Of a stretch of 64,000 nt of DNA, positions 1 through 64,000 are shown in pieces. Positions within the stretch are counted from its first letter, which is position 1, and each line of letters begins with the position of its first letter. The notes beneath the pieces are model-generated. The model searched no databases, was not told the DNA's origin, and was given only the letters and a program-made list of their open reading frames with translations. A program made the translations under genes and the position numbers. The stretch is from assembly GCA_015059095.1 (NCBI GenBank), contig SVBA01000006.1, positions 17,003-81,002 on the forward strand. The letters run 5' to 3'. The stretch is from Erysipelotrichaceae bacterium (GTDB taxonomy: Bacteria; Bacillota_I; Bacilli_A; RFN20; CAG-449).

Positions 1-994
1 ACAAAATACAATCCATTCAATTGTATCTAGTTACTCTAAAGATATAACAAATGAAGAAGTTGCAGTTGTAGTGATGAAACCTAATTCTGGAAAAGTCATT
101 GGATTAATTGGTGGAGTAAATTATTCTAAAAGTCAATTTAATAGGGCCATCGATTCAAAAAGACAAATAGGATCAACAATTAAGCCACTTATCTATTACT
201 TAGGATTAGAAAAAGGAATGACTCCTACCACTTTATTAACAAGCAAAGAAACCACCTTTCACATCGAAGGATTTGAAGATTACTCGCCAAAAAATGCAGG
301 AGATAAATACGCAAATAGGAAAATAAACATGATAGAAGCTATCGGACTTTCAGATAACATCTATGCAACTAAAACATCAATATATGTAGGTCTAAACAAT
401 CTAATCGCATTATTAAAAAAATTTCAAGTTGATAATATTGTTTCTTCTCCAAGTTTAGCTTTAGGAACAGTTGAAATGTCTCCTTTAGAACTTGCAAGTA
501 TCTACAACACATTCGCTAGTAAAGGAATATACTATACACCCACATTAATAAAACAAGTTAAAGATTCATATTCAACTAGATTATATTCTTCATCAAATAA
601 TGGCAAAAGAATATTGAACGAAACAAACACAATAATCATGAATTATTTACTTCAATCCCCATTTGATAAAGCGTTAGGAAGTTATGCTAATCCAAGTTTA
701 GTAAATTATCAAACAAAAGCAAGATTTTCGGCAAAAACCGGAACTACTGACTCTTCTTCTTGGGTTGTAGGTTTTAATCCTAAATATACAATTTGTGTAT
801 ATGTAGGAACTGATGATAATGAAAGTTTAAAAAACACAAATATATCAAAAAATATATTTTTAGAAATTGCGAATTCTCTATGTCCAAAAATTGATACTGA
901 TTTTTTTAATATACCTAATTCGTGTGAATCATTTACTTTAAATAATAAAATTAATAATTTATCAACCCTAGATTATATTAAAAAAAGAAAATAA
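1..994 (+). CDS. Class A penicillin-binding protein, C-terminal transpeptidase region. The frame is open back to window position 2, so the gene is 5'-truncated by the window edge.
   Basis: The reading frame continues without a stop from nt 2 into the listed ORF. The transpeptidase motifs are present: STIKP (SxxK), SDN (SxN) and KTGTT (KTG). It stops with TAA at 992-994. Confidence 0.8.
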   Translation, partial: QNTIHSIVSSYSKDITNEEVAVVVMKPNSGKVIGLIGGVNYSKSQFNRAIDSKRQIGSTIKPLIYYLGLEKGMTPTTLLTSKETTFHIEGFEDYSPKNAGDKYANRKINMIEAIGLSDNIYATKTSIYVGLNNLIALLKKFQVDNIVSSPSLALGTVEMSPLELASIYNTFASKGIYYTPTLIKQVKDSYSTRLYSSSNNGKRILNETNTIIMNYLLQSPFDKALGSYANPSLVNYQTKARFSAKTGTTDSSSWVVGFNPKYTICVYVGTDDNESLKNTNISKNIFLEIANSLCPKIDTDFFNIPNSCESFTLNNKINNLSTLDYIKKRK

Positions 995-1016
995 CCAGAG
1001 ATCTGGTTATTTTTTT
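993..1016. terminator. Bidirectional rho-independent terminator between the convergent PBP gene and gltX
   Basis: The hairpin AACCAGAGATCTGGTT is followed by ATTTTTTT on the plus strand, and there is an A-run upstream. It overlaps the gltX stop codon. Confidence 0.5.
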
Positions 1017-2449
1017 AATCTATTAACTACTTCTTCTTTACCAAGAATTTTAATTATATTAACAAGTTCAATACCATGACTGACACCTGTTAATTTTAAT
1101 CTAATAGGCATAAATAAATTTTTACCTTTTACTCCTGTAGAAGATGCAACATTTTTAAAAGCTTGCTTAATAGTTTCAGGAGTAACTTCTTCAATTGATT
1201 CTAATTCTTTAACAAATGCTTCAAATGCAATTGGTGTAGAATCTAAGTTTAACATTGCTAAATCATTTTCATCTGTAACTTCTTTAGGATTTAAAATCGA
1301 ATTTAATGGTTCAATAATTTCTGCTCCATAAGTAATTTCTTCTTTATATAAATTTGCAATTTCTAATAATGTTTGATCATCATATTTGGATAAATCCATA
1401 ACTTTACCCATTTGAGGTCTAATGAATTCTAAATATTCTTCGTCTGTTAATTTATTGATATATTGACCATTAGTCCAATTCATCTTTTGTTGATCAAACA
1501 TAGAAGGTGAAGTAGAAAGTCTTGAAGGATCAAATTCTTTTTTAGCTTCTTCCATTGAGAAGATTTCTTGATTAGTTTCTGGAGTCCATCCTAATAATAA
1601 AATATAGTTAACGATAGCTTCTGGTAAATATCCTAATTCTCTATATTGAGACATAAATTGCAAGATATTATTATCACGTTTTGATAATTTCTTACCATTT
1701 TTATTGATGATAATTGTCATATGACCAAATGTAGGAGCATCCCATCCTAACATTTGATAAATTGCTAATTGTTTTGGAGTATTGGATAAATGTTCTTCAC
1801 CTCTTAAAACATGAGTAATATTCATCAAATGATCATCAACAACAACTGCAAAATTATAAGTAGGAATTCCATTAGACTTCATAATAACAAAATCTCCACC
1901 TAAATCGTCACTAGTAAATGATACTGGTCCTCTAACTAAATCATTAAATTCTAATTTTTGATGGTCTTTTAATTTAATTCTAATACAAGGTTTTCTACCT
2001 TCTTTAATATAAGCTTCTTCTTGCTCTTTAGATAAATTTAAACATTTACGATCATATTTAGTTGCTCTTACACCATTATTTAATTGTTCTTCTTTTCTCA
2101 TTTCTAATTCTTCAGAAGTGCAATAACAATAATAAGCATGTCCTTCATCAACTAACTTTTGAGCATACTTTCTATAAATATCTAATCTTTCCATTTGTCT
2201 GTATGGACCATATTCTTTTGGTTCATAAGGTGATTCATCTGGAATAATTCCTAACCATCTTAAATCGTTATATTGAGATTGTTCTCCACCTTCAACATTT
2301 CTTTCAATATCAGTATCTTCAACTCTAAAAATAATGTCGCCATTATACTTTTTGGCAAACAAATAATTAAATAAAGCACTTCTTGCCCCACCAATATGTA
2401 AAAAACCTGTTGGCGAAGGCGCATATCTAACTCTTACTTTCTTTTCCAT
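1007..2449 (-). CDS. gltX: Glutamyl-tRNA synthetase
   Basis: The N-terminus reads RVRYAPSPTGFLHIGGARSALFNY with a HIGH-type motif HIGG. A KMSKS-type KLSKR motif is present. The product is 480 aa, typical of class I GluRS. Confidence 0.95.
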   Translation of the reverse strand: MEKKVRVRYAPSPTGFLHIGGARSALFNYLFAKKYNGDIIFRVEDTDIERNVEGGEQSQYNDLRWLGIIPDESPYEPKEYGPYRQMERLDIYRKYAQKLVDEGHAYYCYCTSEELEMRKEEQLNNGVRATKYDRKCLNLSKEQEEAYIKEGRKPCIRIKLKDHQKLEFNDLVRGPVSFTSDDLGGDFVIMKSNGIPTYNFAVVVDDHLMNITHVLRGEEHLSNTPKQLAIYQMLGWDAPTFGHMTIIINKNGKKLSKRDNNILQFMSQYRELGYLPEAIVNYILLLGWTPETNQEIFSMEEAKKEFDPSRLSTSPSMFDQQKMNWTNGQYINKLTDEEYLEFIRPQMGKVMDLSKYDDQTLLEIANLYKEEITYGAEIIEPLNSILNPKEVTDENDLAMLNLDSTPIAFEAFVKELESIEEVTPETIKQAFKNVASSTGVKGKNLFMPIRLKLTGVSHGIELVNIIKILGKEEVVNRLKK

Positions 2450-2451
2450 AC

Positions 2452-2934
2452 TTATTCTCCTTTAACTAATAGAACTATAGAAGTTGCTTCAACCGCATCT
2501 CCTTTACCAAGTTCTCCTATTTTTTCATTAGTTCCAGCCTTAACTGAAACTCTAGAAATATCTATTTCTAATAGTTTTGCAATATTTTCTCTCATCTTTA
2601 AAATATAAGGTTTTAATTTAGGTGTCTCTAAAGTAATAGAAGTATCAATATTACTAATTCTATAACCTTTTTCTTTTACTAATTCCATAGTCTTCTTTAT
2701 TAATAAAGAAGAATCAATGTCTTTATACTTTAAATCATCATCTGGAAAATGATGCCCTAAATCTCCTAAAGCAAGACCACCAAGTAAAGATTCACAAACC
2801 GCATGATAAAGGCAATCACCATCACTATGAGAGACCGGACCTTTTGAAGAAGGAATAATTACTCCTCCTAAAACAAAATTTCTACCATTATTTTCTAATC
2901 GATGAATATCTCTAGCTTGACCTATTCTAAACAT
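2452..2934 (-). CDS. ispF: 2-C-methyl-D-erythritol 2,4-cyclodiphosphate synthase (MEP pathway)
   Basis: It is 160 aa and contains the IspF-like segments GHSDGD and HAVCESLLGALALGD. It lies 2 nt from gltX. Confidence 0.9.
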   Translation of the reverse strand: MFRIGQARDIHRLENNGRNFVLGGVIIPSSKGPVSHSDGDCLYHAVCESLLGGLALGDLGHHFPDDDLKYKDIDSSLLIKKTMELVKEKGYRISNIDTSITLETPKLKPYILKMRENIAKLLEIDISRVSVKAGTNEKIGELGKGDAVEATSIVLLVKGE

Positions 2935-2942
2935 ATTTTCTC

Positions 2943-4046
2943 CTAAACATTAAATCTGAATAGTAAGCAATCGCCATCTTTAACTTTATATGCTTTACCT
3001 TCAGTTCTAATTTTTCCATTTTCTTTTAACACTTTTTCAGTCTTTAGTTCTTCAATATCTTCATATGCATAAACTTCTGCACAGATAAATCCTCTTTCAA
3101 AATCTGTATGAATTGTACCTGCACATTGAGGCGCTGACATACCAAGAGTAAAGTTCCATGCTCTAACTTCATCTGCTCCTACTGTAAAGAATGTAGATAG
3201 ATTCAATAACTTATAAGTAATCTTAACTAGTCTATCTAATCCAGTAGCAGTGACTCCTAATGCATTTAAATATTCCGTTTTTTCTTCTAAAGGCAATTGA
3301 GATAATTCTTCCTCAATATTCGCGCAAATTGCTATTACTTCACTACCTTCACTTTGAGCGTATTCTTTAACTTGCTGATAATAAGATGAAGCATCTGGAT
3401 CAGCATAATCATCTTCTGTAACATTCGCAACATAAACAACTGGTTTCATAGTTAACAAATTAAATGAACTGATTAATGATAATTCATCAGAATTAAATTC
3501 TAAACTTCTCGCAGGTTTTTCATTAACTAATACTTCTTTAATTTTTGTTAAAACATTGCATTCTGCTACTGAATCTTTGTCTTTTGCAGTTCTTGCTTTT
3601 GTTTCAACTTTAGCTAATCTTTTTTCAACAATTTCTAAATCTGAAAGAATTAATTCTAAGTTAATTGTTTCAATATCTCTACGAGGGTCAACAGTATTAT
3701 CAACATGAATAATATCAGGGTTATCAAAGCATCTAACAACATGACAAATCGCATCACAATTTCTAATATTACCTAAGAACTGGTTACCTAATCCTTCACC
3801 TTTTGACGCACCTTTAACTAAACCAGCAATATCTGTAAATTCGCAAGTTGCCTTTACAGTTCTTTTAGGTTGAAATAACGAAACTAAAACATCAACTCTA
3901 GGATCATTAACTTCTACAATACCAGAATTTGGTTTAATAGTTGCAAATGGATAATTAGCAGCCTCTACATTTGAATTTGTAATTGCGTTAAACAAAGTAG
4001 ATTTACCTACGTTTGGTAATCCAACAATTCCTGCTTTTAATGCCAT
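2943..4046 (-). CDS. ychF: Ribosome-binding ATPase YchF/Ola1
   Basis: It has the P-loop GLPNVGKSTLFNA and a C-terminal TGS-like domain. The likely start is the ATG at 4046, preceded by GGAGG. The ORF track begins 15 nt upstream at a TTG codon. Confidence 0.9.
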   Translation of the reverse strand: MALKAGIVGLPNVGKSTLFNAITNSNVEAANYPFATIKPNSGIVEVNDPRVDVLVSLFQPKRTVKATCEFTDIAGLVKGASKGEGLGNQFLGNIRNCDAICHVVRCFDNPDIIHVDNTVDPRRDIETINLELILSDLEIVEKRLAKVETKARTAKDKDSVAECNVLTKIKEVLVNEKPARSLEFNSDELSLISSFNLLTMKPVVYVANVTEDDYADPDASSYYQQVKEYAQSEGSEVIAICANIEEELSQLPLEEKTEYLNALGVTATGLDRLVKITYKLLNLSTFFTVGADEVRAWNFTLGMSAPQCAGTIHTDFERGFICAEVYAYEDIEELKTEKVLKENGKIRTEGKAYKVKDGDCLLFRFNV

Positions 4047-4149
4047 AAATAATACCTCCAATATCTATAAATACTTAAAAATCAAAAGATTTTTATAAAT
4101 CTCGCCTATTAACAATAACACAAACTTTAAATTAAATATATAAATTTAT

Positions 4150-6900
4150 TTAATTTTCCTGAAGTTGTTGTAAAGGAGATTCTTTTAAAGTACTTCTAGT
4201 TGAAAAATAACTACTTATATCACCTATAATTAATGCAATAACATTAATTAAAAAAATAGAAAATCCTGATTTTAAATTATAAGGAACTTTTATTCCTAAC
4301 ATTCCAGTATTTAGCATTTCCATAATTAAAACTAAAGCAACCGAACTTAAAAAAGAAGAATATAAGCTTAATAAAGTCCCAAATAATTTAAATTGTTTTT
4401 CTATACTCTTTCTTTGATATCCATAAAATGTATAAATACCAATTTCTTTTTTTGTATCTATAACAAAAAGGTAAGATGAAATAATCACCATTAGTAAAGA
4501 AGAAATTAAACAAAAAGAAGAAAAAATGCCTAAACCTAAATTAATATAAGAAATCGTCTCATCAATTTTTCTTTTATAATCCAAAAACGGATTTTCAAAA
4601 AGATATTTCGGATATTTATTATTTAACATTTCCATATATCCTTCTATATCATCTCCAATATATTCAAATACCGCCTTTTCAACAAAATAATCTTTATATC
4701 TCCTCTCTAAAATTATTTCTAAAAAACAGTTGCACCAAAATGGAGGAACATACAAATATTCGTTTTCATCTTCGATTACTCCAGTAATATTTATATTCTC
4801 AATCACAAAATCATTTTTATATTTTCCATTCGCATATTCTATTTCTTTTAATGTTAAGAAATATACTTGTTTTTCGCTAAAAGCCTCATTATTTTCATAT
4901 AAATTCATTCTCTTAAGGAGGCCAGAAGAAAATATAACATCATTATACCTTAATGGATATTTCCCTTTGATTTTTTCACTTTCATTAATATAGGTTTTAA
5001 CAGAAACAAAATTACTTTTTGAAGAATCTAAAATATTCAAAGATAATAATTTATCATTTGTCGAATTTAATATTGTTGATTGATATTCTCCTAAATTAGA
5101 TGAACTATAAGAATTATAATCAATGTATTCTTCTAATAATTTATATTCATTAGATATGTAAGTCGGATAAGAAAATCCCTGAAGTAACGCATTAGGAATA
5201 ACATTATATCCCTTAGAAGAACAAGCATTATAACTTATCAATTGTTCATCAAGCATGTTATCCAATGAAGATTTTGTAAATCCTTTATCATGTCGATACA
5301 AAAAATATACATTTATTTTATCTTTATCTTTAAAAATTCCATATTGATAATCATCCATATTTTTATCACTTAAATAACTATATATAAAATTCATTTCCTT
5401 ATTATTTTTGATGGAAAAATAATGAACCTTTTTAGTAGTCCAAGGAATTTCGTCAATAACATCTAAAGAATAAGAATATAATAGTTGTAAAACCTCTTCA
5501 ATAATATACTCGTTCCATAAAGAGTTAGTATGATAAATTATAGGTTCAGAAGAAACATAATATCCTTTTACTTTTAGAGGAACACAAATTTCATATTGCC
5601 AATCATCATTCCTTAAATTGATACTCATTTCTAGATAATTATCTTTAAAGTATTCTAATAATGACATTTCATTTATATATTCAATATTTAACAAATTACA
5701 AAATGTATATACTTGATTGATTGTTAACCCTAATACTATTTCATCCTCTTGTAAATCATAATTATATGTATATATAAATTCATCTTCTTCTGAAAAGTAT
5801 TTAAACTCATTTATCTTATTAATATCATAGTTCTTTAAATTTATATATTTATTATTAACATTGAGAGTAAAATATTCTTCATCTTTAAAAAATAAAGAAA
5901 AATCATTCATATATTTAACTCCTTCAAACTCAAAATATTGATGATATCTTTTCTTTATATAGGAAATATCTATTTTTGATAATGATTCATTCTTATTCAA
6001 TAAAGCAATATTCTCTTTTTTACTTACAACTATTTGATGATCATTAATACTACTATTTAATGAGCTTGTAATTGAATCAGATAAAGAAGAAGTTAATAAC
6101 ATACTAAACCCAAAAGAAATGAGTGCAATCATCATACACATCGAACATAATAATGTTCTTCCACTTTTTTCTTTAATATGATTAAATACATGTTTAGCTA
6201 AAAATTTGTTTGTTAGTTTATTATTTTTTCTATTTTTACATTCATTTATTTTTTCGTTTTCATTTAGAATAGTCAATTCTTTATTTTCCAAACAATAAAT
6301 ATTATTCGCATATCTTTTAATAAAACTTACATCATGAGTTACTAAAATAATGATCTTTCTTCTACTTAATTTTACTAACCTATCCATCACTAAAATTTTA
6401 TTTTCTTCATCTAATCCTACCGTTATTTCATCACACAATAATAAAGGTGCATCTTTTAATAAACTAATTAAGATACTTAATCTTTTTCTTTCGCCTCCTG
6501 AAAGTAAAGAAACTTTTTTATTAATCTTCATATTTAAATTCAATCTTTTCATTTCTTTAACTAGCTCTTCTTTTTTAATTTTTTTAGAAAGGGCAATCTC
6601 AACATTTACTAATATTGATTCGTTTTCTAAAAATTTAGGATTTTGATAAATATATCCAATTTGATTAAATCTAATTAATTCTTTTTCTTTATTACTCAAC
6701 TCTTTAATATCTTTATTGAAAAACAGATATTCACCTTCAAAATCATTATCCATTAAACCTAAAATATTGATAAGCGTTGATTTTCCACATCCAGATTGAC
6801 CTACTATTACATATATCCCAGGACTACTAATACTTATATTGACGTCTTCTAATACATCATTATTTATAAATCCTTTTCTTAAATTTTTTATTTTTATCAT
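4150..6900 (-). CDS. Fused ABC transporter: ATP-binding domain plus FtsX/MacB-type permease with a large extracytoplasmic domain
   Basis: The N-terminus carries Walker A GQSGCGKST, the signature LSGGERKRL and Walker B LLLCDE. A TM helix follows, then a domain of about 500 aa, then a C-terminal helix bundle typical of FtsX-like permeases. Confidence 0.75.
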   Translation of the reverse strand: MIKIKNLRKGFINNDVLEDVNISISSPGIYVIVGQSGCGKSTLINILGLMDNDFEGEYLFFNKDIKELSNKEKELIRFNQIGYIYQNPKFLENESILVNVEIALSKKIKKEELVKEMKRLNLNMKINKKVSLLSGGERKRLSILISLLKDAPLLLCDEITVGLDEENKILVMDRLVKLSRRKIIILVTHDVSFIKRYANNIYCLENKELTILNENEKINECKNRKNNKLTNKFLAKHVFNHIKEKSGRTLLCSMCMMIALISFGFSMLLTSSLSDSITSSLNSSINDHQIVVSKKENIALLNKNESLSKIDISYIKKRYHQYFEFEGVKYMNDFSLFFKDEEYFTLNVNNKYINLKNYDINKINEFKYFSEEDEFIYTYNYDLQEDEIVLGLTINQVYTFCNLLNIEYINEMSLLEYFKDNYLEMSINLRNDDWQYEICVPLKVKGYYVSSEPIIYHTNSLWNEYIIEEVLQLLYSYSLDVIDEIPWTTKKVHYFSIKNNKEMNFIYSYLSDKNMDDYQYGIFKDKDKINVYFLYRHDKGFTKSSLDNMLDEQLISYNACSSKGYNVIPNALLQGFSYPTYISNEYKLLEEYIDYNSYSSSNLGEYQSTILNSTNDKLLSLNILDSSKSNFVSVKTYINESEKIKGKYPLRYNDVIFSSGLLKRMNLYENNEAFSEKQVYFLTLKEIEYANGKYKNDFVIENINITGVIEDENEYLYVPPFWCNCFLEIILERRYKDYFVEKAVFEYIGDDIEGYMEMLNNKYPKYLFENPFLDYKRKIDETISYINLGLGIFSSFCLISSLLMVIISSYLFVIDTKKEIGIYTFYGYQRKSIEKQFKLFGTLLSLYSSFLSSVALVLIMEMLNTGMLGIKVPYNLKSGFSIFLINVIALIIGDISSYFSTRSTLKESPLQQLQEN

Positions 6901-6901
6901 A

Positions 6902-8890
6902 CTAATCCTCCTTTAAAATCGAAGAAACATTCAATTTAACAATTTTTCTACTAACTAAAAAAGAAAGAAAAATACTAATAAGCAAACTAATAAAAATTAT
7001 AAATATTATTCCTTGAAATAATATACTTTCACTTAATACTTCAATTCCTACTAGAGACAATAAATAACTATTAATAATTTTAATTGAAGAAAAATAAAGG
7101 ACTATACTAATAAAAATTGACAATAAAGAAATTAAAATACTTTGAAACATGAAAATATAACTAACGTCTTCTTTTAATATTCCAATTCCTAACATAATAC
7201 CTATGTCTTTTTTAAAATCTAATACATATGAAAATAAAACTAATGTCAATAATGCGACACTAATTATTAGAGTAATAGAAACAAAAATATCCAAAACAGT
7301 ACTAATTGAAGAATATATTCCTTCAAACAACTTTATCTTTTCAATACTTGAAGAATAAGCTTTAAATTGAATCTCATCCATAAAATAAGCATTAACTTCT
7401 CTATAAACATAATTAACTTTTTTTAAATCTACTTGTACTATTAATTTATTAGAAGCAAATGCATCATCTATTCCTTTAATTGTTGATAATCGATCAAATA
7501 AAGTTACAGGAGCTTCTAAATAAGAAGACAAATTATCCAAATTGATATCTTTGGATATTTTTAACAAATATTCATAAGGATAATAAATTTTTGGCGTCTC
7601 TAACATATCAAATTCTTCTACTTGACCTACTATAATAAAAGTCATATCTATAAAATAAGTATCACTAATTATTTCATTATTTGACAATTTTAAATCAATC
7701 ACCTTTTCTAAATTTATATTGAATCTATTATTAGAAAAATACTTACTCGCTGCTTTATTAACTACAACCTCTTTTTCATAAGAAGGGAATCTACCTTGTA
7801 TTTTATTTTTAAATCTATTTTCTTCTCTTTTAAAATAAGGAACCCATTCAATATTAGAGAAAAAATACTCACTATTAACAGGATGATTAATTAAAGGGTA
7901 AGAAGAAAAAATAGGAGTTAAATCATATAAATAACTATCTATATTAATAAGATGGTCGATGCTTATTTTATCACTATTTGTAAGTTGTTCTTCTTTTACT
8001 AAAGTTAAAGAAGAATTCTCAATCTTATTAGTCTTTTCCTTACTTATTTTTAATAAAGTATAATCTAAATAATTAGTTTTATTGTCATTAATTAAATTAT
8101 TAATATTAATACTCGCACTATAAGACAATAATAAAAAAGTCAAAGATATACTTAACGCAATAACACTAATTAATATTTTTATCTTACTTTTAAATAATGT
8201 TTTAATTGCTATTTTGATCGTATTTACTAATGATAAACGTTTTAGTTTTTCGCTAAAAAGTGCATTATTTTCTTTTGATTCTTTCAAACTTGAAATTTCG
8301 CCATTTTTCAAAGAAATAAGAATTGGTTTATATTTCTTTACTAACTCTAGATTATGAGTCACCATAATAACTAAGTATGATTTAGATAACTCTTTAATTA
8401 TATCCATGATTTTATAAGCATTATCTTTATCTAATGAACCAGTAGGCTCATCTAGTAAAAGAATTTTACTATTCCCACATATTCCTCTAGCAATTCCTAC
8501 TCTTTGAATTTCCCCTCCTGACAACACATTTATTTTAGTATTAACAAATGAATTGACATTTACTTTTTCTAAATCCAAATCATTTTTACCTTTTATATAA
8601 ATATTATCTTTTACATTTAAAAAAGAAATTAAATTAGAATTTTGATAAACCATAGATACATATTTGTTTCTGAATTTATCAAAATTTCTTATTCTCTTAT
8701 TTTGAAAATAGATCTTTCCTTTATCCATTTTTTCAATCCCACTTATGCAATTTAAAAATGTCGATTTTCCTCCTCCTGATTCTCCAATTAAACAATATAA
8801 ACCTTTTGAAGAAAATGAAATTGATATATCATTTAATACTAATTGGTTTTTATATTTTTTAGTTAAATTTTTAACTTCTAAAAATGCCAT
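6902..8890 (-). CDS. Fused ABC transporter: ATP-binding domain plus FtsX/MacB-type permease (second subunit)
   Basis: It carries Walker A GESGGGKST, the signature LSGGEIQRV and Walker B LLLDEPTGSLD. The C-terminus is hydrophobic and FtsX-like. It abuts the previous ABC gene, which suggests a heteromeric pair. Confidence 0.75.
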   Translation of the reverse strand: MAFLEVKNLTKKYKNQLVLNDISISFSSKGLYCLIGESGGGKSTFLNCISGIEKMDKGKIYFQNKRIRNFDKFRNKYVSMVYQNSNLISFLNVKDNIYIKGKNDLDLEKVNVNSFVNTKINVLSGGEIQRVGIARGICGNSKILLLDEPTGSLDKDNAYKIMDIIKELSKSYLVIMVTHNLELVKKYKPILISLKNGEISSLKESKENNALFSEKLKRLSLVNTIKIAIKTLFKSKIKILISVIALSISLTFLLLSYSASININNLINDNKTNYLDYTLLKISKEKTNKIENSSLTLVKEEQLTNSDKISIDHLINIDSYLYDLTPIFSSYPLINHPVNSEYFFSNIEWVPYFKREENRFKNKIQGRFPSYEKEVVVNKAASKYFSNNRFNINLEKVIDLKLSNNEIISDTYFIDMTFIIVGQVEEFDMLETPKIYYPYEYLLKISKDINLDNLSSYLEAPVTLFDRLSTIKGIDDAFASNKLIVQVDLKKVNYVYREVNAYFMDEIQFKAYSSSIEKIKLFEGIYSSISTVLDIFVSITLIISVALLTLVLFSYVLDFKKDIGIMLGIGILKEDVSYIFMFQSILISLLSIFISIVLYFSSIKIINSYLLSLVGIEVLSESILFQGIIFIIFISLLISIFLSFLVSRKIVKLNVSSILKED

Positions 8891-8940
8891 AAAAAAATCC
8901 TCCTATATATTTATTAGGAAGATTTTTACTTTTTACCTAG

Positions 8941-9132
8941 TTAAGAAATAACTTTTTTTGCTTTTTTATTAAAATCGTTTCTTGGAAGCATAATTACATT
9001 GCCACATCCACAACATTTAATTTTAATATCTGCGCCTAGTCTCACTATTTCAAATAATTTTGATTTAGTTGAGCAAGGATGAGGTTTTCTCATTTCAACA
9101 ATATCATTTAATTTATAATCTTTAGATTCCAT
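8941..9132 (-). CDS. Small DUF951-family protein
   Basis: It is 63 aa and contains LNDIVEMRKPHPC...IKCCGCGNVIMLPR. This resembles the conserved Firmicute DUF951 proteins, which have a CxC...CxxC pattern. Confidence 0.55.
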   Translation of the reverse strand: MESKDYKLNDIVEMRKPHPCSTKSKLFEIVRLGADIKIKCCGCGNVIMLPRNDFNKKAKKVIS

Positions 9133-9953
9133 TATTTATTTCTCCTTAAATAACATCTATACACATTATCCATAATTAACGTAGAAGTTAATATCCCTAC
9201 TCCTCCAGGAACTTTAGATATTGCTTTTAATTTTTCATTAGGAAGAACATCACCAACAATACCATCTTCTAAATAATGAATTCCTGCATCAATAACAATC
9301 GCGCCTTCCTTACATTTAGAAGAATCAATAATATGAGGTCTACCAACTGCTGCTACAACAATATCTGCTCTTGATAATTTAGCATCTAAATCAAGAGTTC
9401 TAGTATGTGCAATTGTCACAGTTGCATGTTCATTTAGTAACATAATTGCAACAGGCTTACCTACTGAAATAGATCTACCTACAACTAAAATATCTTTTCC
9501 TTTAATTTCGATATTATATCCTTTTAATAATTCTAAAATAGCTCTAGGAGTAGCAGGTTTAATCGCTTCTTCTTTATTAATAAATAATTCACCTAAAGAT
9601 AAGGCATTCATTCCATCAACATCTTTTAAAGGATCTAATAAAGAGATAATTTCTTCTTCATTCGCTCCTTTAAATAATGGTCTAGTAATTAAACATCCAT
9701 CAATTAAACAATCTTCATTTATTCTTTTAATTTCTTTTTCATATGCTTCTTTAGAAGGTTCCATTTCAATTAGTTCATAATCAATTCCTAGAGTAGAAGC
9801 TAATTTACCTTGAGATCTAGAATAACCAATACTAGAAGCATCTTCTTTATTAACCAAACAAACTAATTTTAATTTACGATCTAATTTAGATAAATTCCCT
9901 TTTAATTCTTCTCTTATTTTATTAGATATTTCTTTTCCAATTAATAGTTCCAT
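9132..9953 (-). CDS. folD: Bifunctional methylenetetrahydrofolate dehydrogenase/cyclohydrolase
   Basis: It is 273 aa. It has the NAD(P)-binding segment VVGRSISVGKP and a C-terminal PGGVG motif. Confidence 0.9.
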   Translation of the reverse strand: MELLIGKEISNKIREELKGNLSKLDRKLKLVCLVNKEDASSIGYSRSQGKLASTLGIDYELIEMEPSKEAYEKEIKRINEDCLIDGCLITRPLFKGANEEEIISLLDPLKDVDGMNALSLGELFINKEEAIKPATPRAILELLKGYNIEIKGKDILVVGRSISVGKPVAIMLLNEHATVTIAHTRTLDLDAKLSRADIVVAAVGRPHIIDSSKCKEGAIVIDAGIHYLEDGIVGDVLPNEKLKAISKVPGGVGILTSTLIMDNVYRCYLRRNK

Positions 9954-9956
9954 AAA

Positions 9957-10847
9957 TTATCTCCTTCCATTAAATTTATTTACAATAAATTCTTCTGCGT
10001 CATCTAAAGAAGAAAACCAATTAACATCTAATTGATGATTAAAATATGTGTATTGTCTTTTCGCATAATTTCTCGAATTCTTTTTAATTAATTCTTTAAT
10101 TTCTTCTATATCTTTAGAATTATCTAATCCATCAATAATTTCTTTATATCCAATCGCTTGAAACGACCTTAAATCATGAGGATACTTATCCATTAAAGTT
10201 TTTACTTCTTCAAGTAATCCTGTTTCAAACATGATATCTACTCTTTTATTAATTAGTTCATATAGTTCTTCTCTATCTCTAGTCAATCCAACAAAAGTGA
10301 CATCATAAATTGGCTTATGTTCTTGTTCAGCAACTTGTTCTGATTTCTTTTTTCCTGTTTCAAGATAAATTTGAATTGCTCTTAAAACTCTTTTTCTATT
10401 ATTCATATGAATAACTTTAGTTTCTTCAAAATCTATTTCTTTTAATACTTCATATAATTCTTCATTAGATAGACTTTCATATTTAGACATATCAATAGTA
10501 GATTCTTGTTTATTAAGGTTAAAGTCATAGAAACTAGCCTTTAAATATAAACCGGTTCCACCACAAACAATAATAGGAACATTTCTTTTTTCTAGTTCTT
10601 CTATTTTACTTCTTAAAGTCTTTTGATAATCATAAACAGAAAAACTATATGTTGGTTCTACATAGTCAAAAAGATGGTGAGGAACTTCTTGTCTTTCTTC
10701 TATAGTAGGTTTTGCTGTTCCTATATCCATTTCTTTATAAATTTGGAAAGCATCACCATTAACAATTTCACCATTTAATCTTTTTGCAACTCTAAGTGCT
10801 AATTTTGATTTACCTACACCAGTAGGTCCTACAATACAAATAATCAT
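9957..10847 (-). CDS. miaA: tRNA dimethylallyltransferase
   Basis: The N-terminal P-loop reads IVGPTGVGKS. The conserved GDAFQIYKEMDIGTAKP is present. Confidence 0.9.
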   Translation of the reverse strand: MIICIVGPTGVGKSKLALRVAKRLNGEIVNGDAFQIYKEMDIGTAKPTIEERQEVPHHLFDYVEPTYSFSVYDYQKTLRSKIEELEKRNVPIIVCGGTGLYLKASFYDFNLNKQESTIDMSKYESLSNEELYEVLKEIDFEETKVIHMNNRKRVLRAIQIYLETGKKKSEQVAEQEHKPIYDVTFVGLTRDREELYELINKRVDIMFETGLLEEVKTLMDKYPHDLRSFQAIGYKEIIDGLDNSKDIEEIKELIKKNSRNYAKRQYTYFNHQLDVNWFSSLDDAEEFIVNKFNGRR

Positions 10848-10849
10848 TT

Positions 10850-12670
10850 TTAAATCCCTGAACGTTTAAACATTTTTTCAATATCATATTTTGAAAAATG
10901 AATAATTGTTGGTCTTCCATGAGGACAACAAGTTGGATTATTACATTCAAATAATGTATTAATTAAATCTTCCATTTCTCTTAATGATAACTTATCATGC
11001 GCTTTAATACTCGCTTTACATGCCATAGTAGAAATGACATGTTTTCTTAATGAAGATAAATCTACTTTATCTTTTAAAATAACTTGATTCAATAATTCTT
11101 CAATATAACTACCTTCATCTAATTCTTTAATAAATAAAGGCATCTTTCTAACTTTTAAAGTATTTGATCCAAATAGTTCAACTTCTAATCCAATCTTAGA
11201 TAATAAGTTCAATCTTTCTTCTGTTAATTTCATTACATCTGAAGTAGACAAATTAATCATATATGGAACAAGAGGTTCAACAACTTTAATCGATGAATTC
11301 AATTCCTTATCAAATTTTTCGTAATTAATTCTTTCATTAGCAGCATGTTGATCAATTAAATACATTCCATCTTCGCCTTGACAGATAATATAAGTATTAT
11401 GAATTTGTCCAATAGGAATTAATAAAGGTTTCTTAAAACTTACATTTTTATTTTCTTCTATTTTAACTTCTTCTTTAATTGGAGTAATCACTTCTTCATC
11501 TAAAGAAGGAAGTTCAACTTGAACCGGTTTAACTTCATTTTTATATGCTATAGAAGGACGTGTTATAGACACATCACTCAACACCTCTTCATCATCAAGT
11601 AAAAAAGAAATTTTCTCCTCGATTTTAGGCGAAATTGGAGCTTTTAATGGTTCTTCTTTAATATAAGATGGTCCTGCAGTTAAAGGTTTTCTATCTAATA
11701 AAGTATCTTTAATCATTACATTAATCGCGTCAGTAATTCTATCTTCATTTGACAATCTAATTTCTCTTTTTGAAGGATGAACGTTAACATCAACTAATGA
11801 ATGTTCTACTCTAATTTTTAATACTACAAAAGGATATTTACTATTAAAAATAAAATCACCATACGCATCAATAATTGCTCTTTGAACTTTAGGAATATAT
11901 ACATTTCTTTCATTTAAAATAGTAATCATATAATATCTATTTGATTTTGCAAGTTCTGGTTTACCAATATATCCTTCGATTGAAAAATCTAAATCTTCAT
12001 ATGAAACTTTCATCATCTTTTTAGCAGTTTCATTATTATAAATTCTAGAAATAACTTCAAGCAAATCACCTCTACCAGAAGTGGAGAAAACATGTCTTTC
12101 ATCAATATAAAAATCAAACGCAACATCACATCTAGACATTGCTAAACGTTGCATAACTTCTAATGAATTAGCGTTCTCAGTCACATCAGTTTTTAAGAAT
12201 TTAAGTCTAACTGGAGTATTATAAAATAATTCTTCAATAGTAAAAATTGTTCCTTTTCTAGAAGAATAATCTTCAACGCTCATTTCTTCATTTTCAATTA
12301 CAACTTTTGTACCTACTCCTACACCAGTAGAAGTAGTCATAGTTACTTTACTAACAGAAGCAATAGAAGGAAGAGCCTCACCTCTAAATCCCATTGTTTT
12401 AATCCTGAATAGTTGTCTTTCAGATAATAATTTACTAGATGCGTGACGTTTAAATGCTAAAGTAGAATCTTCTCTATCCATACCACATCCATCATCTTTA
12501 ACGACTATTTTCTTTCTACCTGCCTCATAAACTCTTACTTCAATATGCTTTGCTCCAGCATCAATAGAGTTTTCAACTAATTCTTTAATAACCGAAGATG
12601 GTCTTTCAATAACTTCACCTGCTGCTATCATATTAGCAAGGTGAGAATCCATTACTTTAATATTTGCCAT
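10850..12670 (-). CDS. mutL: DNA mismatch repair protein MutL
   Basis: The N-terminal GHKL ATPase region contains AAGEVIERPSSVIKELVENSIDAG. The product is 606 aa. It overlaps mutS by 1 nt. Confidence 0.95.
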   Translation of the reverse strand: MANIKVMDSHLANMIAAGEVIERPSSVIKELVENSIDAGAKHIEVRVYEAGRKKIVVKDDGCGMDREDSTLAFKRHASSKLLSERQLFRIKTMGFRGEALPSIASVSKVTMTTSTGVGVGTKVVIENEEMSVEDYSSRKGTIFTIEELFYNTPVRLKFLKTDVTENANSLEVMQRLAMSRCDVAFDFYIDERHVFSTSGRGDLLEVISRIYNNETAKKMMKVSYEDLDFSIEGYIGKPELAKSNRYYMITILNERNVYIPKVQRAIIDAYGDFIFNSKYPFVVLKIRVEHSLVDVNVHPSKREIRLSNEDRITDAINVMIKDTLLDRKPLTAGPSYIKEEPLKAPISPKIEEKISFLLDDEEVLSDVSITRPSIAYKNEVKPVQVELPSLDEEVITPIKEEVKIEENKNVSFKKPLLIPIGQIHNTYIICQGEDGMYLIDQHAANERINYEKFDKELNSSIKVVEPLVPYMINLSTSDVMKLTEERLNLLSKIGLEVELFGSNTLKVRKMPLFIKELDEGSYIEELLNQVILKDKVDLSSLRKHVISTMACKASIKAHDKLSLREMEDLINTLFECNNPTCCPHGRPTIIHFSKYDIEKMFKRSGI

Positions 12671-15198
12671 TATTTATCACCCATCTTTCTTTTTAATTCA
12701 TATAAATAATTTAACGCTTGAAGAGGAGACATTGATAGAGGATCCAATGTTTTAAGTTCATCAACCCATTTAGGCAATTTCACTTCACTAACCTTCATAA
12801 CATTAGAATTTGTCTTAACTTCTTCTTTTAATAGATCTTCTAAAATTTCACTTGCTCTAGAAATTAACTCGCTTGGTAAATTTGCTAATTTAGCAACATT
12901 AATACCATAAGACTTACCCATCGCACCTTCTTCTACTTTATACAATAAAGTAATATCATTTTCATTTTCAGAAACTGCAACGTGAACATTTTTAATCATA
13001 GATAATTTATTTTCAATTGAAGTGATTTCATGATAATGAGTAGAGAACATCGTTTTTGCTCTAATTTTAGTTGCTATATATTCTAAAATTCCTTGAGCTA
13101 ATGCCATACCATCAAAAGTAGCAGTACCTCTACCAATTTCATCAAAAATCATTAACGAATTACTAGTTGCATGTCTAAGAGCATAATTAGTTTCACTCAT
13201 TTCCACCATAAATGTAGATTGACCAGAAACCAAATCATCTGATGCACCAATTCTAGTAAAGATTTGATCAAAGATCATTAAATCTGCTTTATCACAAGGA
13301 ACAAAACACCCGATTTGAGCCATAACAACAGTTAAAGCAAATTGTCTCATATAAGTAGATTTACCACCCATATTAGGACCAGTAATAACTAGAATATCCG
13401 TATCTTTATCCATTTTTATATCATTAGGAACATACTCAGAATTATTCATTACTTTCTCAATAACAGGATGTCTACCATTAATAATTTCAATTCTTCTTTC
13501 TTCATTAAATGTAGGTCTTACGTAATGATTTTCTAATGAAACTTCTGCAAAAGAAATTAATACATCAACATAAGAAATTAATTGTGCTAAAACTTGTAAT
13601 CTTTCAGTATAAGTCACCACATATTTTCTTAATTGAGTAAATAATTCATATTCTAAAGCACATCTTCTTTCATCTGCAGTTAAAATCATTGCTTCTTGTT
13701 CTTTTAATTCACGAGTGATAAATCTTTCAGAATTAATAGTAGTTTGCTTTCTTTCATAACCCCATTCTTCTTGAATCTTATCTAATTGACCTCTAGTAAC
13801 TTCAATATAATATCCAAAGACTTTATTAAATCCTACTTTTAAAGTAGAGATACCTGTCTTTTCTTTTTCTCTTGCTTCTAAATTAGCTACCCATTCTTTA
13901 CCACCTTTAGACATTACTAATAAATCATCTAAAGTTTGATTATAGCCTTGTTTAAAAATTCCACCTTCTTTAACAGTAATTGGTGCATCATCAGAAATCG
14001 AAGCTTCTAAAGTAGCAACTAATTCTGAAAAATCAAAATCCATACCAGGTAAAGAATTAATATATGCATTATCTAGTTGTCTTAAGTTATAAATTAAACC
14101 TGGAGTTAATTCTAAAGATCTTTTTAATTGTAATAAATCTCTACCATTACATGAACCAAAATTAATTTTAGAAACCAATCTTTCTAAATCATAAATTTCC
14201 TTTAAGTTTTTAATTAAATCTCCTCTAATCAAGAAATTATTCATTAAAGATTCAACGATATCTAATCTAGTATTAATTTCATTAATATCAGTAACAGGTT
14301 TAACAATCCATTTTTTTAACAATCTAGAACCCATATTAGTTTGAGTTTCATCTAATAACCAAAATAATGTACCCCTAGATTCTTCACTTCTAATAGTTCT
14401 AGTTAGTTCTAAATTGTTTCTAGAGAAAGAATCAATTTGCATAGCTTGATTAGATCTAATAACCTTACAAGGCCACATATAATCTAAAGTATTCTTTTGA
14501 GTATTTTTCAAATAGTTATATAATCTAACAACATTTTTTCTTTGTTCTAAATCATAAACATTAGTTAAAATATATTCATGTTCAATAGAAGCTAAATTAT
14601 CATTTTCGTAAGAAACTAATACATGCTTTCTATTTTTTAATAACATAATTTCGTGAGCGTCAAAGCTAGTAGAAGTAATAACTTCTTTAATGGCAAGATT
14701 TTCAATTTCACTACAAACAACTTCAATATCCTTTTCCAAATTTTCAACATACATTTCACCAGTAGAAACATCAGCATATGAAAAAATATAATAATTACTT
14801 GTTGCATCTAAACATCCAATATAGTTATTATCTTTTGATTTCATATCAATAACTGCTCCTGGAGTAATAATTTGAACTACATCTCTTTCTACAATTCCTT
14901 TTGCAGTCGCAGGATCTTCTACTTGTTCTACAATCCCAACTTTATATCCTTTTTTTACTAGTTTATCAATGTACGATGAAGCAGCATGATGAGGAACCCC
15001 ACACATTGGAACTCTTTCTTCAACACCTGCTGATTTACCAGTTAAAACTAATTGTAATTCTCTAGAAGCAATTTTTGCATCTTCAAAAAATAATTCATAG
15101 AAATCTCCAACTCTATAAAGAATCAAAGTATCACTATGATTCGCCTTAACTTGTAAATATTGTTGTATCATTGGTGAATATTGTTTTACTTTTGCCAT
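12670..15198 (-). CDS. mutS: DNA mismatch repair protein MutS
   Basis: It is 842 aa. Walker A is GPNMGGKST. An N-terminal mismatch-binding domain is present. Confidence 0.95.
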   Translation of the reverse strand: MAKVKQYSPMIQQYLQVKANHSDTLILYRVGDFYELFFEDAKIASRELQLVLTGKSAGVEERVPMCGVPHHAASSYIDKLVKKGYKVGIVEQVEDPATAKGIVERDVVQIITPGAVIDMKSKDNNYIGCLDATSNYYIFSYADVSTGEMYVENLEKDIEVVCSEIENLAIKEVITSTSFDAHEIMLLKNRKHVLVSYENDNLASIEHEYILTNVYDLEQRKNVVRLYNYLKNTQKNTLDYMWPCKVIRSNQAMQIDSFSRNNLELTRTIRSEESRGTLFWLLDETQTNMGSRLLKKWIVKPVTDINEINTRLDIVESLMNNFLIRGDLIKNLKEIYDLERLVSKINFGSCNGRDLLQLKRSLELTPGLIYNLRQLDNAYINSLPGMDFDFSELVATLEASISDDAPITVKEGGIFKQGYNQTLDDLLVMSKGGKEWVANLEAREKEKTGISTLKVGFNKVFGYYIEVTRGQLDKIQEEWGYERKQTTINSERFITRELKEQEAMILTADERRCALEYELFTQLRKYVVTYTERLQVLAQLISYVDVLISFAEVSLENHYVRPTFNEERRIEIINGRHPVIEKVMNNSEYVPNDIKMDKDTDILVITGPNMGGKSTYMRQFALTVVMAQIGCFVPCDKADLMIFDQIFTRIGASDDLVSGQSTFMVEMSETNYALRHATSNSLMIFDEIGRGTATFDGMALAQGILEYIATKIRAKTMFSTHYHEITSIENKLSMIKNVHVAVSENENDITLLYKVEEGAMGKSYGINVAKLANLPSELISRASEILEDLLKEEVKTNSNVMKVSEVKLPKWVDELKTLDPLSMSPLQALNYLYELKRKMGDK

Positions 15199-15340
15199 AC
15201 TTCAACACCTCGTTATAGATAATATTATAAATGAAATATTATCTATTTTGTAGTAGTAAAACACTAAAAAATAACACTATTTTAAGCTAGTGTCATTAAT
15301 TTTCCATTTTAGGAATCAAATTTTAGTAAAAATCATTTGA

Positions 15341-15886
15341 TTAAGATTTATGTTCTTCTCCATCTTGAGTAGAAACAACATCATTAATGTAATTAGGGTT
15401 TACATTCATTACAATTTCTTCTTCAATCGATACATCTTCTACATAATCATCTGAACAATTAACAACTAACAAAGCTTCTTGAAAAGTATCCACATAATAC
15501 AAAGCCTCTATTTTTAATTTAATTTTTTTATTTTCATCTAACTCCATACTAGTACAAGAAGGATACTTTGGAACATAAACTTTAGTATATATTTCATTAT
15601 CAATAACTTTTAAATCACGATATGACATATTAACCTTTTCATAGAATTCAATGGTTTCATTATATACTTCGGATTTTTGATTATTATTTAAAGCGTACCA
15701 TAATTGAATATCATATGATCCTTTAACAAAAATATCGAGGTTTTCTCGAATAATCTCGTGTTTTAAGTTAATTATCCAGCATCCTAAAGTTTTAGAAATA
15801 TCATTAGAAATAAACAATTCTTTTTCTATCACTTGGTTAATTTTTCCTTTACCAGTTAAAGTTTTAGCCATTATTTCTCTATACAT
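15341..15886 (-). CDS. cotE: CotE-like outer spore coat morphogenetic protein
   Basis: The N-terminus MYREIMAKTL...GCWIINLKHE resembles B. subtilis CotE (MSEYREIITKAV...GGWIINHKY), and the C-terminus is acidic. It sits immediately upstream of mutS, as in the Bacillus ymcB-ymcA-cotE-mutS-mutL order. Confidence 0.65.
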   Translation of the reverse strand: MYREIMAKTLTGKGKINQVIEKELFISNDISKTLGCWIINLKHEIIRENLDIFVKGSYDIQLWYALNNNQKSEVYNETIEFYEKVNMSYRDLKVIDNEIYTKVYVPKYPSCTSMELDENKKIKLKIEALYYVDTFQEALLVVNCSDDYVEDVSIEEEIVMNVNPNYINDVVSTQDGEEHKS

Positions 15887-15931
15887 AAAAAACCTCCTAT
15901 TTCAATATATGAAATAAGAGGAAAATTATTA

Positions 15932-16882
15932 TTAAAAGAATGAAAAGGTCTTTTCTCCTACAAGCAAATAATAAGTGTCCATGTTACCTTCTTCAAAAAA
16001 GAAGACATTCTCTAGATGCACATTAATTCTTCCAAACTCAGTCTCTAAATATCCTTTCGGCATATTCTCAGTAATAACATCATATGGGTATTTAATAAAT
16101 TCATATTCAGACAATCCTTCAAATTCACCAATTCTACTACCATCACTTCTATATGCTTCAAATGTATCTATGTAAGTCACAAAAGAATTTGCTTGTAAAT
16201 CTGGATAAATAAAATCTATATAATCACCCAAATATTTATAATGTTTTTTATTAACACTAATGTAGTCATTTGTTATTCTTATATCGTATCTATTATCACA
16301 AGTAAGTAAAGAATATTCAACAAAATTTCCGCCAGTTACTGCCCAATTATCACCAGTTTCTAAAACAACTTTTGAATCTAATAGCTTAAACACTTTACTT
16401 ATATCTTCTTCATTAGAACTGTATTTTATCTCATTCATTCTTCCAGGAGCAACTCCAATATGTCCATTAACTAATTTCACTTTATTAATTTCATTTATAT
16501 TAATATCTGGTATATTTAAAACATTCTTTAAAGTAAATCTAGGATTTCCTATTTCTCCATTTTGATGAGTGTAAATAGTAGTATCTTTATTAGGCATAAC
16601 AAATCTAACTACATCACAATATGTTTCACATGTTCTAGAAGCATCTTCACCTTGTGCAACTATTATTTCATCATCTAATATAATTCCAACAGAAGGACCA
16701 GATCTAAATGCCAAATGAACTTCAACAATTGTTCCTTCTTCATATTCATCTTCTAATGGATGCATTAAAAGTTCCCAGTTATCCACCACTTCTAATTTAT
16801 GAATGTTATCATGAGAATTACATGATGTTAAAGGACAAATAAGACAAATAATAGTTAACATTTTAAATATCAATTTTTTCAT
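15932..16882 (-). CDS. Hypothetical lipoprotein
   Basis: It has a signal peptide with the lipobox LTSC at residues 18-21. There is no recognisable catalytic motif. It is inserted between the ymcA-like and cotE-like genes. Confidence 0.55.
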   Translation of the reverse strand: MKKLIFKMLTIICLICPLTSCNSHDNIHKLEVVDNWELLMHPLEDEYEEGTIVEVHLAFRSGPSVGIILDDEIIVAQGEDASRTCETYCDVVRFVMPNKDTTIYTHQNGEIGNPRFTLKNVLNIPDININEINKVKLVNGHIGVAPGRMNEIKYSSNEEDISKVFKLLDSKVVLETGDNWAVTGGNFVEYSLLTCDNRYDIRITNDYISVNKKHYKYLGDYIDFIYPDLQANSFVTYIDTFEAYRSDGSRIGEFEGLSEYEFIKYPYDVITENMPKGYLETEFGRINVHLENVFFFEEGNMDTYYLLVGEKTFSFF

Positions 16883-17083
16883 TTCTTACTCCTTTCATAA
16901 AATAAATTATTACGCCTAATAAGTTATCATTCGATTCATAAATGCGACATATAAATATTTATGTTCACCTATATTATAAAAAATGTAGCCAAATATTACA
17001 CGATACTTTTTAAAATATCACATGTTACTTTTTAAGTATCATTAAATTAACTACACTTTTTACATATAAACCGAATTCTTTAT

Positions 17084-17116
17084 CAAAAAAACTTACGCCT
17101 TTTTATAGCGTAAGTT
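17084..17116 (-). terminator. Rho-independent terminator after the ymcA-like gene
   Basis: On the minus strand, the hairpin AACTTACGC-N9-GCGTAAGTT is followed by UUUUUUGAU. It overlaps the stop codon. Confidence 0.5.
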
Positions 17117-17444
17117 ATTTGAGTTCTAATCGATTTTTTAATTCATCTAATAAATAAGAAACTTCTTCTTGCATCACATTAAAGTTTACAATAAGATGAT
17201 GTCTATCATATCTATCTTTTAATTCTAGATAAATCTTTTTATTTTCATTATAAGAAGGAGTACCTAAAGAAAGCGCCATTTCTTTTTGTGCTTTCTTTAA
17301 TGAAGATTGCAAATCTTTAATTTCACTAGATTCAAGAATTTCTTTTTTTAATAGAAGATATTGTTTAACTTCTTTAACTTGTAAGAAGTCTTCAATAAAT
17401 TCATCTAGCTTATTTTTTAGTTCACTATTCATTAACTTCTTCAC
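17115..17444 (-). CDS. YmcA/YlbF-family (RicA-like) regulatory protein
   Basis: It is 109 aa and helical. Its position between miaB (ymcB) and cotE matches Bacillus ymcA. The call rests on synteny plus weak sequence resemblance. Confidence 0.5.
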   Translation of the reverse strand: MKKLMNSELKNKLDEFIEDFLQVKEVKQYLLLKKEILESSEIKDLQSSLKKAQKEMALSLGTPSYNENKKIYLELKDRYDRHHLIVNFNVMQEEVSYLLDELKNRLELK

Positions 17445-18873
17445 CTTTTAAGTAATATGTAGTAGCCTCAGTAATTTTTACATTTACAATCTTACCTACA
17501 TGAGTATAATCACCCTTGAAGTTAACTAATTTATTAGTATCAGAATATCCTGAAAGAATATTCTTATCCTTTTTTGAAGTACCTTCTACAAGAACTGGAA
17601 TTATTTTTCCTACATAAGCTTCAGCTTTCTCTCTTTCATAGATTGCTAAAGTTTTAACAAGTTCTTTAAATCTAGCTTGTTTTACTTCATGTGGAGTTTT
17701 ATCTTCCATTTTTGCCCCTGGAGTACCTACTCTAGGAGAATAAATAAATGTAAATGCTGAATCATATTTTACATATCTAACAACATTTAATGTATCTTCA
17801 AAATCTTGATCCGTTTCATTTGGGAAACCAACAATAATATCTGTTGAAATAGAAACATTAGGAATAATTTCTCTTAATTTATCAACTAATGCACAATACT
17901 CTTTTGAAGTATATCTTCTACCCATTCTTCTTAAAACATCATCACTACCAGATTGAAGAGGAAGATGTATAAAAGGCATAATATTTGGATAAGTACCCAT
18001 TGCCTTAAACATTTCTTCAGTGAAATCCCAAGGATGAGAAGTAGTAAATCTTAATCTAGGAATACCTAATTTAGCAACTTCAACTAATAATTCACCAAAA
18101 CTAGAACCATCATCTAAATCTTTTCCATAAGCATTTACGTTTTGACCTAGTAAAGTAATTTCTTGATAGCCTTCTTCAACTAATGCCTTACATTCTTTTA
18201 AAATATCTTCTTTAATTCTAGATCTTTGTTTACCTCTAGTATAAGGAACAATGCAATAAGTACAGAATTTATCACATCCATACATAATATTTACAAAAGC
18301 TTTAATCTTATCAGAACGATGACAAGGCATATTTTCAATTACTTCGCCTTCTTTAGAATATACTTCAACAATTCTTACATTCTTTTCCATAGATTCTAAA
18401 ATCAATTGAGGAAGATGATGAATATTATGAGTGCCAAAAATTAAATCCACTTGAGGATAAGTTTTTTGAATTTTTTCTACGATATGAGGTTGCTGAGTCA
18501 TACATCCACAAACACCAATAATAGCATTAGGATTTTTAGTTTTTAATGCTTTTAATGAGCCAATTTCACCAAAGACTTTATCTTCAGCATTTTCTCTAAT
18601 CGCACAAGTATTTAAAATTACTAAATCTGCTTCCATTGGATTATCAGTATATTCATAGCCAACTTCACGTAAAATACCTTCAATTGTTTGACCATCTAAT
18701 ACATTAGCTTGACATCCATAAGTACGAATAAAATATTTTTTATCTTTCGCAATTAAAGATAATTTGCTAGGTACTACTAAATTGTCTCTTATAAAAATGA
18801 TTGGTTCTCTTTTATTACGTTTTGCTGCTTGTTTTAAATCAGGACTAGCGTTAATTACTACTTTCTTTTTCAT
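17425..18873 (-). CDS. miaB: tRNA-i6A37 methylthiotransferase (radical SAM)
   Basis: The MTTase N-terminal domain contains YGCQANVLD. The radical-SAM motif is CDKFCTYC. A C-terminal TRAM domain is present. Confidence 0.9.
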   Translation of the reverse strand: MKKKVVINASPDLKQAAKRNKREPIIFIRDNLVVPSKLSLIAKDKKYFIRTYGCQANVLDGQTIEGILREVGYEYTDNPMEADLVILNTCAIRENAEDKVFGEIGSLKALKTKNPNAIIGVCGCMTQQPHIVEKIQKTYPQVDLIFGTHNIHHLPQLILESMEKNVRIVEVYSKEGEVIENMPCHRSDKIKAFVNIMYGCDKFCTYCIVPYTRGKQRSRIKEDILKECKALVEEGYQEITLLGQNVNAYGKDLDDGSSFGELLVEVAKLGIPRLRFTTSHPWDFTEEMFKAMGTYPNIMPFIHLPLQSGSDDVLRRMGRRYTSKEYCALVDKLREIIPNVSISTDIIVGFPNETDQDFEDTLNVVRYVKYDSAFTFIYSPRVGTPGAKMEDKTPHEVKQARFKELVKTLAIYEREKAEAYVGKIIPVLVEGTSKKDKNILSGYSDTNKLVNFKGDYTHVGKIVNVKITEATTYYLKGEEVNE

Positions 18874-18883
18874 AAATTCCTTC

Positions 18884-19147
18884 CTATCTTTTTTCTACTT
18901 TTAATTTAATTGCTGTTTTTTGTTTACCTTCAATTAATATTTCTTTAAAACTAGGTGTTACCCATATTTCTATTCCTGAAGGAGTAAGAAATCCTCTCGC
19001 GATTGCTAAAGCCTTGATTGCTTGATTAAGCGAACCTGCTCCTACAGTAGAAACTTCTAAACTTGATTGTTCACGCATAATATTGCTGATTGCACCTGCA
19101 ACTGCAGATACATTTGAACTAGATGCGACTTTAATTTGTTGTATCAT
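18884..19147 (-). CDS. spoVS: Stage V sporulation protein S
   Basis: It is 87 aa. The segment KVASSSNVSAVAGAI...AIKALAIARGF closely resembles SpoVS. It lies downstream of ymdB, as in Bacillus. Confidence 0.85.
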   Translation of the reverse strand: MIQQIKVASSSNVSAVAGAISNIMREQSSLEVSTVGAGSLNQAIKALAIARGFLTPSGIEIWVTPSFKEILIEGKQKTAIKLKVEKR

Positions 19148-19195
19148 ATTTTTCTCCTTTTACACAAAATTATGTAAAAGAAGTTTATTTTATTA

Positions 19196-19975
19196 CTAAT
19201 CTAAAATTTCATAAATTGTTTGAATTCTTTCACATTCATATGTTTCATCATTAAACGAAAGAATTACACCAGAGAAAATTCCTTCTCCATCTTCCTTGAC
19301 ATTAAATGGAGTAGGAAGAGAAGTCCATGTTCTTTTTACAACATCTTCCTTTTTGACTCCTAAAATACTATCATAAGGACCACACATACCAACATCAGAA
19401 ATATACGCTGTTCCATTAGGCAAAATTCGATTATCTCTAGTTTGAACATGAGTATGAGTTCCTAATACCGCACTTACTTTTCCATCAAAAGCATGTGCTA
19501 ACGCATATTTTTCTCCAGTAGCTTCCGCATGGAAATCTACAATATGAATATCTGAATCATCTGAAGCACAAATAGTATCCAAATCATCAAAAGGATTATT
19601 GACATCAATAGCCATATAGACTCGACCAAGTAAATTAGTCACCCTAATTTTAACACCATTAACATCAAATACACCAGTACCAGTTCCTGGAACTGAATGA
19701 TGCAAATTATTAGGTCTTAATAATCCTTCATATGAATCTAAGAAGTTGAAAATATCTTTTTTATTCGCATAATGATTACCTAAAGTTACAACATCAACTC
19801 CAGCATCAAATAACTCATTTAAATGATCTTCACTTAATCCTTTACCATGAGTTGCATTTTCACCATTTGCAATAATAAAATCAATTGGTTCTTTACTAGT
19901 AATTCTATCTATCATCATAGAAATAATGTTTCTGCCCATACTTCCTACAACATCACCAATGAATAAAATTTTCAT
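19196..19975 (-). CDS. ymdB: YmdB-family metallophosphoesterase (TIGR00282, 2',3'-cyclic-nucleotide phosphodiesterase)
   Basis: It starts MKILFIGDVVGSMGR...ANGENATHGKG. The start is the ATG at 19975, preceded by GGAGGTG. The ORF track begins 33 nt upstream. Confidence 0.85.
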   Translation of the reverse strand: MKILFIGDVVGSMGRNIISMMIDRITSKEPIDFIIANGENATHGKGLSEDHLNELFDAGVDVVTLGNHYANKKDIFNFLDSYEGLLRPNNLHHSVPGTGTGVFDVNGVKIRVTNLLGRVYMAIDVNNPFDDLDTICASDDSDIHIVDFHAEATGEKYALAHAFDGKVSAVLGTHTHVQTRDNRILPNGTAYISDVGMCGPYDSILGVKKEDVVKRTWTSLPTPFNVKEDGEGIFSGVILSFNDETYECERIQTIYEILD

Positions 19976-20020
19976 ACCTTCACCTCCAAAAGTGTTAAAA
20001 GAGACCAAAATGGTCTCTTA

Positions 20021-21697
20021 TTATTTAGCAATTTCTGTTGCTCTTACTTCTCTTACAACTGAAACTTTAATTTGACCTGGATAAGTCATTTCGTTTTCAA
20101 TCTTTTCTTTAATTTCACGAGCCATTTGGAAAGCTTCTAAATCAGAAACTTTTTCTGGTACTACCATAACTCTAACTTCTCTACCAGATTGCATAGCGAA
20201 TGAAGATTGAACACCTTCAAATGATTTACAAACTTCTTCAAGTTTTTCAATTCTTTGAATGTAATTTTCTAAAGTTTCACTACGAGCGCCTGGACGAGCT
20301 GCACTTAAAGTATCAGCAGCAGCAACTAAATGAGAAATAATACAATTTGCTTCTACATCACCATGGTGAGATTCAATCGCATTAATAACAACATCATTTT
20401 CACCATATTTTTTTGCTAACTTAGAACCGATTTCAACATGTGATCCTTCAAGTTCGAAGTCTGCAGCTTTACCGATATCATGTAATAAACCTGCTCTTTT
20501 AGCTAGATTTTGATCTAAACCAAGTTCAGCAGCCATAATTCCACTTAAATAAGCAACTTGTAAACAATGATCTAAAGCATTTTGACCATAAGATGTTCTA
20601 TATTTTAATCTACCTACATAATCTAATAAATCTTTATTGATACGTGGTAATCCTAGTTTGAATGCTGCATTAATACCTGCTTCATGTACAGATTTATTAA
20701 CATCCATTCTAGCTTTTTCAACAACTTCTTCAATTCTTCCTGGTTGGATTCTTCCATCTTTAATTAAATATTCTAGTGCTAATCTAGCAGTTTCTCTTCT
20801 AATTGGATCAAAGCAAGAAACAGTAATTACTTCAGGAGTATCATCAATGATAATATCTACACCTGTTAATTGTTCAATAGTACGAATATTTCTACCTTCT
20901 CTACCAATAATTCTACCTTTCATTTCATCTGAAGGAAGTGATACTGCAGAAATAGTTTTTTCAGATACTACTTCTTGAGAATATTTATCAATTGCTAAAC
21001 CGATTAAATCTTTAGCAATATTTTCAGCATTTTCTTTTGCCTCATCTTCTTTTTGTTTTACATAAGCAATCATTTCTTGCTTAGTTCTATCTTCTACTCT
21101 TTTAAATAATTCTTCTTTAGCTTGTTCTACACTCATTTGAGCAACTTTTTCAAGTTCACTTTCAATAGAGTCTAATTTTTGTTGAGCTAATTCTTCTTTC
21201 TTTTCAACATCTTTTAATTTTTGAGAAACAGATTCTAATTTTAATTCTATTTGTTTTTCTCTTTCAATTAAAGCTGCATCTCTTCTATCGATATTTTGTT
21301 CTCTTTGATTAACTTTATTTTCTTGCGCAGCAAGTTCAATCTTTCTTTCTTTTAAAGTTTGTTCTTGTTCTCTTTTGAATGCAAGAATTTCTTCTTTACC
21401 TTCTTGAATAGATCTTTTTTGTAAAGCTGATGCTTTATTTTCTGCTTCTTCAATTAATCTTTTAGCCTTTGTTTCAGATTCTTCTAATGTTCTTTTAGCT
21501 TTTTCTTTAGAATCATCTAAAAGTTTTTTAGAATTATCTTCAGCTTCAGTTAATAGTTTTCTTGATTTAGCTAGAGCGCTCTTTTCTTCGTTTGAAGTTA
21601 AGAATTTAACAACAACCAAAGTAGCCAGTACTGCAACAACCGCAGCAATGACACAGAACACTGCAACCATTCCTGGTTCCACTGCAAAAATTGTCAT
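20021..21697 (-). CDS. rny: Ribonuclease Y
   Basis: It has an N-terminal TM helix, a coiled coil, a KH domain ([19 protein letters not shown]) and an HD domain (LLHDIGK). The RBS is AAGGAG. Confidence 0.95.
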
Positions 21698-21995
21698 ATA
21701 TTATTATCTCCTTGTCTATTGTAAAGGTCATTATTTAATAATCTCGCTGACCTATGATACGAGAAAAAACGAATCCACAAATACTATTGTGATAGGTATT
21801 TCTACCATAAAAGAATTATGAGGTTATTTAATCCTCGTTTTTATTATATCAAATATAATAAGAATAAAGAAACAATTATTTTTTTATTTATTAAATTTAA
21901 AAAAATATTGCAGTTCAAATTTAGCATTTTTTTCTATTTTTACATCTTTTTTAATAATTTTTTCTATAATATTCTTTATTTTTTTGCGTTTCAAC

Positions 21996-22035
21996 AAAAA
22001 AATCGGTTTTTTAAACACCATTAAACCGATTTTTT
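21996..22035. terminator. Bidirectional rho-independent terminator downstream of recA
   Basis: The stem AAATCGGTTT (22000-22009) pairs with AAACCGATTT (22023-22032). It is flanked by A-runs and T-runs on both sides. Confidence 0.6.
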
Positions 22036-22047
22036 AGATAAATTACA

Positions 22048-23058
22048 TTAATTTCTTTCTTTTGCTTGAGCTTCAGTGACTTGAGTTAATACACTTTCAT
22101 AAACATCTGGATGGTCTTTTAAGAATTGTTTTGCAGCATCTTTACCTTGACCAACTCTTTCACCTAAAATTTCAAACCATGATCCTAATTTTTTAGCAAA
22201 TCCATATTGAAGAGCTAAATCTAGTATTTCGCCAACTTTTGAGAATCCTTCACCAAAAATTAAATCAACTTTACAAGCTTTGTATGGTGGAGCAACCTTA
22301 TTTTTAACAACTTTAACATTAACTTGATTACCAATAATTTGATCACCATCTTTAATAGCTTCTGCTTTTCTAATATCAATTCTAATTGTAGCATAGAATT
22401 TTAACGCTCTACCACCAGTTGTAACTTCTGGGTTACCATAGATAACACCAACTTTTTCTCTTAATTGGTTAATAAAGATAACTGTACAATTAGATTTGTT
22501 TAGTACGCCTGCTAATTTTCTCATTGCTTTAGACATTAATCTAGCGTGAGCACCAACATTTGAATCAGTCATTTCACCATCTAATTCAGATTGAGGCACT
22601 AAAGCTGCTACTGAGTCAACCACAATAATATCGATAGCTTCAGAACGAGCTAACATTTCAACTATTTCTAACGCTTGTTCACCATGATCAGGTTGAGAAA
22701 GAATTAATTCATCTGTATCTACCCCTAATTTTTGAGCATAGTTTGGATCAATTGCATGTTCAGCATCAACAAATGCCGCTCTTCCACCTGCTTTTTGACA
22801 TTCTGCAATTGCAGATAGAGCTAGTGTTGTCTTACCTGAAGATTCAGGACCATAAATTTCAATAATTCTGCCTTTTGGATATCCACCAATTCCTAAAACA
22901 TTATCAATTAATAATGAACCAGAATGGATAATATCATAAGAAACATTAGGTCTTTCACCTAGTTTCATTACCGAACCTTTACCAAACATTTTTTCAATGT
23001 CTTTTAAAGTCGATTCTAATTTTTCATCTTTTGTTTTTAAGCTTTCTTTAACTGCCAT
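22048..23058 (-). CDS. recA: Recombinase A
   Basis: Walker A is GPESSGKTT. The L1 and L2 loop regions are present. The product is 336 aa. Confidence 0.97.
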
Positions 23059-23093
23059 AAATTTTCCTCCTACTAATTAATAACGTTATTTTT

Positions 23094-23561
23094 CTAAAAA
23101 GTTCTACTTAATTTTTTATAAATTTTTTCAAAAGCAATTTTTACACATTCTTCTCTTATTTTATTTCTATCTCCTGATAGATTCAATTCAAACACTTCTA
23201 TATCATCATTTATTATTAATCCAATATATACTGTGCCTACTTTTTTTCCATCCATCACATCAGGACCCGCATTACCAGTAAATGAAACACAAACATCTAC
23301 ACCAAGTAATTTCTTTCCATTCAGTGCCATTTCTAAAGCGCATTCTTTAGATACAACTCCATACTTAGTAACAACGTCTTTACTAACATTGACAACCATT
23401 TCTTTTACTTCTGTTGCATAGCTTACCACGCTACCTTTAAAGACTTTACTAACTCCTGGAATAGAAGTTAAGGTTGATGCAAATAGTCCTCCTGTTAAAG
23501 ATTCAATTGATCCAATAGTTAAATTACTATTCTTTAATAATTCTACAACTTTATTTTTCAT
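23094..23561 (-). CDS. cinA: CinA C-terminal domain protein (nicotinamide-nucleotide amidohydrolase PncC-like)
   Basis: It is 155 aa and consists of the CinA C-terminal domain only (GSIESLTGGLFAS...SFTGNAGPD). It sits in the pgsA-cinA-recA arrangement. Confidence 0.8.
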   Translation of the reverse strand: MKNKVVELLKNSNLTIGSIESLTGGLFASTLTSIPGVSKVFKGSVVSYATEVKEMVVNVSKDVVTKYGVVSKECALEMALNGKKLLGVDVCVSFTGNAGPDVMDGKKVGTVYIGLIINDDIEVFELNLSGDRNKIREECVKIAFEKIYKKLSRTF

Positions 23562-23566
23562 ACTGA

Positions 23567-24169
23567 TTATTTTGCTTCTTTATCATTAAAAACATGGAGG
23601 TTTTTAGTGAAATATAGTATCCCAGATAAAAGAGATACTACACCTGCTACATAACAAATAATTGATGTAATAGATACTGGTAAATTTAATAAACCGAATG
23701 GCCAATCTAGTAATAGTGCTAAAGTCAAAGCGACCATTTGAACAACTGTTTTTAATTTTCCCCAAATATTTGCCGCTAGAACAACTCCCTTAGTTGAAGC
23801 AACTTGTCTTAACGCATCTACTAATAAATCTCTAGCAATCATAATAACTGCAACAACTGGAGGAACTATTGTAGGATGATTAATTGCCATGATAATTACT
23901 ACTGTATCAATTAATAATTTATCAGCAATTGGATCCATAAATTTTCCATATGTAGTTACTAAATTATATTTTCTAGCAAGATAACCATCTAAGAAATCAC
24001 TAAATGATGCGACTAAAAATAATATCGCACTAATAAAGTACTCTAAACTAATAGCACCAAAAACTAGTGGCATAGTTACTCCACAACTTGCCCATGGAAA
24101 TAATAATATAAAGTCAATTACAACAACACATACCATTCTAAAAGTTGTAATCTTGTTAGGTAAATTCAT
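23567..24169 (-). CDS. pgsA: CDP-diacylglycerol--glycerol-3-phosphate 3-phosphatidyltransferase
   Basis: The CDP-alcohol phosphatidyltransferase motif DFLDGYLAR...GKFMDPIADK is present. It is a multi-TM protein. Confidence 0.9.
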   Translation of the reverse strand: MNLPNKITTFRMVCVVVIDFILLFPWASCGVTMPLVFGAISLEYFISAILFLVASFSDFLDGYLARKYNLVTTYGKFMDPIADKLLIDTVVIIMAINHPTIVPPVVAVIMIARDLLVDALRQVASTKGVVLAANIWGKLKTVVQMVALTLALLLDWPFGLLNLPVSITSIICYVAGVVSLLSGILYFTKNLHVFNDKEAK

Positions 24170-24184
24170 AAATTCAACCTCCTA

Positions 24185-24535
24185 TAATATCGAGTCTTTG
24201 ATCCTGTAAGCCATGTTCTGTCTAGGATAATTATTTATCTATACCGAAGTATGCTTAAGTTAGATTCGTTTCTCTACTTAAACCTCCCTTACCAAATTTA
24301 GGTTTCTCGCTTGAGGGGTTTACCGCGTTCCACTTTATACTTTCATATAAACTACGTCACTGTGGCACTTTCAAGGTCTAGACCATGTCTTACGATTTAG
24401 GTTTTGACCTGCCGTTAGGTGCTCCCACCTACCCAAAGTTATTTTTTCCTTTGGCACAAACACTACTACCATCACAGGCAGTGCGAGCATGGACTTTCCT
24501 CTAATGAATTACTTCACCAGCAATTATCCAGATCA
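24185..24535 (-). ncRNA. rnpB: RNase P RNA, type B (Firmicute type)
   Basis: On the minus strand it contains several RNase P RNA signature segments: GGAAAGUCCAUGCUCGCAC, UGAAAGUGCCACAGUGACG, GUGGAACGCGGUAAACCCCUCAAGCGAGAAACC and ACAUGGCUUACAGGA. P1 pairing between CUUUGAUC near the 5' end and GAUCAAAG near the 3' end sets the ends to within about 10 nt. It is adjacent to gpsB, as in B. subtilis. Confidence 0.85.
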
Positions 24536-24543
24536 AAGGTAAT

Positions 24544-24906
24544 TTATTTAATTGTCGAAGGATCTACTCCGAGTTTAAATAATGCTTGTTCTAAAGAAGA
24601 AATTCTTTTTAATAAATCAATATTTGATAAACTTGCATCTTTGTTATTAGAAATATCTCCAAGTTTTTCTCTCATTACTTCATTTTGAATTTCAGCTTGA
24701 TCCATTCTTGTTTTGTAAAGTTTAGTTGTTCTCATAACTTCTTCATAATCTTTTTCTAATTTAGTAATATATTGTTCCAAAGAAATGTAATCATCAACAA
24801 CTTCATCTAAAAATTTATCTACTTCTAAAGCATCATAGCCATGTTTCTTAGCACTAAATTCTTTATCAACAATTTTAGATGGTGATAATTTAGTTTGAAT
24901 TTTCAT
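24544..24906 (-). CDS. gpsB: Cell-cycle protein GpsB (DivIVA-domain protein)
   Basis: The N-terminal DivIVA-like domain is FSAKKHGYDALEVDKFLD, and the C-terminus ILKRISSLEQALF resembles the GpsB C-terminal helix. The start is the ATG at 24906, with AGGAG 11 nt upstream. The ORF track start at 24930 has no RBS. Confidence 0.75.
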   Translation of the reverse strand: MKIQTKLSPSKIVDKEFSAKKHGYDALEVDKFLDEVVDDYISLEQYITKLEKDYEEVMRTTKLYKTRMDQAEIQNEVMREKLGDISNNKDASLSNIDLLKRISSLEQALFKLGVDPSTIK

Positions 24907-25015
24907 ATAAAAACAACTCCTTTCCAACATTAATTATTATAATATATATAATTAATAATTTAAAGAGTTGTGTTAAGATTATAATAATTTATTGGAGAGA
25001 AAACTCTCCAATCTT

Positions 25016-25486
25016 TTAGTTTCCAGTTCCTGGGCAGCAACAACAGACTTGTAACAAATTTTCATTAGATAAAACACATAGTGTTTTTCTTGTAAAACAT
25101 TGGCAACATGTAAACGTCACTTTTGCCTTGTGTTTAATATATCTTTGACAAGTCATTACAGTTACAGTATAAACAATAGTAACAGTTTCATCTGGATCAA
25201 TATTACCTAATGGTACTAAATCTAAATTAATAACTTCTACTGTTTCTCCATTAACAGTAACTGTTCCTGGCATTAATGCTAACGCATTGCATAATGGCAA
25301 ATTCAACGCAGCATTTGTCATAGTTGCATTAGAATTGTTTGTAATTGTAACAGTATACGTTACTTCATCACAAACTCTTGCTACCGCATTGCTTGCAGTT
25401 AAAACAACATTAACACCACAATCTTCACTTGAATTTAAACAAGTGACATTTCTATTTGTGCATCCACATCCTGAGGTATAATACAT
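25016..25486 (-). CDS. Cysteine-rich DUF11-like (conserved-repeat domain) protein, possibly a spore surface protein
   Basis: It is 156 aa with 15 Cys residues: GCGC near the N-terminus, and CCQC and CCCCPGTGN near the C-terminus. The central segment VTYTVTITNNSNATMTN...PGTVTVNG...DPDETVTIVYTVTV resembles DUF11 repeats. GC content is visibly higher than in the flanks. An AAGGTGA RBS is present. Confidence 0.5.
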   Translation of the reverse strand: MYYTSGCGCTNRNVTCLNSSEDCGVNVVLTASNAVARVCDEVTYTVTITNNSNATMTNAALNLPLCNALALMPGTVTVNGETVEVINLDLVPLGNIDPDETVTIVYTVTVMTCQRYIKHKAKVTFTCCQCFTRKTLCVLSNENLLQVCCCCPGTGN

Positions 25487-25604
25487 ATCTTCACCTTTTT
25501 CTGAACAAAAATATTGTTCACTTATATATATGTTTCAACGAAGACAAATGTTTTCATTTATTTTATTTTAAAAATAACTTATAATTGTATAGGTTGGTGA
25601 AATA

Positions 25605-26333
25605 ATGGAAGCTTTTAACAAATTAATTAAAAATAAAAAAACATTAGTGTTCTTAGATTTAGAAGGAACTCAATTTTCTCATGAAATAATTGCAATCGGT
25701 GCAGTAAAATGTAAAATCGATGAAAATGGCAAAATTTTACGAGGATATCAAAAGAAATTTAAATGTTATGTTAAACCATTAGGATGTATTGGACGTTTTG
25801 TCCAAAATATGACCAAAATTACTGAAGATATTTTAAAAGAAGAAGGCCTTCCTTTAGAAACAGCTTTTTCAAAATTCAAAAAATTTATCAATCAACCATT
25901 TGAACAATGTGCCTTTATCACATTTGGTAGTAATGATGCCAAAATGATTATCGACTCTATTACAAGAAGTGAACCAAAAAATGCTTTTATTGGTTACAAT
26001 ATTGTAAATAATTGCGTGGACTTTTTAATGTTTATCTCACAATTTTGTAAAGATAATAAAAATAATAATTACTCACTAGTGAATTATTTAAAAGTTTTTA
26101 ATATTCCTCCTGTTGGAATATCTCACGATCCATTAAACGATGCACTTGATTTAAGAAATCTTTATTCTGCGATGAACAAACAAAAAGATACTTTACTAAA
26201 TGAGTACCTTAAAATTCTAGCAAAACAAAAGATTTATTCCGCTCCAATTCGTTCAGTAATTGAAAAGCTTGTTAACGGAGAAAATGTTACTAGCGAAGAA
26301 TTTATTAATGAATGTAAAAAATATTTAGCATAA
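25605..26333 (+). CDS. DEDDh-family 3'-5' exonuclease (DnaQ/KapD/ERI-1-like)
   Basis: Exo I is FLDLEGT (D, E). Exo III is HDPLNDALD (H-x4-D). The product is 242 aa. Confidence 0.7.
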   Translation: MEAFNKLIKNKKTLVFLDLEGTQFSHEIIAIGAVKCKIDENGKILRGYQKKFKCYVKPLGCIGRFVQNMTKITEDILKEEGLPLETAFSKFKKFINQPFEQCAFITFGSNDAKMIIDSITRSEPKNAFIGYNIVNNCVDFLMFISQFCKDNKNNNYSLVNYLKVFNIPPVGISHDPLNDALDLRNLYSAMNKQKDTLLNEYLKILAKQKIYSAPIRSVIEKLVNGENVTSEEFINECKKYLA

Positions 26334-26376
26334 AAGAAAGGAGTATGGGCAATATAATATTAGCCTTGTTTAAACT

Positions 26377-26988
26377 ATGATTAACTATCCAAACAAAAAA
26401 GTAGTCAATAAACAAGAAACCAACCTCTTACCTGCAAAAAAGAAACAAAAAGTATTAAATGCAGCAAATAGAGGTATGGATTTTGAACATGCCGTTTCTT
26501 TATCTTGTCAATATTATGATGAAAAACAAAGAGCAATCATCACAAAAAGACCTACTCCAATCAAAATAATTTCTGCAGATTATAAATTAGCAAAAATCAC
26601 AGAAGCATATTTTGAAAAGCAATCAAACACTGACTATAACGGAGTATACAAAGGAAAATATATAGACTTTGAATGTAAAGAAACACTTTCTAAAACTTCT
26701 CTTAGTTTTAACAACATTCCAAGTCACCAAATTAAACACTTAAAAAAGGTATTAATGCATGGTGGCATAGCTTTCTTTATGATTTATTATAAAACTCTAG
26801 ATGAAGTATATATCGTAGATGCAAATGATATCATCTCTCTTTATGAAAATGGAGATAGAAAATCAATCACTTACGAACATACAAAAGAGATAGGCACATT
26901 AGTTGAACAAGGCTTTATACCACGTCTGAAATTTTTAGATGCTGTCGATAAGGTCTACTTCAATGAAAACACTAAAGAAAATTATTAA
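26377..26988 (+). CDS. recU: Holliday junction resolvase RecU
   Basis: NRGMDFEHAV...KRPTPIKI...TDYNGVYKGKYIDFECKET...HQIKHLKKV matches the conserved blocks of RecU. ponA follows, as in the Bacillus recU-ponA operon. Confidence 0.85.
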   Translation: MINYPNKKVVNKQETNLLPAKKKQKVLNAANRGMDFEHAVSLSCQYYDEKQRAIITKRPTPIKIISADYKLAKITEAYFEKQSNTDYNGVYKGKYIDFECKETLSKTSLSFNNIPSHQIKHLKKVLMHGGIAFFMIYYKTLDEVYIVDANDIISLYENGDRKSITYEHTKEIGTLVEQGFIPRLKFLDAVDKVYFNENTKENY

Positions 26989-29284
26989 AACTTTTACTTC
27001 TATTCTACTAATATCAGCGTTTCTAATCTTTATCGGTTTAGGAGCGTTTTTTATTAATTCAATTTCAAACATACAAACAAAAGATATATCTACTATCGTT
27101 ACTCCAAAATATTCTCTAATAACAGATTCTAATTCTAGAATTATTGAGGATTTTAGGCAAAATTCAATATCACATGTTGATATAGAAGAAATACCACAAG
27201 TTCTAAAAGACGCATTAATTAGTATAGAAGATCGAGAATTTTATATTCATAATGGAATTAATGAAAAAAGAATTCTATCATCATTAATTAGTAATCTTAA
27301 TCCAAATAATAATACTCAAGGAGGATCAACATTAACTCAACAACTTGTCAAAAATTTATTACTAACAAACGAAAAATCTTATAAAAGAAAAATACAAGAA
27401 GCGTATCTTTCTATCCTTCTAGAAAAAGAATTAACTAAAGATGAAATATTAGAACTATATTTTAATAGAATCTATTTTGAACAATCTATTCCTGGCATCC
27501 AATATGCTTGTAATAAATTTTTCAATAAAGATGTTAAAAATATCAATTTACCTGAAGCAGCCTTATTAGTAGGTTTAGTTAAATCCCCTTCTTATTATTA
27601 TCCTTTAACTAATCCAGATAGAGCAAATCAAAGGAAAAATGAAGTATTAAAGGCTATGTTAGACAATAATAAAATTTCAAAAAATCAATATAACATAGCC
27701 TCTTCTTTCCCTATTGAAAAATTAATTTATAAAAAGGAAAATACAAAAATTTCATACCCATATCAATCTTATTTAGATATCGTTTATAAAGAAGTAAAAG
27801 AATTAACTAACTATGATCTATTTAACACACCTTTAAAAATAGAAACATATATAGATACATATTTACAATCTCATATAGATGAAATACAAAAAGGTAATAT
27901 TATTCCTTTTAAAAATGAGTATCAACAAATAGGAGGAGTGGTACTTGATAAACATTCAAATATTATTGGTGTTATAGGTGGAAGAGATTATAATGGAAAA
28001 AAATTATATTCTCATGCATTCGATATAAAAACTAGTCCTGCTTCTACTATTAAACCAATTTTGTCCTATGCTTTAGGTATTGAATATTTACACCTAAACA
28101 CATTAACTACATTAGAAGATAAAGAATATTATTATCCTAACTCTACAATATTAGTTAATAATGCTGATAAATCTTATTTAGGTAAAATTCCATTAATTGA
28201 CGCTTTAGGTTATTCAAGAAACACCTGTGCAGTATCAACTTTAGAAAAAGTAATTTCAAAAATAGGACAAGAAAAAGTTGTTGAATATTTAACTAAACTC
28301 AACATTATGGATGAAGGTCCTTTTACTTATTCTTATGCAATAGGCGGAATGAAATATGGAACTTCTCCTATAAATATTGCTGGAGCGTATTCAATGTTAT
28401 TAAATAATGGATACTATGTTAAACCATCAACCATTAAAAAAATTACAAACTTAGAAACTAATGAAATAATATATGAAGATAATAGAACAAAAGAACAACT
28501 TATATCCGAAGAATCAAGTGATATAATAACTAATACTCTAGAAAGAATTGTTGATAGTAATTATCTTTCCATGAAGGAAGCAAAACCTAATAATATAAAA
28601 ATCGCAGGTAAAACAGGTACAGGGGCATATCCTCAATCATTAATAAAAAAATATAATCTTCCTAGTAACGCAGATAAAGATATTTGGTTTAGCGGTTATT
28701 CTCCAAACTATACTTGCTCTATCTGGAGTGGTTTTGATGAAATAATTGAAAATAAGAAAACTTATTTTTCTGGTAAAGAAGGAAAAAATATCCCTAAACT
28801 TATTTTCAAAGAACTTATTAATCTATTAGAAACAAAGAAACAAAATTTCGAAATAACCAATAGCTTAACAAAAGTATATGTTGTTAAAGGTCTTGATAAA
28901 GCTTATTTACCAAATGATATTGTCCCATCAAAATATATAGATTTTGCTTATTATAAAAAAGATGATATTCCAAATGAAATATTACCTTATCCAACTTTTA
29001 ATAAATTAGAAGATATAAATGTAGTTTTATACGAAAATACCCTATATTTTTCCATTTTAAATTCGAATATTACTAATGATTTATATTCATCATTTTATGG
29101 AGATAAGGGTTATCTACTTGAAGTAAAAATCAATGATAAAATTATACAAAATTTCTATACAACAACAGAGATAGAGTTTTCGCTAGAAGAAAAAGGAGAA
29201 TACCAATTTTCATTAAGCGAATCATATAAAAACAATTACAAATTAAAAGGTGATTCTTATCAAATCACCTATCTTTTAGAATAA
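26963..29284 (+). CDS. ponA: Class A penicillin-binding protein 1A (glycosyltransferase plus transpeptidase)
   Basis: The GT51 motifs are EDREFY, GGSTLTQQL and RKIQE. The transpeptidase motifs are STIKP, SRN and KTGT. An N-terminal TM anchor is present. The start is the ATG at 26963, preceded by AAGGT, and it overlaps the recU 3' end. Confidence 0.9.
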   Translation: MKTLKKIIKTFTSILLISAFLIFIGLGAFFINSISNIQTKDISTIVTPKYSLITDSNSRIIEDFRQNSISHVDIEEIPQVLKDALISIEDREFYIHNGINEKRILSSLISNLNPNNNTQGGSTLTQQLVKNLLLTNEKSYKRKIQEAYLSILLEKELTKDEILELYFNRIYFEQSIPGIQYACNKFFNKDVKNINLPEAALLVGLVKSPSYYYPLTNPDRANQRKNEVLKAMLDNNKISKNQYNIASSFPIEKLIYKKENTKISYPYQSYLDIVYKEVKELTNYDLFNTPLKIETYIDTYLQSHIDEIQKGNIIPFKNEYQQIGGVVLDKHSNIIGVIGGRDYNGKKLYSHAFDIKTSPASTIKPILSYALGIEYLHLNTLTTLEDKEYYYPNSTILVNNADKSYLGKIPLIDALGYSRNTCAVSTLEKVISKIGQEKVVEYLTKLNIMDEGPFTYSYAIGGMKYGTSPINIAGAYSMLLNNGYYVKPSTIKKITNLETNEIIYEDNRTKEQLISEESSDIITNTLERIVDSNYLSMKEAKPNNIKIAGKTGTGAYPQSLIKKYNLPSNADKDIWFSGYSPNYTCSIWSGFDEIIENKKTYFSGKEGKNIPKLIFKELINLLETKKQNFEITNSLTKVYVVKGLDKAYLPNDIVPSKYIDFAYYKKDDIPNEILPYPTFNKLEDINVVLYENTLYFSILNSNITNDLYSSFYGDKGYLLEVKINDKIIQNFYTTTEIEFSLEEKGEYQFSLSESYKNNYKLKGDSYQITYLLE

Positions 29285-29931
29285 TGTCTACAAATATCTT
29301 TCAATTTACATTCATCACATTTTGGTCTTTGACTAACACAATTATATCTACCAAAATGAATCATTTGATGATGGAATAATACTCGTCTTTCTTTAGAAAC
29401 TAGTTTTAATAATTTTAATTCCACATCAAGAGGTGTATCGTTTATTGCTGCTAGATAAAGTCTTTTGGAAACTCTTTCTACATGGGTATCTACTGCAATT
29501 ACTGGTTCATTATATAATTCCCCTCTAACTACATTACTAGTCTTTCTTCCTACTCCTGGAAGTTTCATTAACTCTTCTTGAGAATTTGGAACATTAGAAT
29601 CATATTGTTCGATCAACATTTTTGCAATTTTAATAACGTTTTGTGCTTTTGTTTTAGCTAACCCTAAAGTTTTAATAATTTCAAACACTTCTTCAAAAGA
29701 ACAATTTGCTAGTGCTTCTAATGATGGATATTTTGAAAATAAAACTTCTGTTACTCTATTTACACTTTTATCTGTTGTTTGAGCACTTAACATAACTGCA
29801 ATTACTAATTCATATGGTTTTGAATAATTTAGTTCACAATGTGCACTTGGCAATATCTCATCAAAGTAAAATATTATTTTTCCTATTCTTTCTTTATTAG
29901 TCATCTGTCCATTTAGTATTCGCAATGTCAA
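29269..29931 (-). CDS. nth: Endonuclease III
   Basis: It has an HhH-GPD fold with LPGVGRKT. The C-terminal 4Fe-4S ligands are C-x6-C-x2-C-x5-C (CVSQRPKCDECKLKDIC). It overlaps the ponA 3' end convergently. Confidence 0.9.
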   Translation of the reverse strand: MTLRILNGQMTNKERIGKIIFYFDEILPSAHCELNYSKPYELVIAVMLSAQTTDKSVNRVTEVLFSKYPSLEALANCSFEEVFEIIKTLGLAKTKAQNVIKIAKMLIEQYDSNVPNSQEELMKLPGVGRKTSNVVRGELYNEPVIAVDTHVERVSKRLYLAAINDTPLDVELKLLKLVSKERRVLFHHQMIHFGRYNCVSQRPKCDECKLKDICRHYSKR

Positions 29932-30556
29932 TAGTGTCTTCTAATTCTTTTTTCCACTTTTCATTGACTGCAGAATATCCTTCCTCTTTTAAATCTTTTG
30001 ACGATAATCTTTTAATAATAATTTTATCAATAGATCGAATTGTCACTCTTTTATTTTTGCTAATACATTCATGAAGAGAATCAATGATTACACTTTCCTC
30101 AATTCCTTGTGCAACCCATTCTCTAACTTTTTCAAGTTCTACAGGAGATAAACTTCTACCTAGTTCTTTTTCAAACGTTCCATAAATATTAGAAATAGAA
30201 TGTTTCCTATTATCATTATCTTCAATCGCATTATAAGTAATTAGGTCACGAACAAAATTTTCCGAAATCTTTTTATAAGTTGGTGTGATCGAAGTAACTA
30301 AAGAATTCGAATTAGGTAAATTAGAATATTCTAAAAAGCCTCTATTCATTAAACTAACTAAAATAGAATCTAACTCTTTAACATCTAAACTCATCTTAAG
30401 CGCTAATAGTTCACTAGTTACTAAAGTAGGAGTCTCTTTTAAAATATTATCAACAACTAAAAGTACAGCTAAATCATATTCATTTAGTCCTAAAGATTTA
30501 TATGTATCTACTAATAGATAACGATAATCGATTTGATTAATTTTAAATTTGTTCAT
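29897..30556 (-). CDS. dnaD: DnaD-domain replication initiation/membrane attachment protein
   Basis: The C-terminal DnaD-like region reads YGTFEKELGRSLSPVELEKVREWV. Its position directly upstream of nth matches Bacillus dnaD-nth. Confidence 0.75.
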   Translation of the reverse strand: MNKFKINQIDYRYLLVDTYKSLGLNEYDLAVLLVVDNILKETPTLVTSELLALKMSLDVKELDSILVSLMNRGFLEYSNLPNSNSLVTSITPTYKKISENFVRDLITYNAIEDNDNRKHSISNIYGTFEKELGRSLSPVELEKVREWVAQGIEESVIIDSLHECISKNKRVTIRSIDKIIIKRLSSKDLKEEGYSAVNEKWKKELEDTIDIANTKWTDD

Positions 30557-30618
30557 ATTACTACCACCTATTTCTTTACTTATTATATAAGTTAAAGAAT
30601 AAAACTTAAATACCTAAA

Positions 30619-32277
30619 TTAATTTTTACAAACTTGTTTGAAAACTCTTAAGAAATTTTTATAGAATACTTTATCAATTTCTTCTTGAGTAAACCCATTT
30701 TCAAGCATTGCTTTCTTTAAATCATGAGTTTTAGTACAATCTGACATTCCAACTGGAGTTTCTATTCCATCAAAATCAGAGCCTAAGGCTAAATTATCAA
30801 TGCATCCTAAAGATTTAATATGTAACATATGTTTAACAATATCATTAATTTGATTTTCTTTAGTATTATTTGAAACAAAATCTGGGCAATAATTCATTCC
30901 CATTACACCTTTATTTTCATGCAATTTTAAAATCATATCATCGGTCATATTTCTAGCCCAAGGATGAATGCTTCTTGCGTTACTATGTGAAGCAACAATC
31001 GGTTGAGTTGAATATTTAATACAATCATAGAAGCCCTTATCTGAAAGGTGAGAAGTATCAATAATTATTCCTAGTTCATTCATTTTCTTAACTACTTCTA
31101 TGCCAAATTCAGTCAATCCATTTTCCGTATCAATTTTTAAGTAATCGTTTTCTTTTAAATTTCTTTGAAGATTAGGATAACCAATTTCATTTTTAAAATT
31201 CCATGTTAGACATATCATTCTTACACCTAAAGAATAAAGATGTTCTAACTTTTCAATACTACCCTCAATAACCCCACCTTCTTCAATAGTTAATAAAGCA
31301 GATAATTTATGTTTAGATTTATTCTCCATTAACTCTTTGTAAGAAGTAACTTGAGAAATAATATTTTTATTATTCTCCATTTCTCTTTTAAAGATATCTA
31401 TCATTTTTAAAGTTCGATTATATAAATCACCTCTAGCAAAATACATAAACACTGCAAAACATTGCATTAAGTATTCTCCTTCATATAGTCGTTTAAAATC
31501 AATATGCATTCTTGGATTAGAATAAAATCCGTTTTTTTCTACAAGTTCCCAAGTTAAGCTATCACAATGCATATCAATACAATTCATTGGATTTTTATTA
31601 TTAAATCTAACCGGAACTATTGTATCGATTTCATATGTTTCTAATAGTTCAATTGCTTGTTTTTCGCCAAAAACCTTCATTTTATTGATTTCTTCCATTA
31701 CTTTAGAGTAGTTAATATTTTTTAGTAAATGTTTATATTCTCTAATAGAAGTTTTTAATTCTTCATCTAATTCAAATCCTAAAGAATAACTAAAGCGAAT
31801 GCCTCTTAATATTCTTAATGGATCTTCATTAAATCTAATTGAAGGTTCACCTATCATTCTAATTACTTTTCTTTTTAAATCTTCTTCGCCATTACAATGA
31901 TCAATAACTTCCCCTTTAGAATTTATATATATTGCGTTAATAGTAAAATCTCTTCTTATATAATCTTCTTTAGTAGTTTTTACAAATTCTATTTTTGAAG
32001 GATGTCTATTATCTAAATATTCTCCTTCTTTTCTTAAAGTAGTAATATCCACCTTAACATTATTAAACTTAATAGTTGTTGAACCCAAAGAAGAAAAAGA
32101 GTCATTTATTTCTAAAAATTTTTTCATGTCTTCTAAAGTAGCATCACTTACAAAGTCAAAATCTAAAATTTCTTTTTCTAACAAGTAATCTCTTGAAGTT
32201 CCTCCAACCATATATAAAGAAAATCCATTATCTTCAAATAATTTCGATAATTCTATAAATATACTAGGTAATTTCAT
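30619..32277 (-). CDS. Fusion protein: class-II nucleotidyltransferase (CCA/poly(A) polymerase head domain) plus M19 membrane-dipeptidase-like metallopeptidase domain
   Basis: Residues 1 to about 215 carry the head-domain motifs GGTSRD (GGxxRD), DFDFVSD (DxD) and RRDFTINAIY. Residues from about 220 to 552 carry M19 motifs in order: IDMHCD (DxHxD), IEEGG, DTSH, ASHSN and GSDFDG. It is a single uninterrupted ORF. Confidence 0.7.
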   Translation of the reverse strand: MKLPSIFIELSKLFEDNGFSLYMVGGTSRDYLLEKEILDFDFVSDATLEDMKKFLEINDSFSSLGSTTIKFNNVKVDITTLRKEGEYLDNRHPSKIEFVKTTKEDYIRRDFTINAIYINSKGEVIDHCNGEEDLKRKVIRMIGEPSIRFNEDPLRILRGIRFSYSLGFELDEELKTSIREYKHLLKNINYSKVMEEINKMKVFGEKQAIELLETYEIDTIVPVRFNNKNPMNCIDMHCDSLTWELVEKNGFYSNPRMHIDFKRLYEGEYLMQCFAVFMYFARGDLYNRTLKMIDIFKREMENNKNIISQVTSYKELMENKSKHKLSALLTIEEGGVIEGSIEKLEHLYSLGVRMICLTWNFKNEIGYPNLQRNLKENDYLKIDTENGLTEFGIEVVKKMNELGIIIDTSHLSDKGFYDCIKYSTQPIVASHSNARSIHPWARNMTDDMILKLHENKGVMGMNYCPDFVSNNTKENQINDIVKHMLHIKSLGCIDNLALGSDFDGIETPVGMSDCTKTHDLKKAMLENGFTQEEIDKVFYKNFLRVFKQVCKN

Positions 32278-32291
32278 AAAATTTCTCCTTT

Positions 32292-35147
32292 TTAAACTAA
32301 ATATTTAACTTCTTCACCATTTTCATAAATACTTACATCATAAGTCTTATCAATATTTATCATTACGCCTAAACCATGGAATTGACTATCTTTAAATTGT
32401 CCTAAATAAACTGAGCCATCACTAAAACAATATGCTCCTACTCCACAGAATTCATTGTTTTGGAAATAACCAATGTATTTATCTTGATTTGGTAATAATA
32501 ATTTACCAAATCCATGCATTTTTCCATTTATTAATTCTCCAAAGTATAAATCATCACCAAAATATTTAAAACTGATTGGTACCGTTGGAATTCCTGGGAA
32601 CATAGTGTTCTTGATAGGTCCTTTATAAATATTTTTAATTAATTTATCTCCATTACACATTGCAATCCAAACTTGTCCAAATGAAACACTATAGAAAATA
32701 CCTTTTTTCACAAAATTATCATAGAACGCTAAATTGAAATGATTATTAGTTGAATAGTCAAAGCAATAACCACACATTTTATCTTGGACATATTCACCAA
32801 CTTGTACTCTACCATTTTTAAAAATATACGCTCCAAAAGTATCTTTATATAAATTTTTATGGACCCCAGAATAAATATCTCCATTATTATAATAGAAAGT
32901 ACCTAATAAATCTGGTCTATTATTTTTTACCATACTAATTAATTTATAATTAGAATAATAAAAAGCTTTTTGTTCAGGTGGAATTTTTGCATTTTCAAAA
33001 GTGTATCCATGCACTGTTTTATTTGGATCTTGATAAACACCATTAATCCATTTACCTTCCTTAATGACTTTACCACTCTTATTATAATATTTACCTTCAC
33101 CGTGATTTAAATTACCTTTAAATTCACCAACATATTTTTCGCCATTTTTATAATACATGGTTCCTTTTCCTTCTAGTTTACCATTAACAAATTGACCATC
33201 ATAAGTGCTTCCATCAGAGTAATAATATGTTCCATTACCATCCATTACATTTTGTTTAAATTGACCAACATATTTTGATTTATTGGCAAAATACATTGTC
33301 CCTTTTCCATAGCGCATATTATTAATAAACGCACCAACATATTTATCACCATTAGCGTAAGTCAAAGTACCTTGTCCGTGTTTAAATCCACTTTTAAATT
33401 CACCTTCATAGACATCGCCATTATTTGAAATATACTTACCTTTTCCTTCGTAATTACCAACGCCATTTACTTCTCCTACATAACTAGATCCATCTACATA
33501 TTTTTCAGTTACTATTTTTGGTCCAGTTGAAACAGTTTGGGTAGGCTTTGATACTGTATTTGTAGTTGTTGATTTTATAACATTTGTTACTTTATTAGTA
33601 TTATATGATCCTATAGAATCATTTTTACTAGTTGTTTTTGTAGTATTATTACTTGTCGAATAAGAACTTATAGAGTTTAAATCAAATGAAAATTCTTTTT
33701 TATGTTGATCATTTTCATAATATTTATTTACTGCTTGTCCATTTTTTGAAATAAATCTCATTTGTCCATGATACATATTATCCTTCCAATGACCATGAAC
33801 AAAATCACCATTCATCATATAAAATGTTCCAACACCATGCTTTTTGCCATTTTTAAAACATCCACAATATCTACCACCATAAGTATAATTAAGTGTTCCA
33901 ATACCATGAGGAACACCATTTTTTACTTCACCACAATAAGTCCCTTCGTCAGTATAAATTTTAGTAATTTTATACGATCTAGTTCCAGATATAGACTGAA
34001 TTTCAAGACTATTATCTTTATTAATATATTTATCACCAGAATCAACATCAACAATTCTATTTGTTCGATAAACACAAGGTCCAAAAGCACCTTCTCTATA
34101 AAAAGCCATACCTCTTCCTTCAGCTAATCCACCATTATAATTAACTAAATCCATTCTTCCATCAGGATAAAAACGTAAACATTCTCCTACAAATCCATAT
34201 TTTAATTTAGTACAGAATCCATATACATGTTCACCACTAGGTAAAAAATAACTTGCATATCCTTCACAATTATCATTTATAAAATTCCCATAAAGATAAT
34301 CCCCATTACTATATTTAAAGCTACCTCTACCATATCTTTTTGATGAATTTGTTTCCCCATAATATTCACCATCATCAAAAGATAATCTATTTACTACTGT
34401 ATTTAAATTAAATTTTTGATTAGAACGAGAAGAAGAATTCAAATTATATCTACCATTAGAATAATTACTACTACTGTAATCACCGTTTAAACGATAATGA
34501 TGAGCATGATTACATTCATCTACTCTATCTATAGTTTTATATAGATTTTCTTTATTAACAAAACGGAAGTTATCTTCTTTTTTCCATCCATTAAATCTAT
34601 AATATAATGTTCTATTAGTACGTGTGTGACTCCATCTTTCAAATTCACCTTTTCTATAAATTTCTAATGCTAAATAGTAATCATTTGTTTCATCAATATA
34701 ATAATCATTTACTTCCATTACTTTTGTTTCTCTTAAATGAGTACTATTTTGATGATACTCCATATAATCTAAATCATATTCTCTAGTTTCCAAAAGATCA
34801 CAAATTCTAAATTCAACTTTAAAATTATATTTACCTGGTTTTAATGACAATGAAATACCCTCACTTGAAGGATGATTTAATATTCTAATTCCATTAACCC
34901 AGAAATTAAGAATACATGCGACAACAGAAGTAGGTTTATAACCTTTATCATTTCCAAGAAAATAAAGAGGAACGAAATGAAAGTTATATCCTACATCCGC
35001 TCTAGCAAGAGAATCGATTCTTTCTAATCTTCTTTGCGTTTCATCTTTACTAGAATCGTAATCCTTCAATTCTTCATATGTTGTGTTTACAAAAAATGAT
35101 TTGATATATTTTGTATCTAAACTTTTATCATAATAAAAATTAAACAT
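32292..35147 (-). CDS. Large cytoplasmic MORN-repeat protein
   Basis: It is 951 aa with no signal peptide. It has three clusters of YxGxxxxGxxHGxG MORN repeats, for example YEGEFKSGFKHGQGT and YVGEFKGNLNHGEGK. A Ser/Thr/Asn-rich linker lies between clusters. It is 15 nt upstream of the NTase-M19 fusion gene on the same strand. Confidence 0.7.
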   Translation of the reverse strand: MFNFYYDKSLDTKYIKSFFVNTTYEELKDYDSSKDETQRRLERIDSLARADVGYNFHFVPLYFLGNDKGYKPTSVVACILNFWVNGIRILNHPSSEGISLSLKPGKYNFKVEFRICDLLETREYDLDYMEYHQNSTHLRETKVMEVNDYYIDETNDYYLALEIYRKGEFERWSHTRTNRTLYYRFNGWKKEDNFRFVNKENLYKTIDRVDECNHAHHYRLNGDYSSSNYSNGRYNLNSSSRSNQKFNLNTVVNRLSFDDGEYYGETNSSKRYGRGSFKYSNGDYLYGNFINDNCEGYASYFLPSGEHVYGFCTKLKYGFVGECLRFYPDGRMDLVNYNGGLAEGRGMAFYREGAFGPCVYRTNRIVDVDSGDKYINKDNSLEIQSISGTRSYKITKIYTDEGTYCGEVKNGVPHGIGTLNYTYGGRYCGCFKNGKKHGVGTFYMMNGDFVHGHWKDNMYHGQMRFISKNGQAVNKYYENDQHKKEFSFDLNSISSYSTSNNTTKTTSKNDSIGSYNTNKVTNVIKSTTTNTVSKPTQTVSTGPKIVTEKYVDGSSYVGEVNGVGNYEGKGKYISNNGDVYEGEFKSGFKHGQGTLTYANGDKYVGAFINNMRYGKGTMYFANKSKYVGQFKQNVMDGNGTYYYSDGSTYDGQFVNGKLEGKGTMYYKNGEKYVGEFKGNLNHGEGKYYNKSGKVIKEGKWINGVYQDPNKTVHGYTFENAKIPPEQKAFYYSNYKLISMVKNNRPDLLGTFYYNNGDIYSGVHKNLYKDTFGAYIFKNGRVQVGEYVQDKMCGYCFDYSTNNHFNLAFYDNFVKKGIFYSVSFGQVWIAMCNGDKLIKNIYKGPIKNTMFPGIPTVPISFKYFGDDLYFGELINGKMHGFGKLLLPNQDKYIGYFQNNEFCGVGAYCFSDGSVYLGQFKDSQFHGLGVMINIDKTYDVSIYENGEEVKYLV

Positions 35148-35256
35148 ATATTATTCCTCCAAAAAATGTATTCTATAATTCATATTTATATATTATCATT
35201 TGAAAGAAAAAAATAAAACATTAATGTTTTATCACTATTAATAATCTAAAAAACAA

Positions 35257-35285
35257 TTGACTTTACATCATTTAATGTGTATATT
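35257..35285 (+). promoter_or_regulatory. Putative sigma-A promoter for tRNA-Val
   Basis: TTGACT is followed by 17 nt and then TATATT. The -10 element ends 14 nt before the tRNA 5' end. Confidence 0.45.
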
Positions 35286-35299
35286 AATTAATGTATCTA

Positions 35300-35375
35300 G
35301 CCAATGGGTATTTAGCTCAGCTGGGAGAGCATCTGTTTGACGTACAGAAGGTCGGCGGTTCGATCCCGTCAGTAC
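35300..35375 (+). tRNA. tRNA-Val (anticodon GAC), with encoded CCA
   Basis: It folds as a 76-nt cloverleaf. The acceptor stem is GGGTATT/AGTACCC. The D-arm is GCTCAGCTGGGAGAGC. The anticodon stem is TCTGT/ACAGA with loop TTGACGT. The T-arm is GGCGGTTCGATCCCGTC, and ACCA follows at the 3' end. Confidence 0.85.
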
Positions 35376-35387
35376 CCACCATTTAGA

Positions 35388-35412
35388 TAGATTAAAAGAG
35401 CCAAACGGCTCT
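35388..35412 (+). terminator. Rho-independent terminator after tRNA-Val
   Basis: The hairpin AAAAGAGCC-AAAC-GGCTCTTTT is followed by a T-run. Confidence 0.55.
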
Positions 35413-35423
35413 TTTTTTAATAA

Positions 35424-36164
35424 TTATTGGTACGTATTTAAAAATTCTTTTATTGATTTTGGATAACCACTTATATGAACATATCTTTTTTTTAATTCCT
35501 TTTTTGGGTTAATTAGTTTTATTTTTTTAAATTTAATATCTCGAGAATAAGTATAATCTTTGTCAGAATATTTTATTTGATACCCTACAAGGTAATCATC
35601 TTTAAATTTCATAGTTTTTTTATAATCTAATGAACTATCTAATCCATTATACTCAACAGTTAAATTATTATTACCTGAAGAAAAATATTGTTCAGTTATG
35701 TAAGAGGACTTATCTTCAACAACATTGTTTATATAAAAAGATTTATAATCAAAATAATTTAAAATTTCTTTTTGATATCGATCATAGGCACTATAAAATG
35801 TTGAGTATCTTTTTTCTCCATTAATATTTACAAAATAAAAACCTTTCCTTTCATCTTCCTTATACATATGGATTGATAAGATACGACTACAACTATATTT
35901 GTCAATTAGCATCAATTTTAAATTTAAATTTTTACTTTTTACATCGTATTCAAAACAACTATAATATTGAATTTCATTGTTCACTTTTCGTTTTTCTTCA
36001 ATACAATAACTAGTAGTCAAATTTTCTCTGTTAAAATTAATCTCAATGTTGTTATTACATTTATCTATTTTTTTTAAAGCTTCATCATATGTTATTATTG
36101 TACCTTTGCAAGATGTTAATACTAATAAAGATGAAATTAATAATAGTTTTAATTTTAGTTTCAT
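35424..36164 (-). CDS. Hypothetical lipoprotein
   Basis: It has a signal peptide and the lipobox LTSC. The body is rich in Tyr, Lys and Asn. The start is the ATG at 36164, preceded by GGGGTGGTG. The ORF track starts at a GTG 12 nt upstream. Confidence 0.55.
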   Translation of the reverse strand: MKLKLKLLLISSLLVLTSCKGTIITYDEALKKIDKCNNNIEINFNRENLTTSYCIEEKRKVNNEIQYYSCFEYDVKSKNLNLKLMLIDKYSCSRILSIHMYKEDERKGFYFVNINGEKRYSTFYSAYDRYQKEILNYFDYKSFYINNVVEDKSSYITEQYFSSGNNNLTVEYNGLDSSLDYKKTMKFKDDYLVGYQIKYSDKDYTYSRDIKFKKIKLINPKKELKKRYVHISGYPKSIKEFLNTYQ

Positions 36165-36386
36165 ATCGTTCACCACCCCTGATTTGATAAATCATTAATT
36201 GAATAATCTTTTTAATAGTTTTTTATCATCACTAATACTTTTTTTAGCAACCTTTTGCATATTACTTTTTTTCTTTTCATGAAAACTCTCACGTTAATCA
36301 TATTCTATCTTCAAAAACCTAATATACTGTTCAACACATTTCAATTCATATATAACCATACTGCTTTGATTTGATTTTCCGAAAAC

Positions 36387-36485
36387 TTAAATTCCACCTG
36401 TTCTAGATACATATCCACAATCTGAGCAAACATAACTTGATATATAATTCGGAGAATAATAATTTTCATTTAAATATTCAATCAT
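36387..36485 (-). CDS. Candidate 32-aa small protein, MIEYLNENYYSPNYISSYVCSDCGYVSRTGGI
   Basis: I translated it by hand. The ATG at 36485 is preceded by a strong SD, AAAGGAGG, at 7 nt. It ends with TAA. It lies 17 nt downstream of the XRE regulator gene and is not in the supplied ORF track. Confidence 0.3.
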   Translation of the reverse strand: MIEYLNENYYSPNYISSYVCSDCGYVSRTGGI

Positions 36486-36502
36486 ATAATATCCTCCTTT
36501 AA

Positions 36503-37078
36503 TTAATAAAACAATCTATAATTATTATCTATACTTATAAAAAGCGAAATCATAAATGTTACAGCGAAAATAATTAACGAAACAATAAACAATATAATAA
36601 CTATTATAGTCTTTTTTTTATAAGAAAAGGAGATAAAATTAAATAACAAAAACAAACTAACTGTACCAGATGATATGTAAATAACAAGAACTATAATGAA
36701 CCATTTTTCTAAAAGTCCAAAAATTGATATTGGTTCTAGACAAAAACTATCAAATGGACCACAATTATAAAAATATATATCTGCAGACGAAAAGAAAATA
36801 GCAACAATCAATAATAATAAGTATGCACTAGTTAAAATAAACAATTTATTTCTTTTATTTTTTTCTTTAAAATTGTTCTTCAATTCTGAGTAAGAAATTA
36901 ATTCTTCCTCATCAATCTTAAAATATTTACATAATTGTGCTATATTTACATCACTTGGTAGTCCAAGTCCCCTTTCCCATTTTGACACTGTTGTTCTAGA
37001 AACATATATTTTATCAGCTAATTCGTATTGAGAAAGACCTTCCTTTTCTCTTAATTCTTTTAATTTATCTTTGAACAT
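36503..37078 (-). CDS. Membrane-anchored XRE-family HTH transcriptional regulator
   Basis: The HTH_3 region (LSQYELADKIYVSRTTVSKWERG) is followed by four predicted TM segments. The start is the ATG at 37078, preceded by AAGGAG. The ORF track begins 108 nt upstream with no RBS. Confidence 0.7.
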   Translation of the reverse strand: MFKDKLKELREKEGLSQYELADKIYVSRTTVSKWERGLGLPSDVNIAQLCKYFKIDEEELISYSELKNNFKEKNKRNKLFILTSAYLLLLIVAIFFSSADIYFYNCGPFDSFCLEPISIFGLLEKWFIIVLVIYISSGTVSLFLLFNFISFSYKKKTIIVIILFIVSLIIFAVTFMISLFISIDNNYRLFY

Positions 37079-37196
37079 TATTATCTCTCCTTTAATTAAT
37101 TTCATTATAAGGTATTTTAAAATCAGAATGGTAGCGACTTTTAGGACACTCTTAACTCTACTCCCAGTAGAGTCTGTGTTTTTCACTAAAAAGTCC

Positions 37197-37226
37197 CATA
37201 AATTAAAAAGAGTCCGAAGACTCTTA
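37197..37226 (-). terminator. Rho-independent terminator overlapping the surE stop codon
   Basis: On the minus strand, the stem AAGAGTC/GACTCTT has a CGAA-type loop and is followed by UUUUUAAUUU. Confidence 0.45.
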
Positions 37227-37931
37227 TTTTAATTTTTTCTTTACTTCTTTATAATATTTTTCATTAAATTGATTGATTTGTAATGGAGTGATAGAAATAT
37301 AATCATGGAATATAGCATATACATCTGTTCCTCTTTTAGGATTAGATATTACACTTGTTCTATCATCTCTTACTTCTTTTTCATTAATAGTAAAAGAATA
37401 ATCAATCTTAGGAGTATGTTGCTTTGTAATTTGAATACCTTTAAATTTATTACCTACTGGGAAATTAACATTCAATAAATAAGAAGTAGATAATAGATTG
37501 TTAGTTAATATATATTCCATTACCTCATCAAAATGTTTTTCTACCATATCATAATTAAATTGACATGAGAAAGCTATTGCAGGAACTCGAGAAAATAAAG
37601 CTTGAGTACACGCTCCTATAGTTCCAGAATACATAGTATCTAAAGTAATGTTGTAGCCATGATTGCATCCTGATACAACTAAATCGAATTTTTGATTTAT
37701 TCCATATAATCCAAACATAGTACAATTGACAGGAACACTATCTAAAATATAGTGATGATCATCTATTTTTTCATATTCTAAAGGTCTATTAAAATCAATT
37801 GATGTACCTTTTCCACTTTGGTGGTGTTTAGGAGCAACAACAAATACTTCTCCATACTTTTGTAATAGTCTTTCTACTAAAACAATGCCTTGAGCTCCGT
37901 ATCCATCATCATTCACTAATAATATCTTCAT
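37224..37931 (-). CDS. surE: 5'/3'-nucleotidase SurE
   Basis: It starts MKILLVNDDGYGAQGI, with the DD metal site. The start is the ATG at 37931, preceded by AAGGAG. Confidence 0.9.
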   Translation of the reverse strand: MKILLVNDDGYGAQGIVLVERLLQKYGEVFVVAPKHHQSGKGTSIDFNRPLEYEKIDDHHYILDSVPVNCTMFGLYGINQKFDLVVSGCNHGYNITLDTMYSGTIGACTQALFSRVPAIAFSCQFNYDMVEKHFDEVMEYILTNNLLSTSYLLNVNFPVGNKFKGIQITKQHTPKIDYSFTINEKEVRDDRTSVISNPKRGTDVYAIFHDYISITPLQINQFNEKYYKEVKKKLK

Positions 37932-37976
37932 ATTTTTATCTCCTTTAAAAAAGACATACAATGTATGTCTTAAATC

Positions 37977-38738
37977 TTATCTTGCATTCATTAAATCAAT
38001 AAAGTCATCTAAGAAACTATCATATGTTGTAGATTCTAAATGAGATTTATACGCTAATGAAATTCTTCCTGTTTCTTCACTTACAACTACTGTTACTGCA
38101 TCAGTAGTTTCTGAAATTCCTACAGCAGCACGGTGTCTAGAACCATATTTACCAGTAAGAGCTCTAGTAGTTGGTGTATAATAAACACTAGCAGCAACAA
38201 TTGTATTTCCTCTAATTACTACCGCACCATCATGTAATCTAGTACCTGGATAGAAAATTGTAACTAATAATTCGAAACTTACAGGTGCATTTAATATTGT
38301 ACCATTTTTCATAATTTCATCTAAATTTTGATTTTTTTCAAAAGTAATTAATGCTCCTGTTTTAGTTCTTGATAAACTTCTAACCGCCTCACCAATCATC
38401 TTATACATTTCTTCTTGAGTTTGTTTAATATTCTTTTCTTTTTTTGTTTTCAAATTTGTTTCTCTAGTTAACAAATGTCTAAATTCAGAAGCATTGATAA
38501 ATAATGAAATAATGACTCCTACAACAATTAATATTAAAGAAATAGTAAATAATAAATCCATTCCTAAAATATAAGAAGTAAATAAGAAAACAAAAGCGAT
38601 AGGATAGAATATTAGTGTAAATCTACGATTTGTTTTAGCCGCTAAAAATACAATTAAACAAACTGAAACTAGAACAGATAACACCAAACTTACAATTGTC
38701 ATTGGATTTGAAAAATCAACTGTATTAAGTAAAATCAT
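37977..38738 (-). CDS. cdaA: Diadenylate cyclase (c-di-AMP synthase), membrane-anchored CdaA type
   Basis: It has three N-terminal TM helices and a DAC domain with the DGA and RHR motifs (LHDGAVVIRG...GSRHRAA). Confidence 0.85.
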   Translation of the reverse strand: MILLNTVDFSNPMTIVSLVLSVLVSVCLIVFLAAKTNRRFTLIFYPIAFVFLFTSYILGMDLLFTISLILIVVGVIISLFINASEFRHLLTRETNLKTKKEKNIKQTQEEMYKMIGEAVRSLSRTKTGALITFEKNQNLDEIMKNGTILNAPVSFELLVTIFYPGTRLHDGAVVIRGNTIVAASVYYTPTTRALTGKYGSRHRAAVGISETTDAVTVVVSEETGRISLAYKSHLESTTYDSFLDDFIDLMNAR

Positions 38739-38856
38739 AGTTTACACCTCCTCTTTACTCTTTTAAGAGTATCACAGAAAATAATATTTTAAAATATTAT
38801 CTTCCATTTTTTTAAAAAAATCCCTATAAATATTAATTTTTCTATAAAAATTAAAT

Positions 38857-39453
38857 CTATTTCAAATAATCTTTCAAAAAGTCCATTAATAATTTAGTAG
38901 CAACACCTCTATGAGAAATATCATTTTTTACTTCATCAGGAAGTACACTAAATGGTTCTTCTTTGCCATTTGGAACAAAAATTGGATCATAACCAAATCC
39001 ATAAGGGCCTTCAATAGGCTCTATAATTCTACCATAACATTTACCTTCAAATGTTTTTTCTACATTTTCTTTAGCATCGATAAAAACTATCGCACAAGTA
39101 AAGTGAGCACTTTTATCTTCTTTACCTTCTAACATTTCTAATATTGCCTTATGTTTAGAAGAATATGGTTCATTTTCTTTAAATCTAGCAGAATAAATTC
39201 CAGGAAAATCATCTAATGCATGAACACATAACCCAGAATCATCTGCAATTACGACTTTATCTAATTTACTAGCTACATATCTAGCCTTAATTAATGAATT
39301 TTCTATAAATGTAGATCCTGTTTCTTCTACATCTAAAGTAATTCCTTCATCTTTAATAGAAGTTACATTAATAGGATACCCTTTGAATAATTCTTTATAT
39401 TCTTTAATTTTATTTTTATTACCAGTAGCAATAACTATATCTAGTTTTTTCAT
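38857..39453 (-). CDS. rdgB: Non-canonical purine NTP pyrophosphatase (dITP/XTP) RdgB/Ham1
   Basis: IVIATGNKNKIKE...FGYDPIF...SHRG are Ham1-family signature blocks. The product is 198 aa. Confidence 0.9.
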   Translation of the reverse strand: MKKLDIVIATGNKNKIKEYKELFKGYPINVTSIKDEGITLDVEETGSTFIENSLIKARYVASKLDKVVIADDSGLCVHALDDFPGIYSARFKENEPYSSKHKAILEMLEGKEDKSAHFTCAIVFIDAKENVEKTFEGKCYGRIIEPIEGPYGFGYDPIFVPNGKEEPFSVLPDEVKNDISHRGVATKLLMDFLKDYLK

Positions 39454-39499
39454 ATTTTCACCTCAAGAAAAAAAGTCTACTAATATAGTAGACTCTTTT

Positions 39500-40234
39500 T
39501 TATAATTCTTCAATAAATTCAATATAAGGTAATGTTTTTGACCAGTTTAATAATTCTTTTCTATTTAATCCGCCTTTACCTCTATGAACTAAAACCATAG
39601 TATAAACAGATAATCCAGAATTTGAATAAGCAGGATTATGCTCAACTGCAATAATTTTATATCCTTGTTCTCTAACTAATGATACATAAGTTTTTAAATT
39701 TGCTCTAGATTCAAATTCAATGTGTAATTCAAAATACCCTCTTCTAGAAGTAAATACTTTTTCAATTTTAGGTAAGAACGTCAATACTAAAATAATGATA
39801 ACAAAGACGATAAGAGACATTGTATAGAATCCACAACCAACACATAGACCAATACACGCTGTAGACCATAAACCTGCTGCAGTAGTTAAACCTTTGACTT
39901 GAGACTTAGAAGTAAACATAATTGTTCCTGCGCCTAAGAATCCAATACCAGAAAGAACTCCTGCGCCTAATCTAGCAGGGTCACCATTATTAAACGCTTC
40001 AATCAAATATTGATTTGTAATCATAATCATCGCAGAACCTAATCCTACTAAAATATAAGTTCTTAAACCTGCCGCTTGTCTTCTTGATGATCTTTCTAAC
40101 CCAATAACTCCAGATATAAGAACCGCAATTACAATACGAATTAGAATAGACCAAATATTAAGACTTGTTAACATTTTACCTATCTCTTCATTAAACAATT
40201 TTACAATTGGATCAACAATATTCATAAATATCAT
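39500..40234 (-). CDS. mgtC: MgtC/SapB-family membrane protein
   Basis: The conserved MgtC N-terminal membrane domain is present (VIGLERSSRRQAAGLRTYILVGLGSA...GAGVLSGIGFLGAG). A C-terminal soluble domain is present. Confidence 0.75.
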   Translation of the reverse strand: MIFMNIVDPIVKLFNEEIGKMLTSLNIWSILIRIVIAVLISGVIGLERSSRRQAAGLRTYILVGLGSAMIMITNQYLIEAFNNGDPARLGAGVLSGIGFLGAGTIMFTSKSQVKGLTTAAGLWSTACIGLCVGCGFYTMSLIVFVIIILVLTFLPKIEKVFTSRRGYFELHIEFESRANLKTYVSLVREQGYKIIAVEHNPAYSNSGLSVYTMVLVHRGKGGLNRKELLNWSKTLPYIEFIEEL

Positions 40235-40394
40235 CCTCCTTATTAGTGTAATTATTATAATACTAATAATTTAAAATACAAGACCTATTTTTCATTGCTT
40301 TATTTTATTATACACCTTTAATTATAAAAAATAAATATCCTATATATACTTAAAATTATTGTTTTTCGCTAAAAAGTCAGAAAAAAAGACTCTC

Positions 40395-41147
40395 CTATAA
40401 AAGAGAGTCAATAATTAATTTAGTAATATTATTGTTATAAATAAATTTTGCTATAGTAAATATTTCTTCATTATTTAAATATATTGTAGTAGCAATTTTT
40501 TGTGACAAATCTGGACTACCTAATGCAACTAATGAAATTAGATAAATAATAATATCTATTGTAAAATAATTAATTGCTAGACCAAATACGAAACCTAACA
40601 ATCTATTAATTCCACCAAGCACCTTATTTTTATTAATCTTCTTAGCAAATCTTAAAACGAAAAAGTAAATTATACTGATTACCACTAACACAATCCCTGC
40701 AGAAATTGCAATAAAGACATATTGGAAAATACCTTGAGAAATTTGCATACCTAAAGACAATCCACCACTATTATTTAGACTGACAATTAATTCAGATAAC
40801 GGATCAATAATAATATTAGGTATATTTAAACTTTTAAGAAGTTCTATAATTTGAGGAAGTTGTTCTCCTCCAGTAAATGGTTCAGCAAATATACTTCCCA
40901 TTCCTTCAATCTGACTTCCTAATTTATTAATCCAATTAATTCCCCATTCTGTTTCTATTAATACTTTTGATAATGGTTCAGATAAAAATTTGATTCCTAA
41001 ATAAATAACTACAATTTTTGACATTTCAACAATACTAAGGGCAAACCCTTTAAAAGCACCTTTAATCGCTCCAATAAGAAGAATAATTAAAGCAATTAAA
41101 CTAATAATATCAATATAAAAATTTCCAATTGTAAATATCGCTTCCAT
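40395..41147 (-). CDS. CvpA-family-like integral membrane protein
   Basis: It has several TM helices. The N-terminal helix followed by a basic GAIKGAFKGF segment resembles CvpA. This is a weak assignment. Confidence 0.4.
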   Translation of the reverse strand: MEAIFTIGNFYIDIISLIALIILLIGAIKGAFKGFALSIVEMSKIVVIYLGIKFLSEPLSKVLIETEWGINWINKLGSQIEGMGSIFAEPFTGGEQLPQIIELLKSLNIPNIIIDPLSELIVSLNNSGGLSLGMQISQGIFQYVFIAISAGIVLVVISIIYFFVLRFAKKINKNKVLGGINRLLGFVFGLAINYFTIDIIIYLISLVALGSPDLSQKIATTIYLNNEEIFTIAKFIYNNNITKLIIDSLL

Positions 41148-41160
41148 TTTATTCTACCTC

Positions 41161-44100
41161 CTAAAAATCAAAATCAAATAATGATAATTGATTTGATTCT
41201 GGTAATCCTTTCAACGTTCCAAGTTTTCTTAAATTTTCAATGTTTTGTTGAGATAACTTTGTTCTTTGAGACAAATCTTCAACTGATAAGAATTCTCTAT
41301 TATTTCTAGCATCTACTACAGTTTGTGCTGCTTGAGTACCTAGATTATCAATAGTATCAAATGGAGGAATAATCATATTATTCTTATGATCAACCACGAA
41401 TTTACCTGCCAAAGAACGATTTAAATCAATAATTCCTATCTTATATCCTCTTTCTGTCATTTCAAGAGCAATATTTAATGTCTTTTCAATTTCTTCATCT
41501 TTTGGAGATAGTTTTTCTCCTCTTTGTTTCATCATCTTATAATCATCAAGTTTTTTACAAATTGCTTTTTCACCTTGAGACATTACTTTAATATCATATT
41601 GTTTAGAACGAGTTGAAAAATAAACCGCATAATATTCAAGTGGATGATAAACCTTGTACCAAGCTACTCTACACGCCATCATAACATATGCAACAGCATG
41701 TGCTTTTGGGAATAAGTACTTAATTTTATTACAAGTATTAATATACCACTCAGGCACTTTATGTTCTCTTAAAATATCTTCATCTTCTGAAGTTAACTTT
41801 TTACCTTTTCTTACTCTTTCCATAATTAAGAAAGCTTTTGAAGGTTCAACTCCATAATTAGATAAACCAATCATAATATCATCACGACATCCAATAACTT
41901 CTTGGAAAGAACATATACCATCATTAATTAAGTCTTGAGCATTACCATTCCATACGTCTGTACCATGTGATAAACCAGAAATAATTAATAAATCTGCAAA
42001 CGATTTCGGTCTAGTTTCTATTAACATTTGTCTAACAAATGGAGTACCGAATTCAGGAACCCCTAATGCACCAGTTTGTTCACCTAGATAATTACTATGA
42101 CACTTTAAAGCATCTCTAGAATTAAATAATGAAATAACTTTTTTATCAGTTAAAGGAACAGTTTTAGCGTCAATTCCTGTTAAGTCTGATAACATTTTTA
42201 AAGCGGTAGGGTCTACGTGACCTAATAAGTCTAATTTCAATACATTATCATGAATCTTATGGAAATCGAAGTGAGTTGTCTTCCATGCGACAGTTAAATC
42301 ATCTGCAGGATATTGAATAGGAGTAAAATCATATACATCCATATCACCTGGAATAACAATAATACCACCTGGATGTTGACCTGTAGTCCTTTTAACACCT
42401 TGACATCCTAAAGATAATCTAGTAATTTCTGCATCCTTAATAGTTTTTGGATCAATACCTTGTGCTTCATAATAACCTAAAGCATAACCATATGCTGTTT
42501 TTTCTGCGACCGTTTCTATTGTTCCTGCTCTATATACATTAGAAACACCTAATAATACTTTAGTTAAATCATGCGCTTTTGCTTGATATTCACCAGAGAA
42601 GTTCAAATCAATATCTGGAACTTTTTCTGCTTTAAATCCTAAGAAAGTAGCAAACGGAATATTTTGTCCATCTCTATCCATTTCATGACCACAATGAGGA
42701 CATTCTTTTTCAGGTAAATCATAACCTGTTCTATACTTGATTGTATCTACATCCCATTCTGAATATAAACAATGAGGGCAACGATAATGAGGTGGAAGAG
42801 GATTAACTTCTGTAATGTCTGCCATAGTAGCAACAAAAGAAGAGCCTACACTACCTCTTGAACCTACCATAAATCCATCTTCATTTGTTTTTCTAACAAT
42901 TTGAGATGCAATATAATATTGAACTGTAAAACCATATTTTAAAATACCATTTAATTCAGCGTTTAAACGATCAGTAATAATTTGAGGTAATGGATCACCA
43001 TATTTCTTTTTCGCATTAGTCCAAACTAATTCTAATAATTTGTTATCACAATTTTCGATATGTGGAGGGTATAATTTTGATTTAATTGGAAATAAAGGTT
43101 CCATCATATCTGCAATTATATTTGAGTTTGTAACAACAATTTCTTTAGCAAGTTCATTATCATTTAAGAAACTAAATTGATGTAACATTTCTTCTGTTGT
43201 TCTAAAGTGTTGATCTGGATTTTCAAATACAATACCTCTACTAGCAAGTTTGTCTCTTATGTAAGGATTAAGAGGATGTCTTCCTCCGCCTACTGCTTTT
43301 GCATATACATATACATCTCTAAAGATTTTATCTTCTTGAGATAAATAATGGCAATCGCCTGTGGCAACACATAATTTACCAGCTTTTTTACTAGCATCAA
43401 TAATATCTTTAATCGTTCTTTTAATTAAATCCATATCTTCAACTTGTTGAGTATTTACTAGTTGAACATAATTTGCAGGAGGTTGAACTTCAATAAAGTC
43501 ATAGAATTTCATTCTCTTTAAGAGAATCTTTTCTCCTTTAGTTTGAGCAACATCAAATATTTCTCCATTATAACAAGCTGAACCAATCAAAAGATTTTTT
43601 CTATATTGTTCTAATATCTTTTTAGGAACCCTAGGAGTATTAGCAAAATATTCAGTATTAGACAAAGAAACAATCTTAAATAAATCCTTTAAACCATCAG
43701 GGTTTTTCGCATAAACTGTAACATGAGATGGTCTTAAGTTCTTAAATAAATTTTCATTAGACAATTTTTTCAAGTCACTATGTAGTAAATCTAAATTATC
43801 TCTAGTAAGTTGCGCTAACATCGCTTGCCATGCTTCATTTAATACACGAGCATCGTAGTCAGCACGGTGGGCATAATGATTACCTTTATTAGAATCATCA
43901 TCTTCCTCGTAATCAACTTGATATTGACGACATAACGCACCTAATGAATGAGATTTATTATCTGGGAAAAGATATCTAGCCAAAGATAAAGTATCAATGA
44001 CTGGATTTTTAATTTCTTCTTGTCCATTATTTAAAAAAGCTTCATTTAAGAATCCAATATCAAATTGAGCATTATGAGTTACTAAAATAGTATTTTCATC

Positions 44101-45513
44101 TTCAATGAACTCTTTAATAATTCTTAAAGCTTCTTTAATTTTTGGACGACCTCTTAACATTTCATCAGTAATGTGAGTCAATTCTTTAATTGTTTTAGAA
44201 AGTGGTTTTTCAGGATCAATTAGTAAGTCCATTGAATCTTGAACTAAGCCATCTTTAAATTTAACTGCACCAAATTCAATAATACGATCATATCTAGCGG
44301 ACAAGCCAGTTGTTTCAAAGTCAAATACAACATAAGTTGCCTTATTTAAAGGAATATCTGTAGGATTAAAAATATATGATAACGAATCATCTACCATATT
44401 CATTTCACATCCATAAATAGCTTTAATACCATATTTTTTCGCTGCCTCTTGAGCATCAGGGAAAGCTTGAACATTATAATGGTCGGTAATCGCCATTGCT
44501 TTCATTCCCCATTTTGCAGCTTGTTTAAAATATTGGTCTACACTAGCTACCCCATCCATATTAGACATCTTTGTATGAGCATGTAATTCAACACGTTTTA
44601 CTTCTGCTTCATCATAGCGTTCAATGTTAAATTCACCTTCCATTGGATTGATGAAGTCTGCTACTAATTGAATATCTTTTGAGAAGTTATTTTTTGTAAC
44701 TCCTCCTCGAATCTTAATATAAGCTCCAATCTTTTTATATTCATCCAATTTTTCAGGAGCAAAATTTCTTCTATTTCCAAAAATTGTAACAGCTATACTA
44801 TCTGTATGATCATAAACAAATAAAGTAACAATTGTTTTCCCTTTTCTAGTAATACGTTCATCTGCCTTAAATACTTGTCCTTCAATTTCTACATTACCCG
44901 AAAATTCATGAATATCACAAATGCGAGTTTTAATATAATTTCCTTTTACTCTTCTTTTATTTTCTTCAGGCATCGATTGAATTAAAGATGATCTTTGAGA
45001 GTAATCTTTATTTACTTCCTTTAACACTTCATTCATTTCTTCTTGTCTTCTAACTAAACTATCTTGATAGACAATATCTGTTCTTAAATCAAAGTTCAAA
45101 TTTAATTCATCCAATAAATCCTCCCACATCTCAATAACAGGAGTAAAATATTGATAATGTAATTTTCCATAGAAAGTAAATTTCAAATCATTCTTATTAA
45201 TTTCACATTTAGGCATCTTATCCGCAGATAAACCCGTATTATATAAAAATTCATCTCTTAACAAATTATATACTTCTTGAGAAGTTGTACCTTTGCCATA
45301 AGTAAAATTTATTGCATTTTTAAAAGGAGCATTGTTAATAGCATCTAATAATCTTTTAGCATCAACATAATTAAAACAATGTTCTTTATATATAGATATA
45401 TAGATGATTCCGTTAGTCTTATCATTAGAAGTGATAGTAAACTTGCAATTTTCATAAGGCGTAACATCATCAATACCAATTCTTTTTAAAAATCTTACAA
45501 ATAATTCATCCAT
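41161..45513 (-). CDS. polC: DNA polymerase III PolC-type (Gram-positive replicative polymerase)
   Basis: It is about 1450 aa. It has an OB domain, a PHP domain, an inserted DEDDh exonuclease (FDFETTGL...HRADYDA) and a polymerase core. The probable ATG start at 45513 is preceded by AGGTGA. The ORF track starts at a GTG 9 nt upstream. Confidence 0.97.
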   Translation of the reverse strand: MDELFVRFLKRIGIDDVTPYENCKFTITSNDKTNGIIYISIYKEHCFNYVDAKRLLDAINNAPFKNAINFTYGKGTTSQEVYNLLRDEFLYNTGLSADKMPKCEINKNDLKFTFYGKLHYQYFTPVIEMWEDLLDELNLNFDLRTDIVYQDSLVRRQEEMNEVLKEVNKDYSQRSSLIQSMPEENKRRVKGNYIKTRICDIHEFSGNVEIEGQVFKADERITRKGKTIVTLFVYDHTDSIAVTIFGNRRNFAPEKLDEYKKIGAYIKIRGGVTKNNFSKDIQLVADFINPMEGEFNIERYDEAEVKRVELHAHTKMSNMDGVASVDQYFKQAAKWGMKAMAITDHYNVQAFPDAQEAAKKYGIKAIYGCEMNMVDDSLSYIFNPTDIPLNKATYVVFDFETTGLSARYDRIIEFGAVKFKDGLVQDSMDLLIDPEKPLSKTIKELTHITDEMLRGRPKIKEALRIIKEFIEDENTILVTHNAQFDIGFLNEAFLNNGQEEIKNPVIDTLSLARYLFPDNKSHSLGALCRQYQVDYEEDDDSNKGNHYAHRADYDARVLNEAWQAMLAQLTRDNLDLLHSDLKKLSNENLFKNLRPSHVTVYAKNPDGLKDLFKIVSLSNTEYFANTPRVPKKILEQYRKNLLIGSACYNGEIFDVAQTKGEKILLKRMKFYDFIEVQPPANYVQLVNTQQVEDMDLIKRTIKDIIDASKKAGKLCVATGDCHYLSQEDKIFRDVYVYAKAVGGGRHPLNPYIRDKLASRGIVFENPDQHFRTTEEMLHQFSFLNDNELAKEIVVTNSNIIADMMEPLFPIKSKLYPPHIENCDNKLLELVWTNAKKKYGDPLPQIITDRLNAELNGILKYGFTVQYYIASQIVRKTNEDGFMVGSRGSVGSSFVATMADITEVNPLPPHYRCPHCLYSEWDVDTIKYRTGYDLPEKECPHCGHEMDRDGQNIPFATFLGFKAEKVPDIDLNFSGEYQAKAHDLTKVLLGVSNVYRAGTIETVAEKTAYGYALGYYEAQGIDPKTIKDAEITRLSLGCQGVKRTTGQHPGGIIVIPGDMDVYDFTPIQYPADDLTVAWKTTHFDFHKIHDNVLKLDLLGHVDPTALKMLSDLTGIDAKTVPLTDKKVISLFNSRDALKCHSNYLGEQTGALGVPEFGTPFVRQMLIETRPKSFADLLIISGLSHGTDVWNGNAQDLINDGICSFQEVIGCRDDIMIGLSNYGVEPSKAFLIMERVRKGKKLTSEDEDILREHKVPEWYINTCNKIKYLFPKAHAVAYVMMACRVAWYKVYHPLEYYAVYFSTRSKQYDIKVMSQGEKAICKKLDDYKMMKQRGEKLSPKDEEIEKTLNIALEMTERGYKIGIIDLNRSLAGKFVVDHKNNMIIPPFDTIDNLGTQAAQTVVDARNNREFLSVEDLSQRTKLSQQNIENLRKLGTLKGLPESNQLSLFDFDF

Positions 45514-45532
45514 ACTTCTCACCTAATTGATT

Positions 45533-46732
45533 CTATAAAAGAACCATAAATAACTTAATAATATCTTTCAAAGTAACTGCAATCATTAACCCAAATAATA
45601 AAACCATACCAACAGTAGACATAATTGATTTAACTTTTGGATTAATTTCTTTTTTAGTAATTCCTTCAATAATTAACACTAAGAAGTGCCATCCATCTAA
45701 TCCTGGGAATGGTAATAAGTTAAAGATAGCTAAGTTACAGCTAATTAATCCCCAGAAATACAAGAAATAACCAAATCCTAATTGAGAAATTTGCATTTGT
45801 TGTTGAACAATAGCAATTGGACCACCTAAATTATTTAATCCTTCTTTAGTAAAGATTGTTCCTAATGCTTTATAAATTGCTAAACAACAATCAATAAATC
45901 TATCGCCAGTTAATACAATCTTTTGACCAAAATTAGGTGTATAAACATCTCTTTCCCAACCAATTTTTGTATCCCATGAATAGTTAATTTTATCACTATT
46001 TTCTTCTTTAGAAGAAATAGTTTTCATTTCAAAAGAAATAGGAGAACTATTCTCTACATTAAATACAACTTTAATTGTATCATTACTGCTTGTTGAACCA
46101 ACACTTGTAATATCGTTTAAGAAATTTCCTAATTCATTTTCTTTAGTAATAGTTCCTGGAACAATAGTATATGTAATCACCTTTTCTGAACCTGAAATAT
46201 TAGATGTAACTACAATTTCATTAATGTCTAGTTCGTTAGATACTAATAATGTTTTTTCAGTTCCTTCTGGAGCATCTACTTTTAAAGTATAGAAATTTAC
46301 ACTTGTTGAAGTATTATCAATATGAGTAGGAGTTGTTAATACTGAAACAAATAATAATAAAAATCCTAACACAAAGTTTAAAGTTACCCCTGCAACCATA
46401 ATGATTGCTCTTTTCCATTTAGCAACGCCTTGTAAAAATCTATGAGGAGGAACTTGTTTTAAAGATTCTTCATCTTCCATTCCTTCACCAGCCATTGCAA
46501 CATAACCACCTAAAGGAATCGCACGGATTGAAAAAGTTGTTTCTCTTGGTTTACCTTTTCTAGTAAATCCTTTTGGTGCAATACTAATAATCTTTGGGCC
46601 AAAACCAATTGAATATTCTTCACAATATACATCAAATAGTTTCGCCATACTTAAATGTCCTAATTCATGAATTGAAACTAAAACAGTTAAGCTCAATAAA
46701 AAATAAATAATGTTTAATATAACATCCCACAT
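45533..46732 (-). CDS. rseP: Site-2 zinc metalloprotease RseP/RasP
   Basis: HELGH sits in the first TM helix. A PDZ-like central region is present. The C-terminus is an LDGG-type motif (GLDGWH). Confidence 0.9.
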   Translation of the reverse strand: MWDVILNIIYFLLSLTVLVSIHELGHLSMAKLFDVYCEEYSIGFGPKIISIAPKGFTRKGKPRETTFSIRAIPLGGYVAMAGEGMEDEESLKQVPPHRFLQGVAKWKRAIIMVAGVTLNFVLGFLLLFVSVLTTPTHIDNTSTSVNFYTLKVDAPEGTEKTLLVSNELDINEIVVTSNISGSEKVITYTIVPGTITKENELGNFLNDITSVGSTSSNDTIKVVFNVENSSPISFEMKTISSKEENSDKINYSWDTKIGWERDVYTPNFGQKIVLTGDRFIDCCLAIYKALGTIFTKEGLNNLGGPIAIVQQQMQISQLGFGYFLYFWGLISCNLAIFNLLPFPGLDGWHFLVLIIEGITKKEINPKVKSIMSTVGMVLLFGLMIAVTLKDIIKLFMVLL

Positions 46733-46734
46733 AT

Positions 46735-47889
46735 TTAGTGTCTCCTTTTTATTTCTTCAATAGTAAGTTTACGCGTTAATTGATCAATATAGACAATATC
46801 TTCTATTGTCGGATTATCAATAACACGGTGAGAAGAAATCATTAAATTAATAATTTCTTCAATCTCTAAGAAACTAATTTCATTTCTTAAAAATGCATAT
46901 ACTGCTTCTTCATTACTCGCGTTTAATACGCAAGGTAATGTTCCACCAGTCTTAATTGATCTTAAAGCATACTCTATGCAAGGGTATCTTTTTAAATCTA
47001 ATTTTCTAAAGTGCAAAGTTCCCATTTCTTCTAACTTTAATACTTTAGTATTAATCTTTTGTCTTTTTCCTTCATATAAAGCATAAGATATAGGTACCTT
47101 CATATCCGCAGGGCCTAAATCTGCCAAATAAGAATTGTCAACAAATTCTACTAACGAATGAATAACCGATTCATCATGAAGTAAAACATCAATCTTTTTT
47201 AAAGGTAAATTAAATAAATGTTTTGCCTCAATTATTTCAAATCCCTTATTCATCATCGTCGCACTATCTATAGTGATTTTTTCTCCCATAGACCAAGAAG
47301 GATGTTTTAATGCATCTTCTTTAGTGACATTAGTTAATTCTTCTCTAGATAAATCTCTAAAGCTTCCTCCAGAAGCAGTAATAACTAACCTTTTAATTTC
47401 TTTTTTCTTTTTACCTTTTAAACATTTTGCTAATGCAACATGTTCACTATCAATAGGATAAAGTTTTGAAGTTGATTTTTTTAATAAATCATTGATTATT
47501 TCTCCACCAACAACTAAAGACTCCTTATTAGCGAGAGCTAAATCAATATTTTTACTAATAGTATGCACACTAGGAATAAAACCAACAAATCCTACTAGTG
47601 CATTTACAACCATATCATAAGATGAACTATCAATTAATTTAATTAATCCTTCATCTCCATAATAGAAAGTAACATCTTTAAATTCTTCTTCTAATAAAGA
47701 AATGTTTTCCTTATCTTGTACACAAGCAAATTTGATATCTTTATTAGAAAATAAAATTTTTCTTAACTCATTTATATTTTTCCCACAAGAAACACCTACT
47801 AAAGAAAAATCTTTAATATTGTCATTAATTATTTCAATTGTTTGTCTTCCAATTGAACCTGTTGAACCTAATAAACAAATTTTTTTCAT
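46735..47889 (-). CDS. dxr: 1-deoxy-D-xylulose 5-phosphate reductoisomerase
   Basis: The N-terminal NADPH motif is LGSTGSIGRQT. The product is 384 aa. The gene order is cdsA-dxr-rseP. Confidence 0.95.
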   Translation of the reverse strand: MKKICLLGSTGSIGRQTIEIINDNIKDFSLVGVSCGKNINELRKILFSNKDIKFACVQDKENISLLEEEFKDVTFYYGDEGLIKLIDSSSYDMVVNALVGFVGFIPSVHTISKNIDLALANKESLVVGGEIINDLLKKSTSKLYPIDSEHVALAKCLKGKKKKEIKRLVITASGGSFRDLSREELTNVTKEDALKHPSWSMGEKITIDSATMMNKGFEIIEAKHLFNLPLKKIDVLLHDESVIHSLVEFVDNSYLADLGPADMKVPISYALYEGKRQKINTKVLKLEEMGTLHFRKLDLKRYPCIEYALRSIKTGGTLPCVLNASNEEAVYAFLRNEISFLEIEEIINLMISSHRVIDNPTIEDIVYIDQLTRKLTIEEIKRRH

Positions 47890-47897
47890 TTTCTCTC

Positions 47898-48917
47898 CTA
47901 TACAACAAATGGGAAATAATGGATAGTAATAATTAAAATCGATACGAATAGACTTGTTACTAATAATGAATCAATTCTATCTAAAATACCACCATGACCT
48001 GGTAATAAATTAGAGAAATCTTTAATGTTATAATGACGTTTAATTGCTGAGAAAATAAAATCACCAATAACAGAAACAATTGGCATAATCATTGAAATAA
48101 TTAAAATCCAATACCAATGTTCATGATCTAAAATTCCTTTTAAAATAGGAATATTACAAGCAGATAATACCATTGCAAAAGTAAAACTTAATACAAATGA
48201 GCTGATAACTCCACCAAAGAAACCTTCCCAAGTCTTATTTGGAGAAATACGAGGGTTCATTTTATGTTTACCAAATAAAATACCTATGTAGTATGCTCCA
48301 ATATCCGAACCAAAGCATCCAATTACCATATAAATAAAAAGTAAACAAGAAGGAATTTGATTGCCTCCATAATCATATCCATTAGTAATAGATGACATAG
48401 GGGCAAATCTTAAGAAGTAAACAGCTTGAATAGATAGACTGAAGAATAATGACATCGCAAAATAATAACATACATCAGGGACGCTAAATTTAGAAGTCAA
48501 CATTGATCCTAAGAATAATCCACAAATTAATACTGCAAAACCTAATGTAGAAACAGTTAAATCTGACATTAATAAATGTCCTGAACTATTTATTAATTCT
48601 CCATTTTGCATATAACTTTTAAACATTGCCCAGTAAATAAACGTTAGAGTCATAACAAATGTTAAAATATCAATCCAAATAGGATGCTTTTGATGTTTTA
48701 AAACTCTAATGAATTCATAAGTTCCCAATACTGAAATTAATAAACCAAAAATCAAGAATACCCAATCCCCAAAAATAATTGCTGGTATTGCAACAGCAGC
48801 AATCACTAACGCAGTAATAGTTCTAACTCTAATTGATTTTTTAGTTTTTTCTGTAATTTCATTTATTTGAATAGTTGTTGTATGAAATTTTTTGTTATTT
48901 TTACTTTCTTCACTCAT
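47898..48917 (-). CDS. cdsA: Phosphatidate cytidylyltransferase with an N-terminal extension of about 60 aa
   Basis: The C-terminal CdsA signature is SAIKRHYNIKDFSNLLPGHGGILDRIDS. It is a multi-TM protein. Confidence 0.85.
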   Translation of the reverse strand: MSEESKNNKKFHTTTIQINEITEKTKKSIRVRTITALVIAAVAIPAIIFGDWVFLIFGLLISVLGTYEFIRVLKHQKHPIWIDILTFVMTLTFIYWAMFKSYMQNGELINSSGHLLMSDLTVSTLGFAVLICGLFLGSMLTSKFSVPDVCYYFAMSLFFSLSIQAVYFLRFAPMSSITNGYDYGGNQIPSCLLFIYMVIGCFGSDIGAYYIGILFGKHKMNPRISPNKTWEGFFGGVISSFVLSFTFAMVLSACNIPILKGILDHEHWYWILIISMIMPIVSVIGDFIFSAIKRHYNIKDFSNLLPGHGGILDRIDSLLVTSLFVSILIITIHYFPFVV

Positions 48918-48977
48918 AATATTACCCCCTAAGTAATATAGTATATATAATTATACATTAATAAATTACAATTAAAA

Positions 48978-49019
48978 AGTAATTTATTAAAAAAGCCTAA
49001 GTAGTCATCTACTCAGGCT
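48978..49019 (-). terminator. Rho-independent terminator after frr
   Basis: On the minus strand, the stem AGCCUGAGUAG/CUACUUAGGCU has one mismatch and is followed by UUUUUAAUAAAUU. Confidence 0.45.
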
Positions 49020-49025
49020 CTTTTA

Positions 49026-49568
49026 TTAAATAGTCATGATTTCTTTTTCTTTAGAAGCAAATTCTTCATCTGCTTTTTTGCAATATTCATCAGTTAATTT
49101 TTGAACTTCTGTTTCAAGTTTCTTTTCCATATCTTCTGGATATTCTGCATCTTTGATCATATCAAGAGCATCTCTTCTACAGTTTCTAATTGCAACTTTA
49201 CCTTCTTCAGCATATTTTTTAGCAGTTTTAGCAATTTCTCTTCTTCTTTCTTCAGTTAATGCTGGAACGTTTAATCTTACTAAGTTTCCATCATTAATTG
49301 GAGTGATACCAATATTACTTGCATTAAGCGCAGAAATAATTGCTTTCATATCATTTCTATCATATGGTTTAACGACTAATTGTCTAGGTTCTGGTACTTG
49401 AATTGAAGCAATTTGGTTCAATGGAATTTTATCTCCATAATATTCAACTTGAATACCATCTAACATTTTAGCACTTGCTCTACCTGTTCTTAATGTAGAT
49501 AAACTTTTCTTTAAAGCTTCAATTTTTCCTTCTAAATCCGCTTTTAATAATTCGATTTCTTCTGTCAT
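49026..49568 (-). CDS. frr: Ribosome recycling factor
   Basis: LRTGRASAKMLDGIQVEYYG is present. The likely start is the ATG at 49568, preceded by AAAGGAG and 4 nt after the pyrH stop. The ORF track extends 72 nt upstream into pyrH. Confidence 0.9.
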   Translation of the reverse strand: MTEEIELLKADLEGKIEALKKSLSTLRTGRASAKMLDGIQVEYYGDKIPLNQIASIQVPEPRQLVVKPYDRNDMKAIISALNASNIGITPINDGNLVRLNVPALTEERRREIAKTAKKYAEEGKVAIRNCRRDALDMIKDAEYPEDMEKKLETEVQKLTDEYCKKADEEFASKEKEIMTI

Positions 49569-49572
49569 ATTT

Positions 49573-50295
49573 TTATTCTCCTTTGATTGTAGTTCCAACA
49601 TCTTCACCATCAAGAATTCTTGTGAAATTTGATGTATCATTCATATTGAAAACTCTAATTTCTAAATTTGTATCCATACATAAGGATACTGCTGTTCTAT
49701 CCATAACTTTTAAATCACGCTCTAACATTTCTTGATAAGATAAATGGGAGATAAATTGAGCATTTTTATCTGTATTTGGATCCGCAGTATATACTCCATC
49801 AACGCCATTTTTAGCCATCAAGATAGCATCACATTTAATATCTCTAGCTCTTAATGCTGCTGTTGTATCTGTTGTAAAGTTAGGACTTCCTGTTCCGCCT
49901 CCAAAGATAACAACTCTTCCTTTTTCTAAATGTCTAACAGCCTTTTTCCAAATGTAAGGTTCTGCTACAGATTTTGTTTCTAAAGCAGTCATTACTCTTG
50001 CTTCAACACCAACTTGAGTTAATGCTGATTCAACAGCCAATGCGTTAATTATTGTGCCAAGCATTCCCATATAATCAGCAGTTGCAGAATCTACACCAAT
50101 AGATTTAGCAAGTTTACCTCTCCAAATATTTCCTCCGCCAACTACGATTGCAACTTCTACACCACGATCTCTCATAGCTTTAATTGCACTAGCGACAAAT
50201 TCTAAATTTTTAGCGTCAAATATTTCTTTAGTTTCTTTATTTGATAAAGCTTCTCCTGATAATTTAAGAAGGACACGATTATATTTATTGTACAT
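49573..50295 (-). CDS. pyrH: UMP kinase
   Basis: It begins RVLLKLSGEAL and contains the GGGN motif. The product is 240 aa. Confidence 0.95.
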   Translation of the reverse strand: MYNKYNRVLLKLSGEALSNKETKEIFDAKNLEFVASAIKAMRDRGVEVAIVVGGGNIWRGKLAKSIGVDSATADYMGMLGTIINALAVESALTQVGVEARVMTALETKSVAEPYIWKKAVRHLEKGRVVIFGGGTGSPNFTTDTTAALRARDIKCDAILMAKNGVDGVYTADPNTDKNAQFISHLSYQEMLERDLKVMDRTAVSLCMDTNLEIRVFNMNDTSNFTRILDGEDVGTTIKGE

Positions 50296-50315
50296 ACTAT
50301 CACCCCCGAAATGTT

Positions 50316-50343
50316 TTGAAAAAGCACTCTAAAAAGAGTGCTT
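50316..50343 (-). terminator. Intergenic hairpin between tsf and pyrH (terminator or attenuator)
   Basis: A perfect 9-bp stem AAGCACTCT/AGAGTGCTT with a 4-nt loop is followed on the minus strand by UUUCAAAACAUUU. Confidence 0.45.
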
Positions 50344-50347
50344 AGTT

Positions 50348-51217
50348 TTATTTCATTTGTTTTGCAACTTCTTCAGCAAAGTTTTCTTCACGTTTTTGGA
50401 TACCTTCACCTACTTGGTAACGGATGAATGATACCATTGAAGCGTTAGCGCTCTTTAAAACGTTAGCAACTTTTTGGCTTGGGTCTAATAAATATTCTTG
50501 AGCTAATAATACAGATTCAGCGAAATATTTATTAACTTTACCTTGGATAATACCAGCTAATACTTTTTCTGGTTTACCTACTAATTTTGGATCTTCTTTT
50601 GCTTTTTCTAATTGAATTTTAGTTTCTTTTTCAACTTCTTCAGCTGGGATATCGTCTTGAGATAAATATCTTGGGTTATTAGCAGCGATTGACATTGCAA
50701 TACCCTTAGCTAATTCATCAGATCCACCATTAACAACTGCTAATACAGAAATTTTTCCACCCATATGGATGTATGAACCGAATTTTTGGTCGTCAGTTTT
50801 AGTAACAATTTCGAATCTTCTGAAATCTAATTTTTCACCAATTTTAACAGTAGCGTTAGTGAAGATTTCTTTTGTTAATTCTTTTGCACAGTTAATGCAA
50901 GCTGGTTTTTCAGCTAAGATTAATTGAGCTACTTCGTTAACTAAAGATTTGAATGCATCTGATTTTGCAACGAAGTCTGTTTCTGAGTTAATTTCTAAGA
51001 TAACAGCGTTGTTACCTTCAGCAATAACAGTTGTTAAACCTTCAGCAGCAATTCTTGTAGATTTTTTAGCTGCTTTAGCAATACCTTTTTCTCTTAACCA
51101 GTCACATGCTTTTTCAACGTCTGAATCACAAGCTAATAGAGCTGCTTTACAGTCCATCATACCTGCACCAGTACGTTCTCTTAATACTTTAATTAATTCG
51201 ATTAAATTTGATGCCAT
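50348..51217 (-). CDS. tsf: Elongation factor Ts
   Basis: The N-terminal UBA-like region reads LRERTGAGMMDCKAAL. The product is 289 aa. Confidence 0.95.
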   Translation of the reverse strand: MASNLIELIKVLRERTGAGMMDCKAALLACDSDVEKACDWLREKGIAKAAKKSTRIAAEGLTTVIAEGNNAVILEINSETDFVAKSDAFKSLVNEVAQLILAEKPACINCAKELTKEIFTNATVKIGEKLDFRRFEIVTKTDDQKFGSYIHMGGKISVLAVVNGGSDELAKGIAMSIAANNPRYLSQDDIPAEEVEKETKIQLEKAKEDPKLVGKPEKVLAGIIQGKVNKYFAESVLLAQEYLLDPSQKVANVLKSANASMVSFIRYQVGEGIQKREENFAEEVAKQMK

Positions 51218-51236
51218 AATTTTATTCTCCTTTTAA

Positions 51237-52256
51237 TTATTCTGCTTTTGGTGCTTCTTCAGCTACTGGAGCTGGTTTTTCTTCTGCTTTTGGAGCTTCT
51301 TTAGCAGGAGCTGGTTTAGCTTTTGGAGCTACTTTTTTAGCAGCTGGTTTTCTACCTGAGCTTCTTTTTGCTGCTCTTGCATCTTCGATCTTCTTATCTC
51401 TAATTAATTTAGATTCTTCTTGTTTATCGAATGAATTTAAAGCATCAACCATTGAAACTTCTTCTTCTGGTTGAACACCATAAGCGACAGTTGTTTGTCC
51501 GCCTTTTGCTTCAACAACAGCATCTGCTAATAAACCAGTTACTAATTTAATAGCTTTTACTGCATCATCATTTGAAGGAATAGCGTATGTTACTTCATCT
51601 GGATCAGCATTTGTATCGATGATACCAAATACTGGGATATTTAATTTTTTAGCTTCTGCAACAGCGTTATGTTCTAATTTTGGATCGATAACGAATACTG
51701 CATTAGGTACTCTTCTCATAGCTTTGATACCTTCTAAGTTAGCTAATAATTTTTCTTTTTCTTTTCTTAATTTAACAACTTCTTTCTTTGGTAATGTGTC
51801 AAATGAACCATCGATTTCCATTGTTTCTAAGTTATTTAAGTATCTAATTCTTTTTTGGATTGTTCTGAAGTTAGTTAATGTACCACCTAACCATCTGTTT
51901 GAAACATAGAAAGAACCTGATCTTAATGCTTCTTCTTGAATGATTTCTTTAGCTTGTGGTTTTGTACCAACGAATAAAACTTTACCACCAGCAGCAACAA
52001 TTTTCTTTAAAGCATGGTATGCTTCTTGAACTTTTTCTGCTGTTTTAACTAAGTCAATGATATAAATACCATTTCTAGTTCCGTAGATGTATTTACCCAT
52101 TTTTGGGTTCCATCTTCTTGTTTGATGTCCGAAGTGACATCCTGCTTCTAATAGTCTTTTTGTTGAAACAACTGGTTCATTTTCATCATGGATTACTGTT
52201 TCCATAACTGTATCAACAGTTTCTTCAACTACGACTTCCTTTAATTCTTCACTCAT
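51237..52256 (-). CDS. rpsB: 30S ribosomal protein S2, with N-terminal and Ala/Lys/Pro/Glu-rich C-terminal extensions
   Basis: The core [19 protein letters not shown] is present. The strong RBS AAGGAGG before the start at 52256 supports the N-terminal extension of about 30 aa. A C-terminal low-complexity tail of about 60 aa ([25 protein letters not shown]) is present. Confidence 0.95.
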
Positions 52257-52458
52257 AGTGAACCTCCTTATTTGTTTTTTTCCTCCTTTGCTTCTAACAT
52301 CATCCCTAATTTCTCTTGCCCCTTGGCTAAATTAGACGCGGCGATGAATCCACAAAGTGTGTAGTCTCTATTTATAGAGCCAATTAATATTAACACTTTA
52401 ATTTCAACTTAACAAGCATAAAATTAAAATTAATATATTATTTTTAAAATAATATCTC

Positions 52459-53370
52459 CTATTTATCCTTTTTTGCTCTTGGAAAAGCATTTTTATATGT
52501 ATCAATCATTTTACTAGTTGTAACGTGAGTATAAACTTGAGTTGTCTCTAAACTAGTATGTCCAAGTATCTCTTGAATAGTTCTTAAATCTGCACCTTTT
52601 TCTAAAAGGTGAGTAGCAAATGTATGCCTCATTTTATGTGGATGTAAATCAAGATTAACACCAGTCTTATCCTCAATTTTTTTAAGAATATATTGAACAC
52701 CTCTAGTTGTTATTTGTTCGCCTTTATTATTTAGAAATAATGCGTTAGTTGGTTTGTCAATATTGTTTTTATTTAATATTAAATTCCTACAATTTTGAAG
52801 GTAATCATTAATCGCTTCTAATGCCGAATTAGAAAAAGGAACAATTCTTTCTTTTTTACCTTTACCTATAATTCTCATTGTTCTATGTCTTAAATTTATA
52901 TCCTGTAATTTTAAGCCTACCAATTCACTCACACGAATACCGCTAGCGTATAATAATATTATTATAGCATGGTCTCTTTTCGCTAAAAAGTCCTCTCTTT
53001 TTGCATCTGCTTCAATTAAAGTTTCTACTTCTTCTTCATGTAAAAACGATGGTAAAGTAGAATCATGTTTAGGCGCTTTTATTGCTATGAAAGGATTATA
53101 TTTTACATATCCATATTTTAATAACCATTCATAATATCTACGCATAGCAATAATTCTTCTTTGATTAGATCTTTTTGATATGCCTTTTACTACTTCGTGC
53201 CTTAAAAAATTACGAATAAGATTTGCATCTACGCTTTTCAAATTATACCCTTCATCTTTCATGAACACTAAAAACATATCGATATCTCTTCTATAAGAAT
53301 CGATGGTATGATCAGAATAACCTCTTTGATCTTTAAGATATGACAAATAAAGTTGTAATGTATCTTCCAT
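52459..53370 (-). CDS. xerC: Tyrosine recombinase XerC/XerD-type (CodV-like)
   Basis: The catalytic signature residues are R...HxxR...Y (HKMRHTFATHLLEKGADLRTIQEILGHTSLETTQVYTHV). It sits in the trmFO-xerC order. Confidence 0.85.
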   Translation of the reverse strand: MEDTLQLYLSYLKDQRGYSDHTIDSYRRDIDMFLVFMKDEGYNLKSVDANLIRNFLRHEVVKGISKRSNQRRIIAMRRYYEWLLKYGYVKYNPFIAIKAPKHDSTLPSFLHEEEVETLIEADAKREDFLAKRDHAIIILLYASGIRVSELVGLKLQDINLRHRTMRIIGKGKKERIVPFSNSALEAINDYLQNCRNLILNKNNIDKPTNALFLNNKGEQITTRGVQYILKKIEDKTGVNLDLHPHKMRHTFATHLLEKGADLRTIQEILGHTSLETTQVYTHVTTSKMIDTYKNAFPRAKKDK

Positions 53371-54641
53371 TAAGCCTCCTCAATCCATTTCTTTAGTGCT
53401 TCTATTGATCTATTTGCAACCGCTTCTCTATCTTTAAGTAAATTTAACATAATACCAAAATTAGCATTCATAGGTTCAAAATGTTTAATAGAAGCGTTAC
53501 AAATATAATTTACTAATGATCCCATCATAGTTTGATTAGGAAGAGGTTTAAATTTCTTCCCTTCTAATTTTCTAACAAGATGCACTGCACACAATAATCC
53601 AGACATTGCAGATTCAACATATCCTTCTACTCCTGATAATTGACCTACTACATAAACATCATCGTATTCTTTCAAAGAAAAATCTGGATTTAAATGTTTA
53701 GGAGCACAAATAAAAGTATTTCTATGCATTAACCCATATCTTACAAAATTAGCATTTTTTAATCCAGGTATAAGACTAAAAATTCTTTTTTGTTCCCCAT
53801 AAGTTAAATTTGTTTGGAAACCAACCATGTTATATAAAGTCGCAGAAACATTATCTTGTCTTAGTTGCAATACTGCATAAGGTCTATTTCCATTATATTC
53901 AAGACCTTTAGGTTTTAAAGGTCCAAATCTAAGAGTCTTTTCTCCTCTTTTCGCCATTACTTCAACAGGCATACATCCTTCAAATACTTTATCAAATTCA
54001 TGAAGATTAGCAATCTTACCATTAATTAATTCATTATAAAAAATATCATATTCTTCTTTTGTAAAAGGACAATTAATGTATGAATCATCTCCTTGATCAT
54101 ATCTAGATTTACGATAAGCAATATTCATATCAATGCTACTAGCTTCAATAATTGGAGCAGCTGCATCATAAAAATACATATGGTCTTGTCCTAACATATC
54201 CATTAACGTTTTTGATAATCCTTCACTAGTTAATGGTCCTGTTGCAATTATATTAATGCCTTCTTTTAAATCAATCACTTCTTCACTAATTAAAGTAATA
54301 TTAGGATGATTTTTAATTTTATTAGTAATATATTCGCTAAACAATTCTCTATCTACTGAAAGAGCATTACCTGCTGGTACTTCACTTTGAGTAGATGCTT
54401 CCATCATAATAGAACCAAAGTATTTCATTTCTTCTTTTAGTAAACCACAAGCATTATCTATTTTTTTACTTTTTAAAGAATTAGAACAAACTAATTCTCC
54501 TAAATTATTACTATGATGAGCAGGACTCATCTTTAATGGTTTTTGTTCAAATAAATTAACTTTATATCCATGATTAGCTAAATATAAACTCGCTTCTACT
54601 CCTGCAAGACCTCCGCCAATTACATTAATAGCTTTTTCCAT
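53370..54641 (-). CDS. trmFO: Methylenetetrahydrofolate--tRNA-(uracil54-C5)-methyltransferase TrmFO (Gid)
   Basis: The N-terminal FAD-binding segment is VIGGGLAGVEAS. The product is 423 aa. The gene order is topA-trmFO. Confidence 0.9.
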   Translation of the reverse strand: MEKAINVIGGGLAGVEASLYLANHGYKVNLFEQKPLKMSPAHHSNNLGELVCSNSLKSKKIDNACGLLKEEMKYFGSIMMEASTQSEVPAGNALSVDRELFSEYITNKIKNHPNITLISEEVIDLKEGINIIATGPLTSEGLSKTLMDMLGQDHMYFYDAAAPIIEASSIDMNIAYRKSRYDQGDDSYINCPFTKEEYDIFYNELINGKIANLHEFDKVFEGCMPVEVMAKRGEKTLRFGPLKPKGLEYNGNRPYAVLQLRQDNVSATLYNMVGFQTNLTYGEQKRIFSLIPGLKNANFVRYGLMHRNTFICAPKHLNPDFSLKEYDDVYVVGQLSGVEGYVESAMSGLLCAVHLVRKLEGKKFKPLPNQTMMGSLVNYICNASIKHFEPMNANFGIMLNLLKDREAVANRSIEALKKWIEEA

Positions 54642-54694
54642 AAGTCAATCATCACCTCAAAAAAATTATATCAAAAAAAGAAGACCAAAGTCTT

Positions 54695-56785
54695 CTATTT
54701 CTTTATAGATTCAATATATCTACATTTTGGGAAGCCTGAACACGCTAAGAAATCACCATGCCCATTTCTTCCTTGTTTAATTAACAAGAACTTACCACAT
54801 TTTGGACACTTCTTATCAGAAAATAATTCTTCGACTTTCTTATCGTTTTCTTCGTTACCTAAAATATATTTACATTTAGGGAAACCTGAACAAGCGTAAA
54901 ATTCACCTTTTTTGGATTTTCTTTTTACTAATGGTTTACCACATTTTGGACAAACTTGATCTTCATGAACTTCTACAACCTTTTCTTCTTTAGGTTTAAC
55001 ATAATTACAATCAGGGAAGGAAAGACATGCAATAAATTCACCGAATTTAGATTTCTTATAAACTAAATCATTTCCACATTTTGGGCATTTTTCTCCAGTC
55101 TTTTTAGGCTCAGTCTTTTTCATTTCTTTTAAAGCCACTTCATACATTGGCTCAAATTGATTGTAAAAATCGTTTAATAGTCCAAGTCTTGAATCATTAC
55201 CTTCAACAATTTCATCTAAGCTTTGTTCCATTTTTGCAGTATACGCTGTATCCATAAAAGGAGCGAAGAACTCAGATAATTTATCAGATGTTTCTATTCC
55301 TTGTTCAGTAGCATATATCGATCCTTTTTCTTGAACGATATATTTTCTATCATAAAGAGTTGAAATAGTTGAAGCATAAGTAGATGGTCTACCAATACCC
55401 AATTCTTCCATAGTCTTTACAAGTCTAGCTTCTGTATATCTATTTGGTCCTTGAGTAAAATGTTGTTCTTTAGTAATTTCTTTTACTTCAACATTTTCAC
55501 CTTTAATAAAGGATGGAAGATTCTTTTTAATATCTTCATCAACACCATAAATTTTTGTAAAACCATCAAACAACATTCTTACGCCATCTGTTTTAAAAGT
55601 ATAGCCTTTTCCGGAAAATCTAACACTTGTAACTTCATCAAGTCTAGGCGCCATTAAACTTGCAACAGCACGATTATAAATTAACTTATAAACATTATAT
55701 TGTTCAGTAGTTAAATATTGTTTAATTGATTTAGGTTCTAATTCTAAAGAAGTTGGTCTAATTGCCTCATGAGCATCTTGAACTAATCCTTTACCTTGCT
55801 TAGTGTTTTCTTTACCTAAATATTGTTCACCATATTTTTCTAAAATATGTTTAGTAGCTTTAGAAACAAATTCTGGAGATAATCTTACTGAGTCAGTTCT
55901 CATATAAGTAATTAAACCAATTGTTTGTGATCCAATATCTATACCCTCGTATAACTTTTGCGCAATACTTGAAGTTTTCTTTGTTGAATACTTATGCTTA
56001 ATAAACGCTTCTTGTTGAAGAGTAGAAGTTGTAAATGGTGCTTTTGATTCAATTCTTCTATTTCTAGTAGTAACATCACTAACGATAAATACACTAGGAA
56101 TATCATTTAATATTTCATTTGCATCTTCTTCAAATTTAATAGTTCCTACACTACTTCCATTTACTAATTCTAATTTAGCTTCTACATTTTCATTAAAGAC
56201 ACCTTGAATAGTCCAATATTCTTCTGGAACAAATTTTCGGATTTCTTTTTCTCTTTCACTAATAATTTTTAAAGTTACAGATTGAACTCTACCTGCAGAT
56301 AAAGAACCTATCTTTCTTTTTAATAAAGTAGACATTTCAAATCCCATAATTCTATCGATAATTCTTCTAGTTTCTTGAGACTCAACTAAAGACATATCAA
56401 TAGTTCTTGGTTCACTTAATGCTTTTAAGACTGCCGGTTTAGTAATCTCATGAAATTCTAACCTTTTAGTTTCTTTAATAGGCAAACCTAAAACTTCTGC
56501 TAGATGCCAAGAAATAGCTTCTCCTTCTCTATCAGGGTCGGTTGCAAGTAATACTTCACTAGCATTATTTTTTTCTTTAATCAATTCTTTAATAATTTTT
56601 ACTTTTTCTTTGGAATTAACATACGTAGGTTTGAAATTATTACTAACATCTACACCCAATCCACCTTTTCCAGAAGTGGATAAATCTCTAATGTGACCTA
56701 AAGAGGCCATAACTTTATAATCTTCGCCTAAGTATTTTTGAATTGTATGACATTTTGTTGGCGACTCTACAATAACTAATTTCAT
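54695..56785 (-). CDS. topA: DNA topoisomerase I
   Basis: It has a TOPRIM domain (LVIVESPTK) and catalytic-Tyr region, plus C-terminal Zn-ribbon repeats (CPKCG x3). The start is the ATG at 56785, preceded by AAAGGAGG. The ORF track starts 69 nt upstream. Confidence 0.95.
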   Translation of the reverse strand: MKLVIVESPTKCHTIQKYLGEDYKVMASLGHIRDLSTSGKGGLGVDVSNNFKPTYVNSKEKVKIIKELIKEKNNASEVLLATDPDREGEAISWHLAEVLGLPIKETKRLEFHEITKPAVLKALSEPRTIDMSLVESQETRRIIDRIMGFEMSTLLKRKIGSLSAGRVQSVTLKIISEREKEIRKFVPEEYWTIQGVFNENVEAKLELVNGSSVGTIKFEEDANEILNDIPSVFIVSDVTTRNRRIESKAPFTTSTLQQEAFIKHKYSTKKTSSIAQKLYEGIDIGSQTIGLITYMRTDSVRLSPEFVSKATKHILEKYGEQYLGKENTKQGKGLVQDAHEAIRPTSLELEPKSIKQYLTTEQYNVYKLIYNRAVASLMAPRLDEVTSVRFSGKGYTFKTDGVRMLFDGFTKIYGVDEDIKKNLPSFIKGENVEVKEITKEQHFTQGPNRYTEARLVKTMEELGIGRPSTYASTISTLYDRKYIVQEKGSIYATEQGIETSDKLSEFFAPFMDTAYTAKMEQSLDEIVEGNDSRLGLLNDFYNQFEPMYEVALKEMKKTEPKKTGEKCPKCGNDLVYKKSKFGEFIACLSFPDCNYVKPKEEKVVEVHEDQVCPKCGKPLVKRKSKKGEFYACSGFPKCKYILGNEENDKKVEELFSDKKCPKCGKFLLIKQGRNGHGDFLACSGFPKCRYIESIKK

Positions 56786-56904
56786 ATAACGACCTCCTTT
56801 TGCCTTATTATTATGCTGAACAAAAGGAGTAAAAGTCAAACATTTTTTAATCACTTTTTTTTACATTTTCCCTTTATTATTAATAAGATAATAATAAGAT
56901 TTTT

Positions 56905-57687
56905 TTATTTTATTTGCTCTTCTATATCTTTTGAACAAATTACTGGTATTGCTCCTTCTAAAATCAATTGATTATTGTATAGTGGTTCAAGAATCGAACA
57001 AGGAACAACTAATATATCTTTTCCTTGTTCAAGAGCAAACCTAACTGTAATAAGAGTTCCACTTCTACCTTTACATTCAGGAATAAGTATTGATTTAGAT
57101 AAAGCTGCGATTAATCTATTCCTCATAGGAAAATTATTAACGCTGACAACTTCTTTATATGGATATTCACTAATTAATAGACCACATTTTTTTATTTTCA
57201 TATACAATTTAAAATTTTCTTTAGGATAGCATCTATCTATCCCTACACCTAATACTGCTATTGTTTTTAAATCATTATCTAAAGCAGCTTGATGAGCAAA
57301 CGCATCAATTCCTTTAGCTAACCCTGAAACAATAACAATATCTTTACTTAATCCACCTATCAATTTTTCACAAACCTTACTTCCATAATCTAAGTGATTT
57401 CTAGATCCCACAACTCCTAATGAGTACTCTTCATTAATTAAAGAGAAATCACCATAATAAAAGAGAACAAAAGGAGGTTTCATAATATTTTTTAACTTTT
57501 GAGGATATTCTTTATCTAAAACAGTTACTAACTTCCATTTGTTATTCTTTAATTCTTTATTAACAAACTCTTCATCATATTCTTCTTTTCTAGTTATAGC
57601 ATTAAATATTTCATCCCAATCCCCTTTATATTTCAAAGCATAATATATTATTTTCTTTCTAGCGTCTTTAATATTAAATTCTTCCAT
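56905..57687 (-). CDS. dprA: DNA processing protein DprA/Smf
   Basis: The Rossmann-like DprA core is GVVGSRNHLDYG...VSGLAKGIDAFAHQAAL. The gene order is dprA-topA. Confidence 0.85.
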   Translation of the reverse strand: MEEFNIKDARKKIIYYALKYKGDWDEIFNAITRKEEYDEEFVNKELKNNKWKLVTVLDKEYPQKLKNIMKPPFVLFYYGDFSLINEEYSLGVVGSRNHLDYGSKVCEKLIGGLSKDIVIVSGLAKGIDAFAHQAALDNDLKTIAVLGVGIDRCYPKENFKLYMKIKKCGLLISEYPYKEVVSVNNFPMRNRLIAALSKSILIPECKGRSGTLITVRFALEQGKDILVVPCSILEPLYNNQLILEGAIPVICSKDIEEQIK

Positions 57688-57735
57688 AAAAAAATCTCCT
57701 TACATTAGTTTATAAGGAGAAATTTTTAAAAAAGT

Positions 57736-58365
57736 CTAGTCATCTAATAAAGAAATTTTTTCTAATGCCGCTAATAGTACAGGTTTATAAGAATATCGAT
57801 ATAATCCTTTAATAGGTCCATATTTATTTAATAATTCAATGTGTTCCTTAGTAGGATACCCTTTATGTTTTTTAAAATTGTATTGAGGATATTCTTTATC
57901 TAAATCTTCTAAAATATCATCTCTAGTAACTTTTGCTAAGATACTAGCAGCAGCAATACACATCGCTTTAGCATCACCTTTAACTAAATTTTCTTGAGGA
58001 ATATCCTTAATTTCTAATATTGGCATACAATCAGTTAATATATAATCCGGCTTTACACACAAATTTTTAATTGCAACAGTCATCCCTTTTCTACTTGCTT
58101 CATAAATATTAATTCTATCAATTTCTTCTGGAGAAATAGAAACTATAGAATAAGCAATAGCAACTTTTTTTATTTCTTCAAATAATATTCTTCTTTTTTT
58201 GTCAGTTAACTTTTTAGAATCATTTATTAATTCATTTTGATAATCAATAGGTAAAATGCAACTAGCACATACTACTGGACCACACAAAGGTCCTCTACCA
58301 GCTTCATCACATCCTACAATTAATTTATATCCTTTTTTATATATATCTTTTTCGTAATCTAACAT
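57736..58365 (-). CDS. rnhB: Ribonuclease HII
   Basis: It begins GCDEAGRGPLCGPVV, with the DEAGRG catalytic motif. The product is 209 aa. Confidence 0.9.
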   Translation of the reverse strand: MLDYEKDIYKKGYKLIVGCDEAGRGPLCGPVVCASCILPIDYQNELINDSKKLTDKKRRILFEEIKKVAIAYSIVSISPEEIDRINIYEASRKGMTVAIKNLCVKPDYILTDCMPILEIKDIPQENLVKGDAKAMCIAAASILAKVTRDDILEDLDKEYPQYNFKKHKGYPTKEHIELLNKYGPIKGLYRYSYKPVLLAALEKISLLDD

Positions 58366-59210
58366 AATTCATCAACAATTGTTTTAACAATTAAACCTTC
58401 TTTAAACTCTTTAAGTAATAATATTTCTGCTTTTTCTATATCGTATTGTCCTTGAGTTAATAATAAACCTCTTCTTTTAGCAATACCTTCTAATATATCA
58501 AAATCAGTTTCTGTTTTCTCTAATTCATATCTTTCAACTAATTTATCCAAATGATTTTTTCTTAATATAATTAGTAATTCTGAAACCAAATCACTCACTG
58601 AGATTGTTTCTAATTTCATAGAACCAATAAGCGCTAAATTAATCGCTTCTTTTTGTGAATCATAATGAGGAGGTAAGATACCTGGAGTATCTAATAACTC
58701 TAACGTTTTATCAACTCTAATCCATTGTTGGGCGCGTGTATGCCCAGGAGTATTCGCCGTACTTGCCGATCCTCTTTTTGATAATCTATTAATTAAAGTT
58801 GATTTGCCAACATTAGGAATACCAATGACCATAACTCTAATAGGTTGAGGTTTCATTCCCCTTCTAATATCTCTATCTATCTTATCTTTACCTACTACTT
58901 GAATAGCCTTTAATATCGCATTTACATCTTGATTATTATTCAAGTCACAAGGAACTGGATAATAAGATTCATTTTTATATTTTTCCTCCCACTTCTTTAA
59001 TAAATTAGGGTCAACTAAGTCTTTTTTAGACATAACAATGATTCTTTTTTTATTTTTAGTAAGTTTCTCTAAAAATTTATTTTTTGAACTGTGAGGGGCT
59101 CTAGAATCAACAATTTCAATAACTATATCGATCAATTTTAATTTTTCTTCAATTTGTCTCATCGCCTTTTGCATATGGCCAGGAAACCAATGTACACTCT
59201 TTTGTTGCAT
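58359..59210 (-). CDS. rbgA: Ribosome biogenesis GTPase A (YlqF)
   Basis: It is a circularly permuted GTPase: the G4 region (MSKKD) precedes G1 (GIPNVGKST). It starts WFPGHM. It overlaps rnhB by 7 nt. Confidence 0.9.
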   Translation of the reverse strand: MQQKSVHWFPGHMQKAMRQIEEKLKLIDIVIEIVDSRAPHSSKNKFLEKLTKNKKRIIVMSKKDLVDPNLLKKWEEKYKNESYYPVPCDLNNNQDVNAILKAIQVVGKDKIDRDIRRGMKPQPIRVMVIGIPNVGKSTLINRLSKRGSASTANTPGHTRAQQWIRVDKTLELLDTPGILPPHYDSQKEAINLALIGSMKLETISVSDLVSELLIILRKNHLDKLVERYELEKTETDFDILEGIAKRRGLLLTQGQYDIEKAEILLLKEFKEGLIVKTIVDELC

Positions 59211-59219
59211 ATTTACCTC

Positions 59220-59780
59220 CTAATAAAATCTAAAAGGAATTATCTTACGATTAAATAGGTAATCTTCTCCACTACTACCACTAGAAGTAATAACTTGTAG
59301 TTTACCAGTTATATTATCTCTAGAAATAGGACCATAATATCTAGAATCATAACTAACACTTCTATTATCTCCTAAAACATAGTATTCATTTTCACCTAAA
59401 ACTACATCATTATATTCACTATTAATTAAGTAAGTACAATCAAGATTTTCGCTAGAAACGTAGCTTTCATTTAATAATTCATCATTAATGTAAACTCCAT
59501 CTTTAGTAATACGAACATGATCTAAAGGTTTACCGATAACTCTTTTAATAATTTCTTTATCTTCTTTTTCAAAAATAATGATATCTTCTCTATCTATATT
59601 AATTATAAAATTTTCTTTTGTTGCAAATCCCATTTCTCCATCAACTAAAGTAGAGTGCATAGAATCACCAACAACCAAAATATCAAATAGAAAAATATTT
59701 TTTGCAATCAAAACACATGATAATATTACTACTATCACTGTAAAAATAGTTGAAATAGTTTTTAATAATTTAACTTTCAT
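59220..59780 (-). CDS. lepB: Signal peptidase I
   Basis: It has an N-terminal TM anchor. The catalytic Ser box is VVGDSMHSTL. Box E is GDNRSVSYDSRYYG. Confidence 0.85.
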   Translation of the reverse strand: MKVKLLKTISTIFTVIVVILSCVLIAKNIFLFDILVVGDSMHSTLVDGEMGFATKENFIINIDREDIIIFEKEDKEIIKRVIGKPLDHVRITKDGVYINDELLNESYVSSENLDCTYLINSEYNDVVLGENEYYVLGDNRSVSYDSRYYGPISRDNITGKLQVITSSGSSGEDYLFNRKIIPFRFY

Positions 59781-59883
59781 CTTTTATTCACACCCCATTA
59801 TTTTTATAATTAAGTTATTTTGATATAAATACACCCTATAAGGTATTAATCATTATTTATTTATACATTTTATACCTTATAGG

Positions 59884-60816
59884 TTATATTAATTTATCAA
59901 ATCGTTTCTGAATTAATTCTTTCAATTCTTCTTTTTTCTCTTCTGGTATATAAGAATCATTAATATAATCAAACATTTTTTCTTTTTTAGCAAATAATCT
60001 AATAATTAATTTTTCAACAGTCTTTCTAGGTATTTCTAGATTATCTGCAAGTTTATAAAAATCATTTTTCGTTAGATTTTTCTTTTTTCCATTTAAAGTT
60101 AAAGCCATATCTTCATTATCATTAATAATTAGTTGAACTGGAAGTAAATCATAAGCTTCACTTAAAGAAAAACCATCTTTAGTTTCCTTCAAAGAAAAAT
60201 TTTTAAGATGCATATCTGAATTGCCAACAATGTAACAAAATAGTAATCTATAAATTAATTCAACTTGATCAATATAAGGTGTCGAAGAATAATTTTTAAT
60301 TATTTTACCACATTTTTCATATGAACTATTATACTTATATTCAGTAGGTCGATTAGATAGTTGACAAAAATCTTCCATATGTATTTTATTAACATCGTCT
60401 CTATCTATCCTTTTAGTTATATATGCATAATTATTATCACCTATATCAATTAAGGCATTTGGAGTAGTTTTTATCAAACAAATATTTGCTAATCCCATAA
60501 TTAAATGTTCAGCTTCTGCAATAAATGAATATTGTTCAGAATTTGGTTTTAAGATATATCCTTGTGGATATCCAATTAATGTTAATCTCGTACCATTTTT
60601 TTCTTTATCAAGATGCATTGATAATTTTCTTTGAACACCTGTAATACTTTTTGATTCTTCAATAAGTTTTTCGCCTAGTTTTTTCATTTCTTCATCTATC
60701 GTTTTTAAATTTACTAGTGGAAGTGTATCAGAATTAAAAAATCTTTTTATACATGCTTTATGCCAAGAATTAATATGATCTTTTTTTATTTCTTTTCCAC
60801 AACATAAGCACCTCAT
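59884..60816 (-). CDS. HipT-like Ser/Thr kinase toxin (HipA core/C-terminal domains without N-subdomain 1)
   Basis: The Gly-rich phosphate-binding loop is SITGVQRKLSM. The catalytic motif GNSDMHLKNFSL is of the HipA type. The product is 310 aa. The N-terminus is Cys/His-rich (CLCCG...H...H..C). It is immediately downstream of the HipS-like gene. Confidence 0.75.
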   Translation of the reverse strand: MRCLCCGKEIKKDHINSWHKACIKRFFNSDTLPLVNLKTIDEEMKKLGEKLIEESKSITGVQRKLSMHLDKEKNGTRLTLIGYPQGYILKPNSEQYSFIAEAEHLIMGLANICLIKTTPNALIDIGDNNYAYITKRIDRDDVNKIHMEDFCQLSNRPTEYKYNSSYEKCGKIIKNYSSTPYIDQVELIYRLLFCYIVGNSDMHLKNFSLKETKDGFSLSEAYDLLPVQLIINDNEDMALTLNGKKKNLTKNDFYKLADNLEIPRKTVEKLIIRLFAKKEKMFDYINDSYIPEEKKEELKELIQKRFDKLI

Positions 60817-60817
60817 A

Positions 60818-61138
60818 TTACTTAACCCCTTTCACAGAAACAGCACCAATAGTGTCTTCACATACACTTAATAATAATCCCATTCTATCATTAATATCTA
60901 CTTTCCATTTTCGATGCGCAATTTCTAAAAGCCATCCTTCAGGAATAATACCATCAAAAAATGGAAAAAGAATATTACTCTCATAAGTTTCACTAGTCAA
61001 AGGTAAGGTCAACGAAACAGCTTTAGCATCCTCTCTTTTTAGATACTCTTGATAATATGAAAACAAATAGCTTCCATCTGTTTCAACTATTTCACCACAT
61101 GGAATGTTATTATAATACACTATTCCTCTTCTATTCAT
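60818..61138 (-). CDS. HipS-like protein (stand-alone HipA N-terminal subdomain)
   Basis: It is 106 aa. VYYNNIPCGEIVETDGSYLFSY...LPEGW resembles the HipA N-terminal (couple_hipA) domain. It overlaps the hipB-like gene by 8 nt and lies 1 nt from the hipT-like gene. Confidence 0.7.
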   Translation of the reverse strand: MNRRGIVYYNNIPCGEIVETDGSYLFSYYQEYLKREDAKAVSLTLPLTSETYESNILFPFFDGIIPEGWLLEIAHRKWKVDINDRMGLLLSVCEDTIGAVSVKGVK

Positions 61139-61352
61139 CTTTTTCCTTCTTTCTATATGTTACAACACAATTAAACATACTTAATGCATGATTTACTTTA
61201 TCAAGTCTAACAGTAGTTTTTCCTTGTTCCAATTCCCTTACAAATCTTAAACCTAAGCCTGATTTTAAAGCAAACTCTTCTTGAGTTAATCCATATTCTT
61301 TTCTTTTCATTTTTATAAATTTTGAAATATCATTATTTTTATTCTTTTCCAT
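61131..61352 (-). CDS. HipB-like XRE-family HTH protein
   Basis: It is 73 aa. The HTH region is YGLTQEEFALKSGLGLRFVRELEQGK. It is the first gene of the three-gene module. Confidence 0.65.
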   Translation of the reverse strand: MEKNKNNDISKFIKMKRKEYGLTQEEFALKSGLGLRFVRELEQGKTTVRLDKVNHALSMFNCVVTYRKKEKDE

Positions 61353-61375
61353 TTTTTTACACCCTTTATGGTATT

Positions 61376-61403
61376 ATTATAACATACCCATATATTTTTG
61401 CAA
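61376..61403 (-). promoter_or_regulatory. Putative sigma-A promoter of the hipBST-like operon, with overlapping inverted-repeat operators
   Basis: On the minus strand, TTGCAA is followed by 16 nt and then TATAAT, with AAGGGTG as SD. Two imperfect palindromes (TATGGTAT-N9-ATACCCATA at 61367-61392 and TATGGTATAAT-N11-ATTATAC at 61408-61437) overlap the -10 element and flank the -35 element. Confidence 0.4.
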
Positions 61404-61438
61404 CCTTTATGGTATAATTTAAATAAAAATTATACACT

Positions 61439-61462
61439 AAAAAAGCCCCCATTTCTGGAAGC
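61439..61462 (-). terminator. Rho-independent terminator after rplS
   Basis: On the minus strand, GCUUCC-AGAAAU-GGGGGC (with G.U wobble pairs) is followed by UUUUUU, 28 nt after the rplS stop. Confidence 0.45.
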
Positions 61463-61489
61463 TTTATAATCACTTGCATTAAGCTCGAA

Positions 61490-61837
61490 TTAAAGAATTT
61501 CTTTAAGACGTGCGCTCTTGCCTGATCTTGTACGTAAGAAGTAGATTTTCTTTCTTCTAACCTTACCATGTTTTAATACTTCGATCGAAGCAATAGATGG
61601 GGAGTTTACTGGGAATGTTCTTTCTACACCAATACCAGATGACATTTTTCTTACGATAAATGTTTCGCCAACTCCTGAGCCGCGACGTGAAATGACAACA
61701 CCTTGGAATACTTGGATTCTTGATTTGCCACCTTCAATAATTCTAACGTTAACTTTAATAGTGTCACCAGTAACGAATTTTGGTAAATCAGTTCTGATTT
61801 GTGACTTAGTGATTTGTGCTACTAAATTGTTATTCAT
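61490..61837 (-). CDS. rplS: 50S ribosomal protein L19
   Basis: It is 115 aa. [29 protein letters not shown] is diagnostic of L19. The RBS is GAAAGGAG. Confidence 0.95.
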
Positions 61838-62164
61838 AATTGAAACACGCTCCTTTCAAGTCAATATTTGTCGGATTCATAATTTGTAGATATTAGAGGA
61901 ATCTAACAACATGTTTTACCATGCGTGTTAATAATATCAAAGTATAAAACATATTTCAAGTAAAATTTGCAATTACTAAAATTTAATTTATCAATTAAAT
62001 AAATCTCTTAAAACACAAAAATCCCAAATTATTATCAAATATATTTCTTTTTAGTCTCATCTATATAATATAGAGAAAAAATGAGAATAATTTATTACAA
62101 AAATTACACTTTTTAAACACTTTTTGGGACTTTTTTGATAATATCCTCTTTTTTGCGATTTTCT

Positions 62165-62193
62165 TTGAAAAATACACTTTTCTCTAATATGAT
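62165..62193 (+). promoter_or_regulatory. Putative sigma-A promoter of a small orphan transcription unit
   Basis: TTGAAA is followed by 17 nt and then TATGAT. The predicted TSS is near 62200. Confidence 0.35.
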
Positions 62194-62302
62194 ATATTTG
62201 TCACTTAGGTGACTAGTCAAAGGAGTGTACGGCATGATAAGGAGCGTCTTCAGGGTACCATAGGCGCGAAAGGAGATTTACTAAGTGGAATTCTACTTAG
62301 TA

Positions 62303-62365
62303 ATGTTTACTATTATATTAGTCGTTATCGGCTACATATATACTAGACAAACTACCAAAAATTAG
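62303..62365 (+). CDS. Candidate 20-aa hydrophobic peptide MFTIILVVIGYIYTRQTTKN
   Basis: I translated it by hand. The SD GAAAGGAG (62268-62275) sits 7 nt from the ATG only if the intervening 20-nt hairpin CTAAGTGGAATTCTACTTAG is formed. It is preceded by a 9-codon ORF (62234-62263, MIRSVFRVP) with its own AAAGGAG at 8 nt spacing. Confidence 0.25.
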   Translation: MFTIILVVIGYIYTRQTTKN

Positions 62366-62408
62366 TAGTTAATCTACTTACGTGCCTGTATTATCCTAAA
62401 ACGAAGCA

Positions 62409-62446
62409 AAAGGATTAGGGCTGCTACCTAATCCTTTTGTATTTGT
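62409..62446. terminator. Strong GC-containing hairpin with T-rich tail, probably the terminator of the small transcription unit
   Basis: A perfect 12-bp stem AAAAGGATTAGG/CCTAATCCTTTT with loop GCTGCTA is followed by GTATTTG on the plus strand. On the minus strand it is followed by CUUCGUUUU. Confidence 0.45.
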
Positions 62447-62641
62447 GATATCTACTTACATGCTCACAATGTTATTATATTAAACTTTCTTCTATTATTC
62501 AACGTTTTCAACGAATATTATAAATATTTCAAACAAAATTATTACTCGATTACATAATATATTTTTACTCAATTTTATAAGAATCATTTTTTTCTGAACA
62601 AAAATTCGATAGTGTTTCCATCCTATATTCTTCAATAATTA

Positions 62642-63199
62642 TTAAATACTATTATCTAATGCATCATACATCTTTTTAAACGCTTTACCACAATATTCTT
62701 GAGTATTTAAAATAAGTTGTTCTAATCCACTAATTGTTCTTGATAAAGAATTTAACTTAGAAAAATAATCTCTACCAATAGTATAGTCAACATTTCTTAA
62801 TGTCACATCTAATTTATATGCTATTTCAAAAGCATTATAATCATATTTTTTACAAGCGTTAATGACTTGACTACTATATAAAATAATTTCTTGGAAGTCC
62901 TTATCATTTTCTTTTAAATAAATCGATAATACTTGAAAATAATAATATTTATCTACTTCTTTTTTAAAAGATTCATAAGTAGATGGAATTCTATTTTCAA
63001 TTCTACTAATAAAATTAGATGTTCTATCTACTATTTCAAAACACTTATCTGCAGCTTTTTGATCAATTAAAAGCATACTTACCCCAATCTTTTCAAAATA
63101 GTCAACTGCAGCAGCAATATTTTGATTTTTCAATAATCTAAGCGTTTCAATATAATTTCTTTTCATTTCTTTTAAATTTTCTTTAGTCATTTTAGCCAT
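62642..63199 (-). CDS. Hypothetical protein (185 aa, predicted all-alpha, no recognisable family)
   Basis: It is an intact ORF preceded by AGGTAAAATAGT ATG (SD AAGGTAA). It lies in the non-syntenic stretch between rplS and rpsP. Confidence 0.5.
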   Translation of the reverse strand: MAKMTKENLKEMKRNYIETLRLLKNQNIAAAVDYFEKIGVSMLLIDQKAADKCFEIVDRTSNFISRIENRIPSTYESFKKEVDKYYYFQVLSIYLKENDKDFQEIILYSSQVINACKKYDYNAFEIAYKLDVTLRNVDYTIGRDYFSKLNSLSRTISGLEQLILNTQEYCGKAFKKMYDALDNSI

Positions 63200-63289
63200 A
63201 CTATTTTACCTTCTTATTAATTAAATTATAAACAATTCTCCATTATACTTCTATAAATAAATAATTTTATATCTGTTAAGCAAAAACAC

Positions 63290-63318
63290 TTGACACCATT
63301 AATATAATAGTTTATTAT
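63290..63318 (+). promoter_or_regulatory. Putative sigma-A promoter of the rpsP operon
   Basis: A perfect TTGACA is followed by 17 nt and then TATTAT. The AGGAGG RBS lies 9 nt before the rpsP ATG. Confidence 0.45.
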
Positions 63319-63349
63319 ATCAAAGTGTTAAAAATAGGAGGCTAGAAAT

Positions 63350-63628
63350 ATGGCAGTAAAAATTAGATTAACAAGAACAGGTCGTCACGATGATGCATCT
63401 TACAGAATCGTAGTTGCAGATTCAAGATCACCAAGAGATGGTAGATACATTGAACAAGTTGGATACTATGCTCCAAAAGCTCAAGGTGCTACTCCAGCAT
63501 TAAAATTAGAAAAAGAAAAAATCTTAGGTTGGTTAGAAAAAGGTGCTACACCATCTGACACAGTAAGATCAATTCTTTCACACGAAGGTATCTTAAAAGA
63601 ATTTGCTGATAAAAAAGCATCTAAATAG
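63350..63628 (+). CDS. rpsP: 30S ribosomal protein S16
   Basis: [40 protein letters not shown] is the canonical S16 N-terminus. Confidence 0.95.
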
Positions 63629-63639
63629 GAGTCCTATTT

Positions 63640-63900
63640 ATGGATTACATTAGTGCAATTCACAAGTTCATTGATCCAATTGTAGTCAAAAAAGATCAAG
63701 TTGTTATTACAGAATTACCAAATGAAAATCCAAAAGATCGTACTTTCTTAATCAAATGTGAAAAAGACGATGCAGGTAGATTAATTGGTAAAAAAGGTAT
63801 CACTGCTGATGCATTAAGAGAAGTTCTTTCAGTCGCAGGTAAAATGAATAACGAAAGAGTTCACATTAAATTTGTATCAGAAGAAACTGTTAGTGAATAA
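63640..63900 (+). CDS. KH-domain RNA-binding protein (YlqC-like)
   Basis: It is 86 aa. The KH core is GRLIGKKGITADALREVL. It sits immediately downstream of rpsP, as in Firmicutes. Confidence 0.85.
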   Translation: MDYISAIHKFIDPIVVKKDQVVITELPNENPKDRTFLIKCEKDDAGRLIGKKGITADALREVLSVAGKMNNERVHIKFVSEETVSE

Positions 63901-63906
63901 TTAATA

Positions 63907-63937
63907 AGGTGTGGAAACTCCACACCTTTTCTTTTAT
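63907..63937 (+). terminator. Intra-operon hairpin/attenuator between the KH gene and rimM
   Basis: AGGTGTGGA-AAC-TCCACACCT is followed by TTTCTTTTAT. Confidence 0.5.
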
Positions 63938-63958
63938 AATTATTGTGAGGTAAATATT

Positions 63959-64000
63959 ATGAAACTATTAACATTAGGTAAAATTATTAAAACAAAAGGA
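63959..64000 (+). CDS. rimM: 16S rRNA processing protein RimM, first 14 codons only (3'-truncated by the window)
   Basis: The ATG at 63959 is preceded by GAGG. The N-terminus MKLLTLGKIIKTKG resembles the RimM start. Its position after rpsP and the KH gene fits. Confidence 0.5.
   Translation, partial: MKLLTLGKIIKTKG

Follow-up and report, generated by a model that had tools for sequence, protein, structure and literature searches.

A truncated cca orthologue joined to an M19 dipeptidase domain in an Erysipelotrichaceae genome

What is a protein for that carries, in one open reading frame, the catalytic head of a CCA-adding enzyme and a complete M19 dipeptidase domain, and does the MORN-repeat gene immediately upstream belong with it? 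Here we address this question for a 64,000-nucleotide stretch of an Erysipelotrichaceae genome (the window), in which the fusion gene comprises the following features:

30619–32277, minus strand: fusion gene, a 552-aa ORF (stop codon 30619–30621) encoding a truncated cca orthologue (head and neck) plus an M19 dipeptidase; from the ORF list, Pfam, NCBIfam, homologues and an AF2 model
31633–32277, minus strand: class-II nucleotidyltransferase (NTase) head and neck, aa 1–215; from PF01743, a weak PF12627 match, alignment, Foldseek and motif conservation
31588–31632, minus strand: junction or linker, aa 216–230, variable in sequence, constant in length and confidently modelled
30622–31587, minus strand: Peptidase M19 (amidohydrolase-fold dipeptidase) domain, aa 231–552; from PF01244, ligand conservation, phmmer and Foldseek
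32285–32290, minus strand: Shine-Dalgarno sequence AAGGAG of the fusion gene, read from the sequence, inside the 14-nt gap past the MORN stop and 7 nt upstream of the fusion ATG

Pfam placed the PF01743 PolyA_pol head at aa 21–140 (E 1.9e-29, 103 bits against a cut-off of 23) and PF01244 at aa 231–548, covering profile positions 6–319 of 319 (E 3.8e-88, 296 bits against a cut-off of 26), while a PF12627 neck fragment at aa 167–200 remained below threshold. The NCBIfam CCA equivalog NF009814 matched over model positions 16–229 of 396 only, with a score of 193 against a cut-off of 290, and from the Pfam and partial NF009814 matches we conclude that the protein has a head and neck but neither body nor tail. 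The N-terminal 215 residues hold every class-II CCA-adding motif, in the order motif A (GGTSRD...DFD), the A–B region, motif B (RRDFTINA), motif C, motif D (NEDPLRILR) and motif E, including EDxxR, the protein motif that templates CTP and ATP; across 72 homologues G25, G26, R29, D39/D41, R108, R109, D110, N114, E151, D152, R155 and E196 are invariant or nearly so. The M19 site is likewise complete, with binuclear metal ligands H237, D239, E332, H410 and H431 plus R442 and D501 (all but R442 listed as invariant or nearly so in the same 72 homologues), and phmmer matched this part to the Listeria Lmo2462 structures 3neh/3lu2 (E 7e-38). The preliminary description, which had reported a single 552-aa ORF with CCA-type head motifs, no tRNA-binding body or tail and a full M19 motif set, is thus borne out by the ORF list, profiles and conservation; its N-terminal domain is a truncated orthologue, neither a full-length canonical CCA enzyme nor a new kind of NTase.

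The same description had raised the concern that a sequencing or assembly frameshift merged two adjacent genes, to which we assign a negligible probability. Both Pfam domains occur in one ORF of 524–566 aa in at least 86 independent clusters at 90% identity (41–98% identity), and the junction, although only 4–72% identical to the window sequence, shows zero length variation across the family and is confidently modelled by AF2. This species is represented by at least 10 contigs on record; of the four independent ones shown, three hold the intact 552-aa ORF and the fourth ends inside it. The number of clusters, the constant junction length and the independent same-species contigs together exclude a frameshift artefact, and the junction is genuine.

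The chromosomal position of the fusion gene points to a probable origin of its NTase half. Its conserved neighbours in the window are:

35306–35381, plus strand: tRNA-Val(GAC) with a genomically encoded 3' CCA (ARAGORN), a divergent neighbour conserved in all fusion-bearing loci
29897–30556, minus strand: dnaD (PF21984, PF07261), 62 nt past the fusion stop
29269–29931, minus strand: nth, endonuclease III (PF00730, PF10576), conserved in synteny and last gene of the probable MORN-fusion-dnaD-nth unit

The order tRNA-Val(-)/fusion/dnaD/nth/ponA(-)/recU recurs in loci L001–L004 and L009–L011. In related low-GC Bacilli a full-length cca of ~360–370 aa lies directly upstream of dnaD-nth (L092, L093), and standalone head-and-neck proteins of ~222–230 aa (hereafter minis), which NCBI names CCA tRNA nucleotidyltransferase, sit in the order hbs-dapB-mini-dnaD-nth-ponA-recU; in each locus examined, whether it holds a fusion, a mini or a full-length cca, dnaD lies downstream of that gene. 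Because the dnaD-nth-ponA-recU slot holds cca or a mini in related lineages, the NTase half of the fusion is the positional orthologue of cca. No second class-II NTase, body or tail was found in the 64-kb window or the 10 kb beyond it (~74 kb in total), nor any other class-II NTase in the 20-kb flanks examined.

These observations bear on the possibility that the head and neck, alone or fused, has been repurposed away from tRNA and now adds, for instance, tails to other RNAs or a nucleotide to a small molecule or peptide, with a separate full-length cca performing CCA addition. Such a change would fit the loss of the tRNA-recognising body and tail (PMC3925840), the faster evolution of the head than of the M19 part among close relatives (70% versus 92% identity) and the occurrence of the same head and neck joined to a GT2 glycosyltransferase (P0145). 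However, the fusion gene occupies the position of cca itself, no other class-II NTase appeared in the regions searched, and the EDxxR motif (C/A templating), motif B (ribose discrimination) and the A–B region do not vary and agree with those of bona fide CCA-adding enzymes; the simplest history is that the only copy was truncated in situ, and we regard repurposing as quite unlikely.

The place of the M19 half is illuminated by relatives in which it is absent or decayed. Minis are abundant: the best 120 clusters are all 202–247 aa long, some sit on contigs of 0.4–1.3 Mb, every NTase motif is invariant, and they cluster with fusion heads in trees that are poorly supported. A decay series running from 498 down to 275 aa keeps 13 of 13 NTase motif residues and has lost the M19 ligands H237, D239, H410, H431 and D501, with the bridging E332 surviving in four of these forms; catalytically dead M19 domains of 220–290 aa are retained in several lineages. 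The M19 half is dispensable, since in sister lineages it has decayed or is gone altogether and the NTase motifs there are still intact.

Two further features concern the upstream gene and the transcription unit:

32292–35147, minus strand: MORN-repeat protein, 951 aa, cytoplasmic (PF02493, repeat clusters), absent from seven other fusion loci
29248–29270, no strand assigned: hairpin resembling a bidirectional terminator, where nth and ponA converge (terminator scan)

Pfam and sequence features agree with the preliminary description of the MORN protein, which scores 148.7 bits against PF02493, has three repeat clusters with S/T/N-rich linker between them, and shows neither signal peptide nor transmembrane segment. 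The proposed operon holds as to adjacency, with a gap of 14 rather than 15 nt, and the two genes are probably co-transcribed given this short gap and the lack of any scoring terminator between them. The scan likewise scored none in the fusion-dnaD or dnaD-nth junctions; it found a weak 5-bp hairpin within the MORN ORF, and the first clear minus-strand terminator-like site downstream of the MORN start is the hairpin between nth and ponA. The fusion recurs in related genomes but the MORN neighbour does not follow it: tblastn found no MORN homologue in seven other fusion-bearing loci, and a relative at 83% identity has surE, tRNA-Val and then the fusion directly. All contigs with the MORN-fusion arrangement, at least 10 in number, belong to this species, and a JGI metagenome scan for the MORN protein returned only one weak relative. 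Judged from the loci compared, the MORN gene is a species-specific insertion between the conserved tRNA-Val and the fusion, not a conserved partner.

The role of partner or scaffold suggested for the MORN protein is therefore not supported, given its absence even at 83% identity, and this also weighs on the wider proposal that the two active sites are coupled on aminoacyl- or peptidyl-nucleotides or on aminoacyl-tRNA 3' ends, or form a signalling or defence enzyme with a MORN scaffold. Both sites are indeed intact and conserved in the clade of the window, their predicted arrangement is rigid and co-transcription with the MORN gene is probable in this species. In sister lineages, however, the M19 site is destroyed or deleted and the NTase site untouched, which argues against obligate coupling, and the gene lies in the cca slot; PADLOC gave no hits for the fusion or the MORN protein, and the conserved housekeeping neighbourhood, with inheritance that looks vertical and syntenic, speaks against defence. 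We find this proposal very improbable.

The AF2 model of the fusion (mean pLDDT 93.6, pTM 0.90; pLDDT 93–97 across the linker, aa 216–230) predicts that the two domains dock rigidly, with M19 on the neck. In Foldseek comparisons the N-terminal half matched the head and neck of 1miv over 226 columns at 1.9 Å, and the C-terminal half matched Lmo2462 with a TM score of 0.91 at 2.4 Å. The confident linker and two-domain pTM, together with the constant junction length, would be expected if the M19 barrel were a recruited substitute for the body and tail, anchoring the acceptor/TpsiC helix of tRNA or dimerising the enzyme, so that the NTase depends on it, the peptidase is secondary, and lineages that lost the peptidase keep a pseudo-enzyme scaffold such as the dead domains above. 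Fused M19 domains are also less acidic than their closest standalone homologues (pI 6.2 versus 5.0; net charge -1.3 versus -5.0 per 100 aa), although this contrast is clade versus clade and the lysine bias that goes with low GC confounds it. The M19 part showed no RNA-binding motif, and a standalone mini was modelled with a pLDDT of 93.4, predicting an autonomous fold. As the commonest form, the mini, keeps all motifs and has no C-terminal domain, the barrel is not required for whatever the head and neck does, and we consider its recruitment as a substitute unlikely. Rigid docking, lower acidity and persistent dead domains nevertheless hint that the barrel may be more than a passenger.

Taken together, the 552-aa protein is probably the cca product of this lineage, which kept its head and neck, lost its body and tail and now has an intact M19 as C-terminal domain; it is most likely a putative low-affinity tRNA 3'-end CCA repair enzyme together with an independently active cytosolic dipeptidase. 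Residues for catalysis and templating lie in the head and neck, and the acceptor and TpsiC helices are bound by the body and tail (PMC3925840); catalysis does not need the terminal regions (bioRxiv 10.64898/2026.05.29.728689), and modern bacterial CCA enzymes work efficiently despite a low affinity for tRNA (PMC9728577). The head and neck would add or repair C74-C75-A76 by the usual two-metal protein-templated mechanism, with weak tRNA anchoring that may be tolerated since CCA is already encoded in the tRNA genes here, as verified for one gene, tRNA-Val, which ends ...CCC-A-CCA in the window and in six of six related loci; the enzyme would therefore be needed for repair only. The M19 domain would act as an independent dipeptidase, probably of the L-Xaa-D-Xaa type found among its characterised relatives, and would at most also lend bulk or dimer contacts, and the MORN gene may be a recent insertion that is merely co-transcribed. 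No description of the fusion architecture or of the truncated cca clade was found in the literature searched, and both appear undescribed.

Compared with known systems, the fusion shares motifs A–E and EDxxR with the CCA enzymes of Geobacillus stearothermophilus (1miv) and Planococcus halocryophilus (6ibp), with which it aligns over aa 14–204 with one single-residue indel at about 30–35% identity; its model superposes on class-II CCA-adding enzymes at 1.9–2.3 Å, and it shares with full-length cca of related lineages the slot upstream of dnaD-nth. It lacks their body and tail (about 170–190 aa; the C-terminal part of PF12627, and PF13735), where it has the M19 barrel instead. CC-adding enzymes have a flexible-loop deletion, whereas the fusion aligns to 6ibp and 1miv without a deletion there, between motifs A and B. 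Non-canonical class-II NTases, whose C-terminal regions modulate specificity and take no part in catalysis (PMC3925840), are precedents for departures in activity and architecture; unlike the fusion they keep body and tail, and none is reported fused to a peptidase. With the M19 relatives Listeria monocytogenes Lmo2462 (3lu2/3neh), Streptomyces Sco3058 (3id7) and human renal dipeptidase DPEP1 (1itq) the fusion shares a full-length PF01244 (beta/alpha)8 barrel with H-x-D / E / H / H ligands plus Arg and Asp, and with Lmo2462 a TWN variant; it differs in being joined to an NTase and in having neither a membrane anchor nor a signal peptide. The closest, more acidic standalone M19 homologues are encoded elsewhere in their genomes. 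The minis (about 218–231 aa; for example MCH5171314.1, MGI6714037.1 and MCR4911952.1) from uncultured Bacilli and Erysipelotrichales MAGs are truncated at the same point as the fusion and have the same invariant motifs and the same slot before dnaD-nth-ponA-recU, with dapB upstream in place of the tRNA-Val of the fusions; they lack any C-terminal domain, whereas the window protein keeps a complete and apparently active M19.

The 552-aa ORF at 30619-32277 on the minus strand joins, in a single chain, the catalytic half of a class-II CCA-adding enzyme to a complete M19 dipeptidase. It lies directly downstream of a 951-aa MORN-repeat ORF (32292-35147, minus strand), both genes standing where the preliminary description had placed them; they are adjacent, as it stated, but separated by 14 nt rather than 15. 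In Pfam searches the PolyA_pol head (PF01743) occupies aa 21-140 of the 552-aa protein with 103 bits, a sub-threshold fragment of the neck domain PF12627 follows at aa 167-200, and Peptidase_M19 (PF01244) covers aa 231-548 with 296 bits against a threshold of 26, spanning profile positions 6-319 of 319; no PF13735 domain was found in the fusion. Against NF009814, the NCBIfam equivalog model of CCA tRNA nucleotidyltransferase in Bacilli, the protein aligns over model positions 16-229 of 396 with a score of 193, under the cut-off of 290, indicating that it has the head and neck without body and tail. The combination first proposed, a minimal nucleotidyltransferase (NTase) head lacking the tRNA-binding body and tail and joined to an M19 domain, is therefore upheld by both the Pfam and the NF009814 matches.

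A frameshift artefact merging two genes was considered and is ruled out on three grounds. A search of 5.8 billion proteins recovered 86 clusters (90% identity) whose members, 41-98% identical and 524-566 aa in length, have the two Pfam domains in a single ORF; the 25-residue junction, weakly conserved in sequence, has a fixed length across the fusion family; and on contigs of the same species the 552-aa single ORF follows an identical MORN protein in three of the four loci shown, the fourth contig stopping inside the fusion gene. The fusion, in DNA with a G+C content of ∼27%, is thus a genuine single ORF. At least three fusion-bearing MAGs were found in a scan of reference-genome contigs. Public annotation names the protein only as “membrane dipeptidase” (e.g. 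MDD6302466.1), so automated pipelines may score the genomes that carry it as lacking cca. Full-text literature searches turned up no paper describing the NTase-M19 architecture, nor any describing cca genes that naturally consist of head and neck only; the fusion is a known enzyme family in a truncated and fused form that was previously undescribed.

The NTase half retains the catalytic head motifs of class-II CCA enzymes that had been read from the N-terminus. In an alignment of 72 fusion homologues, G25, G26, R29 and D41 of motif A are invariant, conservation of D30 and D39 is 90% or higher, and in motifs B-E R108, R109, D110, N114, D126/D133, E151, D152, R155 and E196 are invariant. Residues 14-204 align to the structures 6ibp and 1miv with one single-residue indel, the region between motifs A and B included, and by Foldseek the N-terminal half superposes on the head and neck of 1miv over 226 columns at 1.9 Å. 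CC-adding enzymes carry a deletion in the flexible loop between motifs A and B; across aa 80-100 of the fusion, which hold this loop, there are zero gaps relative to 6ibp and 1miv. The flexible loop governs the switch from C to A addition (PMC2910056). No second class-II head and no body or tail HMM match was found in the 64-kb window, nor any other class-II head or body/tail in the next 10 kb of the same species' contig. A profile of body and tail only, run against a word index that is insensitive for so poorly conserved a region, gave 10 matches, none co-resident with a fusion or with the truncated standalone genes described below.

These standalone genes emerged when aa 1-228 were searched exhaustively with HMMER against 1.84 billion cluster representatives. 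Besides the fusions, the nearest relatives of the head are many proteins of 221-231 aa that stop at the start of the fusion's linker, and proteins of 443-505 aa in which the M19 match is weak or undetectable. The short proteins, here called minis, keep all catalytic motifs; the 120 best clusters for a mini profile all fall between 202 and 247 aa, some of them lying on 0.4-1.3 Mb contigs, and NCBI names them “CCA tRNA nucleotidyltransferase” in MAGs of Bacilli and Erysipelotrichales. A predicted mini structure (pLDDT 93.4, pTM 0.89) has the same secondary-structure layout as the head and neck of the fusion. In three mini loci (L089-L091) the gene order is hbs-dapB-mini-dnaD-nth-ponA(-)-recU(-), and the slot upstream of dnaD-nth is the one that the fusion occupies in seven loci. 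A full-length cca of ∼360-370 aa stands directly upstream of dnaD-nth in two further low-GC loci, broken by long-read frameshifts in one (L092) and by a scaffold gap in the other (L093). Since a single slot holds full-length cca, mini or M19 fusion according to lineage, the NTase half is the positional orthologue of cca; the slot is collinear with the B. subtilis order dapB...cca...dnaD-nth-ponA-recU.

Other truncated or multiplied heads were seen among the relatives. P0145 (478 aa) fuses the truncated head and neck to a family-2 glycosyltransferase domain (GT2, PF00535, aa 237-354), which indicates that the truncated cca has gained more than one kind of C-terminal partner. Proteins with two or three class-II NTase heads per chain include P0122 (612 aa), P0130 (1312 aa) and P0161 (1453 aa), the last of which also has S-layer homology domains.

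The complete M19 metal-ligand set noted earlier in the C-terminal half is confirmed by the full-length PF01244 match and by conservation: H237, D239, E332, H410, H431, R442 and D501 are invariant in the 72 fusions, comprising the HxD motif, the bridging Glu, two His, the carboxylate-binding Arg and the catalytic Asp, and correspond to the equivalent residues of DPEP1. Foldseek placed this half of the AlphaFold2 model, a (beta/alpha)8 barrel, beside M19 dipeptidases, with Lmo2462 of Listeria (3lu2, 3neh) at TM 0.91 and 2.4 Å. Among close relatives the M19 half is more conserved than the NTase half (∼92% versus ∼70% identity), and both halves are under strong constraint in the window's own sub-clade. 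Most likely the domain is a cytosolic dipeptidase that would be active independently of the NTase. The fusion is preceded, at a distance of 2-4 genes, by an operon for an oligopeptide (Opp-type) ABC transporter in two distant lineages other than that of the window (L002 1-6758, L003 1-5718); this could reflect peptide supply to the dipeptidase half, or chance.

In sister lineages the M19 half decays. A series of homologues (P0123, P0125, P0126, P0129, P0131, P0138, P0124, P0127, P0137 and P0136), aligned to the window protein at lengths of 498, 492, 505, 465, 456, 443, 364, 359, 332 and 275 aa, shows the domain shortening stepwise, with H237, D239, H410, H431 and D501 replaced or deleted in every form and the bridging E332 retained in four (P0125, P0126, P0131 and P0123). 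Barrel-core segments and the C-terminal helix are recognisable still, and 13 of 13 NTase motif residues are intact in every form. The NTase is therefore the part that the clade keeps throughout, and some lineages can do without the dipeptidase activity. Either fusion came first and was followed by repeated loss of M19, or truncation preceded a later gain of M19; in poorly supported bootstrapped neighbour-joining trees of the head, truncated and full-length forms split in 48 of 200 replicates, and neither fusions nor minis were monophyletic in any of the 200, while an all-fused split appeared in 3 of 200 replicates of the M19 tree. Origin of the fusion from genes that remain unfused neighbours in relatives was rejected, as the closest standalone M19 genes lie elsewhere in their genomes, beside recR or next to a Met-type ABC transporter, away from cca and dnaD.

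The features around the fusion gene in the window, and the tRNA-Val(GAC) gene in related loci, are as follows.

Features of the fusion locus and of related fusion-bearing loci
29270-29248, minus strand: first clear minus-strand terminator, after nth, from the terminator scan; a bidirectional terminator-like hairpin shared with ponA
Inside the 14-nt gap between the MORN and fusion genes: ribosome-binding site AAGGAG, read from the sequence
35306-35381, plus strand: tRNA-Val(GAC) with encoded CCA, divergent neighbour
35424-36176, minus strand: 250-aa protein with lipobox-like N-terminus LLVLTSC, between surE and tRNA-Val
36503-37186, minus strand: HTH_3 protein with predicted membrane segments, between surE and tRNA-Val
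tRNA-Val(GAC) in relatives: L001 9767-9842; L002 9833-9908; L003 9931-10006; L009 9807-9882; L010 9824-9899; L011 7736-7811

The MORN gene is as initially described, a 951-aa protein with three repeat clusters and no signal peptide. PF02493 matches it with 148.7 bits in five passing stretches, MORN repeats being its only Pfam domain; the clusters, set apart by an S/T/N-rich linker, hold seven strict-pattern repeats, and no transmembrane segment is present. Independent samples yielded at least 10 contigs with an identical copy. The suggestion that MORN is a conserved partner did not survive comparison: tblastn found no MORN homologue in seven other fusion loci (head identity 43-70%), where dnaD was found in seven of seven and surE in two (L001 and L009), and a scan of JGI metagenomes yielded one weak MORN relative (34% identity). 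In the relative at 83% identity (L001) the genes run surE, tRNA-Val(GAC) (opposite strand), fusion, dnaD, nth, ponA(-), recU(-), and the MORN-fusion-dnaD-nth arrangement is recent and species-specific. MORN, fusion, dnaD and nth probably form one transcription unit in the window's species. No minus-strand terminator was scored at the MORN-fusion, fusion-dnaD or dnaD-nth junctions, the only other candidate upstream of the hairpin after nth being a weak hairpin of 5 bp within the MORN ORF; a promoter scan gave 58 sites against 62.5 expected from shuffled sequence, no excess. The convergent 3′ ends of ponA (26939-29284, plus strand) and nth (29269-29931, minus strand) overlap by 16 nt (29269-29284).

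The divergent tRNA-Val(GAC) gene adjoins the fusion immediately upstream in every fusion-bearing lineage; in the window the MORN gene intervenes. The window and L001 share some 65 nt of conserved sequence in the promoter region of the tRNA gene, and no more tRNA genes occur in the 10 kb beyond the window in the same species. A tRNA gene beside the gene of a tRNA 3′-end enzyme may be coincidence or may reflect shared regulation. Relative to L001, in which surE, 60 nt and the tRNA gene follow one another, the window's species carries additional DNA to either side of tRNA-Val, the HTH_3 and 250-aa genes on one side (35424-37186) and the MORN gene on the other, with a G+C content like the rest of the window and no integrase seen. 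The neighbourhood of the fusion is one of housekeeping genes (DNA replication and repair, cell wall, recA, rny), and PADLOC gave no matches for the fusion, the MORN protein or the 250-aa protein, and only generic HTH matches for 36503-37186; these results speak against the defence or signalling enzyme that had been envisaged. An MNT/HepT-type (NTP_transf_2 + HepT-like) toxin-antitoxin pair lies 3′ of recA in L002 (20288-21113) and is unrelated to the fusion. Sporulation genes were seen near the locus: spoIVA and SpoVIF in L090 (7053-8862) and L091 (7077-8883), and a YutH-type spore-coat protein in the window's species (L099 18680-19591). Some at least of these uncultured low-GC Bacilli are spore formers or their descendants, with a peptidoglycan wall (PBP1A, DivIVA).

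On the most likely reading, the head and neck would still repair or add CCA at tRNA 3′ ends with weak anchoring of the tRNA, which may be tolerated because the clade's tRNA genes encode CCA, as confirmed for tRNA-Val(GAC) only, in the window and six related loci. Three observations would allow the barrel a structural or RNA-related role. AlphaFold2 (72-sequence alignment) models the whole chain with a mean pLDDT of 93.6, a pTM of 0.90 and a confident linker, suggesting two domains in a fixed relative arrangement with the barrel predicted to dock rigidly; Foldseek found no solved structure spanning both halves. Fused M19 domains are also less acidic than the closest standalone ones (net charge -1.3 versus -5.0 per 100 aa, pI 6.2 versus 5.0), in a clade-against-clade comparison that is confounded by base composition, and catalytically dead barrels persist in sister lineages. 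However, minis without any C-terminal domain are abundant, which argues against such a role being essential. We regard it as rather unlikely that the barrel was recruited as a replacement for the body and tail that bind tRNA, docking on the neck for tRNA anchoring or dimerisation (active here, a pseudo-enzyme in sister lineages), that it might even link 3′-end repair with the hydrolytic removal of aberrant aminoacyl or peptidyl groups, and that the minis are a later stage reduced to head and neck alone. Were this so, the clade would be a natural experiment on the minimal protein for building CCA, with the fold of a metabolic enzyme put to new use in RNA binding.

The main interest lies in the loss of the tRNA-binding half across a clade, to which the MORN “operon” contributes little. 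In these uncultured low-GC gut-type Bacilli the cca orthologue is reduced to head and neck, alone, with a live M19 domain (as in the window) or with a decaying one, and fusion, eroded forms and minis together offer a ready evolutionary series for domain replacement and pseudo-enzyme decay. If they are the sole tRNA nucleotidyltransferases in their genomes, the head-and-neck forms define the natural minimum of the enzyme, and the need for tRNA anchoring in specificity and in termination after A76 becomes directly testable.

CCA-adding enzymes are the textbook case of template-independent, high-fidelity RNA polymerisation. In the class-II enzymes the head supplies the catalytic carboxylates, Asp and Arg of the neck serve as the template for CTP and ATP, and recognition of the acceptor and TψC helices falls to body and tail (Tomita and Yamashita review, PMC3925840). 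Variable termini have been described as dispensable for catalysis (Mörl-lab preprint, bioRxiv 10.64898/2026.05.29.728689), and modern bacterial CCA enzymes are efficient catalysts despite a low affinity for tRNA, as noted in an ancestral reconstruction study (PMC9728577). The head and neck of the fusion align with the CCA-adding enzymes of P. halocryophilus and B. stearothermophilus, both characterised by experiment, with only that one single-residue indel, whereas the body and tail by which class-II enzymes recognise tRNA are both missing from it. The tRNA-binding beta-subunit of heterotetrameric bacterial GlyRS has been described as having a module that resembles the body and tail of CCA-adding enzymes; were that the case, the module would be evolutionarily mobile, which is relevant to its loss in the fusion and the minis.

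Follow-up and report, generated by a model that had tools for sequence, protein, structure and literature searches.

What is the function of a short, orphan transcription unit with two micro-ORFs that lies where genes for ribosomal proteins change strand? The unit is found in the rplS/rpsP interval of the window (the whole stretch of 64,000 nucleotides that was analysed), as the original prediction had stated, but a 185-aa minus-strand gene (62642-63199) separates it from rpsP. No plus-strand gene lies downstream of the unit as far as rpsP (63350), a gene with a promoter of its own. The unit is real and has no place in any described family. Most likely, it comprises a candidate toxin gene for a 26-residue membrane peptide and, on the opposite strand, a gene for a short antisense RNA. 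We also consider it probable, if not strongly so, that the unit represents a new family of type I toxin-antitoxin systems, similar in layout to par/Fst but with the repeat in a 3'-UTR anti-SD.

The unit differs markedly from the DNA around it, with a GC content of 33-37% vs 18-25% in the flanking intergenic DNA, and the RNA from 62200 to 62450 folds with -88.5 kcal/mol (z = -8.1), a value that 0 of 200 shuffles reached. The description of a GC-enriched, hairpin-dense unit was therefore borne out. A paralogue is located 3.6 kb away on the same contig, just past the window end, where the elements follow in the same order with largely different sequence (fold z = -9.5): an extended -10 (TGTTAAAAT), a 5' hairpin, an SD with an 8-codon upstream ORF (uORF), and a GGAG-9 nt-GTG start within a hairpin. 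No third copy was found in the window or in the 10 kb upstream.

The near-consensus promoter of the peptide mRNA, TTGAAA-17-TATGAT, is present on the plus strand at 62165-62193 and scores 10/12 in a consensus scan. This match is weak by itself, since the region is AT-rich and contains many promoter-like sites (29 vs 13 expected). In alleles from other samples, both promoter hexamers are unchanged and the 17-nt spacer carries 7 substitutions. Indeed, this is the general allelic pattern, in which promoter hexamers and extended -10 boxes are kept and spacers, hairpin loops and flanks vary; in the extended -10 of the paralogue, the sole allelic change is the 'n' of TGn. The predicted peptide (toxin) mRNA would run from promoter to terminator for ~248 nt (62200-62447, plus strand). 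It diverges by 1.6-3.6% among alleles, mainly in the terminator loop, and the flanking intergenic DNA by ~3-8% in most alleles, with up to 24% on the antisense-promoter side in allele L187. The 5' UTR is unchanged among alleles. At its 5' end the mRNA would carry the hairpin GTCAC-TTAG-GTGAC (62200-62213, plus strand), where allelic changes fall in loops only, and an unrelated 9-bp hairpin occupies the equivalent 5' position in the paralogue, right after the -10 box.

The 20-codon hydrophobic ORF that had been predicted from ATG 62303 is present, but its frame is open from GTG 62285, which extends the peptide to 26 aa (MEFYLVMFTIILVVIGYIYTRQTTKN; 62285-62365, plus strand). The GGAG at 62272-62275 lies 9 nt ahead of GTG 62285 and 27 nt ahead of ATG 62303. 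It had been proposed that an intervening hairpin bridges this second distance and brings the ATG to within 7 nt of the SD, an idea that finds no support: the translation-start hairpin (62278-62303, plus strand) ends at the A of ATG 62303 and would leave ~2 nt, not 7. We dropped the split-SD bridging because both paralogues have an in-frame GTG exactly 9 nt after GGAG, which is an ordinary SD spacing. Bridging is then unneeded, as the ORF would more simply start at GTG 62285, which the hairpin buries. In the paralogue, the start hairpin shows one compensatory change from U-A to C-G (CUAAGU/ACUUAG vs CCAAGU/ACUUGG).

The peptide of the paralogue, V(K/E)YLVMTIVILTLICYLFTIKSTSNK, is likewise 26 aa long and likewise begins with the GTG at this position. 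Over the tblastn match, 11 of 23 residues are identical between the two peptides, and the 3-nt difference between GTG and ATG in the two loci is in frame. This is the sole ORF kept in both paralogues, in frame, 26-codon length and 9-nt SD spacing; an overlapping 45-aa ORF (62209-62346) was discarded, as it is not conserved in the paralogue. Both peptides consist of a ~17-residue hydrophobic core, forming one helix, and a short polar/basic tail, and Pro and Trp are absent from both. A small (<60 aa) hydrophobic peptide gene, as is general for type I systems, is thus encoded here by the 26-aa ORF. Among alleles, the peptide gene has one synonymous change, T>S and R>K, as well as Q22>stop in one allele, which is compatible with the decay of a dispensable gene. 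Finally, the small hairpin AGTAG-TTAAT-CTACT exists as described, but it overlaps the stop codon (62364-62378, plus strand); a counterpart, TCTACTT-CTAAT-AAGTAGA, surrounds the stop codon of the paralogue.

Upstream of the peptide gene, the 9-codon ORF MIRSVFRVP (SD1, AAAGGAG, and ORF at 62219-62263, plus strand) was found as predicted, with a well-placed SD whose GGAG is 8 nt upstream of ATG 62234 and a TAG stop at 62261-62263. In the paralogue, an SD and ATG open 8 codons (MKHNHWYR) that stop 9 nt ahead of the second SD. The two uORF peptides are unrelated, so it is the presence of this ORF that is conserved and not its sequence; in both loci it stops 5-9 nt upstream of the toxin SD motif, with no overlap with the toxin ORF. 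The SD2 region that follows (GCGCGAAAGGAGATT; 62264-62278, plus strand), which contains the GGAG, is the 5' strand of a predicted long-range helix with a repeat in the 3' UTR, and 13 of its 15 positions pair with 62371-62385. In the minimum free energy fold of the window locus, the repeat region pairs with the uORF start and not with SD2. A fold constrained to the SD2/repeat helix reaches -87.1 vs -88.5 kcal/mol, and the SD2 region accounts for 0.32 of the pairing of the repeat in the ensemble. For the paralogue, the probability of the equivalent helix is 0.93.

This repeat is one of a pair that flanks the terminator. Copy 1 (ATCTACTTACGTGC; 62372-62385, plus strand; repeat family D4) is the predicted anti-SD and antisense target; it is unchanged in 8 alleles and starts 7 nt past the stop codon, and ~70 nt past the stop in the paralogue. 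Copy 2 (ATCTACTTACATGC; 62450-62463, minus strand) is the template for the predicted antisense 5' segment, GCAUGUAAGUAGAU. The two copies differ by a single G/A, which would become a G-U pair when the two RNAs form a duplex. Between them lies the intrinsic terminator (62406-62440), a perfect stem-loop as had been noted, but with 13 pairs and not 12, which scores as a terminator on both strands. In 8 distinct sequences from alleles and paralogue, compensatory changes affect 2 of the 14 pairs of its stem, and the loop is hypervariable. The paralogue has a 15-nt direct repeat around its bidirectional terminator, with an outward TGTATAAT box beyond. Each paralogue has a repeat pair of its own (ATCTACTTACRTGC vs CTCTTCATTGCATGT), whose copies match within the locus, and in allele L188 CTCTTC has become CCTTTC in both copies of the paralogue's pair at once. 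Covariation is present in the start hairpin, in the terminator stem and in the repeats. Moreover, when 54 GC-containing hairpins from ~250 kb of this genome and its relatives were compared, non-trivial flanking repeats occurred at these modules only.

On the minus strand, a second promoter, TTGAAT-17-TATAAT (62474-62502; 10/12), is unchanged in all alleles, and in the paralogue the outward box is kept 8 nt outside repeat copy 2, with diverging sequence upstream of it. That promoter elements are kept among alleles gives the two predicted transcripts indirect support. From this promoter and the terminator, a candidate antitoxin RNA of ~70 nt (62395-62467, minus strand; -21.9 kcal/mol, z = -3.6) can be predicted, whose fold leaves the repeat segment in a hairpin loop. 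A putative antisense gene complementary to the toxin mRNA, as is general for type I systems, can be recognised at the sequence level in both paralogues. Cofolding predicts a duplex of ~50 bp with the mRNA 3' end (the overlap, ~45-50 nt, is the terminator), and the antisense 5' end is predicted to pair with repeat copy 1 at -21.3 kcal/mol. The cofold cannot show terminator and repeat pairing together, as this would be a crossed topology, and it therefore leaves the mechanism unsettled. The suggestion of a type I toxin-like peptide with a cis-encoded regulator is the one favoured here, with a predicted convergent antisense RNA that recurs in the paralogue and co-varies in one allele, but it is favoured without its SD-hairpin-ATG bridging.

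How would such a module work? The order of elements, its return at a second locus, the covariation and the presence/absence polymorphism are shown by the sequences; the transcripts, their translation, the toxicity of the peptide and the direction of regulation are what we infer from them. A sigma-70-type promoter would produce an mRNA of ~250 nt with, in order, the 5' hairpin, the uORF, SD2, the GUG, the peptide, the 3' UTR and the intrinsic terminator; the in-frame AUG could also yield a 20-residue form. In the full-length mRNA, translation is predicted to be shut off, with the GUG in a local hairpin and the SD region paired with the 14-15-nt 3'-UTR anti-SD. Because the uORF stops just before, or within, the 5' strand of this long-range helix, a ribosome terminating there would open it, so that the uORF probably couples translation in a mok-like manner. 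The minus-strand promoter would give an RNA of ~60-70 nt that ends at the common bidirectional terminator and matches the mRNA 3' end with full complementarity; the segment at its own 5' end, the complement of the second 14-15-nt element copy, would pair with the 3'-UTR anti-SD. This RNA would be the antitoxin, contacting the mRNA via the terminator stem-loops and the repeat and probably preferring the opened form, whose anti-SD is unpaired. The mRNA may then be neutralised by RNase III-type cleavage or duplex decay, as in txpA/RatA and bsrG/SR4.

Taken at face value, repeat pairing at the anti-SD would release the SD, the reverse of what an antitoxin is expected to do, and the degradation step that rescues the antitoxin model is an assumption. 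We hold as tentative, and on balance doubtful, the more specific idea of a new control principle in which the antisense RNA reads a 3'-UTR anti-SD exposed only in mRNA opened for translation, perhaps by the ribosome on the leader ORF, a scheme under which the antitoxin would selectively destroy the active conformer, or that this pairing acts as an anti-anti-SD switch turning the peptide on.

Many small membrane proteins are non-toxic, and the unit could be an ordinary gene for one of them, with a structured leader, repeats without RNA-RNA function and an antisense that is just the 3' end of the convergent neighbour's mRNA. Neither the 185-aa minus-strand gene nor the convergent large gene facing the paralogue has its own terminator ahead of the shared hairpin, as this explanation would expect. 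Against it, both paralogues retain a -10 box at a distance of 8-10 nt beyond repeat copy 2. In addition, the repeats differ between loci, match within a locus and have changed jointly in one allele, and the mismatch between the copies at the window locus is G-U compatible only in the mRNA-antisense duplex. We consider this explanation unlikely.

A second alternative keeps the convergent RNA and reverses its role: as an anti-anti-SD, it would be an activator that frees the SD, and the locus would be a regulated small membrane protein gene and not a toxin-antitoxin pair. We know of no convergent terminator-sharing activator of such a kind. The antisense 5' segment does resemble the SD2 region, both at the window locus (GCAUGUAAGUAGAU vs GCGCGAAAGGAGAU) and in the paralogue (ACAUGCAAUGAAGAG vs ACGUGUAAUGGGAGG), and would compete with it for repeat copy 1; moreover, the predicted repeat pairing is about as strong in trans (-21.3 and -25.4 kcal/mol) as in cis (-20.5 and -26.9). 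Nevertheless, the perfect 3' overlap of ~50 nt is predicted to dominate the interaction, and such an overlap leads to RNase III cleavage in characterised Firmicute systems (PMC4147584, PMC3834814). It is also typical of type I toxins to be duplicated, to show presence/absence polymorphism and to consist of a tiny peptide with one helix, and we find an activating role quite unlikely.

It is very improbable that the micro-ORFs are incidental and the unit is a non-coding structured RNA, whether a riboregulator or an sRNA. The very strong predicted structure, the invariant 5' UTR and the unrelated uORF peptides would fit such an RNA, but the hydrophobic ORF has kept its frame, its length, its SD spacing and about half of its residues despite nucleotide divergence, the length difference between GTG and ATG stays in frame, and the Rfam scan returned no match even at E<=10. 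The non-coding readings of the original prediction, a riboregulator or a dual-function sRNA, are disfavoured on this account. Least credible of all is the relic of a mobile palindromic element, an inserted terminator hairpin with the repeats as its target-site duplication: a hairpin between 14-15-nt direct repeats in a polymorphic segment superficially resembles this, but the arrangement recurs in two diverged paralogues with different repeats, the hairpin and its flanks are not repeated elsewhere in the window, and we dropped target-site duplication as the origin of the repeats because an old duplication would decay and not co-vary, as the repeats do in the allele with the concerted change.

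The distribution of the candidate toxin-antitoxin module fits an accessory element. A segment of ~550 bp (62010-62557) is present in this lineage and missing from a related one; in three loci (L002, L003 and L010) with flanks 82-94% identical, ~62009 is joined to ~62558. Imperfect 25-nt direct repeats are located at 61943-61967 and 62516-62540. The segment adjoins another accessory toxin-antitoxin module, HTH/HipA-N/HipA-C, and both its absence from the related lineage and this neighbour mark it as accessory in character. A search of genome contigs with L19 gave as top matches uncultured Bacillales/Erysipelotrichaceae MAGs, with 88% and 84% identity, and the unit is absent from the rplS loci of the relatives found in this way; the same search with the 185-aa neighbour found nothing. 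The family was found in one species-level lineage only, as two loci and their alleles. The contig itself turns up again in many JGI, ENA and Logan assemblies.

Other searches were equally empty. The Rfam scan, run on both paralogues (E<=10) and on the whole window (gathering threshold), gave nothing relevant, and the peptide had no match in Pfam or NCBIfam (E<=10) or in PADLOC. An exact look-up of nine peptide variants among ~15 billion predicted proteins recorded none. By blastn, the unit had no match in plasmids and one 47-nt chance match in phages, and tblastn of the peptides against plasmids and phages found none. Degenerate DNA patterns for the two peptides and the SD gave 0, 0, 69 and 1 matches in viral contigs, all by chance (they lay inside longer ORFs or contained stop codons), and 17 chance matches in a scan of one metagenome collection that lacks the source contig; nucleotide patterns of the terminator and the start hairpin hit only generic phage terminators and chance matches in viral contigs. 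No account of type I toxins in Erysipelotrichaceae came up in a full-text search of the literature.

Type I modules easily escape detection, as gene callers miss such short peptides and homology searches fail on such variable ones. If real, this would be a new family in a gut lineage that is uncultured, very AT-rich and Erysipelotrichaceae/Bacilli-like, and in which no such systems have been described. A repeat-flanked bidirectional terminator beside a tiny hydrophobic ORF is a sequence-independent signature that could be used to screen other genomes.

Among known systems, the closest in layout is par (Fst) of Enterococcus faecalis pAD1, together with the par-like loci of Firmicutes. RNA I and RNA II of par have convergent promoters, a common bidirectional terminator, direct repeats and a GUG start, and the repeats DRa and DRb cover the SD and the start codon (PMC7472228). 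The module described here shares the convergent promoters and the common bidirectional intrinsic terminator, a toxin mRNA of ~230-250 nt and a short antisense RNA (both predicted here), oppositely transcribed direct repeats beside the terminator as a second region of complementarity, the GUG start and the small single-helix peptide. Similarly, a structured 5' end and a masked start region, with a hairpin over the GUG and an SD/anti-SD helix, are predicted in both paralogues. In contrast to par, each locus has one repeat pair and not two (DRa, DRb), and its mRNA copy lies downstream of the stop as a predicted anti-SD, at a distance from the SD and the initiation codon. Peptides of the Fst/Ldr type are marked by a PXXXG(C) motif, a conserved Trp and a charged C-terminal tail; neither the motif nor the Trp is present in the peptide found here, which has no Pfam/NCBIfam match, and there is a leader ORF.

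In the Bacillus subtilis systems txpA/RatA (PMC4147584) and bsrG/SR4 (PMC3834814), the convergent transcripts overlap at their 3' ends only, as predicted here, the antitoxin is not complementary to the region where toxin translation starts (PMC4147584, PMC3834814), and the SD is held by an intramolecular helix, again as predicted here. However, the overlap in our module is confined to the terminator (~45-50 nt), with extra complementarity from the repeat outside it, and the peptides are unrelated (26 aa here vs 38-59 aa). With hok/mok/sok of plasmid R1, the module would share an mRNA whose 3' part folds back to close the translation region (PMC4147584), and translation of its leader ORF may open the toxin start in the way of the leader coupling of hok/mok (PMC4147584). 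It differs in its leader ORF, which stops short of the toxin SD and clear of the toxin gene, and in its predicted antisense RNA, which converges on the mRNA 3' end and leaves the leader start uncovered; the peptide is unrelated (no Pfam match to Hok/Gef) and the host is of Gram-positive type. Finally, sprG1/SprF1 of Staphylococcus aureus also has two in-frame starts, possibly for a long and a short peptide (PMC4147584); here these would be GUG 62285 and AUG 62303, the use of both being a possibility, and the sequences show no similarity. In this locus, three means of control would come together that are each known from a different system: a par-like repeat and shared terminator, a hok-like fold-back with a leader ORF, and a Bacillus-like 3' overlap.

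The feature is real and non-random. Copy 1 of the module is flanked by rplS (61490-61837, minus strand) and by a gene of 185 aa (62642-63199, minus strand) with no significant Pfam match. As described in the original prediction, the promoter TTGAAA-17-TATGAT is present at 62165-62193 (score 10/12), and the stretch that follows is GC-enriched (33-37% in the unit against 18-25% in the surrounding intergenic DNA; the window has 27.9%) and dense in hairpins, the RNA 62200-62450 folding at -88.5 kcal/mol (z = -8.1), an energy matched by none of 200 shuffles. Both expected micro-ORFs were found, together with the small hairpin at the peptide stop codon, and the perfect terminator hairpin is present at 62406-62440, with 13 pairs instead of the 12 proposed. 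What does not hold is the idea that a bridging hairpin puts the ATG 7 nt after the Shine-Dalgarno (SD) sequence. The hydrophobic frame can be read from a GTG at 62285, which gives 26 aa; measured from the GGAG at 62272-62275, this GTG is at 9 nt and the ATG at 27 nt. Moreover, the hairpin (62278-62303) buries the GTG and its last base is the A of the ATG, so such bridging is both unneeded and geometrically wrong. An Rfam scan, a check suggested with the original prediction, matched no family to copy 1, even at E<=10.

The terminator hairpin scores as a terminator on both strands, and a minus-strand promoter, TTGAAT-17-TATAAT (62502..62474), is oriented into it, which predicts an antisense RNA of ~70 nt (computed fold -21.9 kcal/mol, z = -3.6). 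The terminator stands between two copies of a 14-nt direct repeat, ATCTACTTACGTGC (62372-62385) and ATCTACTTACATGC (62450-62463). Because transcription is convergent, the predicted antisense RNA contains GCAUGUAAGUAGAU, which would lie in a hairpin loop and is complementary to the mRNA 3' UTR, the sole difference between the repeats giving a G-U pair in the duplex. Three copies of the heptamer CTACTTA are present, one in the start hairpin's 3' arm (62293-62299) and one in each repeat copy (62374-62380 and 62452-62458), so the antisense loop could also pair with the 8 nt just upstream of the ATG at 62303; no counterpart of this was seen in the paralogue. The 185-aa gene, broken into two ORFs (140 and 75 aa) in the allelic contig L187, has no terminator of its own, and its transcript should enter the antisense-RNA region and end at the shared terminator.

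This paralogue, copy 2, was found by tblastn and nhmmer over contigs fetched around the locus, and lies on the same 103.8-kb metagenome contig and the same strand, ~3.6 kb from copy 1 (~1345-1000 on the minus strand of the fetched contig L011, equivalent to ~65855-66200, just past the window end), with trmD and a 148-aa gene without Pfam match upstream. It repeats the architecture of copy 1 element by element, with most of the sequence different. There is an extended -10 box (TGTTAAAAT), and a 9-bp hairpin stands at the mRNA 5' end. A uORF of 8 codons (MKHNHWYR, unrelated to the MIRSVFRVP of copy 1) is led by AGGAG and stops 9 nt short of the second SD. The start region has GGAG, 9 nt, an in-frame GTG within the hairpin TACCAAGT-GAAAT-ACTTGGTA and, after these, an ATG. 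The encoded peptide, V(K/E)YLVMTIVILTLICYLFTIKSTSNK, has 26 aa and is identical to that of copy 1 at 11 of the 23 residues spanned by the tblastn match. A hairpin surrounds its stop codon, the bidirectional terminator AAAAGGACTAGG-N7-CCCAGTCCTTTT has a copy of the 15-nt direct repeat CTCTTCATTGCATGT on either side and, 8 nt past the distal repeat, there is an outward-facing TGTATAAT box. The mRNA folds at -93.6 kcal/mol (z = -9.5). Its terminator is shared with a convergent gene for a very large Hint-domain protein (1807 aa in contig L186). As a chance control, we considered 54 GC-containing perfect hairpins from ~250 kb of this genome and its relatives, among which only these modules had flanking repeats of at least 11 nt, bar one AT-only match. 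No third copy was found in the window or the 10 kb upstream of it.

The two copies also share predicted structures. In copy 2, the proximal repeat (the member in the mRNA 3' UTR) and the bases after it are predicted to pair, in a helix of ~19 bp, with the sequence from the uORF stop through the GGGAGG SD, with a repeat/SD-region pairing probability of 0.93. In copy 1, the equivalent pairing of GCGCGAAAGGAGAUU with AAUCUACUUACGUGC is possible at 13/15 positions; the repeat has a modelled ensemble share of 0.32 with the region of the peptide SD against 0.40 with the competing uORF start region, and a fold constrained to the SD helix is computed at just 1.4 kcal/mol above the minimum. From this pairing, in copy 2 and possibly in copy 1, the proximal repeat is a predicted 3'-UTR anti-SD in both copies, and the 5' end of the antisense RNA would in effect be an SD look-alike competing for it. 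The start hairpin has the same shape in the two copies although a U-A pair is replaced by C-G, one of the two base changes being synonymous in a Leu codon, and 2 of the 14 pairs of the terminator stem show compensatory changes across 8 distinct sequences.

Alleles from other samples, fetched via exact L19, S16 and KH proteins, are 95-98% identical for copy 1 and 91-99% for copy 2. In copy 1, a 17-nt spacer with 7 substitutions separates -35 and -10 hexamers that do not vary, no change falls in the 5' UTR, in either repeat or in the antisense promoter, and the terminator stem is intact around a hypervariable loop. The transcribed unit diverges by 1.6-3.6%, mostly in that loop, against ~3-8% for the adjoining intergenic DNA in most alleles and 24% in L187 on the side of the antisense promoter. 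The ORF shows one synonymous and two conservative changes (T>S, R>K), and one allele (L188 ~3990-4010; window 62348-62350) carries CAA>TAA, Q22>stop, ending the peptide after residue 21 (…YIYSK*). In copy 2, the extended -10 changes solely at the free 'n' of TGn. The L188 contig, besides its truncated copy 1 peptide, has a copy 2 whose 3' UTR is heavily diverged from the stop hairpin to the repeat and in which both repeat copies changed together (CTCTTC... to CCTTTC...), keeping the 15-nt match and creating a perfect complement of GGGAGG.

Three contigs of a related lineage (L002, L003 and L010), with 94% identity near rplS and 82-83% over the 185-aa gene, lack ~550 bp (about 62010-62557) holding the whole copy 1 module, and their 185-aa gene runs almost straight into the rplS promoter. 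An imperfect 25-nt direct repeat (80%) of the -35 region of that promoter stands at both segment ends (61943-61967 and 62516-62540), so the polymorphism fits insertion as well as deletion, and the module may be gained or lost by recombination between these repeats. Immediately downstream of rplS, at 59884-61352 (minus strand), three genes encode HTH_3 (73 aa), Couple_hipA (106 aa) and HipA_C (310 aa) proteins, a split HipA arrangement resembling tripartite HipBST toxin-antitoxin systems; this set is missing in L002, L003, L007 and L192, a pattern independent of that of the small-RNA module. The window does not keep the usual rpsP-KH-rimM-trmD-rplS operon intact (61490-63900): rplS, with its own extended -10 promoter (61959..61931), lies upstream of rpsP on the opposite strand, and trmD is followed by the 148-aa gene of no known family in the usual place of rplS.

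Relatives were sought widely. Plasmids gave no match to the module by blastn or tblastn, and phages gave nothing by tblastn and one 47-nt chance match by blastn. The peptides have no Pfam, NCBIfam or PADLOC match and were never called as genes among ~15 billion predicted proteins. Degenerate patterns from the two paralogues returned chance matches only in a viral collection and in one metagenome scan, the latter negative being weaker than it appears, since the both-paralogue pattern did not return Ga0318466_10004492 and the collection thus lacks this source contig. The nearest genomes in the species collection, from which the species itself is absent, are uncultured Bacillales/Erysipelotrichaceae MAGs (L19 identity 88% and 84%). 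The window encodes a class B RNase P RNA, and a Spore_coat_YutH homologue encoded ~8 kb before the window start (L164 18680-19591) suggests spore formation in this AT-rich, uncultured lineage.

How might the module work? We propose that the anti-SD helix and the start hairpin would close the mRNA, that a ribosome terminating on the leader ORF would open it, and that the antisense RNA would neutralise it by pairing at terminator and repeat, followed by cleavage. The opposite logic, in which the antisense RNA frees the SD and activates translation, its SD look-alike competing for the anti-SD, may apply instead. Cofolding predicts only a ~50-bp 3' duplex, in a calculation blind to the crossed topology of simultaneous terminator and repeat pairing.

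Judged by sequence, the layout of both copies matches a type I toxin-antitoxin module, and the original prediction of a toxin-like membrane peptide with a cis-encoded regulator appears broadly right, as a candidate. The module is best described as a candidate new type I family with a variant regulatory layout, so far known from a pair of paralogous loci in a single uncultured lineage. Among published architectures, par of pAD1 comes closest, with convergent promoters, a ~230-nt toxin mRNA, a short antisense RNA, a shared bidirectional terminator and oppositely read direct repeats that add complementarity; its mRNA 5' end and start region are masked, and its start codon is GUG (PMC7472228). However, the repeat in our mRNA follows the stop codon, whereas that of par covers the start site, and our peptide lacks the PXXXG(C) motif and Trp. 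Because these differences touch two defining points, we do not place the module in Fst/par. In its predicted overlap at 3' ends only, the module resembles txpA/RatA and bsrG/SR4, whose antitoxins drive RNase III-dependent decay (PMC4147584, PMC3834814). Similarly, its predicted fold-back anti-SD and leader ORF recall hok/mok, and its two in-frame peptide starts recall sprG1 (PMC4147584).
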